Assembly (NCBI GenBank): GCA_017654855.1 | Contig: CM030334.1 | Location: forward strand, 3,224,001 to 3,288,000 | Direction: 5' to 3' | Source: Podospora anserina | Taxonomy: Eukaryota | Length of the DNA stretch: 64,000 nucleotides | Part shown: positions 1 through 64,000 of the stretch, in pieces | Layout: the number at the start of each line of letters is the position of its first letter | Numbering within the stretch: position 1 is the first letter of the stretch | Notes under the pieces: generated by a model | Told to the model about the DNA's origin: nothing | What the model saw: the letters and a program-made list of their open reading frames with translations, nothing else | Database searches by the model: none | Position numbers and translations under genes: made by a program

Positions 1-1586
1 TGAAACCGGCCCTAGTGAGTGAGTCCTATGGAGACGACGGACTGTTGCGGGGTTTATAGTTTTCCGATGAAAACTGTCGAACTTTTTATCGATGCGCTGA
101 CTTCGCGGAGGGGTGCGGCAGCGCTAAACGCGACCTCCCATTGCAGGCGCGAAGCTCTCTGGAAGGGTTGAGGGTATCTGGCCGGGCAGTGGGCCGCGTA
201 TTGCCGAGCAGTCTTGTCTTGTCTTCGCCGCCGTCGAGCAGCGGGAGAGTAGGTGAAGAAGAGAAGAGAAAAAAAAGGGGGGAGGAAGGGCGGAAAGGCG
301 GGAAGGGGTGGCTCTCAGGGAAAGGGAAAAGGAGAGACAAGAGTGTGTGAGTGATGAAGATGTCTGGCTGGCTGGCTGGCTGTCTGGCTGTCGGGAGTGT
401 CCTGTTCAAGGATGGATGCGCGAGGGTGCAGGCAAGGTAAGCGTGCTGCCGCAGCTGCTTTAGGAGGGTTGAAGTGTGGGAGCGGGGAAGGCACGTTACT
501 CGTTAGTGGCTGGATCCTGGCCAGGCTAGCCGAAGGGTCAAGTCACGCTGAAGACCGCAGGAGAGACGAGAGAGAGACCTGAAGGCTCGAAAGGTTGTGT
601 GTGGTTTGGTTAATGAAGATGATGCTGTGGCAAAACGCCGTAGGATTTAAGTTTAGAGTCCCTCGATGATGCCTGCCCCCAGGTTCCGGGAATGGAATTG
701 AGAGATTGCTCAAGAGGTCTCGTGCCGGGCGTAGTCTTTTGTTAGTGGCTCCAGTCAAGAAACTCGAAGCCCCAGCACCGCCCGTGAGACAAAGAACTAT
801 CCACTGCGCGATGGACTACTGTTGGGTGGGCATCCCAGCTCGCGGAAGAGAGGAATTATAGAAGATACCGTGGGTACGTAGGTATTGTGATGAACTCAAG
901 TGGCAGGGAAGGGGACAAGACAGGGACGACAAGAGACGATGGGAGGGAGACAAGGGTTGGGTGCTAGAAGGGTCTAGGTCCCCGATTGGAGCAACCAAGC
1001 CAGTGCGGAGTGTTTCGACAGACACCAAGAGATGGAAGCCCGGCCGGTGACGGTGTTGATGTTGTGCTGTGGTTGTGGTTGTGGTCGTGGCCGTGTTCAA
1101 TGGCTAGAGATGCATGGAAGATGCAGCCAGATGGGGTGGAAACGGGGAGCTCTCTTTCTTTTTTGGTGGGGTGGTAGCATGGGTCAAACAATTTGATGTT
1201 GACGCTAGAATGTCTGTTAACGTGGTACCTGCTGCACCTTCAACCTCGATCCTACCCGCCCCTTTCCCCGCGGACAACCCGAATACCACCAATGCCACAA
1301 ACAACGACCCAAGGTAGAGATGTTCCGTCTACGCAGTAGGTATGGCGAGAGTGTCCCGTGGTGGTGAGGGCAACTCAGAAAGTGCAGTGGGGTTCTGGGC
1401 GATCAGGGTTCCCGATAGTGATGCGTTTGGTCTGGACGAAAGAGGTTAGCCCAGTGTCGAGCTCTGTCAAGGCCGACAAGGCGTTTCTTTCATGGGGTTT
1501 CTTTCTTTTTTTCCCCGCCATGCCCAGGGAACACAAATTGCGGGGGGGGTTGTGCCGCCTTATCAACTACTGGACTTCGTAGATTA

Positions 1587-2926
1587 GGGTCAACTAACTA
1601 TTACCCGTCTTTATTACCTGGCCATTCCTGAGTAGGTAAACTGAGATTTTCGATTTATTAAAAAAGAATCAAGCGTTAAATAATTTAATGTAACTTACTC
1701 TATAATCTGACTCAATATAGTTATTGAAGGTTATGTCTCATACAGAGCTATAAGCTTTGTTTAGACACGCACTTACAGTGCTCGCATTAGTGGAAGACTT
1801 AATATCTAGTATCTATAGTTTACTATTGAAGCTTATAGCTACAGCGCCTTCCAACGCTAAGCAATAGAGTTATAGAGAGTAAATTTCTGTAGTTAGAGTG
1901 ATTTGTCTGCTATATACCAACTTTGACTTTGTAGTAAGGTTCATACTCGACTTTTATTGTATACCTCCAAGGGCCTCACAGTGCTTCGTATACTACAATA
2001 GGCAGATAAACTAGAGTTCAGCTTAGCAAGCTTTAATTTAGCTGCGTTTTGTTAAAAGAATATGTGCTTATGGCTATATAAAGCAGGGCAAATTTAGTTA
2101 CTAGCCTATCGAAAGTGTAGGTTACTGTAGGTCGATTAGCCCGCAAGTTGTTCCAGGCACTTACAGGGCCTTAAATGGCCTAAATATAAAATTTAGGCTA
2201 TTTTAATCTATTATAGCAGCAGATACAGAGCTTTGCAGTAGCCTGCTCTACTGAGTAGATACTTTGTGAAGTATTAAGTAAGCGCTAGATGGGTACTAGA
2301 TAGGCACTAAATAGTGCGGAGTAGGTATCAAATGGGTGCTAGAAGAGCATGTGATGGGTGCTGGATAGGTATGCTATGAGATACTTTTGCCTTGTGTAAC
2401 GCTTTTGTTAGGGCTGCTGCTACAAAATATTACAGCAGTAACTTACTGTAAAATAAGCCTAACGGGAACCCATTTTAACAACGGATATTTAGAGTTAAAA
2501 TTAAAATAAAGAGTTTATATAAAAAATATACAATTAACTTAAAATATTTCAATTAAATATATTGCATAATTAACATCACTATTAAAACTTACTAAATATA
2601 ATAGTTAATCCCGCTTTTTTAAGTTACTATTTTTTCTCAAATTTAAAAGTTTAAATCATAAAAATATTTAATTTTTATTTTTTAATAAAGTATTTAATAA
2701 TAATTGAAATATATTTCGGAAATAAATACTATAGTTTATAAACCTTAAAAATATAAATGAAAAAATTAAAGAAGCTTCAATTAAATAGTAAATTACAAAT
2801 AAATATCTTAAAGTTTACCAGTACGTTACTATTTTGATATTTATTAAGCGTAAGGCTTAGAAAAATTCTGAACTTGCCGACCCCGGAGTGGTTAGGTGAC
2901 AGAGAGGAGGTAATGGTCAGTTCACC
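1587..2926. mobile_element. RIP-degraded DNA transposon relic with ~60-bp imperfect terminal inverted repeats, flanked by TA
   Basis: Abrupt AT-rich, TpA-rich island. The left end 1587-1650 (GGGTCAACTAACTATTACCCGTCTTTATTACCTGGCCATTCCTGAGTAGGTAAACTGAGATTTT) aligns to the reverse complement of ~2861-2926 (GGTGAACTGACCATTACCTCCTCTCTGTCACCTAACCACTCCGGGGTCGGCAAGTTCAGAATTTT), mostly with transition mismatches. TA at 1585-1586 and 2927-2928. No intact ORF. Confidence 0.7.
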
Positions 2927-4964
2927 TACATGTGTAGACGAAATGTGGGGAAGACGTCGGTAATGCAACGGCGGTTTGGCTGGATATAGCACAGGTCTGA
3001 TATACTAGAGGAATGCAGGGAAAGGGGGGGTCCCTCCGTCCCGTCCTTGGTGTGCGGCGCTTTTGCAGGAATTTCGTCTCGAGTCTTGTTCGTCGGGATT
3101 CAGATCATGATCGCCTCGCCTCAGTCAGTGGAGATATATAGGTTGGATGGGCAGTGCTGGTGACACCCGCTGTCAGCTTTTCTGCTTGCTTCTCAAGATT
3201 CACCGTCTTGTCTTGAGATATCTTGACATAAACATCAGCATGGGCTGTGAGTGGAGGATCGGGAAATGCAATTGCTCTCTCGCGCCGCCCGAGTGCATGA
3301 TTGATTTTCTGTCTCGTTGCTGCAGCAGGCTCGAAACGGCCCTGTCGATGCAGCTCAAGGGAAGGGAGGTTCACCGAGCTCAGTGGTTCCTTCCACTCAC
3401 GAGACCTCAATCTGCTTCACCGGGATTCCAAGCTTTTTTTCCTCTCATCCAGCTTCCCCATCGCCTCATTGACCAACCCCAGCTCTCTCTCTCCCTCTCT
3501 CTCCCGCGGTCTGGATGCCCGTCGAATCACGCGAATATGTGCGTATGGCCTATGGCCAGCAACAAGTCTTGATGCAGGAATGCCGCATGCTGCTGTGCAA
3601 CCCACGGAGGAAGGATTGGCTTCGTTGAAGAAGGCTGCCCCCAGTGCCCCGCTCTCTCTAGGTCTCTCTCGTGTCTTACGCTGTCGCTGTCTAACATCCA
3701 TTTTGACGAAGAGGGTCTAACGGCCACCAAGACACATCACGCGGACCCCATGCTCGACGTTGAACCCGCACCCAAAGGTCAACTCTTAACACCAGCAAAA
3801 AGCCAGAGGGCAGTTCGCGCAAGAAGCTATGGCCATTTTTGCCTCCCCAACCACGACCTAGAAGCTCTGACGATCGAGATCCCAAAAAGATACAATCGTC
3901 ATATCTCAGTCACAAACAGGAGAGAGTCCTTCAAGAGGACATAAGTCAACTGACGATCAGCAAAGCCCCTGCATTGCATACCTCACCTACATACATACCA
4001 TGAGGAAAAGGCCCAAGCCCCTACCCTTGAGGGGACGCGGCTGGGGGTTGTACTTTCATCAGCCTAAATTGTTTCTCGAATGGGGCGGGCCCTTCGAGTG
4101 TGCTTCTTCTTCTCTGTTGAGGTGATGAGAGCGGGAAACCCCAGATTTCAATTTCCCCTAGGTTACTACCCCCCTGTCGCCACCACCAACCCCGACCCCT
4201 CCATTGATGAACCACAGACGTCAGTTGAACAAAGCTGGGACCCCGCGGGAGAGAGACGCCACGGCGGTTCGAGTTCTTATCAGAAAGAAACTACCCCGCT
4301 AAAAAGTTCACTTTTGACAGCAGGGCATCGTTTCTGCTGGGATCCGGCCTGGATTTGTTTTCCGCCCTTTCAAAGGGGAGGGGGGGTCGCTTTACCCCGG
4401 ATTTCTCGTTCGATCTGGATGTCACTTGTTGCTGTGAAAGTCTCACCAGCAAGCTTCTGCCATGCCATAATAGAATATGGGTTTTGTTTGTGTTTTGCAC
4501 GCGACATTTCCCAGATGCTTCCCTGAACGGCTGGGAAAGGCGAGCTCACGCCCTGATGCAAGTCGAAGCATCGAGAAGGACGACCGATCCCCTTTGAGGT
4601 CGTCGTCACCGAGGGATGATTTCATTATTGCCTCTTGGTAGATCTATGCAAGTTGCTTTGCCCACCGGTCTGGAGGTTTCGACGACGCCACGATATTGCT
4701 ACCCACACATGCTGCCACAGTGCTACTACATACATACAACGCTCTCTCTTTTTGGGGTAACGAGGTTGGGGATGATGATGATCACTTCCCTTTGGTGATT
4801 TCTCCAGCTGCAATTCGGGGCAAGACATGTTTGCGTTGACGGCAATTACACCACACGGCCTTCCAATTCTCCGCGTAACTCACCTGCCAGGTAATCACGC
4901 CGCCGGTCACGCCGAGAGTAAGCAAGTAGGAAGACGTAAACGGACGGATGCGGGGCCCTGTCTA

Positions 4965-4966
<2 letters not shown>

Positions 4967-5001
<35 letters not shown>

Positions 5002-5002
5002 G
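4967..5002. repeat. (GTT)n microsatellite
   Basis: About 12 tandem GTT units, intergenic. Confidence 0.95.
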
Positions 5003-5447
5003 ACAAGCGGGCAGGTAGATATAGATGGGCTGACATGCACAGCTCAGTGCCACTGTGTGTTACCTCGACGTATATAGCTCAATGGGATATCAACGTAAAG
5101 GGTCCCGGGACTCGATGGGCCAATCAATCTTCATTAGAACTGTCACAACTCAGTAAATGGCTTCGAGGCAAACCATACTCATCACTGAACTTTGCCGAGG
5201 GCAAGAAACGACTACCTCGACCACCTCTTCCAGAGCTACTTTGTGAAATAACATCTAGATCCGCATAACAGCCACCAGCTTGGCATTTATTTAAATTCTG
5301 CTACATGATATTCAGCAGCATACATGATATCTCTATTTCCAGCATTTTACACGAGCATACAAGACTCCCCCGTCCACACCATTAGGTCAATAAGCTTTTT
5401 TGAAACCACCTATTCATACAACCTATAACTTCCTGCATTCCCAGATC

Positions 5448-6480
5448 TTAACCAGGCACACTATCCAACCCACCCTTCCCACTCGACTCGGGAACAGCTC
5501 CCTTTTGCGCCTTGAGCTTCTCCTCAAACTTGGCAAACTCCTTGATGGCGATTTCCTCCTCTTCGTCAAGCACCTGTTCCACGCCCTGAACTTCCTCAAT
5601 CTTTTGCGTTCTCATGTCAGCAATTGCTCCTGGAAAGTGTGCCAATAGCATAAAAACTCACATAATGCATCAACATGCCCTCAATCCCATTCTTGAGCGT
5701 AACCGTGCTCGAATCACAAGTCCTGCACGCGCCCCTGAGTTTCAACATGACGATGCCATTCTCGAAACCCCTGAATTCGATATCCCCTCCATCTTCCTGA
5801 ATCGCTGGGCGGATCCTCGTTTCCAAGAGCTCCTTGATCATGCCAACGACTTCACTGTCGTTTTCGTCGTATTCTAGACTGTCCCTTTCCCCGGATTCCT
5901 GCTCTTGCTCTGCTGTGGACGGGGAGGAGGCAGATTGCTGGGAGATGTTGACAAGGGGCTGGCCGGAGGTGATGGCTTCGGTGATGAGGGAGAAGATCTC
6001 GGGGCGAATGTGGGCCCAGACGGCGTCGGCGGATTTGGTGACTGTTATAAAGTCTTGGCCGTAAAAGACCGAGGTGACGCCGTCGACGTTCATGAGGTTT
6101 GCGGCGAGGGGGGAAGGGTATGGGGGGGAGATGGTGGAGCGGGGGGAGAGGTATTCTACGAAGGGGGTGGAGATGGACTCGGGGAGGACAGGGTGGTTGG
6201 GGAGGAATTTGAGGGAGTTGGCATTGGGGGTTGGTTCGGTTTGGATGAAGATGGTGCGCTTAGGCTGCTGGGGAGAGGGTGTTGTTGGGTGCCATGATTG
6301 GGGTTGGAGACGGGGGCGGAGGCCGGAGGTGGTGGTGTGGGCTGCTCGGCGGGGAGGTTGTTGTGATGGTGGTTGGTGCCGGAGACGGAGGAGGGATGTG
6401 GTTGTTCGGCGGCGGGCGGCGGCCGAGGAGGGTTGCGCTACTAGAGGCGCGATGCCTCGTAGGAGCTTGGTTGATGGCAT
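5448..6480 (-). CDS. NFU1: Mitochondrial Fe-S cluster scaffold/carrier NFU1
   Basis: Exons 6480-5662 and 5600-5448; intron 5661-5601 GTGAGT..GCTGAC..AAG. Arg/Ser-rich presequence, then IFIQTEPTPNANSLKF, the NifU-C motif IRPAIQEDGGDIEF..LRGACRTCDSSTVTLKNGIE, and MHY|IEEVQGVEQ. Confidence 0.95.
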
Positions 6481-7203
6481 GGTGTGCTGATTCCCTACGG
6501 GCGCGAAATATAGATTGTGTTGAGATAGAGTAAGATGGGCTCGGTTGGTCTCGTCGTCAAGTCTGAAATTATGGAGGGGCCGAAAGATTGCCGGACGAGA
6601 CCCGGCGGCGGGATGGCTGACAAAACAGTTTGTTCTGAGTTGATCCGCTAAAATATTTGCTGCGTCATAGGTCTCGGCGCTGGGCCCACTTTATTTTGAA
6701 CCCTGCCTGTCACTTTATCTGGACTTTCAACATCTGGAGAAGGGTAATGTGAATAAAGCATCCAAACGTACATGTCTGTCTCGTCCTTTATGAGACTTCC
6801 GTACACATAATCATAGCATGCCGTCTGTTAGATACTAGTTGAGGTCCCAGTGCCAGTCAGTGTACCGCAGTAAGTGAAGCTCTAGTTACCGCACAGTATC
6901 CACACAGTCTAGAAAAGCCGTTCCTCTAAATTTCATGTGGGTCGCCGTTGATAGAAAACGCGACCAGTTGCCAATTGGTCGCCCAAACATTCAGCTTCAG
7001 CGAATCACCAGTGTGTAAGGACCTTGCTCGAAGACGCAAGACATCTCACTCTCGAAAGGATTGTTCTAATCGTCTCGCCGATCTCGAACCCAGCCGACCT
7101 GGCGAATCACAGACTTCAACTTACAACTTCCACGCTCTCCCACCCGATTGGCGCTCCGTCTCGAACCTCACCTACAGTTTGCGCCAGCACTGAACACACA
7201 ACC

Positions 7204-8204
7204 ATGGCTCAAGACGATGGCGGCATGGCCTCGCCAGGTCTGAACGAAGGCCCCAAGATCACAGAAGTGACAGCACCCACCGCCTCCCCCCAACCATCAC
7301 CATCACCATCAGCAACAACAACCCAACCACCAACCGAACCATCACCAGCAACCCTCGGCGCAGACGAAGAAGAACAAGAAGAACAAGAAGAAGAAGAAGA
7401 AGAAGAAGGAAAAGAAGAAGAAAAAGAAGAAGAAAAAGAAGAAGAAAAAGAAGAAGAAAAAGAAGAAGATGATGACCCCCCTCCGCCCCCAAAACCAGCG
7501 CCAAAACTCTGCGCCGTATGTAACACCCAACCAGGCAAATACAAATGCCCCCGCCCCGGCTGCGCAATGCCATAGTACGTCTCCTTTTCCCGTTCCCACC
7601 ACCTCAACACTAACTCTCTATTCCAGCTGCTCAATCCCCTGCCACAAATCCCACAAATCCAACCACCCCCGACCCTCCCGCCCCAACATCCCAACCCACC
7701 CCCCAAACCACCGCTCCGAATCCCTCTCAGCAAACCAACAACGACCCCTACAAAATCCTCCTCGACCACGCCCACGTCTTCCAGCGCCTAGTAAAGAAAT
7801 ACCCCTCCCTCCCATTCGTCCTCGACTCGATCCACTCCCAGACTTTGCCCCCTCCAACACCATCTTCCAGTACAACAACACCGTCTTTCCTCCAGAACAA
7901 TAACAGGAAAAGAAAAGAACCGCCTTGGTCAAAGGATGTGGGGTTGAGGAAGGGGGCGAGCGCGCTGAAGAAGGCGAGGACGGACCCGACGGATAGGGGG
8001 GATGGGGTGAGGGAGTTTTGTGATGCGGTGCTTTATTTGTTGAGTTTGGGGGAGGAGGAAAAGGGGAAAGGGGATGGAGATGGGGATGGGGATGGGGGGC
8101 CGAGGCCGGTGGCGGAACGGGCGGTTAAGGAGGTTGGTGAGGAGGTTAGGAGGGAGGAGAGGAGGGTTGTGGAGGGCTTGTTGAGGGAGGAGGAGGGGGT
8201 GTGA
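7204..8204 (+). CDS. HIT-type zinc finger protein (Hit1/ZNHIT3-like), apparent frameshift at ~7670
   Basis: Exon 7204-7574, intron 7575-7626 (GTACGT..CTAAC..CAG), giving CAVC..GKYKCPRPGCAMPYCSIPCHKSH (zf-HIT). The protein-like C-terminal part (NDPYKILL..KKYPSL..WSKDVGLRKG..GDGVREFC) is in another frame from 7671 to TGA 8204. Confidence 0.75.
7366..7470 (+). repeat. GAA-based coding repeat (Glu/Lys tract) in the zf-HIT gene
   Basis: GAAGAACAA and GAAGAAGAAAAA units encoding EEQEEQEEEEEEEGKEEEKEEEK. Confidence 0.9.
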
Positions 8205-9043
8205 TTTGTATAAGGGGGGTGTTTGGTTGGTTTACATCATGGTTTTTTTTGGGGGTATAAGGGGTAAGGAAAAAGCATAAGAGGATCTGGGTGGGTTTAT
8301 ATATATAATTTAAGGGGAAGGTAAGGGCACATATCCAGGTGTGTATAGATGTAATATCGGGGGTGGGAGAATATTTACATGTCATGTGTTGATGTCATGT
8401 CGAGGGTGGTATGTGTCTAATCAACACATCGAGGCATGCAGAGAGGTGAAGAGAAGATGCCATAAAAAGCCCCGGTTATCCCGTGGTAGGTGAACTTACA
8501 TTTAACACGTCTGGCATGCACAGTCTGACTAGGCGCACAGGCAGGCAACTCGTCGTTTCCGCGGGCGAACCACACTGGGAGCGTTCAGGGGATGATCAAA
8601 GTTTAAACATCAAATAATATCAATTACCATTAATCTACGGCTTTTCCGCTCTTTTCTCCCCCTCTTTGCCCCCCTCTCCCCCGCCATCCTCTGCCGTTTT
8701 TGAAGTCTAGACCACGTCCTCGCAACAAAAGCAGAAAAGACTAACTGATCAACAGCTACTAGTAAACGGGTACAGCCAACCATTCCGAGCCAGACCAAGC
8801 CAGACCAAGCCAGTACAAGCCAAACCAGAGACATACCAAACCAACGTTTGGTGTAAAATCATGACCATCATCACCAACCACCCTGTGCCATGATATATAT
8901 TTTCCATTCTTTTTCCAGCACACCACCCCAAAAACAAATCCAACCAACCAACCCACACCATTCGCCTACCCTCGACCAAAATTTTATTCAGCCACCCTTC
9001 ACACTCTCTACCCCTAGCCCAGTAAAAAGAGCCGGCGATCTTC

Positions 9044-10387
9044 TCAGCGTTTAAACCTCCCAAAGAAACCCTTCCCACTAGTGGCACTCTTCGCCGAAGT
9101 AGGCGACTTTGCCCCCTTCTCCCCAGCAGCAGCAGGAGGAGGAGGAGGAGGAGGAGGAGGGGGTGAAAGCTCCTCCAGCGCAGGCAACTCCCCACCCCCA
9201 ACAGCCCTAGTAGGACTGGGCAGCATAGTCCCCAATCCCGAACTCAACACCCCCCCATTCTCCCCCCCCGCCCCAGCCCCAGTCGGGCTCGTCACCACCG
9301 ACCCCGACCCCGACCCAGCACTGCTCGAGCTCCCACCCTTCTCCTTACCCTTTGACGACCTCAGCGTGAACAACGAGTCTGCCCTTTTCAGGAGGGGAGA
9401 CAACATGAGTCTGGGGCGGGATGTCCCGGTGGATTTAGTGCGTTCATCAGACTGGGACCAGTCAACCCTGTGCTCTGGGGCGTGGATAGGGAAACGCTGG
9501 AGGGGGGTCGGGTCTTCGGAAGTAGGGGTTGTGGTGTCCTCTGATCCTCCCCCTCCCCCTCCGGGAAGGGTTGGGTTGAGGACGAGCATGGAGCGGCGGC
9601 TGGTGGGCTGCTGGGTTGGGGTTGTATCGGCTGACAAGGGGTCTGCGCCGCCGGTGCTGTTTCTTCTGGGTTGGTGAGAGGGGTAATGACCCGTGAGGGA
9701 GACGCGGTTGTGGTTGGTGTTTAGCCTTGCCAATTCGGCTCTGAAGGTGTGGGACTGTTGTTGGGAGGAAGGGGAGGAGGTTGATGGCCCGGAAGGGGGA
9801 GGTTGACGTTGTTGACGCTCCCACTCCAAGGCACGGTCACGCTCTGCTTGGGACTGGCGGAGTTGGCGGGCGAGGTCGGCCGGGGTGGTGGAGGCGATGG
9901 GGTCACCCTCGCGGTTGGAGTCTTTGTGGTATCTGTGGGCTCGCTTGGAGAGTTGGTGGATGAAGTCGTTGGAGCGCATTTGCTCGACGGTGGTGGTGCG
10001 GGTGAACTGGCGGGCGGCTTCTTTGGGGACATAGTGATCGTCTGTCGACCGGGGTTCTGGGTGCTGGGAGGAGGTGGAGGTGTTGGCCTGGGAGGGTCTT
10101 TGTCTGCTGTGGTCTGAGCATCTGGGGTCTGCTTGTGTTTTTGATGACTGTGACTGTCCATGTCTGCTGCTCTGATGCTCCCGGCGATAACGGCTCTGCT
10201 GCTCGGCCCTCCGCTGCCTTCGTTTCTCATGTTCTTCCTGCTCGGCCAGGACCAGCAACAACCGACGGGTAAGATCCTCTGGATCAAGCTGTCCCTCCAC
10301 ATGCTTGGAAGAGGGCTTGCTCGGCCCCCCAAATCCTCGAGGGACAGCGCCCTGCTGCGCCCTCGAGTAGCCCATCTTGAACTGCAT
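9044..10387 (-). CDS. Hypothetical low-complexity, probably disordered protein
   Basis: Long ORF; likely start at MQFKMGYSR (ATG 10387 or 10375). Has motif-like islands (LDPEDLTRRL, HYVPKEAARQFTRTTT, HRVDWSQSDE) and a basic C-terminus GFFGRFKR. No recognised domain. Confidence 0.7.
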   Translation of the reverse strand: MQFKMGYSRAQQGAVPRGFGGPSKPSSKHVEGQLDPEDLTRRLLLVLAEQEEHEKRRQRRAEQQSRYRREHQSSRHGQSQSSKTQADPRCSDHSRQRPSQANTSTSSQHPEPRSTDDHYVPKEAARQFTRTTTVEQMRSNDFIHQLSKRAHRYHKDSNREGDPIASTTPADLARQLRQSQAERDRALEWERQQRQPPPSGPSTSSPSSQQQSHTFRAELARLNTNHNRVSLTGHYPSHQPRRNSTGGADPLSADTTPTQQPTSRRSMLVLNPTLPGGGGGGSEDTTTPTSEDPTPLQRFPIHAPEHRVDWSQSDERTKSTGTSRPRLMLSPLLKRADSLFTLRSSKGKEKGGSSSSAGSGSGSVVTSPTGAGAGGENGGVLSSGLGTMLPSPTRAVGGGELPALEELSPPPPPPPPPPAAAGEKGAKSPTSAKSATSGKGFFGRFKR

Positions 10388-13284
10388 TCCCTGGTGACAG
10401 AGCGTTGACGGGGAGAGGGGTGGGAAAACCAGATCACAGCCAACCTTTCCGAGATTCTGCTGGAAATAGAGTTGGCCCACGGTTGAAAGTAAAGTTACGC
10501 CTTGCGGTCCCTCCCAGGTTTGTGGTCTGCGGGGTTCCTTGCGGATAGTGAGTGGTATCTCCGTCCTGGTTTGTGTCGCTTGGCAAACTTTGGCTCGCTC
10601 CGTTGTGAGAGGCGAGGGCTGGTGTCTTAGACACGCACACTGACACGATATGAATAAAAACCCCAAGACTACACTCCGGAAAAGTGCTGGCGAGGGGGGA
10701 TGCTCTCTATGTAATGTATTCGCAAAGTCACTCGGTAGATGGACAAGAGAATCCACCCGGGCGGCAACTCTCCCCCTCCCATCCCCCCTTTGGAACCCTC
10801 CCCCTGCAGAAATGCAGCCAGGGTTGCAAGGCCACTGGACCGTTGGAATGTCGGACAAGGTGTTCCCTTGATTCAGCAGGTCGGACCAGAGAGACACCTA
10901 CAGTAGTACAGAAGTATAAGCACGAAAGCGTGTGAGGAGAGAGGTCGAGGATGATCAGATGCCGAATTGGCTTTTTCCCTCTCTTTTGAATCCTTGTGAA
11001 CGGGCGCCTCCGCGTCTGGCTGGACCAGCTCCTGTTGCAGCGGTGCAAGGTAGTGCCGTCAGGGGTCCGGTTCAAAATGGTCATTTGACTTTGGGCTAGT
11101 GATCAAAATATGGTAAAAGAGGCACACCTCGCCTCGCCCCCGAGAGGCACCTTTCGGGCGTCCAGCTTGGGGGGCATATGTAAGAACAAGCCCGACACTT
11201 GCAGCACGCTTGCTTGCTTGCTTGCTTGCTTTGCCACGAGTCGTTGTATCACCTTCACTTGAAGAGCAGCAAGAAAAAAAGAATGGATGGGACGAGGCCT
11301 TTTACCCGCCATGAGACAAAAGGCCGAGGATGGGTTGTGACTTATGACGGGGGGCACTGGGCAATGTGCCAAGGGCGTAAAAGGGCACGACACTTGCCCG
11401 ATCAGGTTTGAGCAAACCAAGGTTCCTCTCTCTCTCTCATATTGACCGGGGGTTGCGAGATCGTGATTTGATCGAAAAGACGTGACCAGCCGGTCTCGGC
11501 CTGGCGTTCAGGACGCTTTTTTTTTATTTTATTTTTTTACATAAACAGGGCCAGGGCACGCCGTTGGTGTTGACCCCATCGACAAACCGACAAAGGCCTC
11601 GCCTGCTCCATGCTCGGTCTCCGCTCCCCAGCTTTTGGTGGTGACGATCCCTGTCAGAACCCCAGATCCCCAGATGGGAGCGGGGCGGGCCTGCCGGTCA
11701 TCCACAAGGGCCGGAAGGGTCCGGGGAAAAAAGACCGGACCCACGGTTCGTCCGGATCTGAGTGTTGACAAGAGACAAAACAGAGACAGTTTTCACCGGT
11801 GAGATTTGCTGTGAAACCTATGATGGACACTGTCAGGATGCCACGCATGGGATTGTCCCTTCGTGATCCGGGACAAGCGGCAGCAGTGCGGCGGCAGAGG
11901 GTTGGAGTGACGCTTCGCGGGAGTTTCTGACACTTGAAGGTGAGATTTCCAATATTGCCATCCAACAAGACTTTTGAACTTTGAAGAGCCCCTGAGCTCA
12001 GCTGCGCCCAAACAGAGAGCTGCCACGCCGAATGGGAAATTGGATTTGATAGCGACTGTTCAATGTTGGGTTGCGTGGGGGGTGCTTTGCGATGGTGGTT
12101 GGAGGCCGTTGTTGAGAGTCAAGAGGGGGACTCAAGAGGTTAACAAAGTCGAGTTAAGTCTCCTAAGAAATTGATACGATAGCACTCGGCTGCATGATTT
12201 GTGTAACCGCGCCATATGTTGTGTCTCTGTCGTTTGGAAGCAAAAAGCAAATTGTTCGAAGCGAAGGTCCAGTGCCGGCCCCAGTTTTTGATCTTATCAG
12301 ATCTCCCCTTTGCTATGATATGCATGGAGATTGTTGCGACCAGTCCGCTGACTAACAACCACAGCAGGATCTTAAAGTCAGTATCATATCGACAAGCAAA
12401 CAACTCAACAACCCATCAATGGGTGTTTGCTGGCAGTTGACCTCGACGCTGATCAGTCGCCGGGCCGTGCCCTTCCACCGACAAGCACCGGGCGCAAACC
12501 CCACCAGGTCCGTCAAAAGTCCCGTTGGAAACTCAATTGCCAGTTGGCTTCCAGGTTATCCAGAGGGCCATCACCGTGCTTGGTACCATGGATCAAGAGG
12601 TCAAAGACGACAGCAGCCAAGCACCGTCTGCAGGGGGGAGGCAGGCAGTGAGTGAGTGGGTGACAGACAGTGCTCTGAAATGGCAGATGGCCCCGCTGAC
12701 GGGACACCTAACGGGCAGGGGGACAGCTTTTGGCTATTACTTGAAGCAAAGAAAGCTACCTTAGCTACGATAATACTCGGCAGTGTATAGTATAGCTTGA
12801 GCTCAAAAAGACTCGGTACCTGTCTGAATCTATCACCGCTTCTGCTTACAATCCGACCCTTTCGGAAGCGACCGTTGCTAGCTGCGACGCTACGGACTGA
12901 GCCAAGCACTGTTTCGGGTCGGCAGCCTGCCAAGATCACGGCGTTTGCTCCCAAAGAGCTGTGCCCTGCTCCTACTCCCGCCGCCTCCGCCCTGGCTTCG
13001 TGGGACTCGCTCTCACCCCAAAGGACCCCAACAAGTGCCCCAAAGAGAGGACCCTGACAAGGAGCCCCATCCAGACCCCGACCCGACCGACGAACGAGAA
13101 CGACACAAGAGACATCCTCCATCTGATTTGTTTGCGCCTCGATAATAAGAAGCCCTCCTTTGCCTCCCGGCTCCGTTTTCCCTGTTCCTGTTCCCGTCTT
13201 GTCCGGCTTGCGGCTGCTGGCGACTTGAGATCGCGAAAGTCACTGGTATGCCCTTTTTGTCCACCTTCGTCATGCGAAGAAGCA

Positions 13285-13393
13285 ATGCGGGCTCACACTC
13301 ATCCACCCTCATCAGACCGCTCCGGGGGACTCCCGTTTCCTGACTTTGGCTCTCAGAGAAGCTTTCTCATCCTCGACGAGCCACCACCGCCAC

Positions 13394-13424
<31 letters not shown>

Positions 13425-16334
13425 CGCCGAGGAGGGTGGTCCGCGAGACTCGGTCGCTTCGATTGTTGACGACCCGTTTTTCTTTGGCTACCACAGCACC
13501 GCCGCGAATACTACCTCTGCTGCTGCTGCTGCTGCTGCTGCCACAGCCACCCCCGGCATCCCTGGCGCGCTAACGACGAGTGCCGGCCACCGCAATGAAG
13601 AGCGCCAGCCGTGGATTCCCCCAAGGAAAGATTCACTGAAAGACATAGGTCCTACACCTTGGGTACGCCGTCATCTAACTACCTGATAAGAGTCTCAAGA
13701 AGAAACATGGACAAGAGCTCCTTCTGGCGGTCACGATGGATGTACGCTGACAATTGGACCTCTCAGTTCGATCGCAACAAACCAGCCATGGAGGCCATCA
13801 ACATCGCCATTATCGGCGTCGAAGGCGTGGGGAAGTCGGCTTTTGTCCAGCGAACGATACGTTCCACGCGACCGCCGACACAGAACATGATCACATTCAG
13901 GCATGTGCTCGACGGGACGCAGTACTCAGTCACCCTGGTCGAGCTCGATCTTGAGGGTTTCGAACTGGACCCCCGACAACCAATACAGTGGCCGAAGCAG
14001 GTCGCCGGTCACATGGTGCCACGAATAGATGGCGCCCTGATCCTGTACGACGTTACCAACAAGGAGAGCGTGCGAGGGCTGGATTCCACCATGGCTGCGC
14101 TGGCCAACTCTTCCCTGCCGACGGTTCTCGCCGCCACAAAATGCGACGCCCCCGACGAAGCCCGCCAGATCGACGTGGCAGATGTTGCTTCTGCCTTTCC
14201 CACCTGTGCCGGTCACTTCAGAACGTCTTTCAACGTGCCGGGAAGCGCTCAGGATTGTCTCCAGGCTGCTTTAAAGGCCGCGTTGGCTAACAAGCGAGGT
14301 GAGAATATTATCGCTGCAGTGGTGGTAAAGCCGGGAGACTGACGGGGGAGCAGGAGAACAACCGGAAGGATCGATGACCAGAAGACGCGCTGCCTCGGCG
14401 AGTCTGGATACCCCTCAAGAAATGATCAACGGACGGCCAATCAGCCAACACAGTAAACACAGCAGGGCAAGCTCCGACCTGTCACTCTTGCGGGGTTTCC
14501 CACCGCCCCCAAACGAAAGTCACTACAGGCCCCAGACTTCGAGGTCGCCCAGACTAGACTATTCTTCTGTTGCTCAGCACAGCAACTCAAATTTGGGCTT
14601 GGCCGTTCCCGAAGACGGCCCGCAAACGACAGTGTCAGCCATGCTTCGTCAACCGGGCATTCGACTGGACAGCGGCGCCGAGTCGTTCTTGGATGTGTCT
14701 GAATCCGACGGAGAATCGTATCGGTATTCGGACGACATACCAATACTGCAGCGCAACGATGAGAACTTTTTGGACAGGCCAGCCAAGGTGGCGGGAGTGA
14801 GTTTCGACGACCTTGTCGACAGGCTTGTCGCGCCCAAGATGGCAAAGGCGGACCAAAACTTTGCCGATATCTTTTTGTGCCTATATCGAAAGTTTGCCGC
14901 GCCTTCCGATCTGCTAAACTCGATTCGGGCTCGTCTCGACCAGCTGAGGGAAGACAAGACGACGCACATTCTGATCAAGGTGGAGGCTCAGGCGCGGCTG
15001 GTCGAGTCTGTGGCGAAGTGGGTGTCGTTGTATCCTGGGGATTTTGCCAGGCCGGCAACGAAACGAAGTCTGGAAGAGATGGTCGGAGAATTATCTTTGG
15101 ATCCGCTGTTTGTCACGGCTGCCCAGCAGATGCGTGTTCACCTGGAACACCAGGTGGTCGAGGACGACGACACGGGCTGGGGAAAATCAGACCCAATAGA
15201 CGAGACAGACAACATGTTTGAAGGTCTGAGCCGACCACACACGGGCATCACGGGATCGATGAACTCGCTCCAACTCGACGACCCCAGCAACCCCCCCTCC
15301 AGCCACCACCGACGCCCCTCCCAGAGCTCAGAGAGATCGGGGTCAGATATTCATGGTCGGACAACGGCCCGGTATCAATTCCACACGCTGGAAGACTACG
15401 AGCGCGAAGCGGCCACGCTGGTGCCGATGCCCTCATTGGCGCTCAACAAGTTCCGCTGGCACCAGTTCATGGAGCTCGACACGGAGGAGATTGCCGACGA
15501 GATCACAAGGATAGACTGGGTCATGTTCAGCTCGATCCGGATCCGGGATTTGGTTCGGGACGTCTCGCTGAACCGAGAACAAAAAGAAAAGTGCAAAAGC
15601 CTCAAGAACGTCAACAGAATGATATCCCACTTTAACCACATTGCCAAATGGGTCGCCAACATGATTTTGATCAGAGATAAAGCCAAGCACCGGGCTTCGT
15701 GTCTGGAAAAGTTTATGCTGATTGCCTTGAAGCTGAGGCAAATGAATAACTACAACGGTCTGGCGGCCGTGCTGGCGGGGATCAACGGCACGGCGATCCA
15801 CCGGCTGTCGCAGACGAGGCAGCTTGTTAGCGCGGAGACGCAAAAGAGGTTTGCGAGGTTGGTGTTGCTGATGGGGACGCAGAAGAGCCATTTCGCGTAC
15901 CGGTTGGCGTGGGAGAATTCGCCGCTGCCGAGGATCCCGTTTATGCCGCTGCACAGACGGGATTTGGTGAGTGCTGAGGAGGGGAGCAAGACGTTTGTGG
16001 GGGAGGGGGGGAGGAGGATCAACTGGAAGAAGTTTGAGGTTTTGGGGGAGGTGTTGCTGCCCATCATGAAGAGTCAGGGGATGCCGTACGGTGTCGGGGA
16101 GGGTGGGGGGGGAGGGAGGAGGGGGGAGGTGAGGGAGTTGATTTTGGATGGGAAGTTGATGGGGGATGAGGAGGTGAGTTTTATTTACTCTGTCGGAGTG
16201 GATAATGGTTACTAATTTTTTGTGAAAAGGATATATATCAACGATCCATCCAGGTCGAGGCCAGCAGCGCGGCCGGGGCTGCGGGGGCGGGGGAGGGCAG
16301 CACGAAGAAAAAGTTCCCCTGGTTGGCGAAGTAG
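13285..16334 (+). CDS. Ras guanine nucleotide exchange factor (REM + CDC25 domain) with an N-terminal Ras-like P-loop domain
   Basis: Exons 13285-13662, 13767-14298, 14354-16173, 16230-16334, all GT-AG and in frame. Ras-like motifs: GVEGVGKS, LILYDVTN, TKCD. REM: FLCLYRKFAAP. CDC25: NNYNGLAAVLAG..IPFMPLHRRDL..INWKKF. Confidence 0.9.
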
Positions 16335-16419
16335 AGCGATCGCCAGCCTGGTGGTGACGGTTGTTTTCAATCTGGGGAGAGGAAGAGGGGGTTTAGTGGG
16401 GGGTGGAGGAGGTTGTCTT

Positions 16420-16454
<35 letters not shown>

Positions 16455-16485
16455 GCTACTACTGCTACTACCACTACAACGACGA
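16420..16485. repeat. (ACT/CTA)n microsatellite downstream of the RasGEF stop
   Basis: Tandem CTA units with GCT/ACC/ACG variants. Confidence 0.9.
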
Positions 16486-17042
16486 CAACAGATGAAGAGG
16501 GGGAGCACCGGGAGGAGCAACAAGAGACGGAAGAAACTGGTGGTTGTGGTGGTGGCAGTAAGGCGAGACCGCACAGCTTGGGGACGGTGGAGGAGAAGAA
16601 GCCAAATAAGAAGATGGCGGGGGACTACCCGGAGGTGTTGAGGAAGTTTAGCTTGCCGCTGAGTGTGCAGGGGATTGGGAGCATGGGGTTGGGGTTTCCC
16701 ATGCCGTAGTGAGGGAAGGGCGGAGGGGGTTATATAATATTATTAGTATTGGGATGGACTTGGAAGTTTTGGGGACAAATGTGTCATGTTGGTTGTCATA
16801 TATACGAGAGAGAGAGAGAGAGGGTTATCATCAGAAGCGAAGTAAGCGTAGGGGCATTTGTTGTGTGTGTCATTTTGCTTTTTTTCTGGCGCGTGTTTGG
16901 AGCATGGGATGTTTGTGTCGATGAAGAAGGGGGTTGTGATTAGGTGTGGTGTGGCATTTAGATCTCTGCGTTCCCAATTTTTTTTTTCCATTTTTTTCGA
17001 GTTATGATGGATGATGATGAAAGGGTGGGGAAAGTAACAAAC

Positions 17043-17086
<44 letters not shown>

Positions 17087-17090
17087 AGAA
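17043..17090. repeat. (AAGA)n microsatellite
   Basis: About 11 tandem AAAG units. Confidence 0.95.
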
Positions 17091-20000
17091 TGCCACGCGG
17101 TAAAAACATTTGTATATGTATTATTTTCATCCTTTTGGAATGAGGAAGGTTTGGAAGATTAGGATAGGTAGCTAGGTAGCTCATGGGGGGGTTAGGATGG
17201 CGGTTATTGATGGCTATTCTGTGCTATGAAATCTTTGGGGGGTGATGCCAGATTGTTTGAAGAAGTTTAATGTTTCATGTTCAAAGTGTTCTGACAAGCT
17301 CTTGGCTTTTTTCCTTTTTTTTTTGGCAAATGTACCATGCTTGCGAGAGAGACCAGTTCGCTGAAGACAAGAAGATCACAATCCACTTTTGCTACATTAG
17401 TAGGAGGTAGCAATGACGATATCACCCCATTATGGATCGAAGCGAGACACGGCCTACTGCGCGTATTCGTTTACCAAATCTCGCCGAAAGGACTTCGCCT
17501 AGCAAATAGATGGTGGTATGCGTGGCTAGTGGTATGTGGCGTAGCGAAAGCTGTCTGTTGTCGTAGTGGTGGTAGTAGTGGTGGTGGTAGTGGTGGTGTC
17601 ATGATATACAGATTATGTTGGCGATGTTCGAGAGCGAAGTTGCTCGGTTTACAAAGTAGAAAATATACATGATCTTGAGACTTCCAACCAGAGACAGAGA
17701 ACAAAGACAGCGGGAGAGGAATCAGGAAATATTGTTTAGGCTATATTCTCGCCCTGGTGCCTGTCGGCCAGTTTAGTTATTCTATGATGATAGTTTGCAG
17801 TGCTGGTTCCCCCTCACAGTCTACAAAAAGTCTGGAAATTGTAGATTGGGATGCGGGGTAGTGTTCGTATGTCTGCATGATGACGAGACCGGCGAGGCAT
17901 CAGATCGAATGCAAGCCCAAGGATCAAAAAGAACTGCTTTTTGCTGAGATGGTACATGTCCAAAAGCAGACGAGGCTGGCAATTGAGTCCGATATCTTGT
18001 GTCGTACAGCTCGGACGACGAAGCAAGGCTTGAAGTTTGATCTGTCAATTTTCAATCGGTGATGGCTATCCGGAAGCTGCCGTGTGAGACTAAGCCGATT
18101 TGGGCTTGGTGTTTCTGGAAATTCCCCAGCCTTTTTTTGGAGAGGGCCCCATCCATCCCCCAAAACGCGGGGTTCCAGAGCACAGGGATGTTGGTCTGCC
18201 TTTGGTCTACTGAACATTTTCTATGGAACGTCCAAGTTCTTCATTTCCCAACTTCCTTTTTGATCTGGAACAGACCTGGCTTATCACGGTGATGTGATGA
18301 GTGGTCGTGGGGAGCATGAGGCGTAGGCAAGACATTATGGTGACACTGATCGAGAGAGAACAGATAAGGCAAGACAGAGGCTGAGAAGGAGGGAAGGGGG
18401 GGAAAAGGGAAGGTTGTTGGGTGGGTGAAGGCGTGCTTCCCAACTTGTCCTGGTGCAGGTTGCTTGGCGGCGTGTTGGATGTTGAATGTCAAGCTGCAAG
18501 CTGCGAGACGACACTGATGGCTCGCATACAGGATGAGGGAGGGGTCGGGGAGAACGGCCGGCGTGCTGAATGTTGATCGAAGGGCTGGTGGCGAGATGAG
18601 AGTGACGGGACGGCTTCGACTGTTCGTGAGATTTCTGTAGAAAAGGTTGTCCGGGCCGGAAAGTCCACGATCCCCTTCCGCGCGCAGACGAGTCGACAGG
18701 GGGCTAGCGGTGCAGCGTTGCAATCATGGGACGATAGTGTGCACCTGCCGCTACCCACTAGCCTAAACCCAGAAGAATATCACTTCTTTTTCTTCCTATC
18801 CAAGAGTCCGTTGTCGTCGCAGTATCGAGCCATGCCTCTGCTTGGACAATCTCCGTTGTTGCTGGTTGTCCCAAGAATTCGAGACATAGGGCAGGGTCAA
18901 TGCCCCACTCTCGGGAGCCTCGGGAAGCCCCGCTGCCCTGCGCACGGATCAAGTGTCAACTCACAGACAACATTGGATTTCAGATGAATTCGGGCTATGG
19001 ATATAAAAACAAAAAGATAGAGATCATCGCTGGCAGTCTCCGAGTGGTGTCGGCTCGGAAGACTCGGTCGAACTCAGCTGTCCCGGTCCGTTGGCGTCTT
19101 GTCAGCACAGCAAGCGTGTCACCATAAAGTGCCGGAAGACGCTCGTTATTGAAGAGAGAGTGATCCATGCTATTGGACCGTCGCATTGGAGCCACATCTC
19201 GACCGACATCTCGCTGCTTCCCCGGCGCACCTCGGCCGGACTCACACTGACATCTTTTGACAAAATCATCTTGGAGATTGATAAACAGCCGCGGTACCCC
19301 CATGGGCCCTGCCTGGTCCTGGTGGTGTAGGTTGTGTCTTGGTGTGGTGAGAGGATGGGAAGCGAAGCTATTGCATCTGGGTATTCTCTAGCTCGCCCAC
19401 TTTCCCGCTGTGTTATTTGTTAGGCTCAAAGAGACACACACAGCCTGACACAGCTGGAAGCTGGTCCAATTGCGAAGCTTGACCGTCCTCGCCCCTCCCC
19501 CCATGTCCATCCATCGTCCATCCATGTCCCATGTCCCATGTCCCATCGGCTGTCGTGCCTCTCGTTCCCGTTCCCCTTCTACCTCTTTCCCCGACTTTTT
19601 TCATCTTCTGCAACGGTTGATCTCTGACACCCTCTTTCCTCCTGTTTTATGACCGAGATTTGTTAGCAGGTACCTCTTGTTGTGCCTGTGCTGCAACTCA
19701 GCCGCATTGCGCGTGCTATCTATCTATCGTGGGTCCCCACACGTGAGAGCCAACAAAACGAGGAACACTTGGACGTTAGAGAGCTGGAGAGAGGGAGCTG
19801 ATTTGGGTCGCATAACGTGTACCTTCACCTTATCTACCTACACCTTCTGCCTCATTTCCCAAAACTGCCCGAAACCATGACTACCCCCAAGATCCTCCGT
19901 CCGTCGTTCGCATTATGACCACGTCGTTGTTGTGCCCCTGTTGATCGCCAGCTGCTGCCCACCCCCAAAGAATCCCGACGCACTTTTGCACCACACACAC

Positions 20001-20203
20001 ATCACCGCCAAGCCGAGTTTCAACACCAGTCACCACACCCGACACCAGCTAACATCTGCCGCCCGATCCGCGTCCCCCTCTCTTCGTGTGTGCCGACCGC
20101 CTCATCCGCCATCTCCCACCCCCGCTGAGAGCTCACGACTGACTGAGCTCGTTCAAGACTGCCCTGCCAGTCCGTCATGTTCTCGCTATAAAGGAGCGCC
20201 GAG

Positions 20204-23123
20204 ATGACCACCTTTATCAAGGAACACAAATGGGTCAACAACCATGGCCAGCCCCCTTCCAAGAGACGGAGGATCAATGCTGCGTATGTGGTTTTTCTTT
20301 TCTTTCTTTTTTTTTTCGTCTATCTCTCTCCCTCTCTTTCTCTCTCTCTGTACCGCTGGACCAGCTCTAAAAATATTCCTAGATGCTTGACATGTCGCAA
20401 AAGGAAAACCCGGTGCGCGGGCGAGAGACCGGTGTGTTCGACATGTGCCAAAAATGGCCACACTTGTCTCGGCTACAACGATTTGGATGAGAAGAAGAGG
20501 CCAGCAAATGGAGGGCCGTCAGATGCACAGGATTATGGGGACGACTACACAAAGCACGAGCATGAGGAGAACTACCTGAACGGTGAGAACGTGGAGGTCA
20601 AGATGGAGCCTCAGCAGATGTGGCAGAACCGTGGTGAGGATAACTACGCCAACGATGGGAATAAAAAGGGGGACCAACGATTTTGGAAGAGTCAGTCACA
20701 GTCACATTCGCAACAACAACAGCAGCAGCAACAACAACAACAACAACAACCACAGCAGAAGCCACGTATGGCGGGCTTTGTGGATGCGGATGCGCTTTCT
20801 AGACAGGACTCGGTATCAACGGCTACTGTGACGTCTGGCCGGCGGCGGAAACACAGCAATGATTGGGATCAGGACGATAACTCTCAGAAATCGAATAACC
20901 GGAGCTCGAGTAACCGGTCGCCTGTTGAGCATCAGCATCAGCATCAGCACGAAAGTCACCGGGTGCCCTACTTTAGGTATTTTGGGCCGACTGCCATCGT
21001 CCCAGGCTTCAAGCAGATGGTGGTGGACATCTCGCGCGAGATTCATCGTGATAGGCGCAAGAGTCGGGGCAGTTCCTTCTCGACAACATCACCAGGGTCA
21101 TTGTACGGGTGCGGTGCAGGGCAGCACCATTTCACCAACCCGGGAACCGAGTTCGACAGTCTCGAAGACATTCCGGTTTATGACGTGAACGATTCGAATC
21201 CGGTTCACCCTTTGATCCTCAACCTCGCCATAACCTTCTTCACTCACCTTGGTTGCAACTATCAGTTTATGCGAAAGGATAGGACCCTGCGCATGCTCAA
21301 GGAAAAGAGACTGGAGCCCATCTTGGTAGATGCAATGTGCGCTTTGGCAGCTCGCTTTTCTGACGACCCCATCTTCATCAACCCACATGACGGAAAAGAA
21401 AAGAGATCAGAGTTCGGGCAGGTGTTCGCTCGGCGTGCCAAAGCGGCCACGGTGGACACTTTCCCATGCCCATCCGTTGCTGCTGTGCAGGCCTGTCTTT
21501 TGATGGCATACGAAGGGTTCGGGGCAAACCAGGACAGCGCTCTCTGGATGTATTTGGGCCTGGCCATCAGGATGGCGGTCGATCTCGGTCTTCAGAAGCT
21601 GGAAGGTGTCAAGTACCAAGGTGAACGAGATCCTTGGTACACGAGAAGCTGGAGCCGGAAAAGCAACGATGGATCCGATGAACCCGAGGGAAAGCGAAAC
21701 GACGAAGAGGTTTTGGGGCCGCACGAGCAGCGCGAGGTGGAACAGGAGCGCATGGATACCTTTTGGGCTGTCTTTGTTCTGGACCGTGTCATATCGTCGG
21801 GAACAGGACGTCCAGTCACGTTCCGTGACGACGACTTTGAGCTGTCTCTTCCGGAGCACGCCATCGATCCGGTCTCGGGCTGGCCCGACCCCTTCCCGCC
21901 GTTCATCGAGATCATCCACCTGTACGGCAGAGTGTCGGATGTTTTGAACAATATCCGGGATGCCAACGACCTCACCGAGGAGAAGATGCAGAAGCTTGCA
22001 CAGATGGAGATTGACTTGAGCCACATTTACAAGAAGCAGGATTCGCGGCTCCATTTTGACCCTGCCAACTTTCGAAAGTATGTCGAGGCAGGAAAAGGCA
22101 CCATCTTTATTCTGCTGCACTTTTGGTTCCACGCTCTGATCGTTGTCCTTCATCAGCCGACGCTGTTGACTCCGTTTTACAGCCTCAGACCGACTCAGTT
22201 GCTGCCGAACAGCCGGGAGCTCTCCATGTCGAGTGCCAAAACCATTGCTGACATCCTCGCCTTTGCCGACCTGATCGACCCAAAGAGTTTTATCGGGAAC
22301 CCGTTCACATCCCAGCCAATTTACATCGCTGCATGTGCCTTCTTGATGGAATCTGGAGCGAATGCGTCACACCCCCCTTCGCGAGAGCCATCACCTTCTC
22401 CAGAAGCCAAGTCTCGCTTTTTCAAAGGCATCCCTGGGAAATTGGGCCCATCTATTGACCCCCGACAGAAACACTCACTCCTTGTCTCTGCTGCCAATTC
22501 GAACTACACGCGGTGTTACAAGTCTCTCCAGCAACTGCAGCAGTACTGGGCGGGCGTCGGTTACATTCTCAACGCCCTGGACCAAAAATCAAAGGGCATC
22601 TGGGACTGCGAGACGTTCACAAAGGAGGAATACGAACCCATCACGCTGGCCCGTCGTCGTTCACTGGAACGCTTGCCGCGATTTGAGCATCCCGCCTCGC
22701 CCAACGTTCCACCCATCGCATACTCTCTTACTGGGACCACAAACTCGCCAAACTCGAACCTGACGGTCTTGTTCCAGAATCCAGCAAATACCACACTTCA
22801 GCCCATACCGCCACCTCCACCTCTCTCGGTTCCCGTGTCTGCCGCAACACCTCCTGGGAACATGACATATGATCCCGTCCGGCAAAGCCTTCCAGACACT
22901 CCATCTGCTATGCTCCCGCCGGCCTATCCCCAAGCCAATATTTCGGCTCTGCGCTACCAGTCGAGAACCCCCAAACTGTCCAGGTTACCACAATCGCCGG
23001 CAATGGGCAAGTCCCTACTAAAATACGAATCCTCCCCCTCTGTCGACTTAGACCTGCAAACACCCCCACCCGCAGACAGACATCAGAGGCAGAACCACCA
23101 CCCCACGCATCATCAGACCAGCC

Positions 23124-23199
<76 letters not shown>

Positions 23200-23710
23200 C
23201 CAGAACCACCACCACATCCCCTCCTACGCCTCCTCCTCCTCTTCCACCACCACCCACCACCACCACCACCACCACCACCACTCCTCCAACACCTCAAGCT
23301 ACAAAACCTCGACCGCGCACGAGGGGTCCCCTTCCACAACCCCGACAGATTCCGGTTTGCACCACTACCAGCACAATTCCCACGACCATCATCACGGGAA
23401 TCACCACGACAACCATCACGACGATAACAGCGTAGGTCATAACGAGTACGAGACAGATTTTAGTCATGGTGGGTTGGTTTCAGGGGGAGGAGGAGGAGGA
23501 GGAGGAGGAGGAGGAGGGGGAGGGGGGTACGGGTACTTGGAGATTAATCCGATAAGCGAGGCGATTACTTCGAATAGCTTTGAAGTGAATTTTGATATGT
23601 TGGGGCTGCAGAGCGATTTGATGATGCCGCCTTGGTTGGAGACTTTACCTGGGGAGGTGCTGGGGGGGTTGTTTGAGGGGGGATTGATGCATCATGGGCA
23701 GCATATGTGA
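20204..23710 (+). CDS. Zn(II)2Cys6 transcription factor with fungal-specific TF (middle homology) domain
   Basis: Removing intron 20284-20382 (GTATGT..TAG, 99 nt) gives RINAACLTCRKRKTRCAGERPVCSTCAKNGHTC. MHR motif ALWMYLGLAIRMAVDLGL..TFWAVFVLDR..GRP. Poly-Q, poly-N, poly-H and poly-G tracts. Confidence 0.93.
23124..23200 (+). repeat. (AAC)n coding repeat (poly-Asn, ~25 residues)
   Basis: Perfect AAC run inside the TF C-terminal region, followed by CAC (poly-His) and GGA (poly-Gly) runs. Confidence 0.95.
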
Positions 23711-26700
23711 TTTCTGGGGGATTTCTTTTTTTCTTCTTTTTTTGGCAGGCGGTTAGGGTTGGGTTGGGTTGGGACTGGAGTTGGATTAGGAAGAGGGGGG
23801 ATATGTGGGTTGGGATTGGGATTGGGATTGGAGTAGGGTGTTTATGATTATGATGATGGGCTTCAAGATGGATGGGATACATGAGGATGATATCATGGGT
23901 GTCTTCAAGGTGACTTTTGTTTTTGGAATTACTATGTTGGGGTATGATGAGATGCATGTTTTGTTTTAGCATCACATTTTGGCAAGCCAGGGAGGATATC
24001 TTGGTTTTGTTTTTTCCCCCTTCACTATCCAATGTTTCTACTTTGTTTTTGAACATCATGATTCTTACATTTACGTTTTTATGTTTTTTTTCCTTTTTCT
24101 TTCACCTCCACGCATTCGATCTCATGATATGATGGGAAGCAGGCAACAAGGCGAAAGAGGGAGAGAGGGGTAAATACAGGAAAATAAAAACAGTAATTTT
24201 AAGATGGGGACAAGAGGAAATTGGGCGGCCTTCAAATGCTTTTTTTGTTGTTCTGTTCAAGCGAGCGAGCGAGTTGAGCTGCATTTTGTTTTTGTTTTGT
24301 TTCTGTTTTGGGCATTTCGTGTTATCATCAGCGTTGGGATTCGAGTTATGAGGGGAGGAATGTAAACCAACATCATGCTGGTTTATGGGTTATCATAGTG
24401 GGATTTGATGAGAGGAGGGAGGAGCCGAAAGGTGCATAAATACCACAATGGGGGGGTAGAGACCTTGATAATTACGAGGATCTTTTTGCTTTGCTTGCCC
24501 TCATAATGAGAGTGTTACCAACGACACCACTGGCAAAGCAACCGTATATAAGACTCTCGGTAACCACTAATACCCCCCCAGACCCATACCCATACATCCA
24601 TCCCCTCGGCCTTAAAGAACCATCCGTACGACGTAGATGCATGCCCCTTTTGCATTTCTAACATGCCTTGCTATAAATAGCAAAGCCTCTACGTACAGTC
24701 TTACATAACACTTCAAACTGACGACTGCCCCCCCCCCCTGTTCGCGGGTTGGAGAAGTGGAAAAAGCTTGTGAGATGGGTCCCGGATCTCAGCTGAGATG
24801 GAGACTTTGTCTAGGTTTGATATGAGGCCGGGCTCTGGTAGGCTCGGTTCTGGAACTGTTCCAATAGGCTCGCTACCGCGGGAGGGGGTGAGTAAGGGGG
24901 GGACAAGGCTGCTACGTACCAGTTTACAGAGTGTGTAAGGACTGGAATGATGGATGCGCTCCTGTGACAGTGGCAGGTGTCAAAGTCTGGAGGGGGCGTC
25001 GGTCATCTTGGAGATATCATCATCTGCAGGTTTTGTGACGGTGGTTCGGTACCGAGTTTGGGACTGGGTTGTTGCAGGGTTGTTGTTGTGACCTACCCTC
25101 ATCATGTTTCATGTTGTCTTGATGCCGAGATCGAAGATTTGCGTCAAGGAGGGGGATGATGGATCGAGGACGAGGAAAAGCCAGACAGTATACTCAGCCA
25201 GGCTGTCAGCTACAACAGCACCAAGTCAACAACAGACTCGACGGGACTTGCTCATCCAACCTCTCTCGCCGACGTGGCTCCCAGATCTCGACAAGAAGCA
25301 GCACCATGTCAGGTTCATATACGACAACGACCGGCAGGTATAGCTACCTACCTATCTACATCACCTTTCATCACAACCGCACGTCAAAGCCGTTCACAGC
25401 CCTCCCAGTCAGTCCACCCCCACACTCTTCCGCAGTCCGCCTGACGGACCAAAAAAAGTAACGTCGGGGGGCGACCCCAACTCCCGCACCTGCTCCCCGG
25501 AGTTCGTATGGGCGGTGGATCCCAACCCCAGGTTCTCGCTCCTGGAATAGCGCTGTTGATGATATCCCCAGCATCGATCGCCCCTGGGTTGTTGAGAGGC
25601 CGAGCGATCATGTGGAATGGTGGCTGCATGGATGGGCGCTAGTGTGGCATGAACTATACTGAAAATCCGAATCTTCAGCGAAAACGAAGGCGCGAGGTGT
25701 AGGATTGTGGTGGGATGAAGTATCAAGAAGGGTGATGTGTGGGTGTGATAGAGTTGGGGACTTCGGGTTTGAGGTTCGGAGATAAGAATATGCTTAGATC
25801 GATGACACTGATATCACCAGATGAGCAGAAAACGGACACTGCGGACTGTGGACTATGGACTGTGGACTGTGGACTGTGAACTGTCCGTATGGTTGCCCAT
25901 ATCGGACAGTTCAGTCACAGCGAGCGCGCGAACGAAACGACATCATCACAACGGTATGGGGATATGGGGATGCGGCTCATGATAGCGGCTGACACATGAG
26001 AGGGCTGATGGGACGGAAGGCGGCGGGCTATTTTTTGGAGACCGTTTCTCAAGACTTTCCCCCACACTCACTACCATTCTGGGGCGGACACGGCTCAGAC
26101 AGTCGGCTGCGCTACCGCACCGGGGCAGCGGCCAGCCGGACCAATCAGGGAACACGCATAGCAGCGGACTCGGCTGGCGACGGGAGACTGACAGCTGTCA
26201 GACCCTAACAGGCCCTGTTGTCAAGGCTTTGGGATGTTCTTAGGGTGTGGGGTAAAGGACAGGGGTTTGACTCCCGACACTTGGAGCCGTGGTGGAGGAG
26301 GGCGGCCCCGCTATATCGATTACCGTGAACAAGTCCCGATTTCGAACCACCCCTCACGCCCGAAGAAACCACATGGCGCCAGCAGTTTTCTGGAAAAGAT
26401 GGACGCCCGTGACGCCCACTGACGCCGTAGTGGCCGTCCTCCATGCCAGCAGAGCGATGTCACGGCCTCTTGTCCCATCTCTCGGCCAATGGTGACCCGA
26501 GCAGCCCTACACAGCCTACACAGCCGTGTACCTTGCCGGTATCTAATATACGTCAGGACAGGAACCTCGTCGCTTTTTCGCTTCCGAGTCAGGCGCTCCA
26601 GCGAGTCCCATCCAGTCCCCCCTGGCCATCATCCCGAGCTCCTTGCCGCGATCCTAGGGTGCACCATGCATTGGCGTCTCAGCCCGTCCACCCCGTGAAC

Positions 26701-26945
26701 CCCGTCCATCTGGCCCGACACTCGGATCCTGGCCCGGATCCCGGTTTCTGGGAAAGCGTCGAGAGAGCGCGAGACGGATCTGCCACTGGCGAGAGCCGCT
26801 GACGGAGGTGTGGGAGGAGGAGGAGGAGTAAGTAGGGCGAAGAAATTCTATCAAGTATTTGACCCCTCCCACCTCCTGCTCGTCCCAAACTTTCCATCGT
26901 GATCTCTCCATCCTTCTTCTCTTTTTTCCCAAGATACCCAGTGCT

Positions 26946-26946
<1 letters not shown>

Positions 26947-26990
<44 letters not shown>
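26947..26990. repeat. (CT)n microsatellite in the 5' region of the monooxygenase
   Basis: About 21 CT units 75-115 bp upstream of ATG 27064. Confidence 0.95.
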
Positions 26991-26994
<4 letters not shown>

Positions 26995-27063
26995 CTTTTT
27001 TCTTGTTTCTTTGGATCATCACCCCCCTTTCTAGACATCACATACACACACTCAGTCTTCACA

Positions 27064-29054
27064 ATGGCCTCTGAGCAGAAGCAGCACCCCAGCCCCAACC
27101 ATTATGACATTGGTAAGCCTCCTCCTTAAGACTCACAGACAAGAAGTAGTAGAGTGAGAAATATCTAACACCCAAGACAGTCATTGTTGGTGCCGGTCCC
27201 GTCGGCCTGATGCTCTCGACCTGCCTGGCGAGATGGGGTTACAAGATCAAGCACATCGACAACAGACCTGAGCCTACCGCCACTGGCCGTGCCGATGGCA
27301 TCCAGCCCCGTTCCCTCGATCTCCTCCGCAACATGGGCCTCAAGTCGGCCATCATGGCCCACAAGCCCGCTCGTGTCTACGAGGTTGCTTTCTGGGACCC
27401 TCCCACCGGCGGCAAGGGCATTGCCCGTACCGGCACCTGGGCCTCTTGCCCCGACTTCATCGACGCCAGATACCCCTTCACCACCCTCCTCCACCAGGGT
27501 CTGATCGAGCGTGCTTTCATCGCCGACCTCGAGAAGAACAACACCACCGTCCAGCGCCCCTGGACCATCACCGGCTTCACCTCTGACGAGCAGGCCGACC
27601 CCGAGTACCCCGTCAGCGTCGAGCTCCAGCACGTCGACGGCACCTTCAAGGAGAGCGTCAAGGCCAAGTACCTCTTCGGCGGCGAGGGCGCCCGCTCCTT
27701 CGTCCGTGACCAGCTCAAGATTGGCATCACCCACAAGGACCCCATCGCCTACGTCTGGGGTGTCATGGACGGTGTCGTCAAGACCGACTTCCCCGACATC
27801 AAGATGAAGTGCACCATCCACTCGGAGCACGGCTCCATCATGGTCATCCCCCGCGAGGACAACATGGTCCGCCTCTACATCCAGATCGCCTCCTCCACCG
27901 ACCCCGACTTCAACCCCCGCAAGACGGCCACCGTCGAGGAGGTCCAGGCCTCGGCCAAGCGCATCCTCCAGCCCTACAGCATCGAGTGGGAGCGCGTCGA
28001 GTGGTACTCTGTCTACCCCATCGGCCAGGGCATTTCCGACAAGTACACCCTCGACCACCGCGTCTTCCTTGGCGGCGACGCCTGCCACACCCACTCCCCC
28101 AAGGCCGGCCAGGGCATGAACACTGCCTTCCTCGACGCCCTCAACCTCGCCTGGAAGATCCACGCCGTCGAGGGCGGCCTCGCCCACAAGTCCATCCTCG
28201 AGACCTACGAGCCCGAGCGCAAGGACGTCGCCGAGACTCTTTTGTCTTTCGACAACAAGTACGCCAAGCTCTTCTCCCAGCGCCCCCCCTCGTCCAACGA
28301 GGTCGCCGCCGCCACGGCCCAGAAGGCCTCCTCCGGCGCCGAGGAAAACGAATTCATCAAGACCTTCAAGGAGTCCTGCTCTTTCACTTCCGGCTACGGC
28401 GTAGCCTACAAGGCCAACCAGCTCAACTGGTCCCCCGAGCACCCGGCCCAATCCCACGTCATCGCCAAGTCTGACGCCCTGGTCCCCGGCCGCCTCTTCA
28501 GGAACGCCGACGTCACCCGCGTCGTCGACGCCAACGTCGTCCATCTGGAGCAGGAGATCCCCCTCAACGGCGCCTTCCGCCTCTTCGTCTTCGCCGGCAA
28601 GCCCTCCGTCACGGGCCAAGCCCTCAAGGACTTCGCCGCCGGCCTCGCCAAGAAGAACAGCTTCTACTCTGCCTACCAGCGCGCCGATATCGACTCTGTC
28701 TCTCACCACGAGAGGCACAACCCCCACTCCAAGTTCTTCACCATCTGCACTGTCTTTGCCGCCAAGAGGAACGAGATTGAGATTAGCCGGGACTTGCCTG
28801 CGCTGCTGGCGAGGTACAAGGACAATGTTTATGCTGATGATCGGTGGTCGAGGAATTTCCCTGACGCGAAGGCGATGGCGCATGCGAAGATGGGGTTGGA
28901 TGAGGAAAGGGGTGGGGTTGTGGTTGTTAGGCCGGATGGGTACACTGGTGTTGTTGTTGCGCTGGAGGAGGGGAGCGCGACGGTGGACGCGCTGAATGCG
29001 TACTTTGGGGCTTTTGCGAGCAAGAAGTTGGGGGAGGCGCAGGCTCAGCTTTGA
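27064..29054 (+). CDS. FAD-dependent phenol 2-monooxygenase-like aromatic hydroxylase
   Basis: Exon 27064-27112, intron 27113-27180 (GTAAGC..CTAAC..CAG). Motifs [12 protein letters not shown] (Rossmann), [52 protein letters not shown], and the C-terminal dimerisation motif VVVRPDGY. Strong codon bias. Confidence 0.95.
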
Positions 29055-29527
29055 CTAGGGAGTAGGTTGTGAAGGAGGGGAAAAGAAAGGGGTAGCCATG
29101 GGAATAAGGAGTTTTTTTACTTTTTTGCTTTTTTTTTTGTTTGTTTTTGGGAATAATGAGGGATCAATCACAACTTGAAAGATTTTGAAAGGGGGATTCT
29201 CTTTTTGAGAGAGGGGGATCTTCTAGGATATTTCGCATTGTATAAATATATATATATATATAGCATCATCTCATGAGTTGTTCTGTTTAGGTTTTTTTTG
29301 GTATATAATTGTTCAAAAACTCTTGTTGTTCGTCTTGAAATGTGATGGGGTTTATAGGTACACACATCAATTTGCTTCCTAACATACACCAGATATATAC
29401 CCCTTTCCTTTTTTCCCCATCCATATTTACCTTGTTGAATACCCACCCCCCGCCCCTTATAAACGCCGCCACTTTCCCACACCCTCGTCATTATGCATAC
29501 AAAACCATCATTACCCCCCTTGGTTCC

Positions 29528-31679
29528 TCACCCGAAAACCAAACTAACCTCCATCTCCCTACAAACAGTCCTCCACAGCTCCTCCCTCTCCTCCTCCTTC
29601 CCCTTTGCCTTCCCCCCTTCCTCCTTGTCCTTCTCCTTCCCCTTCTCCTCCTCATCCACCCGTCTCCAAACCTCACCCACAACCTCCCACGCCCTTCCAA
29701 TATTCCTCATCCCCTGCCTTCGTTCCACCTTCTCAAACGCCTCCCTCGCCAACTCCCTATCCCTCCCCTCCCCCGCCTCACAAGCAGCCACAAACAACGG
29801 CCAAAGCAAAGCCGACATCGGCCCCCTATGCCCAACAGTGGCCACACAATTCTTCAGCGTCAACCTCGTGTGCCTCCTCACAAGCCCATGCCCCCTCCCA
29901 TACCCGAGAATGGTCCGATACAAATAAAGCAAAGAAGCATGCCGGTACGCAAGCGAGTTGTGGTATATGCTCGGGATATTACTCGACTTCCCCCTGCTAG
30001 CCACAACAGGCACCGGGTCCGCTTCTGGATCATCATTCCCCTCCGGAGGCGTAAAGTCAGCAGGCAGCTGCGGCTGCCAGTTGTTCAACGCTGCCTCGAT
30101 CGCCTGTGCCGTGGAGCTGAATTCTGTTCTCAAGACGGCAATCTTTGTCGGGGAGGAGTTGGACGAGATGGCGTGGTCGAGGGAGGATTTGAGGGAGGAG
30201 AGGCCGGAGAGTCGGTGGATGATGGGCCAGAGGGTGGTTGACATGCCGAGTAGAGTGTCAATGTTGCTCAGCGGGGAGGTGGGCGTCGCGCCGATGGGGG
30301 AGAAGGGGAGCAGGCCGCCCGGGGAGGGGGTGGTGCTGATCGGGGAGGTGTTGTTTGACAAAGCAGTGATCACGTCGTAGAACCGAAAGGCTCTCTCGAG
30401 AAAGACGCCTGCCGGGTCGAGCAGGTCGTCGGTGCTGCACATTATTGTCAGGGCGCCCTTTAGGTGGCCGGCTACGATGTTGGAGCGGCCTTTTTGGACG
30501 AGCTAGCATGCAGGGTGTCAGCACTGATCTGGAGGTTCCAAGACGTTGCGGTTGAGCTTACGCATTCATAATACACAAGCAGCATTATGGCCGCCAGAAT
30601 GTCCGTCCTGTTGGCCTTTTCCTTTTGCGCAATCATCTGCGCCACGCCCTGTATGGCCTGGTTGTGAAAGTAAAGAGACTTTTCCGAGTTCTCAATCCCG
30701 CGATACTCGAGGTGGGCGCACGAAAGCGCAAGGATCGAGTTGAGCACCGGTGGGCTCTTGCGTGTGAGCGGGAGTATCAATTGCTGAAACGGATTGCCCG
30801 TCTCCTCGCGAAAGACGATGAGATGTGACAAGACGTTGCAGAAGTGATCGATCAGCGCCCTGCGGTTCGGACGCTCGGTGAACTCGGTAAAGGCGGGGGC
30901 GTGAAACTCTTGAAGCGGCGACGCTACAGAACATGGCGCAATCATGGCCAAGTCAGGAGGCGCCTTCGATGCAGCTCGTGGTGATATCGGCCCGGCGGCA
31001 GGTGAGGCCCCTTCATCGTCAGCGGGGGCATCGGCCTCCGGGCTTCCTCCGTTTGGCGATTCTTGCGGGTCCTCGTTGGGGTAGTCGTCCAAGATGTCGA
31101 TGGGAGGGTACTCGCCGAGGGAGAAATGAGTGTTGAAGATAACAGCTGGCGGCTCCCCGTAACGCGTCAAGTCTTGACCACGGTTCTCGACACCCCAACC
31201 GAGATAACTAGAGTTGTGACTGTAATAGCTGAGTTCAGATAGTCGTCGAGCTCCCGAGTAGTGTTCGGAAGATGTACCCGCTGCCGTGTGCGGCGCAGAT
31301 TCACGTCGTTTTCGCTGTCTTGGTTTCACAGTCCCGTACACACACTCAACACCTTGCTCTGAGCAACGCGAGCAGGTCGGCCGTTTCTCGTCGCACTTCT
31401 TCTTCTGTCAAGGCTATTAGAAACACAGTCTGCCCAAAGACTGTAGGGCAACCAGACAAACCTTTTCTTTGCTGCATTGGAGTCAGAAAAACATATCAAA
31501 CCAAGTAGCAGCTGTGTCAAGCAGGCAATGTGGGAACTCACCAGAATGTACAACCTATATCCCAAACATATCTTGTTAGCTGTCTGATGTGACGGGCAAG
31601 TTATGAATGCATTGTTCTTACCTCCTCTTGACCGCCTCTTGGGTGGCTTTGGAGGCGCCAGTCGCGTGTACAGCAACAT
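29528..31679 (-). CDS. Zn(II)2Cys6 transcription factor with Fungal_trans_2-type domain
   Basis: Exons 31679-31622, 31554-31542 (13 nt), 31471-31462 (10 nt), 31404-30562, 30502-29528 splice to [67 protein letters not shown] and [12 protein letters not shown]. The start codon is the least certain part. Confidence 0.88.
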
Positions 31680-34600
31680 TCTCACACGTTCCTCTCCTGA
31701 ATCCGAGTTGACAGCTTTGGTCGTCGTTTCTTGGTGAGTACAAATAGGCTCCTGTTTATCCCATTGGGCATGGTCTGCAGGAGAAAAGGTAGGCCAGGGC
31801 GTCTAGCCCTCTTCCTTCCTCAGTGGCGCGACGTGGATACGCGGGAAGTGTTGCTGAAGCTCTGGGGCTGAAGAGGTTGGCGTTGGAGTTGAGACGAGGA
31901 CGATATGAGTAGAGAGCGTGATGTGATATGGTCACGTAGTCTGTACGACCAGACCGGGTGGCAACCCCTTTTTCAAGTATCAGAGGTGTGGATAATGGAA
32001 AACAGGAGGTAATAATGTACCAAGAAACTAAGCCCGTTTAAATTGAGCCAAAGGACCGAACGAGCGTGCGCCGGTCAGCTGAACACGCCGGCTCGCACAC
32101 GATGAAGCTCTCTCGGTGTGAAGCTCCGGGCTTGAAGAAGAGAAGCGAGCGCGCAGACTGACAACACCTTCCAAGTGCTCTTTAGCAGGGTGCTGGATAC
32201 CCAAGCGAGGCCTTTCAAATGCCGTCTCGGCAAAGTAGCATTCTGGATGCCAGGCGTTGCACTGGCGATGGCAGTGGAGGAAAACGTGCGGGGTCTGGGG
32301 AACGGCTGACCGGGCCGTTGTTAGGCCATCGCTGGCGCCGCGACTGATCTGGGTCTATCGCCGGCCTGTCAGTGCTTGTTTCTGCCCAGAATATCAAAGT
32401 GGCAATCCTCGCGAACCATCTTGTTTTCCTTTCCCTGGAAGACTTCGAACCAACGTCACTTGTTGTATGTATATGATGAAACCACCATCCCCCAAGGGCA
32501 TGACTTGCGACACTTTGGGGAGGACCGAGGTTTCTTCAGCACAGGGCACAGGGGCATGGGTACATGTACAGAGAGAGCTGAAGCTGAGTTCCTGTCACCT
32601 CATGAACCGGATGTCGTCGGCATGGCCGCATGAACGCATCGGAACTATATTCAAAATTTCCTCAACGGGCCGTCCAGTCTGCTGGGATGGACCCCAGACA
32701 CGCAGTCGACCCAGGAGGCTAAGAAGGAAACAGATGATGATGTCGGGGGCCAGGGCAGAAGAAACATCGGTGTCAACGGATCGCAACGTCTTTCGGCGCC
32801 GCAACCGATGTTAGTGGCTCTGAGGTAGCATACGGCAGTCCGCCACGTCGTATCAAGCCGCCGTCGGTTGTCTTGGGTGCGCAACAATGAGCTCGAGCGC
32901 TCTCAGTGGTCCTCCGCATCTGTCGATGGCCATGGTCATTTACAAGATCTGCCATGGCGTGCAGAAGCGAGGAGGAGCCGGTCATGCCATGCCATTCGTG
33001 AACGGCTCTCTTGATCCAAACATTTGACCACCATTTGCCGTGGGAGGGCCTGCTCCGGGAGAAGGAGAAGCCGATGGTTGCTTACGTGCCCCAAAGGGGG
33101 GGTGGGGGGGCTGACCGCTGTATCAATTCATCGAGATGGCGTTTTCTGTGGCTCGGTGTGTAGCAGAGATGTGACCAAGCAATATGCACTTTTCAGCCCT
33201 GGATGTCTTTCCACAAAGATGTAAGTCGGTGCCTGGCTGCCTGCATTATGAATATCGATTTTTTGAACAGAAAACTGCGTAATGACAGGTTCTTTGACTT
33301 GTTACTTTAGAGATCGAAATAATTGTGTGTGGGTGAGAGGGATGAGTGGATGAGTGATGTGCTGTTTGGCCCGAGCTCTCACTCAGCAAAAGGTCATGTA
33401 AAAGAAACCCCCTCCCATTGGCTCAGAGAAGATCAACAGCTGGCCGTTGGGAATGACGGCTGGCTGCCGACCTGCACAAGGTGCCACGAAATTCCCCGGA
33501 TTCCGCTTCAACCTCATCCTTCCCGGTCAGTCCAAGAGGAGGCTTGCAGACGACTAAACCACACACGCACTCGTGAAACAGAGGCACCAGCCAGCTGTTG
33601 GGATCTTCTGGGATGCGGCACCGCCCCACCAAAAATGCCGTTCAAAGTCAAATAGGAAGGACAGCCTGCTAACGACGAAGCCAAGGTAAAAAAATTACGA
33701 AGGAATATTCCAGATAAGCGCTTACTATCCTCACAGCGTTGCGATATTGTCCACGCCCGCATACCGCCAGTGGAGAACTGCTCGGAGAAGCCGCCTCTTC
33801 TGGTGACCTCGTCGCCAGACCAGCCTCTCCATGACACAAAAGACCTAGGGCCTGCCGAGAAGACTCGGTCAAGTGCCAGGATTTCCAGAGCAGCAGCGGC
33901 AGCCGCCCTCATGCTTCTGGGAGGTCTCGAGGTCTGAAGGCTGGCCATTTATAGGTCCTGTTCATCCGTCGAGGGCATACCGATTACCCCGCCTCGAGCC
34001 TACATGGGCAGCGGGTGTGTTCTGCAGTTGGACCTCACACGGCCCAGCCATGGCGACGGACTATTGGTTGCCTCGTGCTGACCCGGTCGCATCGGCGCAG
34101 TCGTCTTGCGGAATCAGCAGCATATCGCAACCCTACCATTGCAAAAGATGCCACCCCCTTCCCTCTCTCTTCTTCCCTCAAGCTCCCTCGACCCGGATGG
34201 GGGCCGTAGTCGGCCTTACTATCAGGCCAATGGAATCCCCGCGATCAATGGCAAGACGAAAGTTTGCTCGTCGTTGGGGGCACAGGCTCTGTGTTGGGCT
34301 CATGGAAGACGCGGAAGAGAGTGAAAAGAGGGGCTCCTGCGATATCTGCTCGTCGTGTCGCCATCAGATTGAGAGCGATGACCCCCCCTGACACTCATGG
34401 CGATCCTACCCAGAGGTCTGGGCCCATCGTCGTGTCCGCGGCCATTTGCTCTTGGTCCCTTTACATACGAACAAGTTGCAACCCAATAAACACTATCCCG
34501 TCAGACAAGTCAGACAGCAGCAGTCAGCGTGACAAGCAAAGGTTACCTTGAAGTTCCTCGCAGTCTCCTTCTCAGCCCTACTGCATCCCACGTTTTCCCC

Positions 34601-35109
34601 CTCCCCCTGTGAGAGATGTCGTAAACCACCCCCCGGCCCCAAGCTCTAGGTCCCGATAGTGGCGCCCTGCACCTGTCTGTACACTCAGCTCAGCCCCCTC
34701 AAGGAACAAAAGCAGCTGCCTGCCCGATTCCCAATCACATCTAGATCACTCCCAAACACCCCCAACCCAAATCTGAGATTTGGATCGTTTTTTTGCGACA
34801 CGGTGACCAGAACCCTCCGACCAGACGGCGACAAGCGTGCCTTTTGAGACGGCATAATCCTTCTCGAAGACTCGCGTTACACTCACACTGGAAGCACCCT
34901 GACGGCGCCATTTAAATTACCCCGGCCTGAAACCAATTGGTTGAAACATACGGGTCGGCTACACAGCACAGCAAAGCAGCCAGCAGCCAGCAGCCAGCAG
35001 CCAGCAGCAAGCAGCAGTCAGCAGCGGGCCGAAATAACAATCAATTCAAAGACGCCCGGGCCATAGAGTCACAGGGATTGTGAAGGGAAGTAGTTGAAAA
35101 GGCGCCACG

Positions 35110-36972
35110 ATGCGCGGCCAAGGCCTTTGGGAGTGCACCTCTTGTGTGGTGCTGACCTTTTCGGCGCTGCTGGGGCAGGATGTTCTGGTCTCAGCGTCAC
35201 ACATTGGGAGAAACCCACTGCAGCAGATCCAACAATTGCAACAGCAGAGGAGGGATGCCGATGTCGTTCACAGGGTTCCAAAGGCCCAAATCACACCCCC
35301 ACCGGTGGTGCGAGGCGATGTGTTACGGAGGCTGGAGGGTGCGACTTGCGCCACAGAACACCATATGTGCCCCCCGGAGATGAATGGCGGCTGCTGTCCA
35401 GATCGATATGCGTGTGCATTTGACTCGTGTTATGCGACTACGGCTGGGCCCACGACGGCATGTGAGAAGGCAAATTATTTTGCGTGTGCTGATTCTGCAC
35501 GTGAGTAATAAACCGGCGCCAGTGAAGCTCAGGGGGTGTGATGCTAACATGGTATGATAGTTGGGGGATGCTGTCCAGTTGGATATATCTGCGGAGAAAG
35601 AAAATGCGAGCCACCTGCTGACGCCAGCGCTCAAGAGACCAACTGTCCAGCAAGCTACACCTTGTGCCCAGCAAGTGCCAGTTTTGGGTGTTGCAAAGAA
35701 GGCTACGCATGTGCAATCAATGGCTGTTACAAGACCGAACCGTACGGTACGACTGTCGTCCGAACATTTACATCGACTTCCAGCGGATCAGTCCTCCTCA
35801 CGACTGCGACTATCACCAGTACTGCCACACCATCAGCTCCGGCAGGTGTGCCTGCCTCGGAAAATGCCAAGACAGTGGTCAAGTTCATCCCAACCTCGGT
35901 CCCCAAGATTGCGGCGATTCAGCCAACCGAGCCGGCGAGTGGCGGTGGGCTCAGCGGAGGGGCCATCGGTGGTATTGTGGCCGGGATAGTGATCTTGCTT
36001 GTCGTCGTTGTTGCCGCCGCATTCTTCATCATCCGACGTGTGAACAAGGTCCGTGATGAGATCGTCGAGTCAAAGAAGGGGGGATCAGACATGCCAAAGT
36101 CGCATTCCAAAACTGCATCGCAAGTCCATCAGATGGAAGTGGACGGTGGCCAGCTCCACTACAACCCTCCCTATGAAGACGACATTGGTATTGATTCACT
36201 TATACAAAGCAACACCTCTGCAGCTGGCACGCCTGCACCTTTCTACGACCCCAACAGCAACAACCGCGGACGGTCCGAATCCAACCCCGCAGGAGGCTTC
36301 ACACCCTCTCCCAACATGTTCCCCACCTACGATGAACCCAACCGCTCCCGCCATGCCAGTCCGGAGCCCGACCCTGGATGGTTCGACAGTGGCAATGTGC
36401 CCCCAGGCGCAGGTGTTCAGAATAACCAACCCATGAGGCCGGCACCTATCCGGCAAAACAGTGGTTCTCAAGGGGACGCCTACGGCAACTACCAATACAC
36501 GCAGTACACACCTTATTCACACAATCGCAACCAATCCGACGCCTCGGAGCTCTCAGCCGACGGCGGCTCTGACCGCGGTGGTGCTTCTCCTCATATCATC
36601 CCTGAGCTCGCCGCGTCTGGCGGATTTGCTGCGGAACTACCCGGCCAGCACGGAGTGAGGAGCAGGTCAAGCAGCAATACTAGCGCGAGGGGACAATATC
36701 GGAATCATCCTATGCACCACTCCAGACAACGGAGCGACAGCAACATGAGTGATGGGCAACAGGGGGTGCCACAAGGTGGGGCGCAAGGGCTAGGACTGAG
36801 CCCGCTCGACGAAGAGGGAACTGATATACATGGATACTATGGACGAAGAGACCAACAGGCTGGACAAACAGCAGCGGGGCTAGGCGAGGTGGAATGGGAT
36901 ATGAGTAGTCCGGTCGACCCGGGCTATGTTCCAAGACCATACCCCAAGGATCAGCCCGGTGGCGGCAGGTAG
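35110..36972 (+). CDS. Type I membrane protein with Cys-rich (CCP repeat) ectodomain, Ser/Thr stalk, single TM and disordered tail
   Basis: Exons 35110-35500 and 35561-36972; intron GTGAGT..GCTAAC..TAG. Hydrophobic N-terminus, repeated CP..GGCCP..YxC motifs, TM segment GLSGGAIGGIVAGIVILLVVVVAAAFFII followed by RR. Confidence 0.85.
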
Positions 36973-38402
36973 ATTTGTTTCGTGACGCAACAACTGAGAG
37001 GAGGGTGTTTCGTTATTTCTGTTGCTGGAAATGGGCGGTAGGTGGCGGTAAAGGACAGTCGTTTCTGCATATCATACCCGAGTATGGATTCATGGCGTTT
37101 TCGTTGCACTGGGAGTACTGGCGTTTTCGGGTTCCCTTTTCACCTCGGACAAGAACACAACTGGTTATACAAGGCAGGAATGGCAAGGAAAGATATATAC
37201 ACTAGCAGGTTGCTTTTATACCTGCGATGACGTTTTTTTCTGGGTGGCTTGAGTTCAGTCTCACAAGTGCATTATTGCTTTCAAATACCTTCTAGTATAT
37301 ACTATACCTACTTTACCTACTTTACCTTCGTTGACAACAGCCATCACATCTTCCACCTCGAACCCGAATACGACGACGATCAACATACAAATACTACATA
37401 CATGCTATTTTTAACCGGCTGGGTGTTTTTTGTCTCTACGCAGTATTAATGCTTTTCTCCCCCCCGCCCCACAGTTCATGAACTTTTTCGGTAGCGGATA
37501 TGCAACGTTGGTTGCTCTTCCGCCCTGTCAAGATGGATCATACACTATGTAGGTACCTGTATATCTCATTAGCGCGGGGGATTTTGACACGGCTCGCTTG
37601 TTTCTGAAGGTTGGCAGGGCAAGGGGGTGATCGATCAAGTGTGTGCAATTTATCCTGTATAATCCCGCCTCGCTACCCAAAGCTTGATTTTTGCGCGGGA
37701 ATTGAGGACGGCAGTTGAGCCTCTTTGTTTTTTTGCGGACCATAGTAAACTTCACATGTTGTGGTTGTGTGTGTTGAGATGGCTGGGAAGTTGCCAATGT
37801 TGTCAACAACAGATGGTAACAAGGGACATGTGGTAGGTATATGGAAGGAACAGAACGGTTTGGATTTACGGATTGGTCGATACGCATTTCGCATTCATGC
37901 TGGCGTCCGATAGATAGGGGGTCTAGAACGATATGGGCTGTCTACTTGCGATGAAGCCTCGTTCGTCACCGACAATAATATCAGAAAGAGACGAAGTTTA
38001 GACAGACACCAGGTTGAGCAAAAGGGCTCAAATCTGCATCACCACTACCTACACAGACTGCTCGAGATACCTACCTATCCAGCTCACTGTTCATCCGCCT
38101 TACTCACCGTTTCCCCCAGGATTTTGAAACCTGGGCAGACACCATACTCGCAAGCTTCGCCCAGGAAAGCTCTCGGAACCAGGCTCCGAGAAAAACATAC
38201 TGTGGCGTCACTGGGCATACCGGTATTCCTTCACACGCGCTCCCTCCCCACCCTCACCGTCACAGCTACCTACTGCCCGGCCTCCTTCTCTTTTTCTTTT
38301 CGGATGAGTGACAAAAGGTGATAGAAAGTTTTGGTTTTGGTTCCACCTTACCCGCTGCCCTGCCCTGCCCGGCCCGGCCGCCCCTGGCTGCGCAACATTA
38401 GG

Positions 38403-38433
<31 letters not shown>

Positions 38434-39300
38434 TCGGCAAGAGACACCCGAGGACCCCTGGGGGTGGTTGGCCGGATAGTTTTCCGAATGGGATCTTGTT
38501 TTACAGAGTACATACATACATGATTTATTATATCCTGCCGCGACGAGGTTCATACCGGTAGATATAGGGTGTTTGAATATAGGGTCAATCAATACCGGCG
38601 GTTGAAAGGGATTTGTTGATTAGGTAGGTGTGTACAAAAGTCGTCCGGAGGTGGAATTGGGTTAGCTTCGAAAACACCCATCGTGATGCGCTCACTGTAC
38701 ATAGATGGGAGGGGGGCCTTTGCGTGAATGGGGGCCAAGTTGGTTTGGATGGTAGGAACGGGGAAAGTAACTGCGGCGCGGTTTGAAGCTTGGTTTTTTG
38801 GTTGAGTGTGGGTTTGGCTTGGCTTGGCTTGGGTTGGTTTGGAAGGGTGGTCCGTTGTGGTGGTGGTGGTGGTGGGTGAAGCTATCGCGAAAGTACCAAA
38901 ACACAACCAGTCACATTGTTTGATGTGTATTTTGAGATTCAAAATTCCAACCTGTTTTCTTTGTTGATCACGTCCACGTTGCAAGTGAATCGATGATTTT
39001 CTTCTACTATCCTCCCGGACCTCACCGGACGGGAACCATCAACATCAGACCAGGGGCGAGAGAGAGGCACAGCACTCATCGAGATTTGATCTCCCCTTGC
39101 CAGCGGCGGGCATCACCAACACGTACAGTATCCCATGCGGGTGCAAACCCCTGACTTCCATCAAGTGTAATTACCTATCCAAGTCACCAAAAGGCACAAG
39201 CAAAACCCTCCCCGTTCATATACCCATCCCATGCCTCTCCTTAACCCCATCCAACCTCTTTCCCACAACCTCTTTGTCTAGGTGTATAACCCCATCCAAA

Positions 39301-39846
39301 ATGAAACTCCTCCCTCTATTACTCCTCCCATTACCAGCAGCGACAGCCCTCTTCAACCCCGGGGGGCACTTCTACCCCCTCCTCCACCGCGCCTCCTGCC
39401 ACGGCAACAACTGCAACCGCGCAGTAACAGGCACAGGAGCCCACCTCCCCCCCCCCACCCAACGCTCAGCCGATTGTCGGTCTTTTCTTCTCACAACCGT
39501 CACCCCAGCAGCGACGTATGTCCCGTCCCCCTCACCCGTTTCCATTCCACATCCCACTGATTACAAATCCCAACCTAGGACAATAACAAAAACAGTCGAG
39601 CCAACACCCGGCGCTAGACTCCTGAGACGAGATGAACTGGAGGAAATTGAAAAAAGGAATGAGGTGATGGCGAGACAGGCAACGATAACACCGACCAGGG
39701 TTCCATCCTGGGTTGGTGGGAACTGCGGGAGCGGGCCCGACGAGTTCAGGACGGGGTGCTTGTGCTTTGGGGTTACGGGTGGTGTTAGTACTGCGCCTAG
39801 GAGGACTGTGACTGTTACCGAGACGCTGGATTGGTGCGAGGAGTAG
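39301..39846 (+). CDS. Small secreted Cys-containing protein
   Basis: Signal peptide [33 protein letters not shown]; intron 39516-39578 (GTATGT..CTGAT..TAG, 63 nt); dibasic RR/KR sites; C-terminal GCLCFGVT. Confidence 0.8.
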   Translation: MKLLPLLLLPLPAATALFNPGGHFYPLLHRASCHGNNCNRAVTGTGAHLPPPTQRSADCRSFLLTTVTPAATYVPSPSPVSIPHPTDYKSQPRTITKTVEPTPGARLLRRDELEEIEKRNEVMARQATITPTRVPSWVGGNCGSGPDEFRTGCLCFGVTGGVSTAPRRTVTVTETLDWCEE

Positions 39847-40595
39847 CTTTCTGCTCCCTTCATGACACGGGGATGTGAGGAATTGGGAATGATGGTCATG
39901 GAATGGGGGCTGGAAAGGGATAGGTTGCTGTACATGTAATGAGGGAAGTTGTAAGAACGTTAATCCTAATAGAAAAACACGGATGAGGTTGGTTGGGGAC
40001 GATAAGGTAGATGATGAGGGCTCATACCTGCTGAGTATAAAGTTGACTTTGGACTGTATAAGATGTAGAATCAGATGTGATGCCACGTCTTCTTTCTTCT
40101 ACACACACACAACCAAACAAACCCAACCATCTTTTCCTTTGTCATTGAAGTAGAACTCAGGTGTACACCTACGGCGAAGGAAATCACACCCCGTTGGTTC
40201 ACAAGCCCAAAGCTCCAAACTGTCAGCGTTGATTGTTGCTCAGCACGAGAAGAAACCAAAACAATTGCCCCTAACCGACTTGGCAGGCAAAAGTGGAGGT
40301 GTTTCCAGCCCCGACTTGGACAACAGACCCGGTAAGTGTTATCAAGATCCAGTCTTACAGCGCTCTTGCTTCTTTGTCGTACAAGTATCAGGCGGTTTTC
40401 ATGTTTGCAACTCTTTCTTGCCCATGATAACTTGGTTCAGCATGAGAAGTGGTCCAACGCTGGATATCATTCTTATCGCTGTCACCAAACCCACCAAAAC
40501 ACCAAACCGAATATCAAAACCCATAATTTTACACAGCCTTACGACCATAATCCCACACCCAAGTCTGAACCATATGTACACCCCCTCATGCCCTC

Positions 40596-42719
40596 CTACC
40601 TCAACCGCCTCCCCATCACATCCTCCTCCGTAATCTTCACCCCCGCCGCCGCCGTCTCCCCCCCAGCCAACCTCAACCGCCTCCCCTTCACCTCCTTCTC
40701 CTCCTCCTCCCTGACAGCCTTCTTCACCCCGGCCGCTTCCCTCGCCAACCTCAAATCCCCCAAACTCAACCCAACATCCCTAGCATAATCCCCAAACCCG
40801 TCCACCACCCCCCTCAAACTCCACCTCAACCCCTCCAATATCTCCTCCACCTCCCTCGACTCCCTCCGCCCCTCCACATCCGTCCAGCTAACCACCACCC
40901 CCTCCCTGAAACCCTCCACCTTCCTCACCAACCCCGTCAAGGTCCTCACCAACCCCGCCACATCCCTCTGCACATACCCATACTTGTCCTCCTGCAAACT
41001 CCTCACCGCCAGCCCACTAAGCGCAAAAGCAGCGTTCGCATACAGGCTCACCTCCCCAAACGGCTCCCCCAGCAGCACCTTTGCCACCCCTCTGCGGTAC
41101 GTCTGTCTAAACGGCCAACCAAACGGGCTCTCTACAAACTTGGTCGCAAAGTCCTTGGCCAAACCCTCCGTGTCGTCCGTCCCCGTGGCCTGCTTCTGGG
41201 CCTTGATCAGCTCCTCCTTGGCAAACTCGGCGATTTTCCTCGCCCGCGGACTAAGCTGCGACGGCTGCCCCGGATCGGTAGCAATTTTCCCCACCGTCCG
41301 CTCGATCGCCTCCCGGTAGCCCCTTCTCTGGGGAGAAGGCTGGAAGACCTCCTCGTCTCTGGGGACCGTTTCAGTGAGACGTTTCTTTTCAGGGGCCCTG
41401 TTTCGGTCGAGATCCAACGCCGGATCCGGGACGGTGGGTTTGCCGTACTTTTCGTAGTTGTCGATTCTTGTTTCAATCTGCTTGAGGACGTCGATGCAGA
41501 TCTTGTAGATCTGGGACCACATGGGCCCGTTCTTGCGGTCAATGTCCTCGTAGATGGCCTTGCGGCGGTCGGGGAAGTCGCGGGCGATGTAGGCTAGTTC
41601 CCACATGGCAAAGCACTGGTTTTGTTAGTTCCATTCCTGATTGTAGAAAGGGGGCCATACCTGAATGGACAGCTTCTTGGCCTTCAACCCGTTCAGAAGA
41701 CTGCCGTTGGGGTCCCTCGACTCCGAGGTGAGCGGCTTGTTGTTCTTAAGCGGGTTCTTGACCATGAATAGCGAAAAGGCTTCATTGCCGAGCGTCCACA
41801 CAAACGTGAGCAGCACGCTGGTCCACAAGCACCGCAGGATGATGGTCAACGAAAACGGAAGCGTCATGGGCGTCATGTTGGTCTTGGGGAGGTTGTAGAC
41901 GGGCCGGAAGAGCGACATGGTAAACCTCCAGACAAACCCCCGCAAGAAAACCGAGTAGGTGATCATGGTGGCCGTGGTGGACGTCAAGGCCTGCGTCAAG
42001 GTGAAGACGACAATCTCGGGTAACTTTTGCGCCAGCTTCTGGAGCTGCGTGTTAAAGTCTCCATCATCGGCATTGGCCTTCTTGTCCGCCTTCTTGTCCG
42101 CGTCCCGGGGTGGAGGCTTCGCGATGCCGTAGTGCAATCGGTCGACGTCGCTAAACAGATGTCTGAGACCGTGCCATACTCCCACCAACACGCAGTGTGT
42201 GGTCAAGAAAACGGCCTTCTCGTTCAATCTCGCGCGATCGGCGTGGTAGTAAGAGATGTACTCCAGCCCTGCGTCCTCAGACAGACACCACAGGTAGACT
42301 TGACTAAAGGCCCACGCTGAAAACGCATACGTGAGAATCGTCTCGAGCGTGTTGAAGGACCGGAGGCTGTCGAGGAAGGTGGCAAAGGGAGAGCTCGTGG
42401 TGCGGACACCGGGGTGGTGTTGGGCGATCCGAAGGGTGATGATGAGAACGCCGCAGAGGAAGAAGAAGAATGTTCGAATGCCGGCTGGGCCAAGGGGGAA
42501 CCACGCCCAGAGGACTGTTTGTGTTCTTATGTTAGCTGATGTCTGATTCACCCATACAAGACATAACCAACATGAATCCCAACTGGCCAGAAGCAGGGCC
42601 TCCAAGTAGGCAACCACCAAGATCACCAACCCGCTCGTCGCAAACCTCCGCTGCAGCGCGGGTTGGAGGAAATCCTTGTACGGCAGCACCCTCACTTTCG
42701 CAGCCGTGGCACCCGCCAT
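40596..42719 (-). CDS. NDC1: Transmembrane nucleoporin / SPB protein Ndc1
   Basis: Exons 42719-42572, 42514-41661, 41615-40596. Motifs PYKDFLQPALQRRF, multiple TMs, PLTSESRDPNGSLLNGL, FAMWELAYIA..RRKAIY and SLQEDKYGYVQRDV, typical of fungal Ndc1. Confidence 0.88.
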
Positions 42720-43231
42720 CTTGGAAAATTCGGCAGTCAGATCCAAGATTTGTGTGTTTGGCGGTGGTGGTGCAAAAACGGTGTCGTCGTTTATCGCTGT
42801 TGGGTATTAATGTCTGTCAGTCTGTCTGTTCTGTATTTTGTTACTCTCTGCTTTCCATTGGGGGGTCCTTTGTAAATAAAAAATACCAAGCCTTTTCCCG
42901 CTCTCCACCGAAGCAGCAGCCAGCACAGCGCACTGTCCACTGGAAGGACCCCAAGAACGCGTCAAGCTCCGCCCCACACCATGTCTAGATAGCCTCGTCT
43001 GATTGGCCTCACTCTACAATTACGTCGTTTGACAAGGGGACCCGATCCGCTGAGCTGACCAGTGCGCTGGGTTACAGGCAACTGTGAACCACAAACCAAC
43101 CTCCATCTCCAACCAAACTCCATTGGAAGTCATTGACAATAACAGGCTTGCGCAATCATTTATCCCCCCACCGTCGCTCTTTTCTTCCGTCTCTTTTCCC
43201 TCCCGTACTGTTTTCAACAACCAACCAAAAA

Positions 43232-44101
43232 ATGTCCTTCGACCGCCTCTCCGCCGCCGAGCAAGGCCGCTCCGGCCGCAACTACAACAACAACCAACCC
43301 CCCGCTCGCTCCTCCATCGCCGGGGGGTCCTACACCGACGACCCCGACTTCACCCGGCTCTACCAATCCCTCACCACCAACCTCTTCAAGCTCAACGGCA
43401 ACAACCAGCGCCTGTCGGGGGAGATCTCCCACCTCGGCACCCGCCGCGACACCCCCCGAGTCCGCGAGCGAGTCCACGAACTAATCGAAGAATCCCGCGA
43501 TCTCTTCAAATCAGTCGGCGAAGGCGTCAAGAAAATCCAGACGTGGGACGAAGACGTCACACCAACCCAAAAATACCACCAGCAGAAACTCTCCCGTGAC
43601 TTCACCACCTCTTTAACAGAATTCCAATCCCTCCAGCGGACCGCATTGGAAAAACAAAAAGCTTCTGTTTCCGTGCTTCAGTCCGCCCTCCCGGCCACGT
43701 CACCTTCCCACCAACCCCAGGTTTTGTCGTCCTCCCCCGGATCACAACAGCAACTTCTTCTTCAAGAACAAGAACTCGCCCGCCTGGCACCACAAGACGA
43801 GGTTGACTTTCAGGAGGCGCTCATTCTGGAACGGGAGGAGGAAATCAGGAATATTGAGCAGGGTGTGGGGGATTTGAATGTGCTTTTTCAGCAGGTGGCG
43901 CAGATTGTGAATGAGCAGGGCGAGACGTTGGACACGATTGTGAATAATGTCGAGAATGTGAGGGATGACACGAGGGGGGCGGACAGGGAGCTGAGGAGCG
44001 CGGCGAGATATCAGAAGAATGCGAGGAGCAAGGCTTGTTGCTTGTTGCTGATTTTGGTGGTGATCCTGACAGTGGTTTTGTTGGCTGTGTTTTTGGGTTA
44101 G
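43232..44101 (+). CDS. PEP12: Endosomal/vacuolar Qa-SNARE syntaxin (Pep12/Vam3-like)
   Basis: Intronless. Habc region (LGTRRDTPRVRERVH), SNARE motif EREEEIRNIEQGVGDLNVLF..QGETLDTI, C-terminal TM. Confidence 0.9.
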   Translation: MSFDRLSAAEQGRSGRNYNNNQPPARSSIAGGSYTDDPDFTRLYQSLTTNLFKLNGNNQRLSGEISHLGTRRDTPRVRERVHELIEESRDLFKSVGEGVKKIQTWDEDVTPTQKYHQQKLSRDFTTSLTEFQSLQRTALEKQKASVSVLQSALPATSPSHQPQVLSSSPGSQQQLLLQEQELARLAPQDEVDFQEALILEREEEIRNIEQGVGDLNVLFQQVAQIVNEQGETLDTIVNNVENVRDDTRGADRELRSAARYQKNARSKACCLLLILVVILTVVLLAVFLG

Positions 44102-44349
44102 ACGCGAGGAGAGGCCCAGTCAGGAGTTTACGAGATGGATGACACATGGGTTTTTTTTTTTGTTTTTGTTTTTTTTTCGTCTCTATGATGGTTCAAGGTT
44201 TGGAGGGCGCGATTCTTTGTTTTGTACATTTTGTTCCGGCGCTTTGGAGTTTTGGCCTTGCGCGAGAAGCCTGCGAGCTTTTTGTCCTCCAAGACTCGCT
44301 TTCCTCTATATGTACAGTGCAGAATTTACAGTCATATCACGTCTACCCT

Positions 44350-45819
44350 TTATTTCCCCTTCTTCTCCTTTTTGACCCCTCGAACGGCAGAAAACCGAGA
44401 CACTGGCTTCGCCGGGGCCGGTTTCGTCTGCGGCGGCACCTCCGCATCATTCTTGACCACCGTAGCCGCCATCGCCGCTCTTTTCGACGTCACCACCGGT
44501 GGCCTGGTAGTTGTCTCGGCCGTCTTCACCACCTCGACCACCGGCTTCTTCTTCTCCACCGGCATGGGATAAATGAAATACGGCTCCAGCCTCATCCTCA
44601 TCAGCTCTTTTGGCTTCTCCACCGGCCAAACCAAATCAAACAGCCTCTTCGCCATCCAATTACCCAAGCTGGACGTGATCCAGTAAAGGTGCATCGCGGC
44701 CGGCAACCCAATCGTCAACGGCCCGACAAGGACCGAGAACCAAAAGTTCAGCCTCGCTCCCGTGAGCATCAGCCTCCGGCGGAACTCCTCTTTCCCGGTG
44801 AGCTTCTCGTCCGGGTTCACGACTGGGGCTTTACCAAACATCCTGGCGAGTTTTGTCTTGTCCTTGGGGATCGCGTTGGCGACGAGGACGGCCGAGAGGG
44901 TCAAGGGGAGGATGTGGTAGGGGTCGGAGAGGGCAAAGTCTGGGATCCAGAGGATGCCCTCCATTGCTGGTTGGGTTGTTGTTGTTGTTGTTGTTGTTGT
45001 TGCTGTGGTGGTGGCGATGTCCTGGATGGATGATGAGATGGCTTCGGTGAGGGAGTTATCTAAGGTTGGTGGTGGTAGGGTGGGCTTGATAGCCGAATTA
45101 GCCAGCTCGACAGGATCGGCAGCCTTTGCTGTGACCGGTTTCTCACGAAACCAGTTCAGTATCGACCCCAGCAGACCCCCCGTGGCGGTGCTCTGCCATC
45201 TGATCGCCTCGATGCCCAAGAGCCACACGGGAAAAGTTGCGAGCTGGGCTGCAATGATGCGCCAGGGTTGGAGCTTCCACCGCTTTCTGAATTTGTTGTT
45301 GGCTTTGGTATGAAGCACGGGGAGCTTCTGGAGGAGATGGTCCATCTTGCTGGCTTTCCCTTTTTGTTGAGCCGTCTGCCTTTGGACTTCTTGGACGGCG
45401 AAGATCTCGGAGAGATGGCGCAGCTTGGCTTGTCTGTGGAAGGTGCTCTGGACGTAGAGGCGTGTGGGGAGGCGGAGGACCATGTTGAGGGAGATGGCGA
45501 AGAGGGGGATGGTGAGGTACCATGGGATGTTGAGGGAGGTGTGGAGGAAGAGGAGGTACTCTTGGGCGTTGTATATGGCTGTGTCGAAGGCGTTAATGAG
45601 GGAGAAGGACCTGGCTTGGGGTTGACTGTTGAGTTTGTGCTGTAATAGTCTGGTTCCTGGTCTGAGAGGTGTGGATGAGGCAGGTGAGATGAAGGCCGGG
45701 TGGGAGGCTCTATTGTGAGCAGCTAAGCTGAAGGCGCGGATAGCTGATGGGGAAATGGACAGAGCCCCTGAGCTCCGGACGGCCCGTAGACGGCCGATTG
45801 CTCTCATGGCATGGGCCAT
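44350..45819 (-). CDS. COX18: Oxa1/YidC-family mitochondrial inner-membrane translocase, Cox18 (Oxa2)-like
   Basis: Mitochondrial presequence; IPWYLTIPL..LRLP, FPVWLLGIEAIR, EGILWIPDFALSDPYHILP, LPAAMHLYWITSS. Confidence 0.8.
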   Translation of the reverse strand: MAHAMRAIGRLRAVRSSGALSISPSAIRAFSLAAHNRASHPAFISPASSTPLRPGTRLLQHKLNSQPQARSFSLINAFDTAIYNAQEYLLFLHTSLNIPWYLTIPLFAISLNMVLRLPTRLYVQSTFHRQAKLRHLSEIFAVQEVQRQTAQQKGKASKMDHLLQKLPVLHTKANNKFRKRWKLQPWRIIAAQLATFPVWLLGIEAIRWQSTATGGLLGSILNWFREKPVTAKAADPVELANSAIKPTLPPPTLDNSLTEAISSSIQDIATTTATTTTTTTTTQPAMEGILWIPDFALSDPYHILPLTLSAVLVANAIPKDKTKLARMFGKAPVVNPDEKLTGKEEFRRRLMLTGARLNFWFSVLVGPLTIGLPAAMHLYWITSSLGNWMAKRLFDLVWPVEKPKELMRMRLEPYFIYPMPVEKKKPVVEVVKTAETTTRPPVVTSKRAAMAATVVKNDAEVPPQTKPAPAKPVSRFSAVRGVKKEKKGK

Positions 45820-46480
45820 GGTGAGCGTGGGGTATCTAGCTAGGTGTGTGTAAAGTGGGAAGGGTGAGCTGAGAAATGTCGACCGGAAAGGTCCTGTAGA
45901 GAGACCAGACTGTTTCTTGGCATCTCACCCGCTAGAAGGGGGGCAGGGGAGCCCTGTAAGCCACTAAATCTGGCCCGTGCTTCTGGTAGCTGCACGGGAG
46001 CGTGGGGCGTGACAGGGAAGCTGCATCGTACGTCAAGCGCCATCCATGCCCTTATCCATTGCTCTGACCAGCTTGCAGCTTACTGCGTAAACCTTCTTCC
46101 ACCTCCCGTCTCTGTACACGCTCGTGACTTGAGCTCTACATTGACATTCTATCCTTTCGACTCTGTTGCCGGCCTCCTAAGACATTCATATCTACTTATC
46201 CACACCCACCTGATACTTCATTTTGTTCCCTCAAACCTCCATCCAACAACTGGCTTGCCCGTTGTTTGCCCATCGACAGTTGAAAGCATAGCGCGCTCCA
46301 AGCTCAGAGCTTCCCTCCCGAACCTGCCTCCTCCTCCTCCTCCTCCCGGTGGTCGGCGTGCCACTTCGGCCTCTGAAACAGCTGTGCCTCTTCCCCTTTC
46401 CCACGATCCTGTCCCCGACGAGCCGAGCGAGTCCCTCACACGCCGTCAGCACATGAAAGAGAAAGTCAAAGTCCTCCGGA

Positions 46481-48307
46481 ATGCTGTCAAGTATCTCTTC
46501 TCTCGCCGTCGTTCCCGCGCTATGTCTCATTCCCATCCTCGCCCTCGCGGGCCCGTTGTTGTTCCGCGCCGTGGGAGCTTTGCTGGGGTTGTACCTTCGC
46601 AAGAAGACGGATGGTCGGTTGTCGCATATCCTCGAGCTCACTGAGCAGGACGAAAAGAAGTGGCGGGAAGGCCGGAGGAGCAGCGGTAGCAGTAGCAGCA
46701 GTGGGAAGGATGAGGAGTGGGAGGAGGTGGACACATACACTGTTGGGACGTCGGGGAATGGGGGCAAGGGTGAGGCGGACTGGGATGGTGTCGTGGGCTT
46801 CTTTCACCCTTTTTGGTAGGTCTACTTCTTCCCTGCACCACGCAGACTGGGGAGGATATGGCTAATGAGACCTCAAGTAATGCTGGAGGTGGTGGAGAGA
46901 GAGTTCTGTGGGCGGCCATCCGTGCGACACAGCAGCGCTGGCCAAAAGCAAAGTGTATAGTGTACACTGGGGACCATGATGTGAACAAGGACGCCATCCT
47001 GTCTAGAGTCGAGGTATGTCACCTTTGGCTTCTACATCTGCTGCCGTCGTTGCTAACCTGGTCAGAACCGCTTCAACATTCACCTCCACCCTCCCACCGT
47101 CAATTTTCTCTACCTCACCACCCGCCATTGGGTCCTCGCCTCCACATGGCCGCGCTTCACTCTTGCCGGCCAGTCTTTTGGTTCCCTCATCGTGGCCTGG
47201 GATGCCTTCAGTCTTTTGGTTCCCGACATTTTTGTTGACACCATGGGCTACGCCTTTGCGCTTGGGCTCTCCAAGTTTTTGTTTCCCGAAATTCCCACGG
47301 CCGCATACGTGCATTATCCCACCATTTCTACCGACATGCTCGAATCTCTTGATCCCACCTCCACCGTTGGCTCTCAGGGGGTCCACGCCGGCCAGGGCAC
47401 CGGCACTCGCGGCAAGGCCAAGAAGCTGTACTGGAAGCTATTCGCCAAGGTCTATTCCCATATAGGGGCTTCCGCAGACGTGGTCATGACCAACTCTACC
47501 TGGACTATGGGTCACATTCAGAAACTATGGGGTCCCTTGAGAAGATCTAACAGGCCAATTGCTGTGGTGTATCCTCCGGTGGCCGTCAGTGAACTCGAGC
47601 AAGAAGTCGAAGTCTCCCCTGAAAGCGAAAAGAAGAGGGAAAAGGTGCTGCTATACATTGCGCAGTTCCGACCAGAAAAGAACCACCAGCTTATCCTCCA
47701 GGCCTTTGCCGAGTTTGTCAAGACGAGCAAGAGCCCGGCGGCCAAGGAGGCGAAGCTGGTGTTGGTGGGCAGTGTAAGGGATGATCACGACTCCAAGAGC
47801 GTGTATCAGCTCCGGTTGCTGGTGAACGAGCTGCACATCAAGGCCAGGGTGGAGTTTCATCTGGATGCAAGCTGGCCTGAGATCTTGGAGTGGCTGAGGA
47901 GGGCGAGCGTGGGCGTGAACGGGATGTGGAATGAGCACTTTGGCATCGGGGTGGTGGAGTACCAGGCTGCTGGGTTGGTGAGCGTGGTGCATGATAGCGG
48001 GGGGCCGAAGATGGATATTGTTGTGGACGTCGAGGGGGGGTTTACTGGTGAGTGCAACAGGGCGACACACGGGAAGAGTGGTGCTGATGATGTGGTGACA
48101 GGCTTCCATGCTACGACTCCGAGCGAGTTTGCTGAGGGGTTTGAAAAGGCGTTGAGCTTGGAGAACCCGTTGGAGGTGAGGCTGCGGGCGAGGGAGAGTG
48201 CAAAGAGGTTTACCGAGGAGGAATTTGCGAGGAGGTGGGTGAGGGAGATGGAACCTGTCATCGGCCTGAACGAGTTGAAGGTCACGACGGAGAAGAGGAG
48301 GGTGTAG
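46481..48307 (+). CDS. ALG11: GDP-Man:Man3GlcNAc2-PP-Dol alpha-1,2-mannosyltransferase
   Basis: Exons 46481-46815, 46878-47013, 47066-48047, 48102-48307. Motifs [64 protein letters not shown]. Confidence 0.95.
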
Positions 48308-48713
48308 GGGGCTTGATTTTGCTTGCGACAATAGAATACATGGATACCCTTTTTTCCTGAAGTCATTAATGGTGGGATGGGCTGAAGGGGATATGGTGTT
48401 GAAAGGGGGGCTTTATTATGATTGATTTTGTTCACATCTCATCCTTGGGACATTGATTGCAGTGAATGAAGGGATCAGGGGTGACATCTTGATCAGGAAT
48501 GGTCCGTGCGCGCACCGAGGTTTCAACCACTGACTGGTAGGTAAACTCTGCATTTCTCATCTCAAACTCATATCCAAACTCGAAGAGGAAACTTGCCTCG
48601 ACCACAAATCACAATCCTGCCTTCTGCAGGTACATGCAAATTCAGACGAACTCATCGCAAAAGATCAACCGGGGCTCGGATTTATCGCCAAACCAGTAGC
48701 ACACAAAAATCTC

Positions 48714-50570
48714 ATGCGATTCGGCGCCATCAGAGTTTTTTCGAAGGGACCTTCTCTCGGCACTTTTTCCAAAACTTCACCCTCGCTGCGCTATAGCAGC
48801 CAATCATATTCAACCAGATCCTGCTTCACAACCTCGACCGGTGTCAAAATGGCTTCCACGTCGGCACCTGCCGCGGCTGGGGGTGGTGAAGGAGTCCAGC
48901 AGATCGACAGCTACAAGATCCAACATCAGCAACAGAAGCAGCAGACAGGAAAGAGACCATTTCAGAACGGCCAAGGCGGCGGTGGAAAGGGTGGACGTGG
49001 TGGCAAGTTCAAGAAGAAGGGAAAGAAGGCGAAGCCGCCTGCCGAGGGTGGACACGATGAGGTCCTCCGGCTTGATATCGAGGCTCTGATGGCCAAGAGC
49101 AGGAACGAGGCCGCCGAGGGTGCTGAGGGTGAAGAAGCTGCCGCCGAGGAGGAAAATTTGCCAGAGCAGGGGAGCGAGGTTCTTGTCGAAGTTGTGGCAT
49201 TGTCTTCCACCGGTGACGGCCTGGCAAAGATGAAGGGCTCTGATCGCATCTATGTCGTCCCGTTCGCCGTTCCGGGAGATATGGTCACGGTCAAGGCCTA
49301 CCGCCACGAAGAAACCCACACCGTCGCCGACTTCATTTCTGTGGTCGACCCCTCTCCCCTCCGCGACGACAGCCGCATCCAGTGCGAGTACTTCTCCAAG
49401 TGCTCCGGCTGCCAGTTCCAAATGCTCGACTACGCCGAACAGCTCCGGATCAAGAGGGAGACTGTCGTCAAGGCCTACAAGAACTTCTCCCAGCTCACCC
49501 CCGAGCTCGTCCCCGAGATTTTGGACACCATCGGCTCCCCTCTGCAGTACAACTACCGCACCAAGCTCACCCCTCACTTCGACGGGCCCTGGAACAACCC
49601 CCGCCGCGGCCCGAAGAAGCATCTCGAGTCTTGCCCACCGATAGGCTTCACCCCCAAGTCAGCCCGCAAGGTAATGGACATTGAAGACTGCCCCATCGCC
49701 ACCCCCGCCGTGAGGAAGGGTCTCACGGCCGAGCGTGAGCGGATGAAGACCGAGTTCTCGAAATACTCCAACGGCGCCACGATTCTCCTGCGGGAAAACA
49801 CGATCCGAGTTCCCGCCGGGGGTGAAGCGCCCTCAGACATTCCCTCCGATGCGGTCGTTGTCCGGACGCCGGGGTACACCGACTACAAGACTCACATCAC
49901 GGACAACAACGCCACGAGCACCGAGCACGTTGACGACTTCATCTTCACCAACCCGGCCGGTTCGTTTTTTCAGAACAACAATTCCATCTTGTCGCCCTTT
50001 ACGCAGTACATTAGGGATCACATTTTGCCTCCTGCCAATAAGGAGGGGATAAAGTACCTCATTGACGCCTACTCGGGCTCGGGGCTTTTCACCATCACGC
50101 AATCAGCTTTGTTTCCGGGGGGGAGCATCGGGATTGACATTGCCGAGGGCTCGATCGCTTATGCTAGGAAGAATGCAAAGCTGAACAATCTGGACGAGGG
50201 GCAGTGCAAATTCATTGCTGCCGACGCGCCGGAGCTGTTCAAGAGTGTGGAGGGGTATAACCCGGACGAGACGGTTGTGGTGCTGGATCCGCCGAGGAAG
50301 GGGTGTGACGCTAGCTTTTTGAGCCAGCTGCTGAGGTTTGGGCCGAGGAGGGTTGTTTATGTGAGCTGTAATGTGCACACGCAGGCGAGGGATGTGGGGG
50401 TTTTAGTTAGGGGGGAGGTGGAGGGGGTTGTTGATGATACGGAGGAGACGGACGGGACAGAGAGGAAAAAGACGAGGTATGAGATTGAGAGCTTGAGGGG
50501 GTTTGACTTTTTTCCGCAGACGGCTCACGTTGAGGGGGTGGCGGTGTTGAACAGGGTTGAGGAGAGGTAG
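48714..50570 (+). CDS. TRM2: tRNA (uracil-54-C5)-methyltransferase
   Basis: TRAM-like region, CEYFSKCSGCQFQ, YNYRTKLTPHF, SFFQNN, LIDAYSGSGLF, VLDPPRKG, VYVSCN, FDFFPQTAHVE. Second in-frame ATG at 48849. Confidence 0.93.
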   Translation: MRFGAIRVFSKGPSLGTFSKTSPSLRYSSQSYSTRSCFTTSTGVKMASTSAPAAAGGGEGVQQIDSYKIQHQQQKQQTGKRPFQNGQGGGGKGGRGGKFKKKGKKAKPPAEGGHDEVLRLDIEALMAKSRNEAAEGAEGEEAAAEEENLPEQGSEVLVEVVALSSTGDGLAKMKGSDRIYVVPFAVPGDMVTVKAYRHEETHTVADFISVVDPSPLRDDSRIQCEYFSKCSGCQFQMLDYAEQLRIKRETVVKAYKNFSQLTPELVPEILDTIGSPLQYNYRTKLTPHFDGPWNNPRRGPKKHLESCPPIGFTPKSARKVMDIEDCPIATPAVRKGLTAERERMKTEFSKYSNGATILLRENTIRVPAGGEAPSDIPSDAVVVRTPGYTDYKTHITDNNATSTEHVDDFIFTNPAGSFFQNNNSILSPFTQYIRDHILPPANKEGIKYLIDAYSGSGLFTITQSALFPGGSIGIDIAEGSIAYARKNAKLNNLDEGQCKFIAADAPELFKSVEGYNPDETVVVLDPPRKGCDASFLSQLLRFGPRRVVYVSCNVHTQARDVGVLVRGEVEGVVDDTEETDGTERKKTRYEIESLRGFDFFPQTAHVEGVAVLNRVEER

Positions 50571-50892
50571 ATGGATGTAGGGGTGGGATTGTGGGGTTAT
50601 AAATAAAAGCTTTGTTGTTTTTTTGTTATTCTTCACGAGAGATGTGTGGTCTTGAGTTGTGTATTCCACACTGAGGTTTCGTTCAGTTGAACTACTTGCG
50701 CAGAGTCTCAGGCATCAAAGTGGATTGACTGCAATATTTCATTTCTAGCACGCCATGCATGGTATCCACGTCTGTAGCTATACACCGGGGTATCGTCCTT
50801 TCATAATCATAATCCTATCCCTTACAAGAGCCCTGACAAACCCAACAATTCAACTCCTTTCCCACACACATACACACACACACACAGTCCTT

Positions 50893-53415
50893 TTACCCAA
50901 GCACAACTCCTTCATACTCCCCCTCACTCAAATACCTCCCAAGCACCCCCTGCAGCACCGCCTTCGACTTCTGTATAGCCGGCACGACCCCCTCAATCTG
51001 CCCCAAATTCCCCCTCAAACTCTCCATATGACTCCCAATCTGCCTCGCCAACCCCATCACCTCCTCCTCCCCCTCCTCAATCCCCTCGAAGACTCTCCCC
51101 TTCACCTCCACCCTTTCCCTCTTCACAACCTCCAACCCCTTCTCCCCACCCGCCTCACCCCGACCGGCAGCCCGTTCCCTCCGCCCAGGAGCAAGCACAT
51201 GATCCCTCTTCCCCCTCTCCCTCCACACCCTAGCTTGCGCCCTCGCATTCTCCTCCAACCGCCTCAGATCCCTATAATCCCTCTCCAACCCCGCCTCCTC
51301 CCTCTCCTTCTCCCGTCTCAAAACCTCAACGCTATGCACCAACGGCTCCAGCTGCCTCTCCAAATGCCTGCTCGCATCAATCACCTTTTCAAAATTAACC
51401 TCTGCCTCCTGCGCAGAAATCGCCACCCCCTTTGTCGTCTTCGTCCCGATCGTGGCCGGAGGAAAAGGGATCCCTTTTACCAGTTTAGAATGCAGTCTAC
51501 CGGCAAAAGTCCGGAGGATCGTTTGCGAGGCGGTGTACCTCGCCGTGTTGTTACCTCCGATCGACTCAAGGATGGGGATGTACGAGTCGAGGATGAGGCT
51601 GTCGATTGTTGAGATGGCGGGTTGGTCTAGGGGTGTCCATTTCGAGCGGATGGTGGAGCGGGGGATGTGGAGGGTTTTGGGGGCGAGGTGCCGGTATGGG
51701 GCTGAGGATAGGGGGTCGGTGGGTTCTTGTTCTTGTTCTTGTTCTTGTTCTTCTTCTTCTTCTTCTTCTTCTTCTTGTTCGGTCTCGGGTTGGGGTTGAG
51801 GTTGAGGACGGTCCTTCTTTTTGGAGGGCTTATGGTTGGTGGTTTGGTTTTGAGCTTCAGAGACGGAAATTTCAACTAGGGTCGCTCTAGGTCCTTTCTT
51901 GGATCGCTTCTGCGGCTCCGAGGGCTGAGGGGATGGCTCAGCAGCGGTTTCGGCGCTTTTTCTGCCTCTGCCTCGTTGGCGAGCAGAGGGCTGGCTTTCT
52001 TCTTGGGCGTCTTCTTCCTCTTGTCCAACCACGCGACCGGGTCTGCCCCTGGATTTCGAAGCGTTCTTGGCGCTTTTACCCTTTTGTTGAGACTCAGGCT
52101 CTGCGGCAGCCTCTTCGCGAGACTCGTCCTCGTTGGAGCCTCGACCTTTCCTGCGTCGTCTGCCGTCGGTCTCTGCTGGCTCTGCATCTCTCATTTCTGT
52201 ATCTTCCTGAGATGCGGGAGCTTGGTTCTTGCCAGGCCGGCCCCTTGCTTTTGGCTCTTCTTGCTGTTCCTGCTCCTCAGCATTTCCAGCTGCTTTGGCT
52301 CTCTTTCGTGGCCTGGTCTCAGTAGGCGCTGGCTCCTCTGGTTCGACATCATGACTCTTTGCTAGACGTCCTCTCTTTCGCCCGGTATTTGGCGCCTCTT
52401 CGGGTGCCGCCGCTGCTGCTTGTTCGGGTTCCTTTTCGGATTCCGGGGCTTTTGCTTTGCGCCCTCTTTTCTTGGGCGCTTTCTCTGCCGGCTCTTCTAC
52501 CTCCTCAACCGTTGCTTCTTCCTCATGTTCAGCCTCCTGTGCCCGTGCCGGCCGTCCTCGTCTCTTGGGTGCTATTTCTGTTGATTCTTCCGCCTCCTCG
52601 GTGGTTGGATCTGCTTCTAGTTCAGATCGAGCAGGCCGCCCTCTTCTCTTGCGTGCCGGGTCTGATGTTTCCTCGGCCTCCGCAACACTTGTCTCTCCTG
52701 CTGGTTGCTTGATCTCTTGAGTTCGTGCTGGATGCCCTCTTCTCTTGGGCTCTGTTGCTGTTGACGCTTCAGCCTCTTCAGCGAGGGATTCCTGACCTGG
52801 TTTGGCCTCTTTTGTCCGACCGGGGCGCCCTCGTCTCTTTGGTGCTGTGGCTGCTGATTCATCGACCTCCGTGCTCGCCTCCTCTACCACTTCCTCAGCC
52901 CGTCCTGATCGAGCTTTCCGCCCCCGTTTCTTCGGCTCCGTACTCGAGATTTCTTCGGTCTGGGTCGCAGCTTCCTCGGTTTCCGGCTCAACTTCTTGGG
53001 CTCTCGCTGGCCGACCTCTCCTCTTTGGTGCTGCTTCCAAAGTATCTGTCGGCGGAGTCGATTGTTCTTCGGCTATCGAGCCTTCACCCACCCCCGCCGT
53101 TTCAGCATTTTTCATTGGTCTACCCTTTCGTTTTGGTGCCCCCTCTGGCGCTGGCGATGGCTCTGGCGCAGGCTCTTCGGGTGATGAATCATCGCTCTTT
53201 CGCGGTCTGCCTCGTCTCTTTGTTGTCGTTCGAACCTCGGCGTTGTCATTACGATTTGCCTGCAAAACAGCTTCTCCTCCACGTAGGGACTCGTCCTCGT
53301 CGGGCTTCGACGAGCCTGCTGGGCGACCGCGCTTGCGCTTTTGATTTGGATCGTCCGGCGCCTATTCTGGGAATCAGCAATTGACTTTGACACTGAAAGA
53401 AACAATACACACCAT
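50893..53415 (-). CDS. Kinetochore CENP-Q/Okp1/Fta7-like protein with N-terminal AT-hook array
   Basis: ATG-only first coding exon 53415-53413, intron 53412-53362 (GTGTGT..GCTGAT..TAG), then an open frame to 50893. The C-terminal PYRHLAP..IRSKWTPL..KGIPFPP..NFEKVID..coiled coil resembles fungal CENP-Q family. Many KRRGRP motifs. Confidence 0.75.
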
Positions 53416-54202
53416 AATGATAGAAAATACCCAAGCGCCGGCTCAATGTCTGTTTGCTGGTGTTTGCAAACGGATTTGAGGTGCTACGTTGATTCTTCAA
53501 GCCCCTCGAAGCGCAACAGCCACAGCTTGTGACGCGACTGTACCAAATCTCGACCCCACCGCGCAGCCCCCCTGTCCGTGCCATGTGTGGCTGGAATTCT
53601 ATTGCCCCATGCACTTTGTTGCCCGGCGGACAGCTGTTTACCCCAAGCTGGCGGACCGTCGCGAGACAAGCTCTCCTATCTTTAACCGAAACAGGCTTAA
53701 CTGGTCATGACACCTTTTTACCAACAACTCTGTTCAGGGTCACAGTGAAGATATCCCAACATTCGTAATATTAAACAAGCGAGGCTAGACTAGACAGGGC
53801 ACGCGTCCATCAGGGGACCAGACCGGAACAAGGGTAGTTTCACCACATCTCCATCTTTTCGCGATCCCCATTTGCGACGAGCTCTTCTTGTTTTCCGTCG
53901 AGAAGAAGGTGTGACTTTTACCAGGCCGCTGCTTGTTTTCTCCATCTTCTCCTCTCTGCACGTCAGACCACCCCTCATTCCTGGCTCCTCCTCATCCTCC
54001 TCCTCCTCCACACCTCACCTTTCCCTCCCATCATCTTTCTCAGACTTTTTGCGCCATCTTCTCTCGTGGACAGCTGTCAAGAAAGGGCCACACTTCTGCT
54101 TCCATCATTTCTAACGACACTGTTGCAGTCATCGTTTTTGATTCACCGAGACGAGTAATTGGTAATCCACCCACACACACACACAAATACACATCACAAA
54201 CA

Positions 54203-55120
54203 ATGCGCTTCTCAACAGCAACCGCGGCCCTCGCGGCCCTCGGCCCCCTCTCCGCCGCCGCCGCCGAGTCCCCCTTTGAGCAATACAAAGCCAAATTCCA
54301 AAACTTCCTCTCCAGCTTCTCCGGCAGCGCGGGCATCCCCGAAGCGGCCGACAACGTCCAAGTACCCATCCCCAAGCCCAAGAGCAAGACGGTAGAACCC
54401 AAGAAGATCGACACCTTGACTCTGGCCAACTGGAAGGACACGCTTTACGCCCCCGTCCACGCCGAGGCTACCATTCCCGAGGAGTGGCTGGTGCTCATCA
54501 CGGGCGGGAACAAGACTTGCTTTGGTAATGCGCCCCTTTTCCACTCTCTGTCCCCAAACTACAATCAACTGACCCCTATGAAATTTCCAGGCCGCTGCGA
54601 CAAACTCGACACGGCCTTTTCCCAATCGGCACTCAAACTCGCCTCTCTCAAACCAACCCCCGATAATCTCCACCTTGCCAGTGTGAACTGCGACGACGAG
54701 CCTGTCCTCTGCAACTCTTGGTCTGCCTCCACGGGCGTGATCTGGCTGTTTGAGATTCTCCCTGCCCCTACCGAGACGGGGCTGTACGTCAAGCGCCTCA
54801 ATACGACGACTGTGACCTCGCAGGACATTGTCGACGCGTATGTGGCTCCCAAGGAGGAGTGGACCAAGGTGGAGAGCGACAGCTACTTTCACCCTATTGA
54901 TGGGTTTTTTGCCAAGAATGGCCTCGCGGTGCCGCTGGGGTGGTTTTTCTGGGGGTTGAATGCTGTGCCGAGCTGGGTTATGATGTTGGGCGTGAGCTTT
55001 GTTTCGAGGTCGATGATGAACAAGAGGGTCGAGGGCATGGCTGGGGGTCCGAGGGCTGGTGCGGGTGCCCCTGCTGCTGCTGCGCCGAGGGGGGCTGCGC
55101 CTGGGGATGCTCGGTCATAA
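54203..55120 (+). CDS. Signal-peptide, thioredoxin-like-fold membrane protein (uncharacterised)
   Basis: Signal peptide MRFSTATAALAALGPLSAAAA; intron 54525-54590 (66 nt) gives ITGGNKTCFGRC; VNCDDEPVLCNSW; C-terminal hydrophobic segment VPSWVMMLGVSFVSR. Confidence 0.8.
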   Translation: MRFSTATAALAALGPLSAAAAESPFEQYKAKFQNFLSSFSGSAGIPEAADNVQVPIPKPKSKTVEPKKIDTLTLANWKDTLYAPVHAEATIPEEWLVLITGGNKTCFGNAPLFHSLSPNYNQLTPMKFPGRCDKLDTAFSQSALKLASLKPTPDNLHLASVNCDDEPVLCNSWSASTGVIWLFEILPAPTETGLYVKRLNTTTVTSQDIVDAYVAPKEEWTKVESDSYFHPIDGFFAKNGLAVPLGWFFWGLNAVPSWVMMLGVSFVSRSMMNKRVEGMAGGPRAGAGAPAAAAPRGAAPGDARS

Positions 55121-55463
55121 GGAGAGAGAGTAAGGGGTTTGTTGGTAGGAAAGGAGTAGTAGCTGGTGTTTGAAAGGGTAGTTTTATGGTGGTGGGGTGT
55201 GTGTAATAGTGTGTCCTTGAAGAGAGCAGCGCTGGAAACATAGCGTTTGGGGTTTCTTGTTTGTTTTTTCTTCTCTCTCTTTTTTTTTTATATCAGAGGC
55301 TGGGAAATATGGGATCTGGTGGGCGATGGAAATGGAAATCGTTTTTATCTGAGACAAGAGCGCACTTTTTAGGGGGGCACACCCTGCCCACAAAATGATT
55401 GACACAGCAAAAAGTAAGCTGGCCCCTGTGATGTTGTAAACCATGCCTCGAAAGTAAATTAAT

Positions 55464-55549
55464 AGGCCTTTTAAACATTTTAAAGGCCCGTTTCATTGTC
55501 TTTAAAGGCCCTTTGATTATCTTTAAAGGCCTATTGATTATCCTTCAAG
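55464..55549. repeat. Degenerate ~21-bp tandem repeat (AGGCC...TTTAA) x4
   Basis: aggccttttaaacattttaa / aggcccgtttcattgtctttaa / aggccctttgattatctttaa / aggcctattgattatccttcaa. Confidence 0.75.
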
Positions 55550-55691
55550 CTGTAGTTTGCAGTATAACATGGGCTAACCAACCTATTTGTGTGCCAATTA
55601 TTTTGGGGGCAGGGTGAGGTGGGGGGTTAGGTGTCAGGGCGTGCGTGCTGCTCATCTTCGAAATATGTAGAGAAACTTGTTCTTCAAAAAT

Positions 55692-56338
55692 TCATGATCG
55701 GTTCTTGTCTTTGCACGTCTCTTGCAGCCCTTGCAACCCCTCCAAGACCTGCTCGGGCAGTTTGGGGTTTGCCAAACGGCCGTAGCGGAGATCGCTGAGG
55801 TCGCCGACAGTTTTCTGGACGGACGCCAGCAGGGAGGCTTCCTCGGATCGGAGGAGCTGGAGCTGGGATTCGAGTTCGGAGATGGCGTCCTGGAGGGGGG
55901 GGAGGATGGATTGGAGGGTGTGGTTTTTGTTTTGGGAGGGGGGGAGGGTACCCAGCTTTTTTGGAGGAAGGGGGGGGGTGGCGCCGGTTAGTTATTGTAT
56001 GTGTTTGGGGGTGGGAGGGAGGTGAAACTAACCATTCTTTCAATGTCAATCTCGTCGTCTTGCTCTTGTGCTTGAGCTTGGGCTTCACGCCCGGCTTTTA
56101 GGACGTGGCGCCGCAGGGCTTTGCCTTGACGGGCTTGGGACGAGATTTCTTCGGATATGGTGTCGAGGAGGGTGTTGCGTTGGGATTGGAGGTCGCGGTA
56201 GAGGGTGCGGATATGGGGAGAGTGTTGCATGGGTTTGGGGAAGAGGGAGGTGAATTCTTGGAGGGAGATGATGGCGGGGAGTTGGGCGGGGATGAGGAGG
56301 TAGTTTGTTAGGATGGTGGTTTCGGTGATGGGGGGCAT
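55692..56338 (-). CDS. NKP2: Kinetochore CCAN subunit, Cnl2/Nkp2 family
   Basis: Exons 56338-56033 and 55955-55692; intron GTTAGT..ACTAAC..AAG. Motifs ETTILTNYLL..LPAIISLQEFTSLFP..IRTLYRDLQ and C-terminal VGDLSDLRYGRL. Confidence 0.85.
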
Positions 56339-56877
56339 TTTTTGTCTTTGTTTGTGAGATGTGTGGTGGTGAGATGATAAGTGGGATGATGAGTGAGATG
56401 ATGAGTGAGATTGATGAGTGAGATGATGGGTGGTGATTGGTGTGAGGTTGGCAGCTGGGAATGTTGTGTTTGATGAGAGGGTTGTAAGGTGGATAGATGG
56501 TGTGATGAGTCTATGTCAGTATCGAATGAGTTGGACTGTTGTAGAAGCATGGATATGAGTTTGAATGACGCGTAAAGTGGCTTGCTGCAGGCTGAAGGAA
56601 GTCGCTGAGAGGCGCTAGGGGGGTTGCTGCTTCGCGTGTTCCCGTGATCCGTGCTCTCAGAGATCCTTGGTTCCTATCTATCAACTCCCATCCCTGGCTG
56701 TTGTCAAGAGCCAAACACCCAAATCTTCCTGACTTTTCATTCACTTATCGTCGACAAACTGCCGACGCCGAGATCTCACAAACTCTAACCAAGGACCCGC
56801 AGATACTGCGTGTTTTCGACTTGCTCCCCTCGCCGCCGAGCATTTTCTGGGCTGCTTAGTCGTCGACTTTTTTTTTG

Positions 56878-56879
<2 letters not shown>

Positions 56880-56918
<39 letters not shown>
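56880..56918. repeat. (AG)n microsatellite in the NKP2/EAF3 divergent intergenic region
   Basis: About 19 AG units. Confidence 0.95.
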
Positions 56919-56923
<5 letters not shown>

Positions 56924-57050
56924 CGGTAACCACACTCCTTGATGAATCTCACTGGTCGCTTCATTCATTTTTATTGACGCCTATTTAGTTGTCTATCGAG
57001 ATTTTTGACGCGATCAAGACCTCTGGCGCAAAAGGAAAACTAGAATTTGC

Positions 57051-59586
57051 ATGATGGCTCCATCCAAAGCCACCCAGGCTCCCTTTGTCAAGGATGAGCG
57101 GGTCCTCTGCTTCCACATGGAGATGCTGTACGAGGCCAAAATCCTCGACGTTCAGGCCGCCGACAGTAGTGACGGCTGGCAGTACAAAATCCACTACAAG
57201 GGCTGGAAGTCCAGCTGGGATGACTGGGTCCCGCAGGACCGCGTTCGCAAATTCACAGACGAGAACAAGGAGCTGGCTTCGCAACTCATGGCCCAGTACA
57301 AGAACCTCCAGTCCGGCAAATCGAAGGGACCTAAGAAGGGAACGACTGCTGCTCGCACCGGTGGTTCCGACATGAGTTCTGCTCGTGGCAGTGAGGAGCG
57401 TACCCAGCAGGGGGCGACGACGGCCAGCGGGCGAGGCAATCAGAGACGTGCTCGTGATTATGATCTTGAACAGGTGAGTTGGCATTTGCATTTGCTTACA
57501 TTGTTTGTCTTTCTGCGACACAGTCGGGCCGGGTGCCTTCCTTTTTGCATTTTACACACACAACCATCTGCCTCTTGAAACACAATATCTTGAATTCTGG
57601 AGGAGAGCTTTCATGGGTGGTCGACTGCCCGGGACATCACTTTTGAAGCATAACTTGGAGGTATTACTTGGAGTTGGGACGAAAGAGATTTGGTGAATCA
57701 ACACTGGGCCGGGGGGATCAGAGCAACAACATTCGACTGTGGGTGAATAAGGAGGGTCACTCTCTGGCGTTCTCCTCACAATAAGACCCGCGTTCAGCAC
57801 CGCACACAATAGTAGCATGGCGTTGCTCCCTCTGCGACTGTCCAGCTGTTTCAAGCCAGCCCTCGCCGACTACATCTTCTTGAACAATTCACGCCCACCA
57901 ATCTCCAATCTCGGCGTTGCGGACCTTTTCCCACCACAATACCCTCAGTCGCAGGACCACGACATCGACACATCTCGGCGAAAGGAGCAATTTTCAAACA
58001 CACGTACAATATCTACAAATTGTCGTGATCCGCCGCTGCAATGCCTCCTCTTCGAAGATCAACTCGCGTCGTCCCTCCTCGGCCTGCCCCAACCACTCGA
58101 GTCACTCGAGCCACCAAAGCAAAGATGATCCAGCCAAAGGAAGACGAGACAATTGAGGAAAAGCTTGCGCGGTACGCTGCTGAAGCCGACTTGCACGACA
58201 ACCTTACTGTGCTTCCAACCCCTGCGACTTCGGTCTATGTTAAAAACGGCCGCATCAATTTTGATGATCGCTACGTGATGAAGTCTCAGCGCTCCGACAA
58301 GGGCAAGATTGGCATCAATCACCCCAAGATTCTCAAAGCCAGACAGCAGGGCGTACCCCCACAGGTGATGGCGCAGATTGAACGCAACTGGGAGTATATC
58401 GACCCCAGCTTCAACCCCCCCCTCGCCGGACTCCCTGCCGAGGTTCGATACCCGGACCGGGTGCCTCACTTCAAGTCTGGGCAGCCTGGTGCTGCCGACA
58501 CCCTCTTGAAGTTCGAACAAGCGACCCGAGTTTTTCATTGCAAGCTCCAGAGGATGGTGTTCAACATCCAGCAGTTCATTCTGTCCTGCGGGGAAGTAGT
58601 CGACGAGGCTAGCGAGGACACCTCCCCGCTTGCCTTTGAGCGGGTTTTTGCTGTTCCTCGTGGCTGGTTTATCTCTTCAGACAAGGTGTTGGCCCCCAGG
58701 GCTTATCGGTTGATTCCCGATTCTGTATGTTTCTAACTGTCATGACGACTACCTTCGACACAAGCGTTTGGAGGATACAGCCTTTAGCTTTTTCTTTATC
58801 ATTCGTCCAAACTATCGATCCGAGTGGATTGATAGCACATCCTATGTCCAGTGGCAGGGCGCTTCTTTGGTTTGGTTTGATTTCTGAAATATACAGCAAG
58901 CTAACATGTTACATAGGAGGACAACTTCCACAACCGCCCCTCGATCAATATCCCTCTCCCCGACCACATGAAGGCTCTCTTGGTCGATGACTGGGAGAAC
59001 GTCACCAAGAACCAGCAACTGGTGCCCCTGCCCCATGCTCATCCCGTCAGCGAGATTCTGGACGACTATCTCGCCTACGAGCGCCCTCACCGTGAGGAGG
59101 GTTCATCTGCCTATGACATCTTGGACGAGACTGTTTCGGGTCTCCGCGAGTACTTTGATCGCTGCTTGGGCCGCATTCTGCTCTACAGGCATGTCGTTCT
59201 TTGAGCTCTTTTGGTAGGCCGTCGACTGACTGATATCGTAGATTCGAGCGTGGCCAATACCATGAGATGCACCAGTTGTGGAACTCCTCCGACCCCAACC
59301 ACACTTGTGCCAGCGACACCTACGGTGCTGAGCACCTGACTCGTCTCCTTGGTATGTTTTCTTCCTACACTCCTGCACAATTGAGGAGCGTGCTAACCAC
59401 ATCCCGTATACAGTCTCGCTTCCCGAGCTTATCGCGCAGACCAACATGGATCAGCAGTCCGTCAACCGCCTCCGCGACGAGCTGGAGACGTTCACAAAGT
59501 GGTTCTCCCGTCAGCATTCTCGCTACTTCGTCAACGAGTACGAGCAGCCCGGCAATGACTACGTGGATGCGGCGAAGAGCACTTAG
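57051..59586 (+). CDS. EAF3: Chromatin modification protein Eaf3 / MRG15 (chromo-barrel + MRG domain)
   Basis: Exons 57051-57473, 58917-59188, 59242-59351, 59414-59586. Chromo-barrel ERVLCFHMEMLYEAK..YKIHYKGWKSSWDDWV. MRG domain LLVDDWENVTKNQQL..LGRILLYRFER..YGAEHLTRLLVSLPELIAQTNMD. Confidence 0.95.
58041..58736 (+). CDS. Orphan ORF nested in EAF3 intron 1; candidate alternative first exon (58041-58724) or independent nested gene
   Basis: 231-aa ATG-initiated ORF with coding-like, C/G-ending codons. A phase-0 GTATGT donor at 58725 is compatible with the phase-0 EAF3 acceptor at 58916. Confidence 0.55.
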   Translation: MPPLRRSTRVVPPRPAPTTRVTRATKAKMIQPKEDETIEEKLARYAAEADLHDNLTVLPTPATSVYVKNGRINFDDRYVMKSQRSDKGKIGINHPKILKARQQGVPPQVMAQIERNWEYIDPSFNPPLAGLPAEVRYPDRVPHFKSGQPGAADTLLKFEQATRVFHCKLQRMVFNIQQFILSCGEVVDEASEDTSPLAFERVFAVPRGWFISSDKVLAPRAYRLIPDSVCF

Positions 59587-60917
59587 GATAATGCTCCTCC
59601 TCTTGCATCCCCTAGCGCGGCGTCGTCGACCCTGTCGGAGCTCAGCTCGCCCGACTCATCGGATTAGATGATTGCGATGCAGAGGTGCAAGCGTCTGGCA
59701 TGACAGCGATGGATACGGCTGAAGAGGCAGTCGTCGGGTTATCCACTTGAGTGAGGGTATCAGCAACCGACATCGGCTTTTTCTTTGGTATTTTACTTGC
59801 CACCCACGGGCAAAAGCCTTGTTCATTCTTCATCACTTATCAAAGTCACCATCTCGATTTCGACATCAGCCACATCTACAGTATCACCACACAAACTTGA
59901 GTTTTTCCTCCTCCACAAATTCCTCTGGACATATCTGCTTCACTTCGGTGTAGCTTGGCCACTCTTTTTGCTTGATTAATATCCGAAAGATCTGCCACTC
60001 TGGTTAGATGCGACTAGGATGGTCAGGGAAGAAGAGAGAGGTAGAGAGGGAAAGACTGCTTCGTCAATCAATTCATCACACTGCACACCACAACGTCTTC
60101 TACACACTGCACAACCCAAAAGCCCGAGTTTTTAATTTCACCAAGCGACATTTTCTTCCTTTTTCTCTCTGGGCTTCATTTTTCCGTTGTTCAAGGGGGG
60201 TTAGGATTGATATCAACTGGGTGGTTCTCTGGGAAGGGTTGTCTTTTTTTTTTCTGTCTTTTTTTTTGTTTTCGACTATTGTGCACTTTTAGGATCCAGG
60301 TAATCATCAGCTCATCATGACTGGGCAAGCAAGCCGTGAGGCAAAAACAAGGCCAGTTTTTCGTTTTCGACAGGTCAATCAGAGGGAAAGGTCTCGGTTT
60401 TATTCACTCAGAAAGAAGCATTTGATAGGAGCCAGGGAAGCTGTGGTTGGTGGACAAGGAGGGTACAAGGGTGAGCTTGGACTTACTTGGGAAAACTTGC
60501 TGTGGCTTTCGGGGTTCTTGGGATTTTTTTTTGATGGGTAGGGAAGAGGCGAATTATAAGAGACTGTTCTCAATTATTGTTTGTTGGGGTGTGGTGATGG
60601 TGATGTGACGTGCTTTGTGCTGGCTTTTGCTTGTGGTTTTGATGTGGTTTTTACTGGTCTCTTTGGGGGGTTGAAGAGAGGTTAGGTATATGAGTTGGTA
60701 ATGTGTCAATGTGTTGGTGGCATCTCTGGAGAGCACCCATTTGATGAACTCTCCTCTCACCTCCAACTCCGACATCACGTATTCGAGCGGTAGTGTCATG
60801 CGTTCATTTTCCTTTATTTCCCTTTTGGTATCCCCCAACAATATCATACATTCCCTTCCCCTTCCCTTCCCTTCCCTTACCTTCCCTTCCCTCTTTCCTC
60901 CCCCTTTCATCCCCCAT

Positions 60918-61295
60918 TCATAATCTAACCTGTCCACCCGCCTCAGTCCTAACCCCCTCAACTGTCATCTCCCCGCCCTCCTCCCCCCGAAGTCTAGCCA
61001 GAACCCTCGACCCAACCTTTTGCCCCCCATCCTCCATCCTCGGCGCCATTTTTTCCAAGTAGAAGCCGCTGTCGGGTCTCCTCTCAGCCTTGACCTCCCA
61101 CTTTTCCAGCTTGCGGTCGACCTCGGCGACTTTGACGAGTTCTTTCACTTTCATGATCATGCCTGCGAATTGGGGCTCGACGGGGTGGTAGACGGTCTGG
61201 GAGCGCTTGTGGAGGCCGAGAGCAGATAACACGTCGCGGGTGCGCTGGGGGAGGCCGATGGCTGAGCGGTGGAGGGTTATGCGGAAGTAGGACAT
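60918..61295 (-). CDS. MRPL33: Mitochondrial large-subunit ribosomal protein uL30m
   Basis: [46 protein letters not shown]. Confidence 0.9.
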
Positions 61296-63163
61296 GATGG
61301 CGGTGGGATGTGTGGCTGTGGTGGTTGTGGGAGCTGGGAGGGGGTTAGCTTGCGTTCTGAACGGGAGGGGAAATTGGTAGGGTGTTCTCTCCGAGGTGTG
61401 AATCCCCCTCCAGATCTGGGGAATCAAAAAGTCGGTTGCTCGACGACGACAAGAACAAACCTTTTTGTTATCTCCTTTTTCCCTTCTTCTCCTTCTCAGC
61501 AAACTATCGACCAGCGGCGCGAATCCAATCTCCGACTCGACTCGTGTGATTTACTATCTCTTCGGACCTTCGTTGACGAACTGACAATCTTCGGAATCGG
61601 CAGCAAAACAGTCGCGATAGCTGGGTCAATCAGCGATTCATGCCAAGGCCTACCCATCCCAGTCCAACCCCAACCCCGGAGCCGCCCAAACTCAAAACCA
61701 CGGAAGAAATTCTGCCGGGCTTTTCCGCTTTTTGGGACCGGAGCTTTTGGTGGGGGGTTCAAGGTTCCCCACTATAGCTCCCGCTTTCAAGTTCTCAAGG
61801 TGCCCAGCTTGAAATGACTTGGCACCGCCGCCGGGAGCTCCGTCATTGAGGATGGTACGGATGTCAGATGGTTCCGACCCGACCGAGCCGAGGACTTTTT
61901 AGCAATGCTGAGGATGAGGAGAATGAGATTATACTGCAACGATCAGAGAATGGTGAGGAAATCCATGGGGCTTGGGTTACACGGAGTACACACCCACCCA
62001 TCAACCACCACCATCACCAGCATTCCCGTCCCCCGGGCAGTTCGGCGATTCAGCTCCTTTGCGGGTAGGTAGCTTTGAGGCCGACGACAAAGTACCAGTA
62101 CATTGGTATGTACAGCTACTTTCGAGTTGTTTTGACACAAAGCACAACTCCGCAGGTTCCATTCAACACGAGACCCTGGAACAACCAACAACCCAAGGAA
62201 AGCTTGCGGTTCCACCTGGATGCGAGGAGGGGGGGGGGGGGGAAACATTCATCCAAGCCAAATCCTAACCGCCAAAATTGGCAACAGCTCGTCTGTCTGT
62301 CTGTTTGTTTGTTTGTTTGTTTGTTTGTCTGTCTGTCTGGCCGTCCAAGCCGGCATTTCAACATTTGTCAGTGGACAGTAGTTCCAGCCCGGAAATCTAT
62401 CCAACCATAGGAGGTGAGCTCTCAAACGACCCCCGCCATTGTAACACCACCACCACTTATCGACATCAGAATCGTGGGGTATCAACTTGGCGATGTGTTC
62501 GCAATGATTGAACAGAATGGGGAAAGTTGAAGTCCAGAATTCCAAATTCTACACAGAATAAGGGAGACAGAGACCCCCACGATCTTGATATCCTTGATCG
62601 AGGGCGCCATCCCAAAGCCAAGAAGGCCGCTCACCCGCATCGTCAAAAGCCAATTCCAAATACTACATCACTAGCCTCAACCTTTCTCGAGCAAGCATCT
62701 TCACTGCGTTTCCAGAACCTTGGCGTACATGAGATACAACTTCACTCACCACCATAGCAACAAAATGTAAAACATGTCGACACACATTCCTCTTTCGTTA
62801 TAATCCCCTAGTTCGCCATGTGGAGGATGTACCTCCTGAATGTTGGACCCCGACGCAATGCAAGCTGCAGGAACAGCCCGAGAACATAGTCAAGATAAGG
62901 AGCATGTGAAGCTCACCCTGGTCCCATGTGGGCAGGCAGTGACTATCATGACACCGGAGCTGCATACCACGAGGCAAGGCACTGCGGGATGACGGGCATC
63001 ATGTCCAACACAGCAGGTCCCCATCTGATCACCATGCATGTCGGGGGACAGAGGTACTGTGCATGTCCCTCTTCCAAATAGTCACAAGAAGCAGGGACGG
63101 AATTGACTCCCAGCTTGCTTGGGAACTGCCATCTCGAGTATCCTGGCGCAACCGTTCACCGAG

Positions 63164-63209
63164 GGATGGTATTCACTCACGGATGGTATTCACTCACGGA
63201 TGGTATTCA
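63164..63209. repeat. 17-bp tandem repeat GGATGGTATTCACTCAC x2.7
   Basis: Perfect copies at 63164-63180 and 63181-63197, partial copy at 63198-63209. Confidence 0.9.
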
Positions 63210-63625
63210 TGAAGATACACTTTCGGACGAAAATCATGGACCATCACAAGCACAAAATCTCTCACGGTAAACCAAGTACAGCAACAAATCACTTCCATAT
63301 CTTCATTAAAGTGCTTAGCTATGTAACTAAAAAAATCACAACAAGAGGTGTTCAAATCCCATCCCTTGATTTCCCATCCATGACCGTCCCCACCACCCAT
63401 CCGTACACAACCCCCCCAATGTCTAGCATCTTTTCCACATGTTGCATGGATAGCAAACAAAAGACGAAAAGACATCAGACAATACAGAGTTCAAAAAAAA
63501 TAAAAAAAATAAAAATCATGACCAAATAATTCCATTCGTTGACGTAAAAAAACGTGTAGTTTCCTCTAAACCCATGTCCGTTTGCGCGCCAACTTTTGAT
63601 TTGTCTAACAATGCCCAAAAACCGC

Positions 63626-64000
63626 TTACATCTGCACCTCAACACGGCCCTCGGCGCCTGGAGGACCAGACTGCTGGAGGGAAGGAAGAAGGTAGGTGAT
63701 ATCATCCCAAGGATGGCGGTAGAGGCCAGTACGCAGTCTCTTCTGATCGAGGTAGTGGGCAATAAGACCAATGCTGCGACCAAGAACAAAGAGACCGTTG
63801 AGCACACCCATGCCGAGGTAGTCCTCGGCCTCCTCGGCGGTGAAGGCACCGCAGTTTCTGACCAGGTCCACGAAGCAGACGGCAATGCAGCCGTCGACGT
63901 TGAGAATGAGGTTGTCCTTCTTGGAGGTGGTGACGGTCTCGACGGCGAGCGCATAGTCGAGAAGCTTGTGGTTGGGGAACTTGGCCTTGACGTACTCCTT
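63626..64000 (-). CDS. ACL1: ATP-citrate lyase subunit 1, 3' end (gene continues beyond the window)
   Basis: [77 protein letters not shown]. Confidence 0.95.

Follow-up and report, generated by a model that had tools for sequence, protein, structure and literature searches.

A candidate lineage-restricted readthrough peroxisomal targeting signal behind the stop codon of a phenol 2-monooxygenase gene in Podospora anserina

The window, a 64,000-nucleotide stretch of the Podospora anserina genome (contig CM030334.1, positions 3,224,001 to 3,288,000 of the forward strand), contains a two-exon gene for a 640-aa phenol 2-monooxygenase with the Pfam domains FAD_binding_3 and Phe_hydrox_dim (Table 1). 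FAD_binding_3 (PF01494, 1e-62) covers residues 2-358 and includes the N-terminal GxGxxG motif, present as VIVGAGPVG, and Phe_hydrox_dim (PF07976, 1.8e-50) covers residues 409-617 and supplies the C-terminal thioredoxin-like dimerisation domain. The best match in the PDB is 8r2u, a phenol 2-monooxygenase (1.7e-104), followed at about 1e-98 by 1pn0 and 1foh, both from Trichosporon cutaneum phenol hydroxylase; all three (1e-98 to 1e-104) have the same FAD-binding fold and thioredoxin-like dimerisation domain as the Podospora enzyme. The alignments end 20-25 residues short of the 8r2u, 1pn0 and 1foh chain ends, and the KKLGExxAQL tail is therefore a peculiarity of this group of orthologues. The product is 99.8% identical to the 640-residue protein listed for four Podospora taxa, a value whose single mismatch may be explained by the one intron-derived residue with which the query began, and 99.4-99.5% identical to the P. 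comata and P. bellae-mahoneyi proteins; the N-terminus encoded by exon 1 is identical to that of Podospora proteins. Orthologous proteins somewhat further away are those of Cercophora samala (97% identity), Triangularia setosa (96.5%), Apiosordaria backusii (96%), T. verruculosa (94%) and Podospora australis (91%). Neighbouring genes encode two Zn2Cys6 regulators (20192-23710 on the + strand and 29528-31407 on the - strand), a RasGEF and Ndc1, and no ring-cleavage gene lies near the phenol 2-monooxygenase gene among its neighbours within the window.

Table 1. Features of the phenol 2-monooxygenase gene and of its 3' end (positions in the window).
Feature	Position	Strand	Basis
Exon 1 (ATG at 27064; 16 codons plus 1 base)	27064..27112	+	sequence; joint in RNA contigs
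Intron (68 nt, GT..AG)	27113..27180	+	one contig each of RNA runs X15 and X16 skips 68 nt
Exon 2 (remainder of the 640-codon coding sequence)	27181..29051	+	open frame; Pfam; PDB match
Native C-terminal tripeptide Ala-Gln-Leu (GCT CAG CTT)	29043..29051	+	conserved, PTS1-like
Annotated stop codon TGA	29052..29054	+	each of the 120 homologues listed stops at the aligned Leu
CTA G, leaky downstream context (UGA CUA G)	29055..29058	+	motif as defined in PMC4207609 and PMC4359377
Putative in-frame readthrough extension Leu-Gly-Ser-Arg-Leu	29055..29069	+	sequence and translation
Ser-Arg-Leu, canonical PTS1 tripeptide	29061-29069	+	within the readthrough extension
Second in-frame stop codon TGA	29070..29072	+	sequence
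Remaining 3' UTR	29073..29429	+	the two RNA contigs stop at 29419 and 29429, where adapter-like letters begin

Spliced contigs from two runs of two studies (X15 and X16; 2418 and 2407 nt) correspond to 27013-27111 joined to 27180-29429 (or 29419), with 0 differences from the genomic sequence. Both runs carried the tag 'RNA?' as a guess, and the splice joint argues for RNA. Their only joint is the intron at about 27113-27180, the contigs joining 27111/27112 to 27180/27181, and none lies near the 3' end. Since the contigs span the stop codon, its downstream context and the extension unchanged, all three are present on the mature mRNA, which has a 3' UTR of ~370 nt. In the soil metatranscriptome runs X18 and X19, pieces from relatives were found over 27471-28725 only, with none over the 3' end.

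On the + strand, the gene ends CAG (29040) GCT CAG CTT TGA CTA GGG AGT AGG TTG TGA, as the preliminary description had read it. Should the first TGA be read through, the in-frame product would be X-L-G-S-R-L-stop, an uninterrupted extension that ends in the pattern [SAC][KRH][LM] immediately before the next stop. The frame of this extension is that of the gene, given the open frame 27153-29054 (633 codons) and a C-terminus that aligns residue for residue with 120 homologues. The stop is a UGA followed by CU, as in readthrough PTS1 isoforms, and in its best form, CUA G, the base 3' of CTA being G, which yields the extended context UGA CUA G. A basic residue would precede SRL in the extension only if the UGA were decoded as Arg. 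No RNA structure beyond that of shuffled sequences was detected 3' of the stop (z = -0.02), so that only basal leakiness is to be expected. At the other end of the protein, inspection by eye of the 16-residue first exon revealed no PTS2 motif of the form R[LVI]x5[HQ][LA].

The use of UGA CUA readthrough to expose cryptic PTS1s, invoked earlier for this locus with Ustilago PGK and mammalian LDHBx among the examples, agrees with what is reported in PMC4207609, PMC4359377 and PMC9549241. In Ustilago maydis, cryptic PTS1s are exposed through UGA CU(A)(G), UGA with CUA placed between two reporters is described as sufficient for readthrough, changing UGA to UAA or UAG lowers it, and a G after UGA CUA is noted as favourable (PMC4207609); readthrough of Pgk1 in the same fungus is also documented (PMC9549241). 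For human LDHB, with CTG TGA CTAG at its stop, readthrough of 1.55% is reported, together with an extension ending in -SRL and import via that SRL (PMC4359377). Selenocysteine incorporation at the UGA was considered and ruled out, fungi being without the machinery for it (PMC4207609).

Chance rates for this combination were taken from the window read in six frames. Stop-to-stop peptides ending in [SAC][KRH][LM] numbered 13 among 3804 (0.34%), and TGA was followed by CTA in 10 and by CTAG in 2 of 2066 cases. The 3' end of the phenol 2-monooxygenase gene is the only TGA-CTA site with a PTS1 in the window; relaxing the context to TGA-CT yields two sites, the gene end and one on the minus strand, where the 'extension' runs to 212 residues and no gene ends. 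With the share of TGA stops set at 25/79 from the orthologues, the joint chance is ~5e-6 per gene, rising to ~2.4e-5 per gene if UGA CUA is set at its human frequency, calculated over a total of ~20,000 human genes. UGA CUA is reported in 144 human genes (PMC4359377). For a genome of 10,000 genes, these rates predict 0.05-0.25 cases by chance. In any one gene the combination is rare, yet it will be met in a large scan of genomes. The earlier judgement that motif and PTS1 are unlikely to coincide by chance thus stands per gene (0.5-2.4e-5) and does not hold strongly per genome or for a scan. Relaxed PTS1-like motifs within 30 bp behind the stop, in any frame, are reported for about 1% of yeast genes; most are species-specific and few are common to several species (PMC4526572).

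Conservation was assessed at the protein and at the DNA level. At E ≤ 0.001, a word-based protein search recovered 710 homologues. The 120 that ranked highest, sharing 67-91% identity over the last 246 residues, were compared, and none of these 120 has a C-terminal extension. For the DNA, one metagenome scan with alignment of the last 150 residues gave 433 pattern matches and 219 confirmed relatives, of which the best 80 were kept, all of them distant relatives at 61-79% identity. The stop is contained in 79 of the best 80 loci (one, L072, runs off its contig), 61 of them distinct, and the codon used varies (TAG 30, TGA 25, TAA 24). Among these loci, none of the 25 TGA stops is followed by CT, no stop of any kind is followed by CTA (0/79), and none of the 77 closed extensions ends in a canonical PTS1; a very relaxed PTS1 pattern occurs in three of the 77 (-CRI, -SSL and -EKI). 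The closest loci, at 77-79% identity, read TAA GAA, TAG GGG and TAG AGT at the stop. The preliminary description had looked to orthologues for retention of the CTA context together with the PTS1; both are absent from all 79 loci, so that at 61-79% identity neither is conserved. As far as these sequences reach, the putative readthrough PTS1 is confined to Podospora and possibly lineages close to it and would accordingly be either a young adaptation or a neutral by-product still operating. The lack of conservation weakens the claim of readthrough and does not kill it, because the loci are only 61-79% identical and the known cases are patchy. A 'patchy distribution' of readthrough PTS1 sites is described in PMC9549241, and LDHBx is reported from mammals only (PMC4359377).

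An unexpected observation, absent from the preliminary description, concerns the C-terminus produced by normal termination, where -AQL is conserved and resembles a PTS1 in its own right. The ends of 199 orthologues (120 proteins and 79 loci, taken from the best-ranked matches) comprise 146 distinct 14-residue tails, in which the last tripeptide is AQL in 91, SQL in 15, ARL in 7, PQL in 6, ALL in 5 and ASL in 3, with rarer others; AQL or SQL thus accounts for 106 of the 146. The last residue is L in 142 tails. At position -2, Q occupies 117 and R 10, with L, S, H, M, V and K as the other alternatives, and at position -3 A occupies 115, S 17 and P 7. Positions -4 to -6 are variable, R or K standing at -4 in 53/146 tails. 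Across the 61 distinct loci, the last three residues are encoded by four Ala, two Gln and all six Leu codons, a variety that places the constraint on the peptide and not on the RNA. Canonical PTS1 tails make up 11 of the 146 (ARL, SRL, AHL and ARM), and the sister clade (Cladorrhinum and Podospora fimiseda, 87-89% identity) ends in -AKL, -QKL, -EKL and -VKL, the -AKL end being that of Podospora fimiseda. The native -AQL of the window protein falls outside canonical [SAC][KRH][LM], and in Sordariales tails the residues upstream of the tripeptide are acidic or neutral (GETQAQL), not basic. The same end supplies an argument against a readthrough signal, in that a single Gln-to-Arg change would be a simpler route to a canonical PTS1; some orthologues have taken this route, as seen in the 7 distinct ARL tails.

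Structure prediction bears on both ends. An AlphaFold2 model built from 122 sequences reached a mean pLDDT of 94.4 and a pTM of 0.93, replacing an earlier, poor model based on 50 close orthologues (mean pLDDT 66.2). Block pLDDT is 94 for residues 611-620 (..KKLGE), 54 for residues 621-630 and 39 for residue 631, and residues 621-631, which include the native end, are predicted without secondary structure. The model suggests that the C-terminal end is exposed, and the last native residues together with the extension are probably flexible, the extension's low pLDDT being expected, as it has no homologues in the alignment. A conserved tripeptide behind a variable linker and a low-pLDDT end fits an accessible PTS1, a fit that does not imply binding by Pex5.

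Native ends of peroxisome type, judged by their tripeptides, exist in the phenol 2-monooxygenase class. A representative family search listed 150 proteins, 93 of them with 560 residues or more; among these 93 listed long proteins, three have canonical PTS1 ends and about seven more carry near-PTS1 tripeptides. Native -SRL ends occur in Pisolithus (7/9 cluster members) and native -ARL ends in Rhizoctonia solani (5/6 cluster members), and in a Ustilaginaceae paralogue, the U. maydis protein included, Q[KR]TRL stands behind a variable linker in 15/15 listed members. Our literature searches yielded nothing specific on a peroxisomal phenol hydroxylase and no paper on such native ends, in line with the earlier remark that no readthrough report was known for this enzyme class, though some fungal members carry the native PTS1-type ends just described. 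In Candida parapsilosis, growth on hydroxyaromatics has been linked to peroxisome proliferation, and PMC8929692 assigns the final part of the 3-oxoadipate pathway to mitochondria, without a claim on where the hydroxylase resides.

Direct findings are the sequence and its frame, their occurrence on spliced mRNA and, in the model, a flexible tail; from these we propose the following mechanism. The gene would encode a cytosolic-type FAD/NADPH phenol 2-monooxygenase whose terminating UGA, followed by CUA G, lies in a context of weak termination. In ~1/100 translations this UGA would be decoded by a near-cognate tRNA (Trp, Arg or Cys), and the ribosome would add X-L-G-S-R-L and halt at the next UGA, yielding a 646-residue isoform. 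With -SRL presented on a flexible tail, a small fraction of the enzyme would reach peroxisomes by way of Pex5, most of it remaining cytosolic, and a possible benefit would be to place an H2O2-leaking flavoenzyme beside catalase. We know of no test of UGA CUA in a Sordariomycete. Dual localisation to cytosol and peroxisome is mechanistically plausible, and we put the probability that a plausible lineage-restricted readthrough PTS1 is at work, giving a minor -SRL isoform that enters peroxisomes, at roughly 0.45. Given an isoform that is made and imported, the chance that it has been selected for is perhaps half.

Nearly as likely is an inert coincidence, in which the 3' UTR happens to start CTAGGGAGTAGGTTGTGA, efficient termination or scarcity of the extended form keeps any meaningful amount out of peroxisomes, and the motif will decay as other UTR sequence does. 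The 79 orthologous loci, which show no trace of context or PTS1, are in keeping with such an accident, as are the failure to find a stimulatory RNA structure after the stop, the 0.05-0.25 chance cases expected per genome, some of which a scan of many genomes will find, and the mostly species-specific nature of PTS1-like motifs behind yeast stops (PMC4526572). A pure accident would, however, have to combine a joint probability of only about 1e-5 per gene with a seven-base match to the best-characterised leaky context and a PTS1 tripeptide that ranks among the strongest, and it would need the further coincidence that all this fell in a gene group whose ends drift within PTS1-like sequence space. 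A different origin for the extended form, exposure by sexual-stage A-to-I RNA editing (UGA to UGG), known in Sordariomycetes, in place of ribosomal readthrough, is highly improbable. Fungal A-to-I editing prefers U before the edited A (UAG), and the G that precedes it in UGA makes a poor context. Removal of stop codons by such editing is described in Fusarium graminearum (PMC13123824), but the two RNA contigs are unchanged at 29052-29054, bearing in mind that contigs drop rare variants.

The native end opens another route, on which any link to peroxisomes would run through a conserved, flexible -[AS]-Q-L acting as a weak, non-canonical PTS1; throughout Sordariomycetes and Leotiomycetes, part of the enzyme would already reside in peroxisomes and part in the cytosol, and the Podospora readthrough tag would be redundant. 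We regard this as unlikely. It would account for the final L in 142/146 tails, for a constraint acting at the amino-acid level (six Leu, two Gln and four Ala codons) and for the canonical variants among the relatives (ARL, SRL, AHL, ARM and AKL), and it is consistent with residues 621-631 being low-confidence coil in the AlphaFold2 model (54, then 39); -AQL is cited as the PTS1 of the glycosomal Trypanosoma cruzi glucokinase (PMC7082770), and -SQL is reported to support import of alanine/glyoxylate aminotransferase (AGT; PMC2120593). On the other side, Gln at -2 falls outside the experimental Histoplasma consensus [ASPHC][KR][LI] (PMC13343957), our literature search found no report of a fungal -AQL PTS1, the upstream residues in Sordariales are acidic or neutral (GETQAQL) instead of basic, and the tail may be conserved for some other reason, for example dimer contacts invisible to a monomer model. 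A combination of the two signals, in which weak, conserved -[AS]QL gives the whole orthologue group of Sordariomycetes and Leotiomycetes a dual location in cytosol and peroxisome and the Podospora lineage has added a ~1% readthrough -SRL 'booster', seems quite unlikely to us; if true, phenol hydroxylation and its H2O2 leakage would take place partly inside peroxisomes.

Returning to the readthrough isoform, the mechanism itself is already known, an aromatic hydroxylase would add a new enzyme class to it, and the site would be either young or accidental. We consider the site a reasonable candidate for a simple test and not yet a discovery. Were it to operate, aromatic catabolism would join central redox metabolism and glycolysis as a setting for readthrough peroxisomal isoforms, and a signal would have been caught at the young, lineage-restricted stage that reviews call the 'playground behind the stop codon'. 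Were it inert, it would serve as a useful negative example, indicating that motif and PTS1 without conservation are insufficient for annotation. The conserved PTS1-like native end offers a separate, independent lead, cheap to test, on the cellular site of phenol hydroxylation in fungi. Podospora lends itself to such tests, as both Pex5 import and translation-accuracy (suppressor and antisuppressor) mutants have been studied there.

Comparison with known systems places the site as follows. For the native end, T. cruzi glucokinase with -AQL (PMC7082770) and AGT with -SQL (PMC2120593) carry the same tripeptides as the orthologue group; these examples come from other kingdoms, and a fungal one was not found in our literature search. 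The pre-duplication yeast IDP2 resembles the Podospora gene in that a PTS1 lies concealed directly after a cytosolic enzyme's stop codon, for a translational error to expose, but differs in that the stop is bypassed by a +1 frameshift and not by in-frame readthrough at UGA CUA; its 3'-UTR PTS1 is presented as an evolutionary stepping stone, most such motifs being species-specific (PMC4526572). Tpi1, Pgk1, Rpe1 and Art1 of U. maydis combine UGA CU with an in-frame PTS1, as the Podospora gene does, and the mechanism requires no more than the short context (PMC4207609; PMC9549241). Those are central carbon or redox enzymes, verified by GFP fusions and represented in several fungal species (PMC4207609; PMC9549241), whereas the Podospora case concerns an aromatic hydroxylase and its site is absent from 79/79 orthologous loci sampled. 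Human LDHB belongs to a different enzyme class, and for LDHBx measured readthrough, Pex5- and PTS1-dependent import and strict conservation in mammals are reported (PMC4359377), in contrast to the Podospora site, whose readthrough and import are predicted. In its layout, LDHB is nevertheless the closest parallel, and the Podospora site reads as a close copy of its arrangement: a Leu codon, TGA CTA G and a short extension ending in -SRL (7 residues in LDHBx, 6 in Podospora), appended to a soluble oxidoreductase whose C-terminus is exposed in the human enzyme and predicted to be so in the Podospora model (PMC4359377).

The native C-terminus of the monooxygenase is itself conserved: across orthologue tails (120 homologous proteins and the best 80 of 219 metagenome loci confirmed as relatives), [AS]-Q-L is kept behind a variable linker, with ARL, SRL, AHL, ARM and AKL as variants of the tripeptide and all six codons in use for the final leucine. 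This end may constitute a weak, non-canonical PTS1. Besides the monooxygenase site, a single TGA-CT site in the 64-kb window is followed by an in-frame peptide ending in a canonical PTS1; as it follows 212 codons and lies away from any recognisable gene end, it was regarded as a chance occurrence.

Features at and around the monooxygenase gene (window coordinates)
Feature	Position	Strand	Remarks
TGA-CT site	~13242	-	In-frame peptide ending in canonical PTS1 -CRL
Zn2Cys6 + Fungal_trans regulator	20192-23710	+	Second regulator, upstream of monooxygenase; 1172-codon open frame
Long (CT)n microsatellite	~26945-26992		Directly upstream of monooxygenase mRNA 5' end
Native C-terminal tripeptide	29043-29051	+	[AS]-Q-L kept across orthologue tails
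T-rich tract	29104-29150		Within monooxygenase 3' UTR
(TA)n run	29245-29262		Within monooxygenase 3' UTR
Zn2Cys6 / Fungal_trans_2 regulator gene	29506-31407	-	Convergent with monooxygenase

RNA contigs place the 5' end of the monooxygenase mRNA at 27013 and its 3' end at 29419-29429. In run X16, a contig of the convergent regulator starts at 29506 with a depth of ~850, leaving a gap of only ~80 nt, so that the 3' ends of both genes nearly touch. Within ~12 kb around the monooxygenase, no aromatic-pathway genes, including those for ring cleavage, were seen.

Transcripts of related genes were also recovered. Separate contigs of runs X15 and X16 match only the 38-nt stretch 28086-28123, with four differences and a depth of up to 342; because this stretch encodes a conserved 16-residue region of the enzyme, these contigs probably represent transcripts of a paralogous flavin monooxygenase. 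Contig pieces from relatives cover parts of the coding region (27471-28725) in the soil metatranscriptome runs X18 and X19, exemplified by one at 28172-28597 (27% of the gene, 38 differences and 5 gaps), indicating expression of related genes in soil. The stop codon is covered by none of these pieces.

Native PTS1-type tripeptides terminate further fungal phenol 2-monooxygenase paralogues, namely those heading three clusters of the representative protein search (P0154, P0193 and P0142) together with their cluster members. The tail is -SRL in Pisolithus, -ARL in Rhizoctonia solani and a conserved Q[KR]TRL in Ustilaginaceae, including the U. maydis protein.

What the first reader, a model, noticed from the sequence alone, without database searches (positions are those of the whole stretch)
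57474..58916. Giant EAF3 intron hides a 228-codon ORF that can splice in frame onto the MRG domain (chromodomain-swap isoform)
Seen: EAF3 intron 1 is 1443 nt, whereas all other modelled introns here are 45-104 nt. It contains an ORF from ATG 58041 (MPPLRRSTRV...RLIPDS) that reaches a consensus GTATGT donor at 58725 in phase 0. The EAF3 acceptor (GCTAAC..ACATAG 58916) is also phase 0, so splicing gives ...IPDS|EDNFHNRPSINI-MRG. An in-frame stop at 58026 argues for an internal promoter rather than a cassette exon. Established: the Eaf3 chromo-barrel reads H3K36me, and the MRG domain docks into NuA4 and Rpd3S. Inference: a second isoform replaces the histone reader with a novel basic N-terminal domain and could retarget these complexes, possibly in a specific developmental stage. 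Alternatively it is a nested orphan gene.
Basis: partly seen in the sequence, partly recalled or inferred. Interest (0 to 1): 0.78.

Follow-up and report, generated by a model that had tools for sequence, protein, structure and literature searches.

The report
Conserved alternative first exon inside EAF3
The unusually long first intron of the fungal chromatin gene EAF3 holds a conserved protein-coding exon that can replace the histone-reading domain, so the gene probably makes a second, so far undescribed form of the protein.

Summary
EAF3 intron 1 (57474-58916, 1443 nt) is removed in 4 of 4 RNA-derived runs. The 228-codon ORF (58041-58724) ends at the only GTRNGT donor it contains, in phase 0.

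The ORF is not an orphan. A full HMMER scan found 26 relatives sharing a ~100-residue domain with no Pfam entry. In the one other fungal locus I could fetch (L001), a relative sits in the same place, between the chromodomain exon and the MRG exon. It also has a phase-0 donor matching the phase-0 acceptor.

The predicted join IPDS|EDNFHN is already the deposited 412-aa "Esa1p-associated factor" model in two Podospora species. Domain-to-MRG fusions are also annotated in Thermothielavioides, Camillea and Staphylotrichum.

The junction 58724->58917 appears in one low-depth contig in 1 of 4 runs. No start site, protein or function is shown.

Best reading: a conserved alternative first exon gives a chromodomain-less Eaf3 isoform (confidence 0.68). 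My paper searches found no description of it. New variant of a known kind; interest 0.62.

The parts
57054..57473 (+). EAF3 coding exon 1 (140 codons): chromo barrel plus basic linker. Used by the canonical isoform only.
   Evidence: Translation. Pfam PF22732 E 1.6e-21 and PF11717 E 7.3e-9. Spliced to 58917 in 4 of 4 runs.
57474..58916 (+). EAF3 intron 1, 1443 nt, GT..AG. It holds the alternative first exon.
   Evidence: Sequence. The joint that skips 1443 nt is seen in X1, X5, X6 and X10 at contig depth 60, 92.7, 61.1 and 25.8.
57474..58040 (+). 5' part of the intron: inferred internal promoter and AUG-poor leader of the alternative transcript (inference only).
   Evidence: 2 ATG observed against 8 expected from shuffles (P about 0.01). 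C-rich with negative GC skew from about 57700 to 58150. Non-coding by codon score in all six frames. Covered by low-depth contigs in all four runs. No start site is shown.
58041..58724 (+). Alternative first coding exon, 228 codons (P0001): basic N-terminus 58041-58127, conserved domain about 58128-58460 (residues 30-140), lineage-specific tail 58461-58724.
   Evidence: Translation. Codon score. 26 homologues. P. australis protein P0005 residues 2-124 align from 58077 onward, so the basic part is translated too. No Pfam family.
58725..58916 (+). 192-nt terminal intron of the alternative transcript: GTATGT donor in phase 0, sharing the CTAAC branch site (58901-58905) and the acceptor (58916) with intron 1.
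   Evidence: It is the only GTRNGT site in the ORF, in phase 0. The joint 58724->58917, GT..AG, is seen in X5 (1 contig, depth 6.1, side 30). It is read through unspliced in X1 (58246-58944) and X6 (58660-58810).
58917..59188 (+). EAF3 exon 2, start of the MRG domain, shared by both isoforms.
   Evidence: Pfam PF05712 E 5.9e-32. Joints. Gene model.
59189..59241 (+). Intron 2, 53 nt, GC-AG.
   Evidence: Gene model. The joint that skips 53 nt is seen in 4 of 4 runs.
59242..59351 (+). EAF3 exon 3 (MRG).
59352..59413 (+). Intron 3, 62 nt, GT..AG.
59414..59586 (+). EAF3 exon 4 (end of MRG, stop codon included).

Best explanation
EAF3 in this fungus has two alternative first coding exons. By near-identity to deposited proteins, the fungus is a member of the Podospora anserina species complex. 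The major mRNA starts upstream and joins the chromo-barrel exon (57054-57473) to the MRG exons by removing a 1443-nt intron. A minor mRNA is inferred to start inside that intron. It is translated from ATG 58041 through a 228-codon exon and uses the GTATGT donor at 58725 with the same branch site and acceptor, removing only 192 nt. The product is a 412-aa protein in which the H3K36me-reading chromo barrel is replaced. The replacement has a basic stretch, a conserved ~100-residue domain of an undescribed family, and a lineage-specific tail, followed by the unchanged MRG domain. Shown: the ORF, its coding character, its conservation, its conserved nested position and phase, and the existence of the junction in RNA. 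Inferred: the internal start site, translation, and function. The functional inference is that the isoform enters MRG-dependent complexes (NuA4, Rpd3S, Ash1) through the shared MRG domain but does not read H3K36 methylation, with the new module providing another tether or partner. This would work like vertebrate MRGX next to MRG15, but from one gene.
For: (1) RNA. The joint 58724->58917 (GT..AG, skipping 192 nt) is in one X5 contig of 588 nt, with 558 nt on 58167-58724 and 30 nt beyond the joint. The canonical joint is present in 4 of 4 runs, and introns 2 and 3 are spliced in 4 of 4, so these runs are cDNA.
(2) The ORF is coding. Codon score is 0.227 bits per codon (domain 0.307, tail 0.230), like EAF3 exons and unlike the intron flanks.
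(3) Family. 26 hits at E <= 1e-3 and 6 at E <= 1e-10 in 1.84 billion representatives. One of the 26 (P0004) is a C-to-T-converted copy of the same ORF, not an independent relative. Invariant residues are H94, A100, P127, A129 and G130.
(4) Conserved nesting. In L001 the chromo exon lies at 1571-1972 (73.5% aa identity), the family ORF at 2837-3601, and the MRG exon starts at 3756 (78%). The candidate donor GTAGGT at 3548 is in phase 0 and the acceptor at 3755 is in phase 0. This arrangement was found in 2 of the 2 loci for which I had DNA. The ORF is only 41% identical over 97 aa and cannot be aligned as DNA, so the arrangement is old.
(5) Deposited models. Of 7 named GenBank relatives, 5 join the domain to MRG at the same E(D/E)(N/A)FH(N/S)RPS exon start. 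P0029 and P0030 (Podospora, 412 aa) have exactly the predicted join. The others are P0052 (Thermothielavioides terrestris, 509 aa), P0044 (Camillea tinctor, 465 aa, PF05712) and P0047 (Staphylotrichum longicolle, 531 aa). P0052 and P0044 map collinearly onto the ORF and exons 2-4 but not onto exon 1.
(6) Donor read-through signature. Raw ORF calls end in or contain V-[C/R/G], the translation of GTNNGT with G at +5. It was confirmed as the splice point in three cases: P0003 against the window, P0011 against L001, and P0049 against P0047 (...EADF|VRL versus ...EADF|EDNFHN).
(7) The only GTRNGT site in the window ORF is the terminal one, in phase 0.
(8) The stretch upstream of the ATG is AUG-poor in both loci (weak, with boundaries partly chosen after looking).
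Against: The junction appears in 1 of 4 runs only. It rests on one contig of depth 6.1 with a 30-nt short side, one letter under the tool's own 31-letter rule for a bridging record. In X1 and X6 contigs read through the 58725 donor unspliced. In X1 a contig runs without a break from exon 1 into the intron (57445-58252). Intronic cover could therefore be pre-mRNA or intron retention, and the junction could come from a transcript that started upstream. None of the runs is on record as RNA. No transcript start, no strand information and no peptide is available. The deposited fused models are automatic predictions. One (P0047) also keeps the chromo exon, and two relatives (P0005 Podospora australis, P0023 Madurella mycetomatis) are deposited as stand-alone proteins. 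The tail (residues 141-228) is not conserved outside Podospora. The structure models are of low confidence (pTM 0.29 and 0.39), there is no Pfam or PDB relative, and function is wholly inferred. The 'longer' protein search found no fused form (0 of 2035 candidates); the fused forms surfaced only as hidden cluster members.
Confidence: 0.68

Rival explanations
1. Independent nested gene. The ORF is a separate small gene sitting in the EAF3 intron. Its protein ends at the read-through stop (...IPDSVCF*), and splicing onto EAF3 exon 2 is an occasional by-product.
For: X1 and X6 contigs read through the donor unspliced. P0005 (P. australis) and P0023 (Madurella) are deposited as stand-alone proteins. 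The domain has its own conserved identity and no Pfam link to MRG.
Against: The frame stays open exactly up to a phase-0 donor in both loci with DNA. The read-through tails differ and look non-coding: the 3' intron part scores -1.10 bits per codon in the ORF's frame. Five of 7 named models join it to MRG. All relatives whose context is known lie in EAF3. No free-standing copy lies elsewhere in the window, but no genome was available to search.
Confidence: 0.14
2. Internal cassette exon. Part of the ORF is included between the chromo exon and the MRG exons, giving a three-part protein (chromo, new domain, MRG), as in the deposited Staphylotrichum model.
For: P0047 (531 aa) has chromo exon, domain and MRG in one model. 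In X1 transcripts run from exon 1 into the intron.
Against: In the window an in-frame TGA at 58026 precedes the ATG. The six in-frame AG sites at 58124-58163 have no CTRAY branch motif within the 45 nt upstream. No exon 1 to ORF joint was reported in any of the 4 runs (contigs drop rare forms). Four of the five fused models lack the chromo exon.
Confidence: 0.06
3. Splicing noise on a decaying relic. The ORF is a remnant with no present function. The junction is stochastic use of a strong cryptic donor in a slowly removed long intron.
For: Low depth, about 5-10% of the exon contig depth, and a junction in only 1 of 4 runs. The sequence evolves fast (41% against 73-78% for EAF3 exons).
Against: The frame is intact in the window, in L001 and in all 7 Podospora-complex copies, which show 0-4 substitutions and no stops. 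Invariant residues persist across relatives named from two orders, Sordariales and Xylariales. Codon usage is like that of expressed exons. Phase is conserved.
Confidence: 0.12

Closest known systems
Eaf3 / MRG15 family (S. cerevisiae Eaf3; Magnaporthe oryzae Eaf3, PMC11343894)
   Same: The canonical product here has an N-terminal chromo barrel and a C-terminal MRG domain. In M. oryzae the locus was annotated as two tandem genes, MGG_06716 (chromodomain) and MGG_06717 (MRG). Complementation showed it to be one gene with a 2.7-kb coding region (section 'Eaf3 interacts with Ash1' read). That fits a long intron 1 like the one here.
   Different: The passages and the one section I read treat the split as an annotation error and do not mention a coding exon in the intron or a second isoform. 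Whether MGG_06717 carries the domain was not tested. Supplements were closed.
Deposited automatic gene models: XP_062745182.1/KAK4656207.1 (Podospora pseudocomata), XP_062733906.1/KAK4644930.1 (P. bellae-mahoneyi), SPQ27267.1 (Thermothielavioides terrestris), KAI5925499.1 (Camillea tinctor), KAG7294377.1 (Staphylotrichum longicolle)
   Same: The first two are the exact 412-aa ORF-plus-MRG product, differing from the window ORF by 2 and 4 residues. The others fuse a homologous domain to MRG at the same exon boundary.
   Different: These are single models per locus, named Esa1p-associated factor, EAF3, MRG-domain protein or hypothetical protein. They do not recognise that the locus also makes the chromodomain form, which is the main mRNA here in 4 of 4 runs.
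Vertebrate MRGX (MORF4L2), a chromodomain-less paralogue of MRG15 (from my own knowledge; no call)
   Same: An MRG domain with a different N-terminal region in place of the chromodomain, expected to enter the same complexes without reading H3K36me.
   Different: MRGX is a separate gene. Here the variant would come from an alternative first exon of the single EAF3 gene. No sequence relation between the N-terminal parts was tested.

Membership tests
Eaf3/MRG15 (canonical isoform) | N-terminal chromo barrel (Tudor-knot / MSL3 chromo-like) | tested here: met
   Exon 1 protein P0002: PF22732 E 1.6e-21 (76.6 bits, cut-off 28) and PF11717 E 7.3e-9.
Eaf3/MRG15 (canonical isoform) | C-terminal MRG domain | tested here: met
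   Exon 2 alone: PF05712 E 5.9e-32, profile positions 10-104 of 190. Exons 3-4 complete the 324-aa model.
Eaf3/MRG15 (canonical isoform) | Both domains on one mRNA | tested here: met
   Single contigs join 57471/3 to 58915/7 and continue through exons 2-4 in X6 and X10. Junction contigs are present in X1 and X5.
Eaf3/MRG15 (canonical isoform) | Subunit of NuA4 and Rpd3S; binds H3K36me | not testable with these tools
   Biochemical property, inferred from the family only.
Chromodomain-less MRG protein (MRGX-like), alternative isoform | MRG domain without a chromodomain in the predicted product | tested here: met
   The 412-aa join is open. P0001 has no Pfam family. P0044's precomputed Pfam is PF05712 only.
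Chromodomain-less MRG protein (MRGX-like), alternative isoform | mRNA with the ORF joined to the MRG exons | tested here: met
   One X5 contig with the 58724->58917 joint, depth 6.1, 30 nt on the short side, in 1 of 4 runs. This is thin support.
Chromodomain-less MRG protein (MRGX-like), alternative isoform | Own transcription start inside intron 1 | not testable with these tools
   Only a weak AUG-depletion hint exists.
Chromodomain-less MRG protein (MRGX-like), alternative isoform | Separate gene, as for vertebrate MRGX | tested here: not met
   The exon lies inside EAF3 intron 1 and shares the acceptor and exons 2-4. It works like MRGX but is not a paralogous gene.
Undescribed 'EAF3-intron domain' family (defined here) | Conserved ~100-residue domain with blocks LPT..TS.Y, FDDRY, HPKI, NIPLAG | tested here: met
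   26 hits at E <= 1e-3. Alignments A1 and A5 show invariant H, A, P, A, G. P0001 and P0011 are 41% identical over 97 aa, E 2e-17.
Undescribed 'EAF3-intron domain' family (defined here) | Located between the chromo exon and the first MRG exon of EAF3 | tested here: met
   Window and L001: 2 of the 2 loci with DNA. Context for the other family members could not be fetched.
Undescribed 'EAF3-intron domain' family (defined here) | ORF ends at a donor in phase with the MRG exon | tested here: met
   Window: GTATGT at 58725, phase 0. L001: GTAGGT at 3548, phase 0. P0049 and P0047 join after ...EADF.
Orphan / de novo nested gene | No homologue outside the species or its close kin | tested here: not met
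   Homologues occur in Podospora australis, Madurella, Thermothielavioides, Staphylotrichum, Camillea and many unnamed contigs.

The most novel reading that the evidence does not exclude
Across Sordariomycetes, at least Sordariales and Xylariales, the single EAF3 gene encodes two readers from two promoters. One is the classical chromo-barrel form. The other is a conserved second form in which an undescribed, fast-evolving ~100-residue domain replaces the H3K36me reader on the same MRG scaffold. If so, NuA4, Rpd3S and Ash1 complexes would exist in an H3K36me-guided and an H3K36me-independent version. Published eaf3 deletions in filamentous fungi would then have removed both versions at once.
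Probability: 0.45. Interest if true: 0.75.

Novelty: new variant of a known kind. Interest (0 to 1): 0.62.

Why it matters
Eaf3 is the subunit that ties histone acetylation (NuA4), deacetylation (Rpd3S) and, in filamentous fungi, Ash1/Polycomb-type silencing to H3K36 methylation.

It would also explain why annotators keep splitting or mis-joining this locus. Examples are the two genes annotated in M. oryzae (PMC11343894), the 412-aa models in two Podospora species, and the 531-aa three-part model in Staphylotrichum.

It would change how eaf3 knock-outs are read: deleting the MRG part removes both forms, while deleting the chromo exon removes one. It also defines a protein domain family with no Pfam entry.

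The question can be tested directly in Podospora, a standard genetic model, with isoform-specific mutations.

Tried and rejected
- **RNA runs.** No RNA holder is listed on record. All 24 runs are coded and their kind is guessed. I treated X1, X5, X6 and X10 as cDNA only because their contigs are spliced at three introns.
- **Parts without cover.** X10 has none from 57890 to 58829, and X5 none at 58736-58829. These gaps are not evidence.
- **Contig depths.** The exon 2-4 contig is deeper than the exon 1 contig by 7 in X1 and 15.6 in X5, close to the intronic depth. I do not use this, because depth is one figure per contig.
- **Own genome and earlier findings.** No genome is held.
- **Protein word searches.** 'Near' found 1 hit among 667 candidates. 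'Longer' found 0 among 2035. A profile found 8 among 8000. These missed most of the family, which HMMER found.
- **Metagenome scans.** Alignments A1 and A2 were too diverse to scan with. P0006 found nothing. P0011 gave L001.
- **Does the new module dock on the MRG domain?** Complex prediction gave no verdict (score 0.06, mark 0.34, alignments not used).
- **Fold.** AF2 models gave pTM 0.29 and 0.39. Foldseek against the PDB gave no match at E <= 0.001. VIA-align wide gave a best Z of 2.6. A PDB profile search gave a best E of 0.93.
- **Protein atlas.** The best score was 0.86, to NTF2-like clusters, below the level to trust.
- **Intron-hosted RNA.** An Rfam scan of 56900-59800 gave 0 matches at E <= 1, so there is no snoRNA or similar RNA in the intron.
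- **Antisense ORF 58059-58676.** Rejected as the mirror image of the sense frame.
- **P0004.** Rejected as a homologue: it is a C-to-T-converted copy of the same ORF.
- **dN/dS.** Not computed. Only protein sequences of the close relatives were available, and L001 is too far away to use.
Full report
**1. The observation**

I read 56800-60400 and listed the frames.
- The EAF3 model is exons 57054-57473, 58917-59188, 59242-59351 and 59414-59586. It gives a 975-nt CDS and a 324-aa protein.
- Exon 1 is a chromo barrel (PF22732, E 1.6e-21; PF11717, E 7.3e-9). Exon 2 starts the MRG domain (PF05712, E 5.9e-32).
- Intron 1 is 57474-58916 (1443 nt, GTGAGT...ACATAG, with GCTAAC at 58900). Introns 2 and 3 are 53 and 62 nt.
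- The ORF runs from ATG 58041 to codon 228 at 58724 (P0001). It is preceded by an in-frame TGA at 58026 and followed at once by GTATGT at 58725.
- Joining the ORF to 58917 gives an open 412-aa frame reading ...IPDS|EDNFHNRPSINI.

**2. Is the ORF coding?**

- Codon-position GC is 0.605/0.439/0.627, the pattern of EAF3's own exons (0.597/0.400/0.735).
- I built a codon table from 22 long frames elsewhere in the window. This training set is imperfect, because it contains antisense shadows. With it the ORF scores 0.227 bits per codon in its own frame (domain part 0.307, tail 0.230). EAF3 exons 1 and 2 score 0.242 and 0.337. Both flanking intron parts are negative in all six frames.
- The 205-codon antisense frame (58059-58676) is the mirror of this periodicity and scores lower.
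- Rfam finds no RNA in the region.

**3. RNA**

No run is on record as RNA. However, the contigs of X1, X5, X6 and X10, from four studies, are spliced at all three EAF3 introns, so they are cDNA.
- The 1443-nt intron is skipped in 4 of 4 runs, at contig depth 60, 92.7, 61.1 and 25.8.
- The predicted joint 58724->58917 (GT..AG, skipping 192 nt) is present in 1 of 4 runs. In X5, one 588-nt contig of depth 6.1 has 558 nt on 58167-58724 and 30 nt beyond the joint. This is one letter short of the tool's 31-letter rule.

Evidence against a clean picture:
- X1 has a contig that reads through the donor (58246-58944), and another that runs unbroken from exon 1 into the intron (57445-58252).
- X6 also reads through the donor (58660-58810).
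- Intronic contigs have depth 2-16 against 26-108 for the exons.
- Contigs give no ends and no strand, so an internal start is not shown. The junction could in principle come from a transcript that began upstream.

**4. Relatives**

The word-based search found only a 99% identical 203-aa ORF call (P0003), which reads through the donor to ...SVCF*. The 'longer' search found nothing.

The full HMMER scan found 26 proteins at E <= 1e-3, six of them at E <= 1e-10. They match query residues of about 40-140.
- None of the 25 hits other than P0003 has a Pfam family at threshold.
- P0004 is the same ORF with C-to-T-converted codons and is an artefact.
- The alignment shows a basic, T/R/S-rich N-terminus. 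It is followed by a domain with the blocks LPT..TS.Y, FDDRY, HPKI and NIPLAG and invariant H94, A100, P127, A129 and G130. Variable acidic or S/P-rich tails come last.

**5. Genomic context elsewhere**

- EAF3's chromo exon lies at 1571-1972 (73.5% identity, ending ...DYELEQ|GTAAGT).
- The family ORF lies at 2837-3601.
- The MRG exon starts at 3756 (78% identity).
- The ORF contains GTAGGT at 3548 in phase 0. The acceptor (CTAAC...CCAG|GAGGAT) is in phase 0, so ...SHR|EDNFHNRP is an open join.
- The ORFs are 41% identical over 97 residues. Nothing but the EAF3 exons and an upstream neighbour aligns as DNA.

The nested, in-phase arrangement is therefore old and has survived heavy divergence of the ORF itself. 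It was found in 2 of the 2 loci for which I had DNA.

**6. Deposited models**

The cluster look-ups and sequences show the following.
- The cluster of P0003 hides two 412-aa GenBank proteins named 'Esa1p-associated factor': P. pseudocomata XP_062745182.1 and P. bellae-mahoneyi XP_062733906.1.
- Domain-to-MRG fusions at the same exon start also exist for Thermothielavioides terrestris (SPQ27267.1, 509 aa...SLQIE|EENFHNRPS) and Camillea tinctor (KAI5925499.1, 465 aa, PF05712...NRPIQ|EDAFHSRPS; profile E 6.6e-7, pairwise E 4e-8).
- Staphylotrichum longicolle (KAG7294377.1, 531 aa) also keeps the chromo exon. Its join ...EADF|EDNFHN falls where the raw ORF call P0049 reads ...EADFVRL.
- Two named relatives are stand-alone models: P. 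australis KAK4189923.1, which ends ...IVCF like the window read-through, and Madurella KXX79986.1, which is partial.

So 5 of 7 named models join the domain to MRG, and 4 of those 5 lack the chromodomain. These are automatic predictions, not experiments.

**7. Further sequence hints**

- The terminal donor is the only GTRNGT site in the window ORF.
- In-frame AG sites near the ORF start lack a branch motif. Together with the TGA at 58026, this argues against a cassette exon here.
- The intron upstream of the ATG is AUG-poor: 2 observed against 8 expected, P about 0.01. L001 2264-2791 has 0 against 4 expected, P about 0.016. The boundaries were partly chosen after looking, so this is weak.

**8. 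What the domain is**

Unknown.
- AF2 gives three confident helices and a small hairpin but no compact fold (pTM 0.29 for 228 aa and 0.39 for the 119-aa domain).
- Foldseek, VIA-align and a PDB profile search found nothing. The atlas lead (NTF2-like, score 0.86) is below the level to trust.
- A test of docking onto the MRG domain gave no verdict.

**9. Literature**

Searches found no paper that holds both Eaf3 and Podospora, and none that describes a chromodomain-less fungal Eaf3 isoform or a coding exon in the EAF3 intron.

PMC11343894 (passages found, and the section 'Eaf3 interacts with Ash1' read) reports that M. oryzae EAF3 was annotated as two tandem genes, MGG_06716 (chromodomain) and MGG_06717 (MRG). 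Complementation showed it to be one gene with a 2.7-kb coding region. This fits a long intron 1 there too.

PMC10553808 (passages only) treats Z. tritici Eaf3 as a single chromo-plus-MRG protein.

**10. Verdict**

The most likely reading (0.68) is a conserved alternative first exon that gives a minor, chromodomain-less Eaf3 isoform carrying an undescribed domain. It would be functionally analogous to vertebrate MRGX (recalled, not tested) but made from the same gene.

Rivals:
- An independent nested gene (0.14).
- Noise on a relic (0.12).
- A cassette exon (0.06).

The product is already in GenBank as an unexplained automatic model. What is new is the interpretation: two isoforms, a conserved domain family, and a conserved nested position. 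This is a new variant of a known kind, with interest 0.62.

Noticed in passing
window 56880-56988: EAF3 has a 5'UTR intron. Contigs of X1, X5 and X10 carry a loose end ...AGAGAGCGAGAC joined at 56988. The noncoding first exon therefore contains the (GA)n microsatellite and ends at about 56925/6, and about 62 nt (56927-56988, GT..AG) are removed (table 7).
   Followed up: partly
window 59189-59241: EAF3 intron 2 is a GC-AG intron (GCATGT donor), spliced in 4 of 4 runs. The homologous intron in L001 has a GT donor.
   Followed up: partly
protein P0004 (Logan contig), matching window 58125-58445: A 107-aa database 'protein' is the same ORF with P->F/L, A->V, R->C, S->F, H->Y and T->I throughout. 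This is an assembly of C-to-T-converted (bisulfite-type) reads, counted as a 63% identical homologue. It is a database artefact.
   Followed up: yes
window 58059-58676, minus strand: A 205-codon stop-free frame lies antisense to the ORF. It mirrors the sense frame's codon periodicity and scores lower, so it is a shadow frame.
   Followed up: yes
window 56174-56339; L001 666-828: The upstream neighbour of EAF3 is conserved in the same orientation in L001 (73% nucleotide identity over 166 nt), so the locus is syntenic. The gene was not identified.
   Followed up: no
protein P0006 (JGI/IMG, 120 aa): A raw 120-aa ORF call holding only the new domain, and ending ...PAFVCLF, bears the source name 'mortality factor 4-like protein 1'. 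This suggests that reference sets used for naming already contain domain-plus-MRG fusions. Its contig could not be fetched.
   Followed up: partly
proteins P0012, P0041, P0042 (JGI/IMG): In one lineage the tail after the domain is a tandem SEPDQ repeat whose copy number varies between otherwise 90-95% identical proteins.
   Followed up: no
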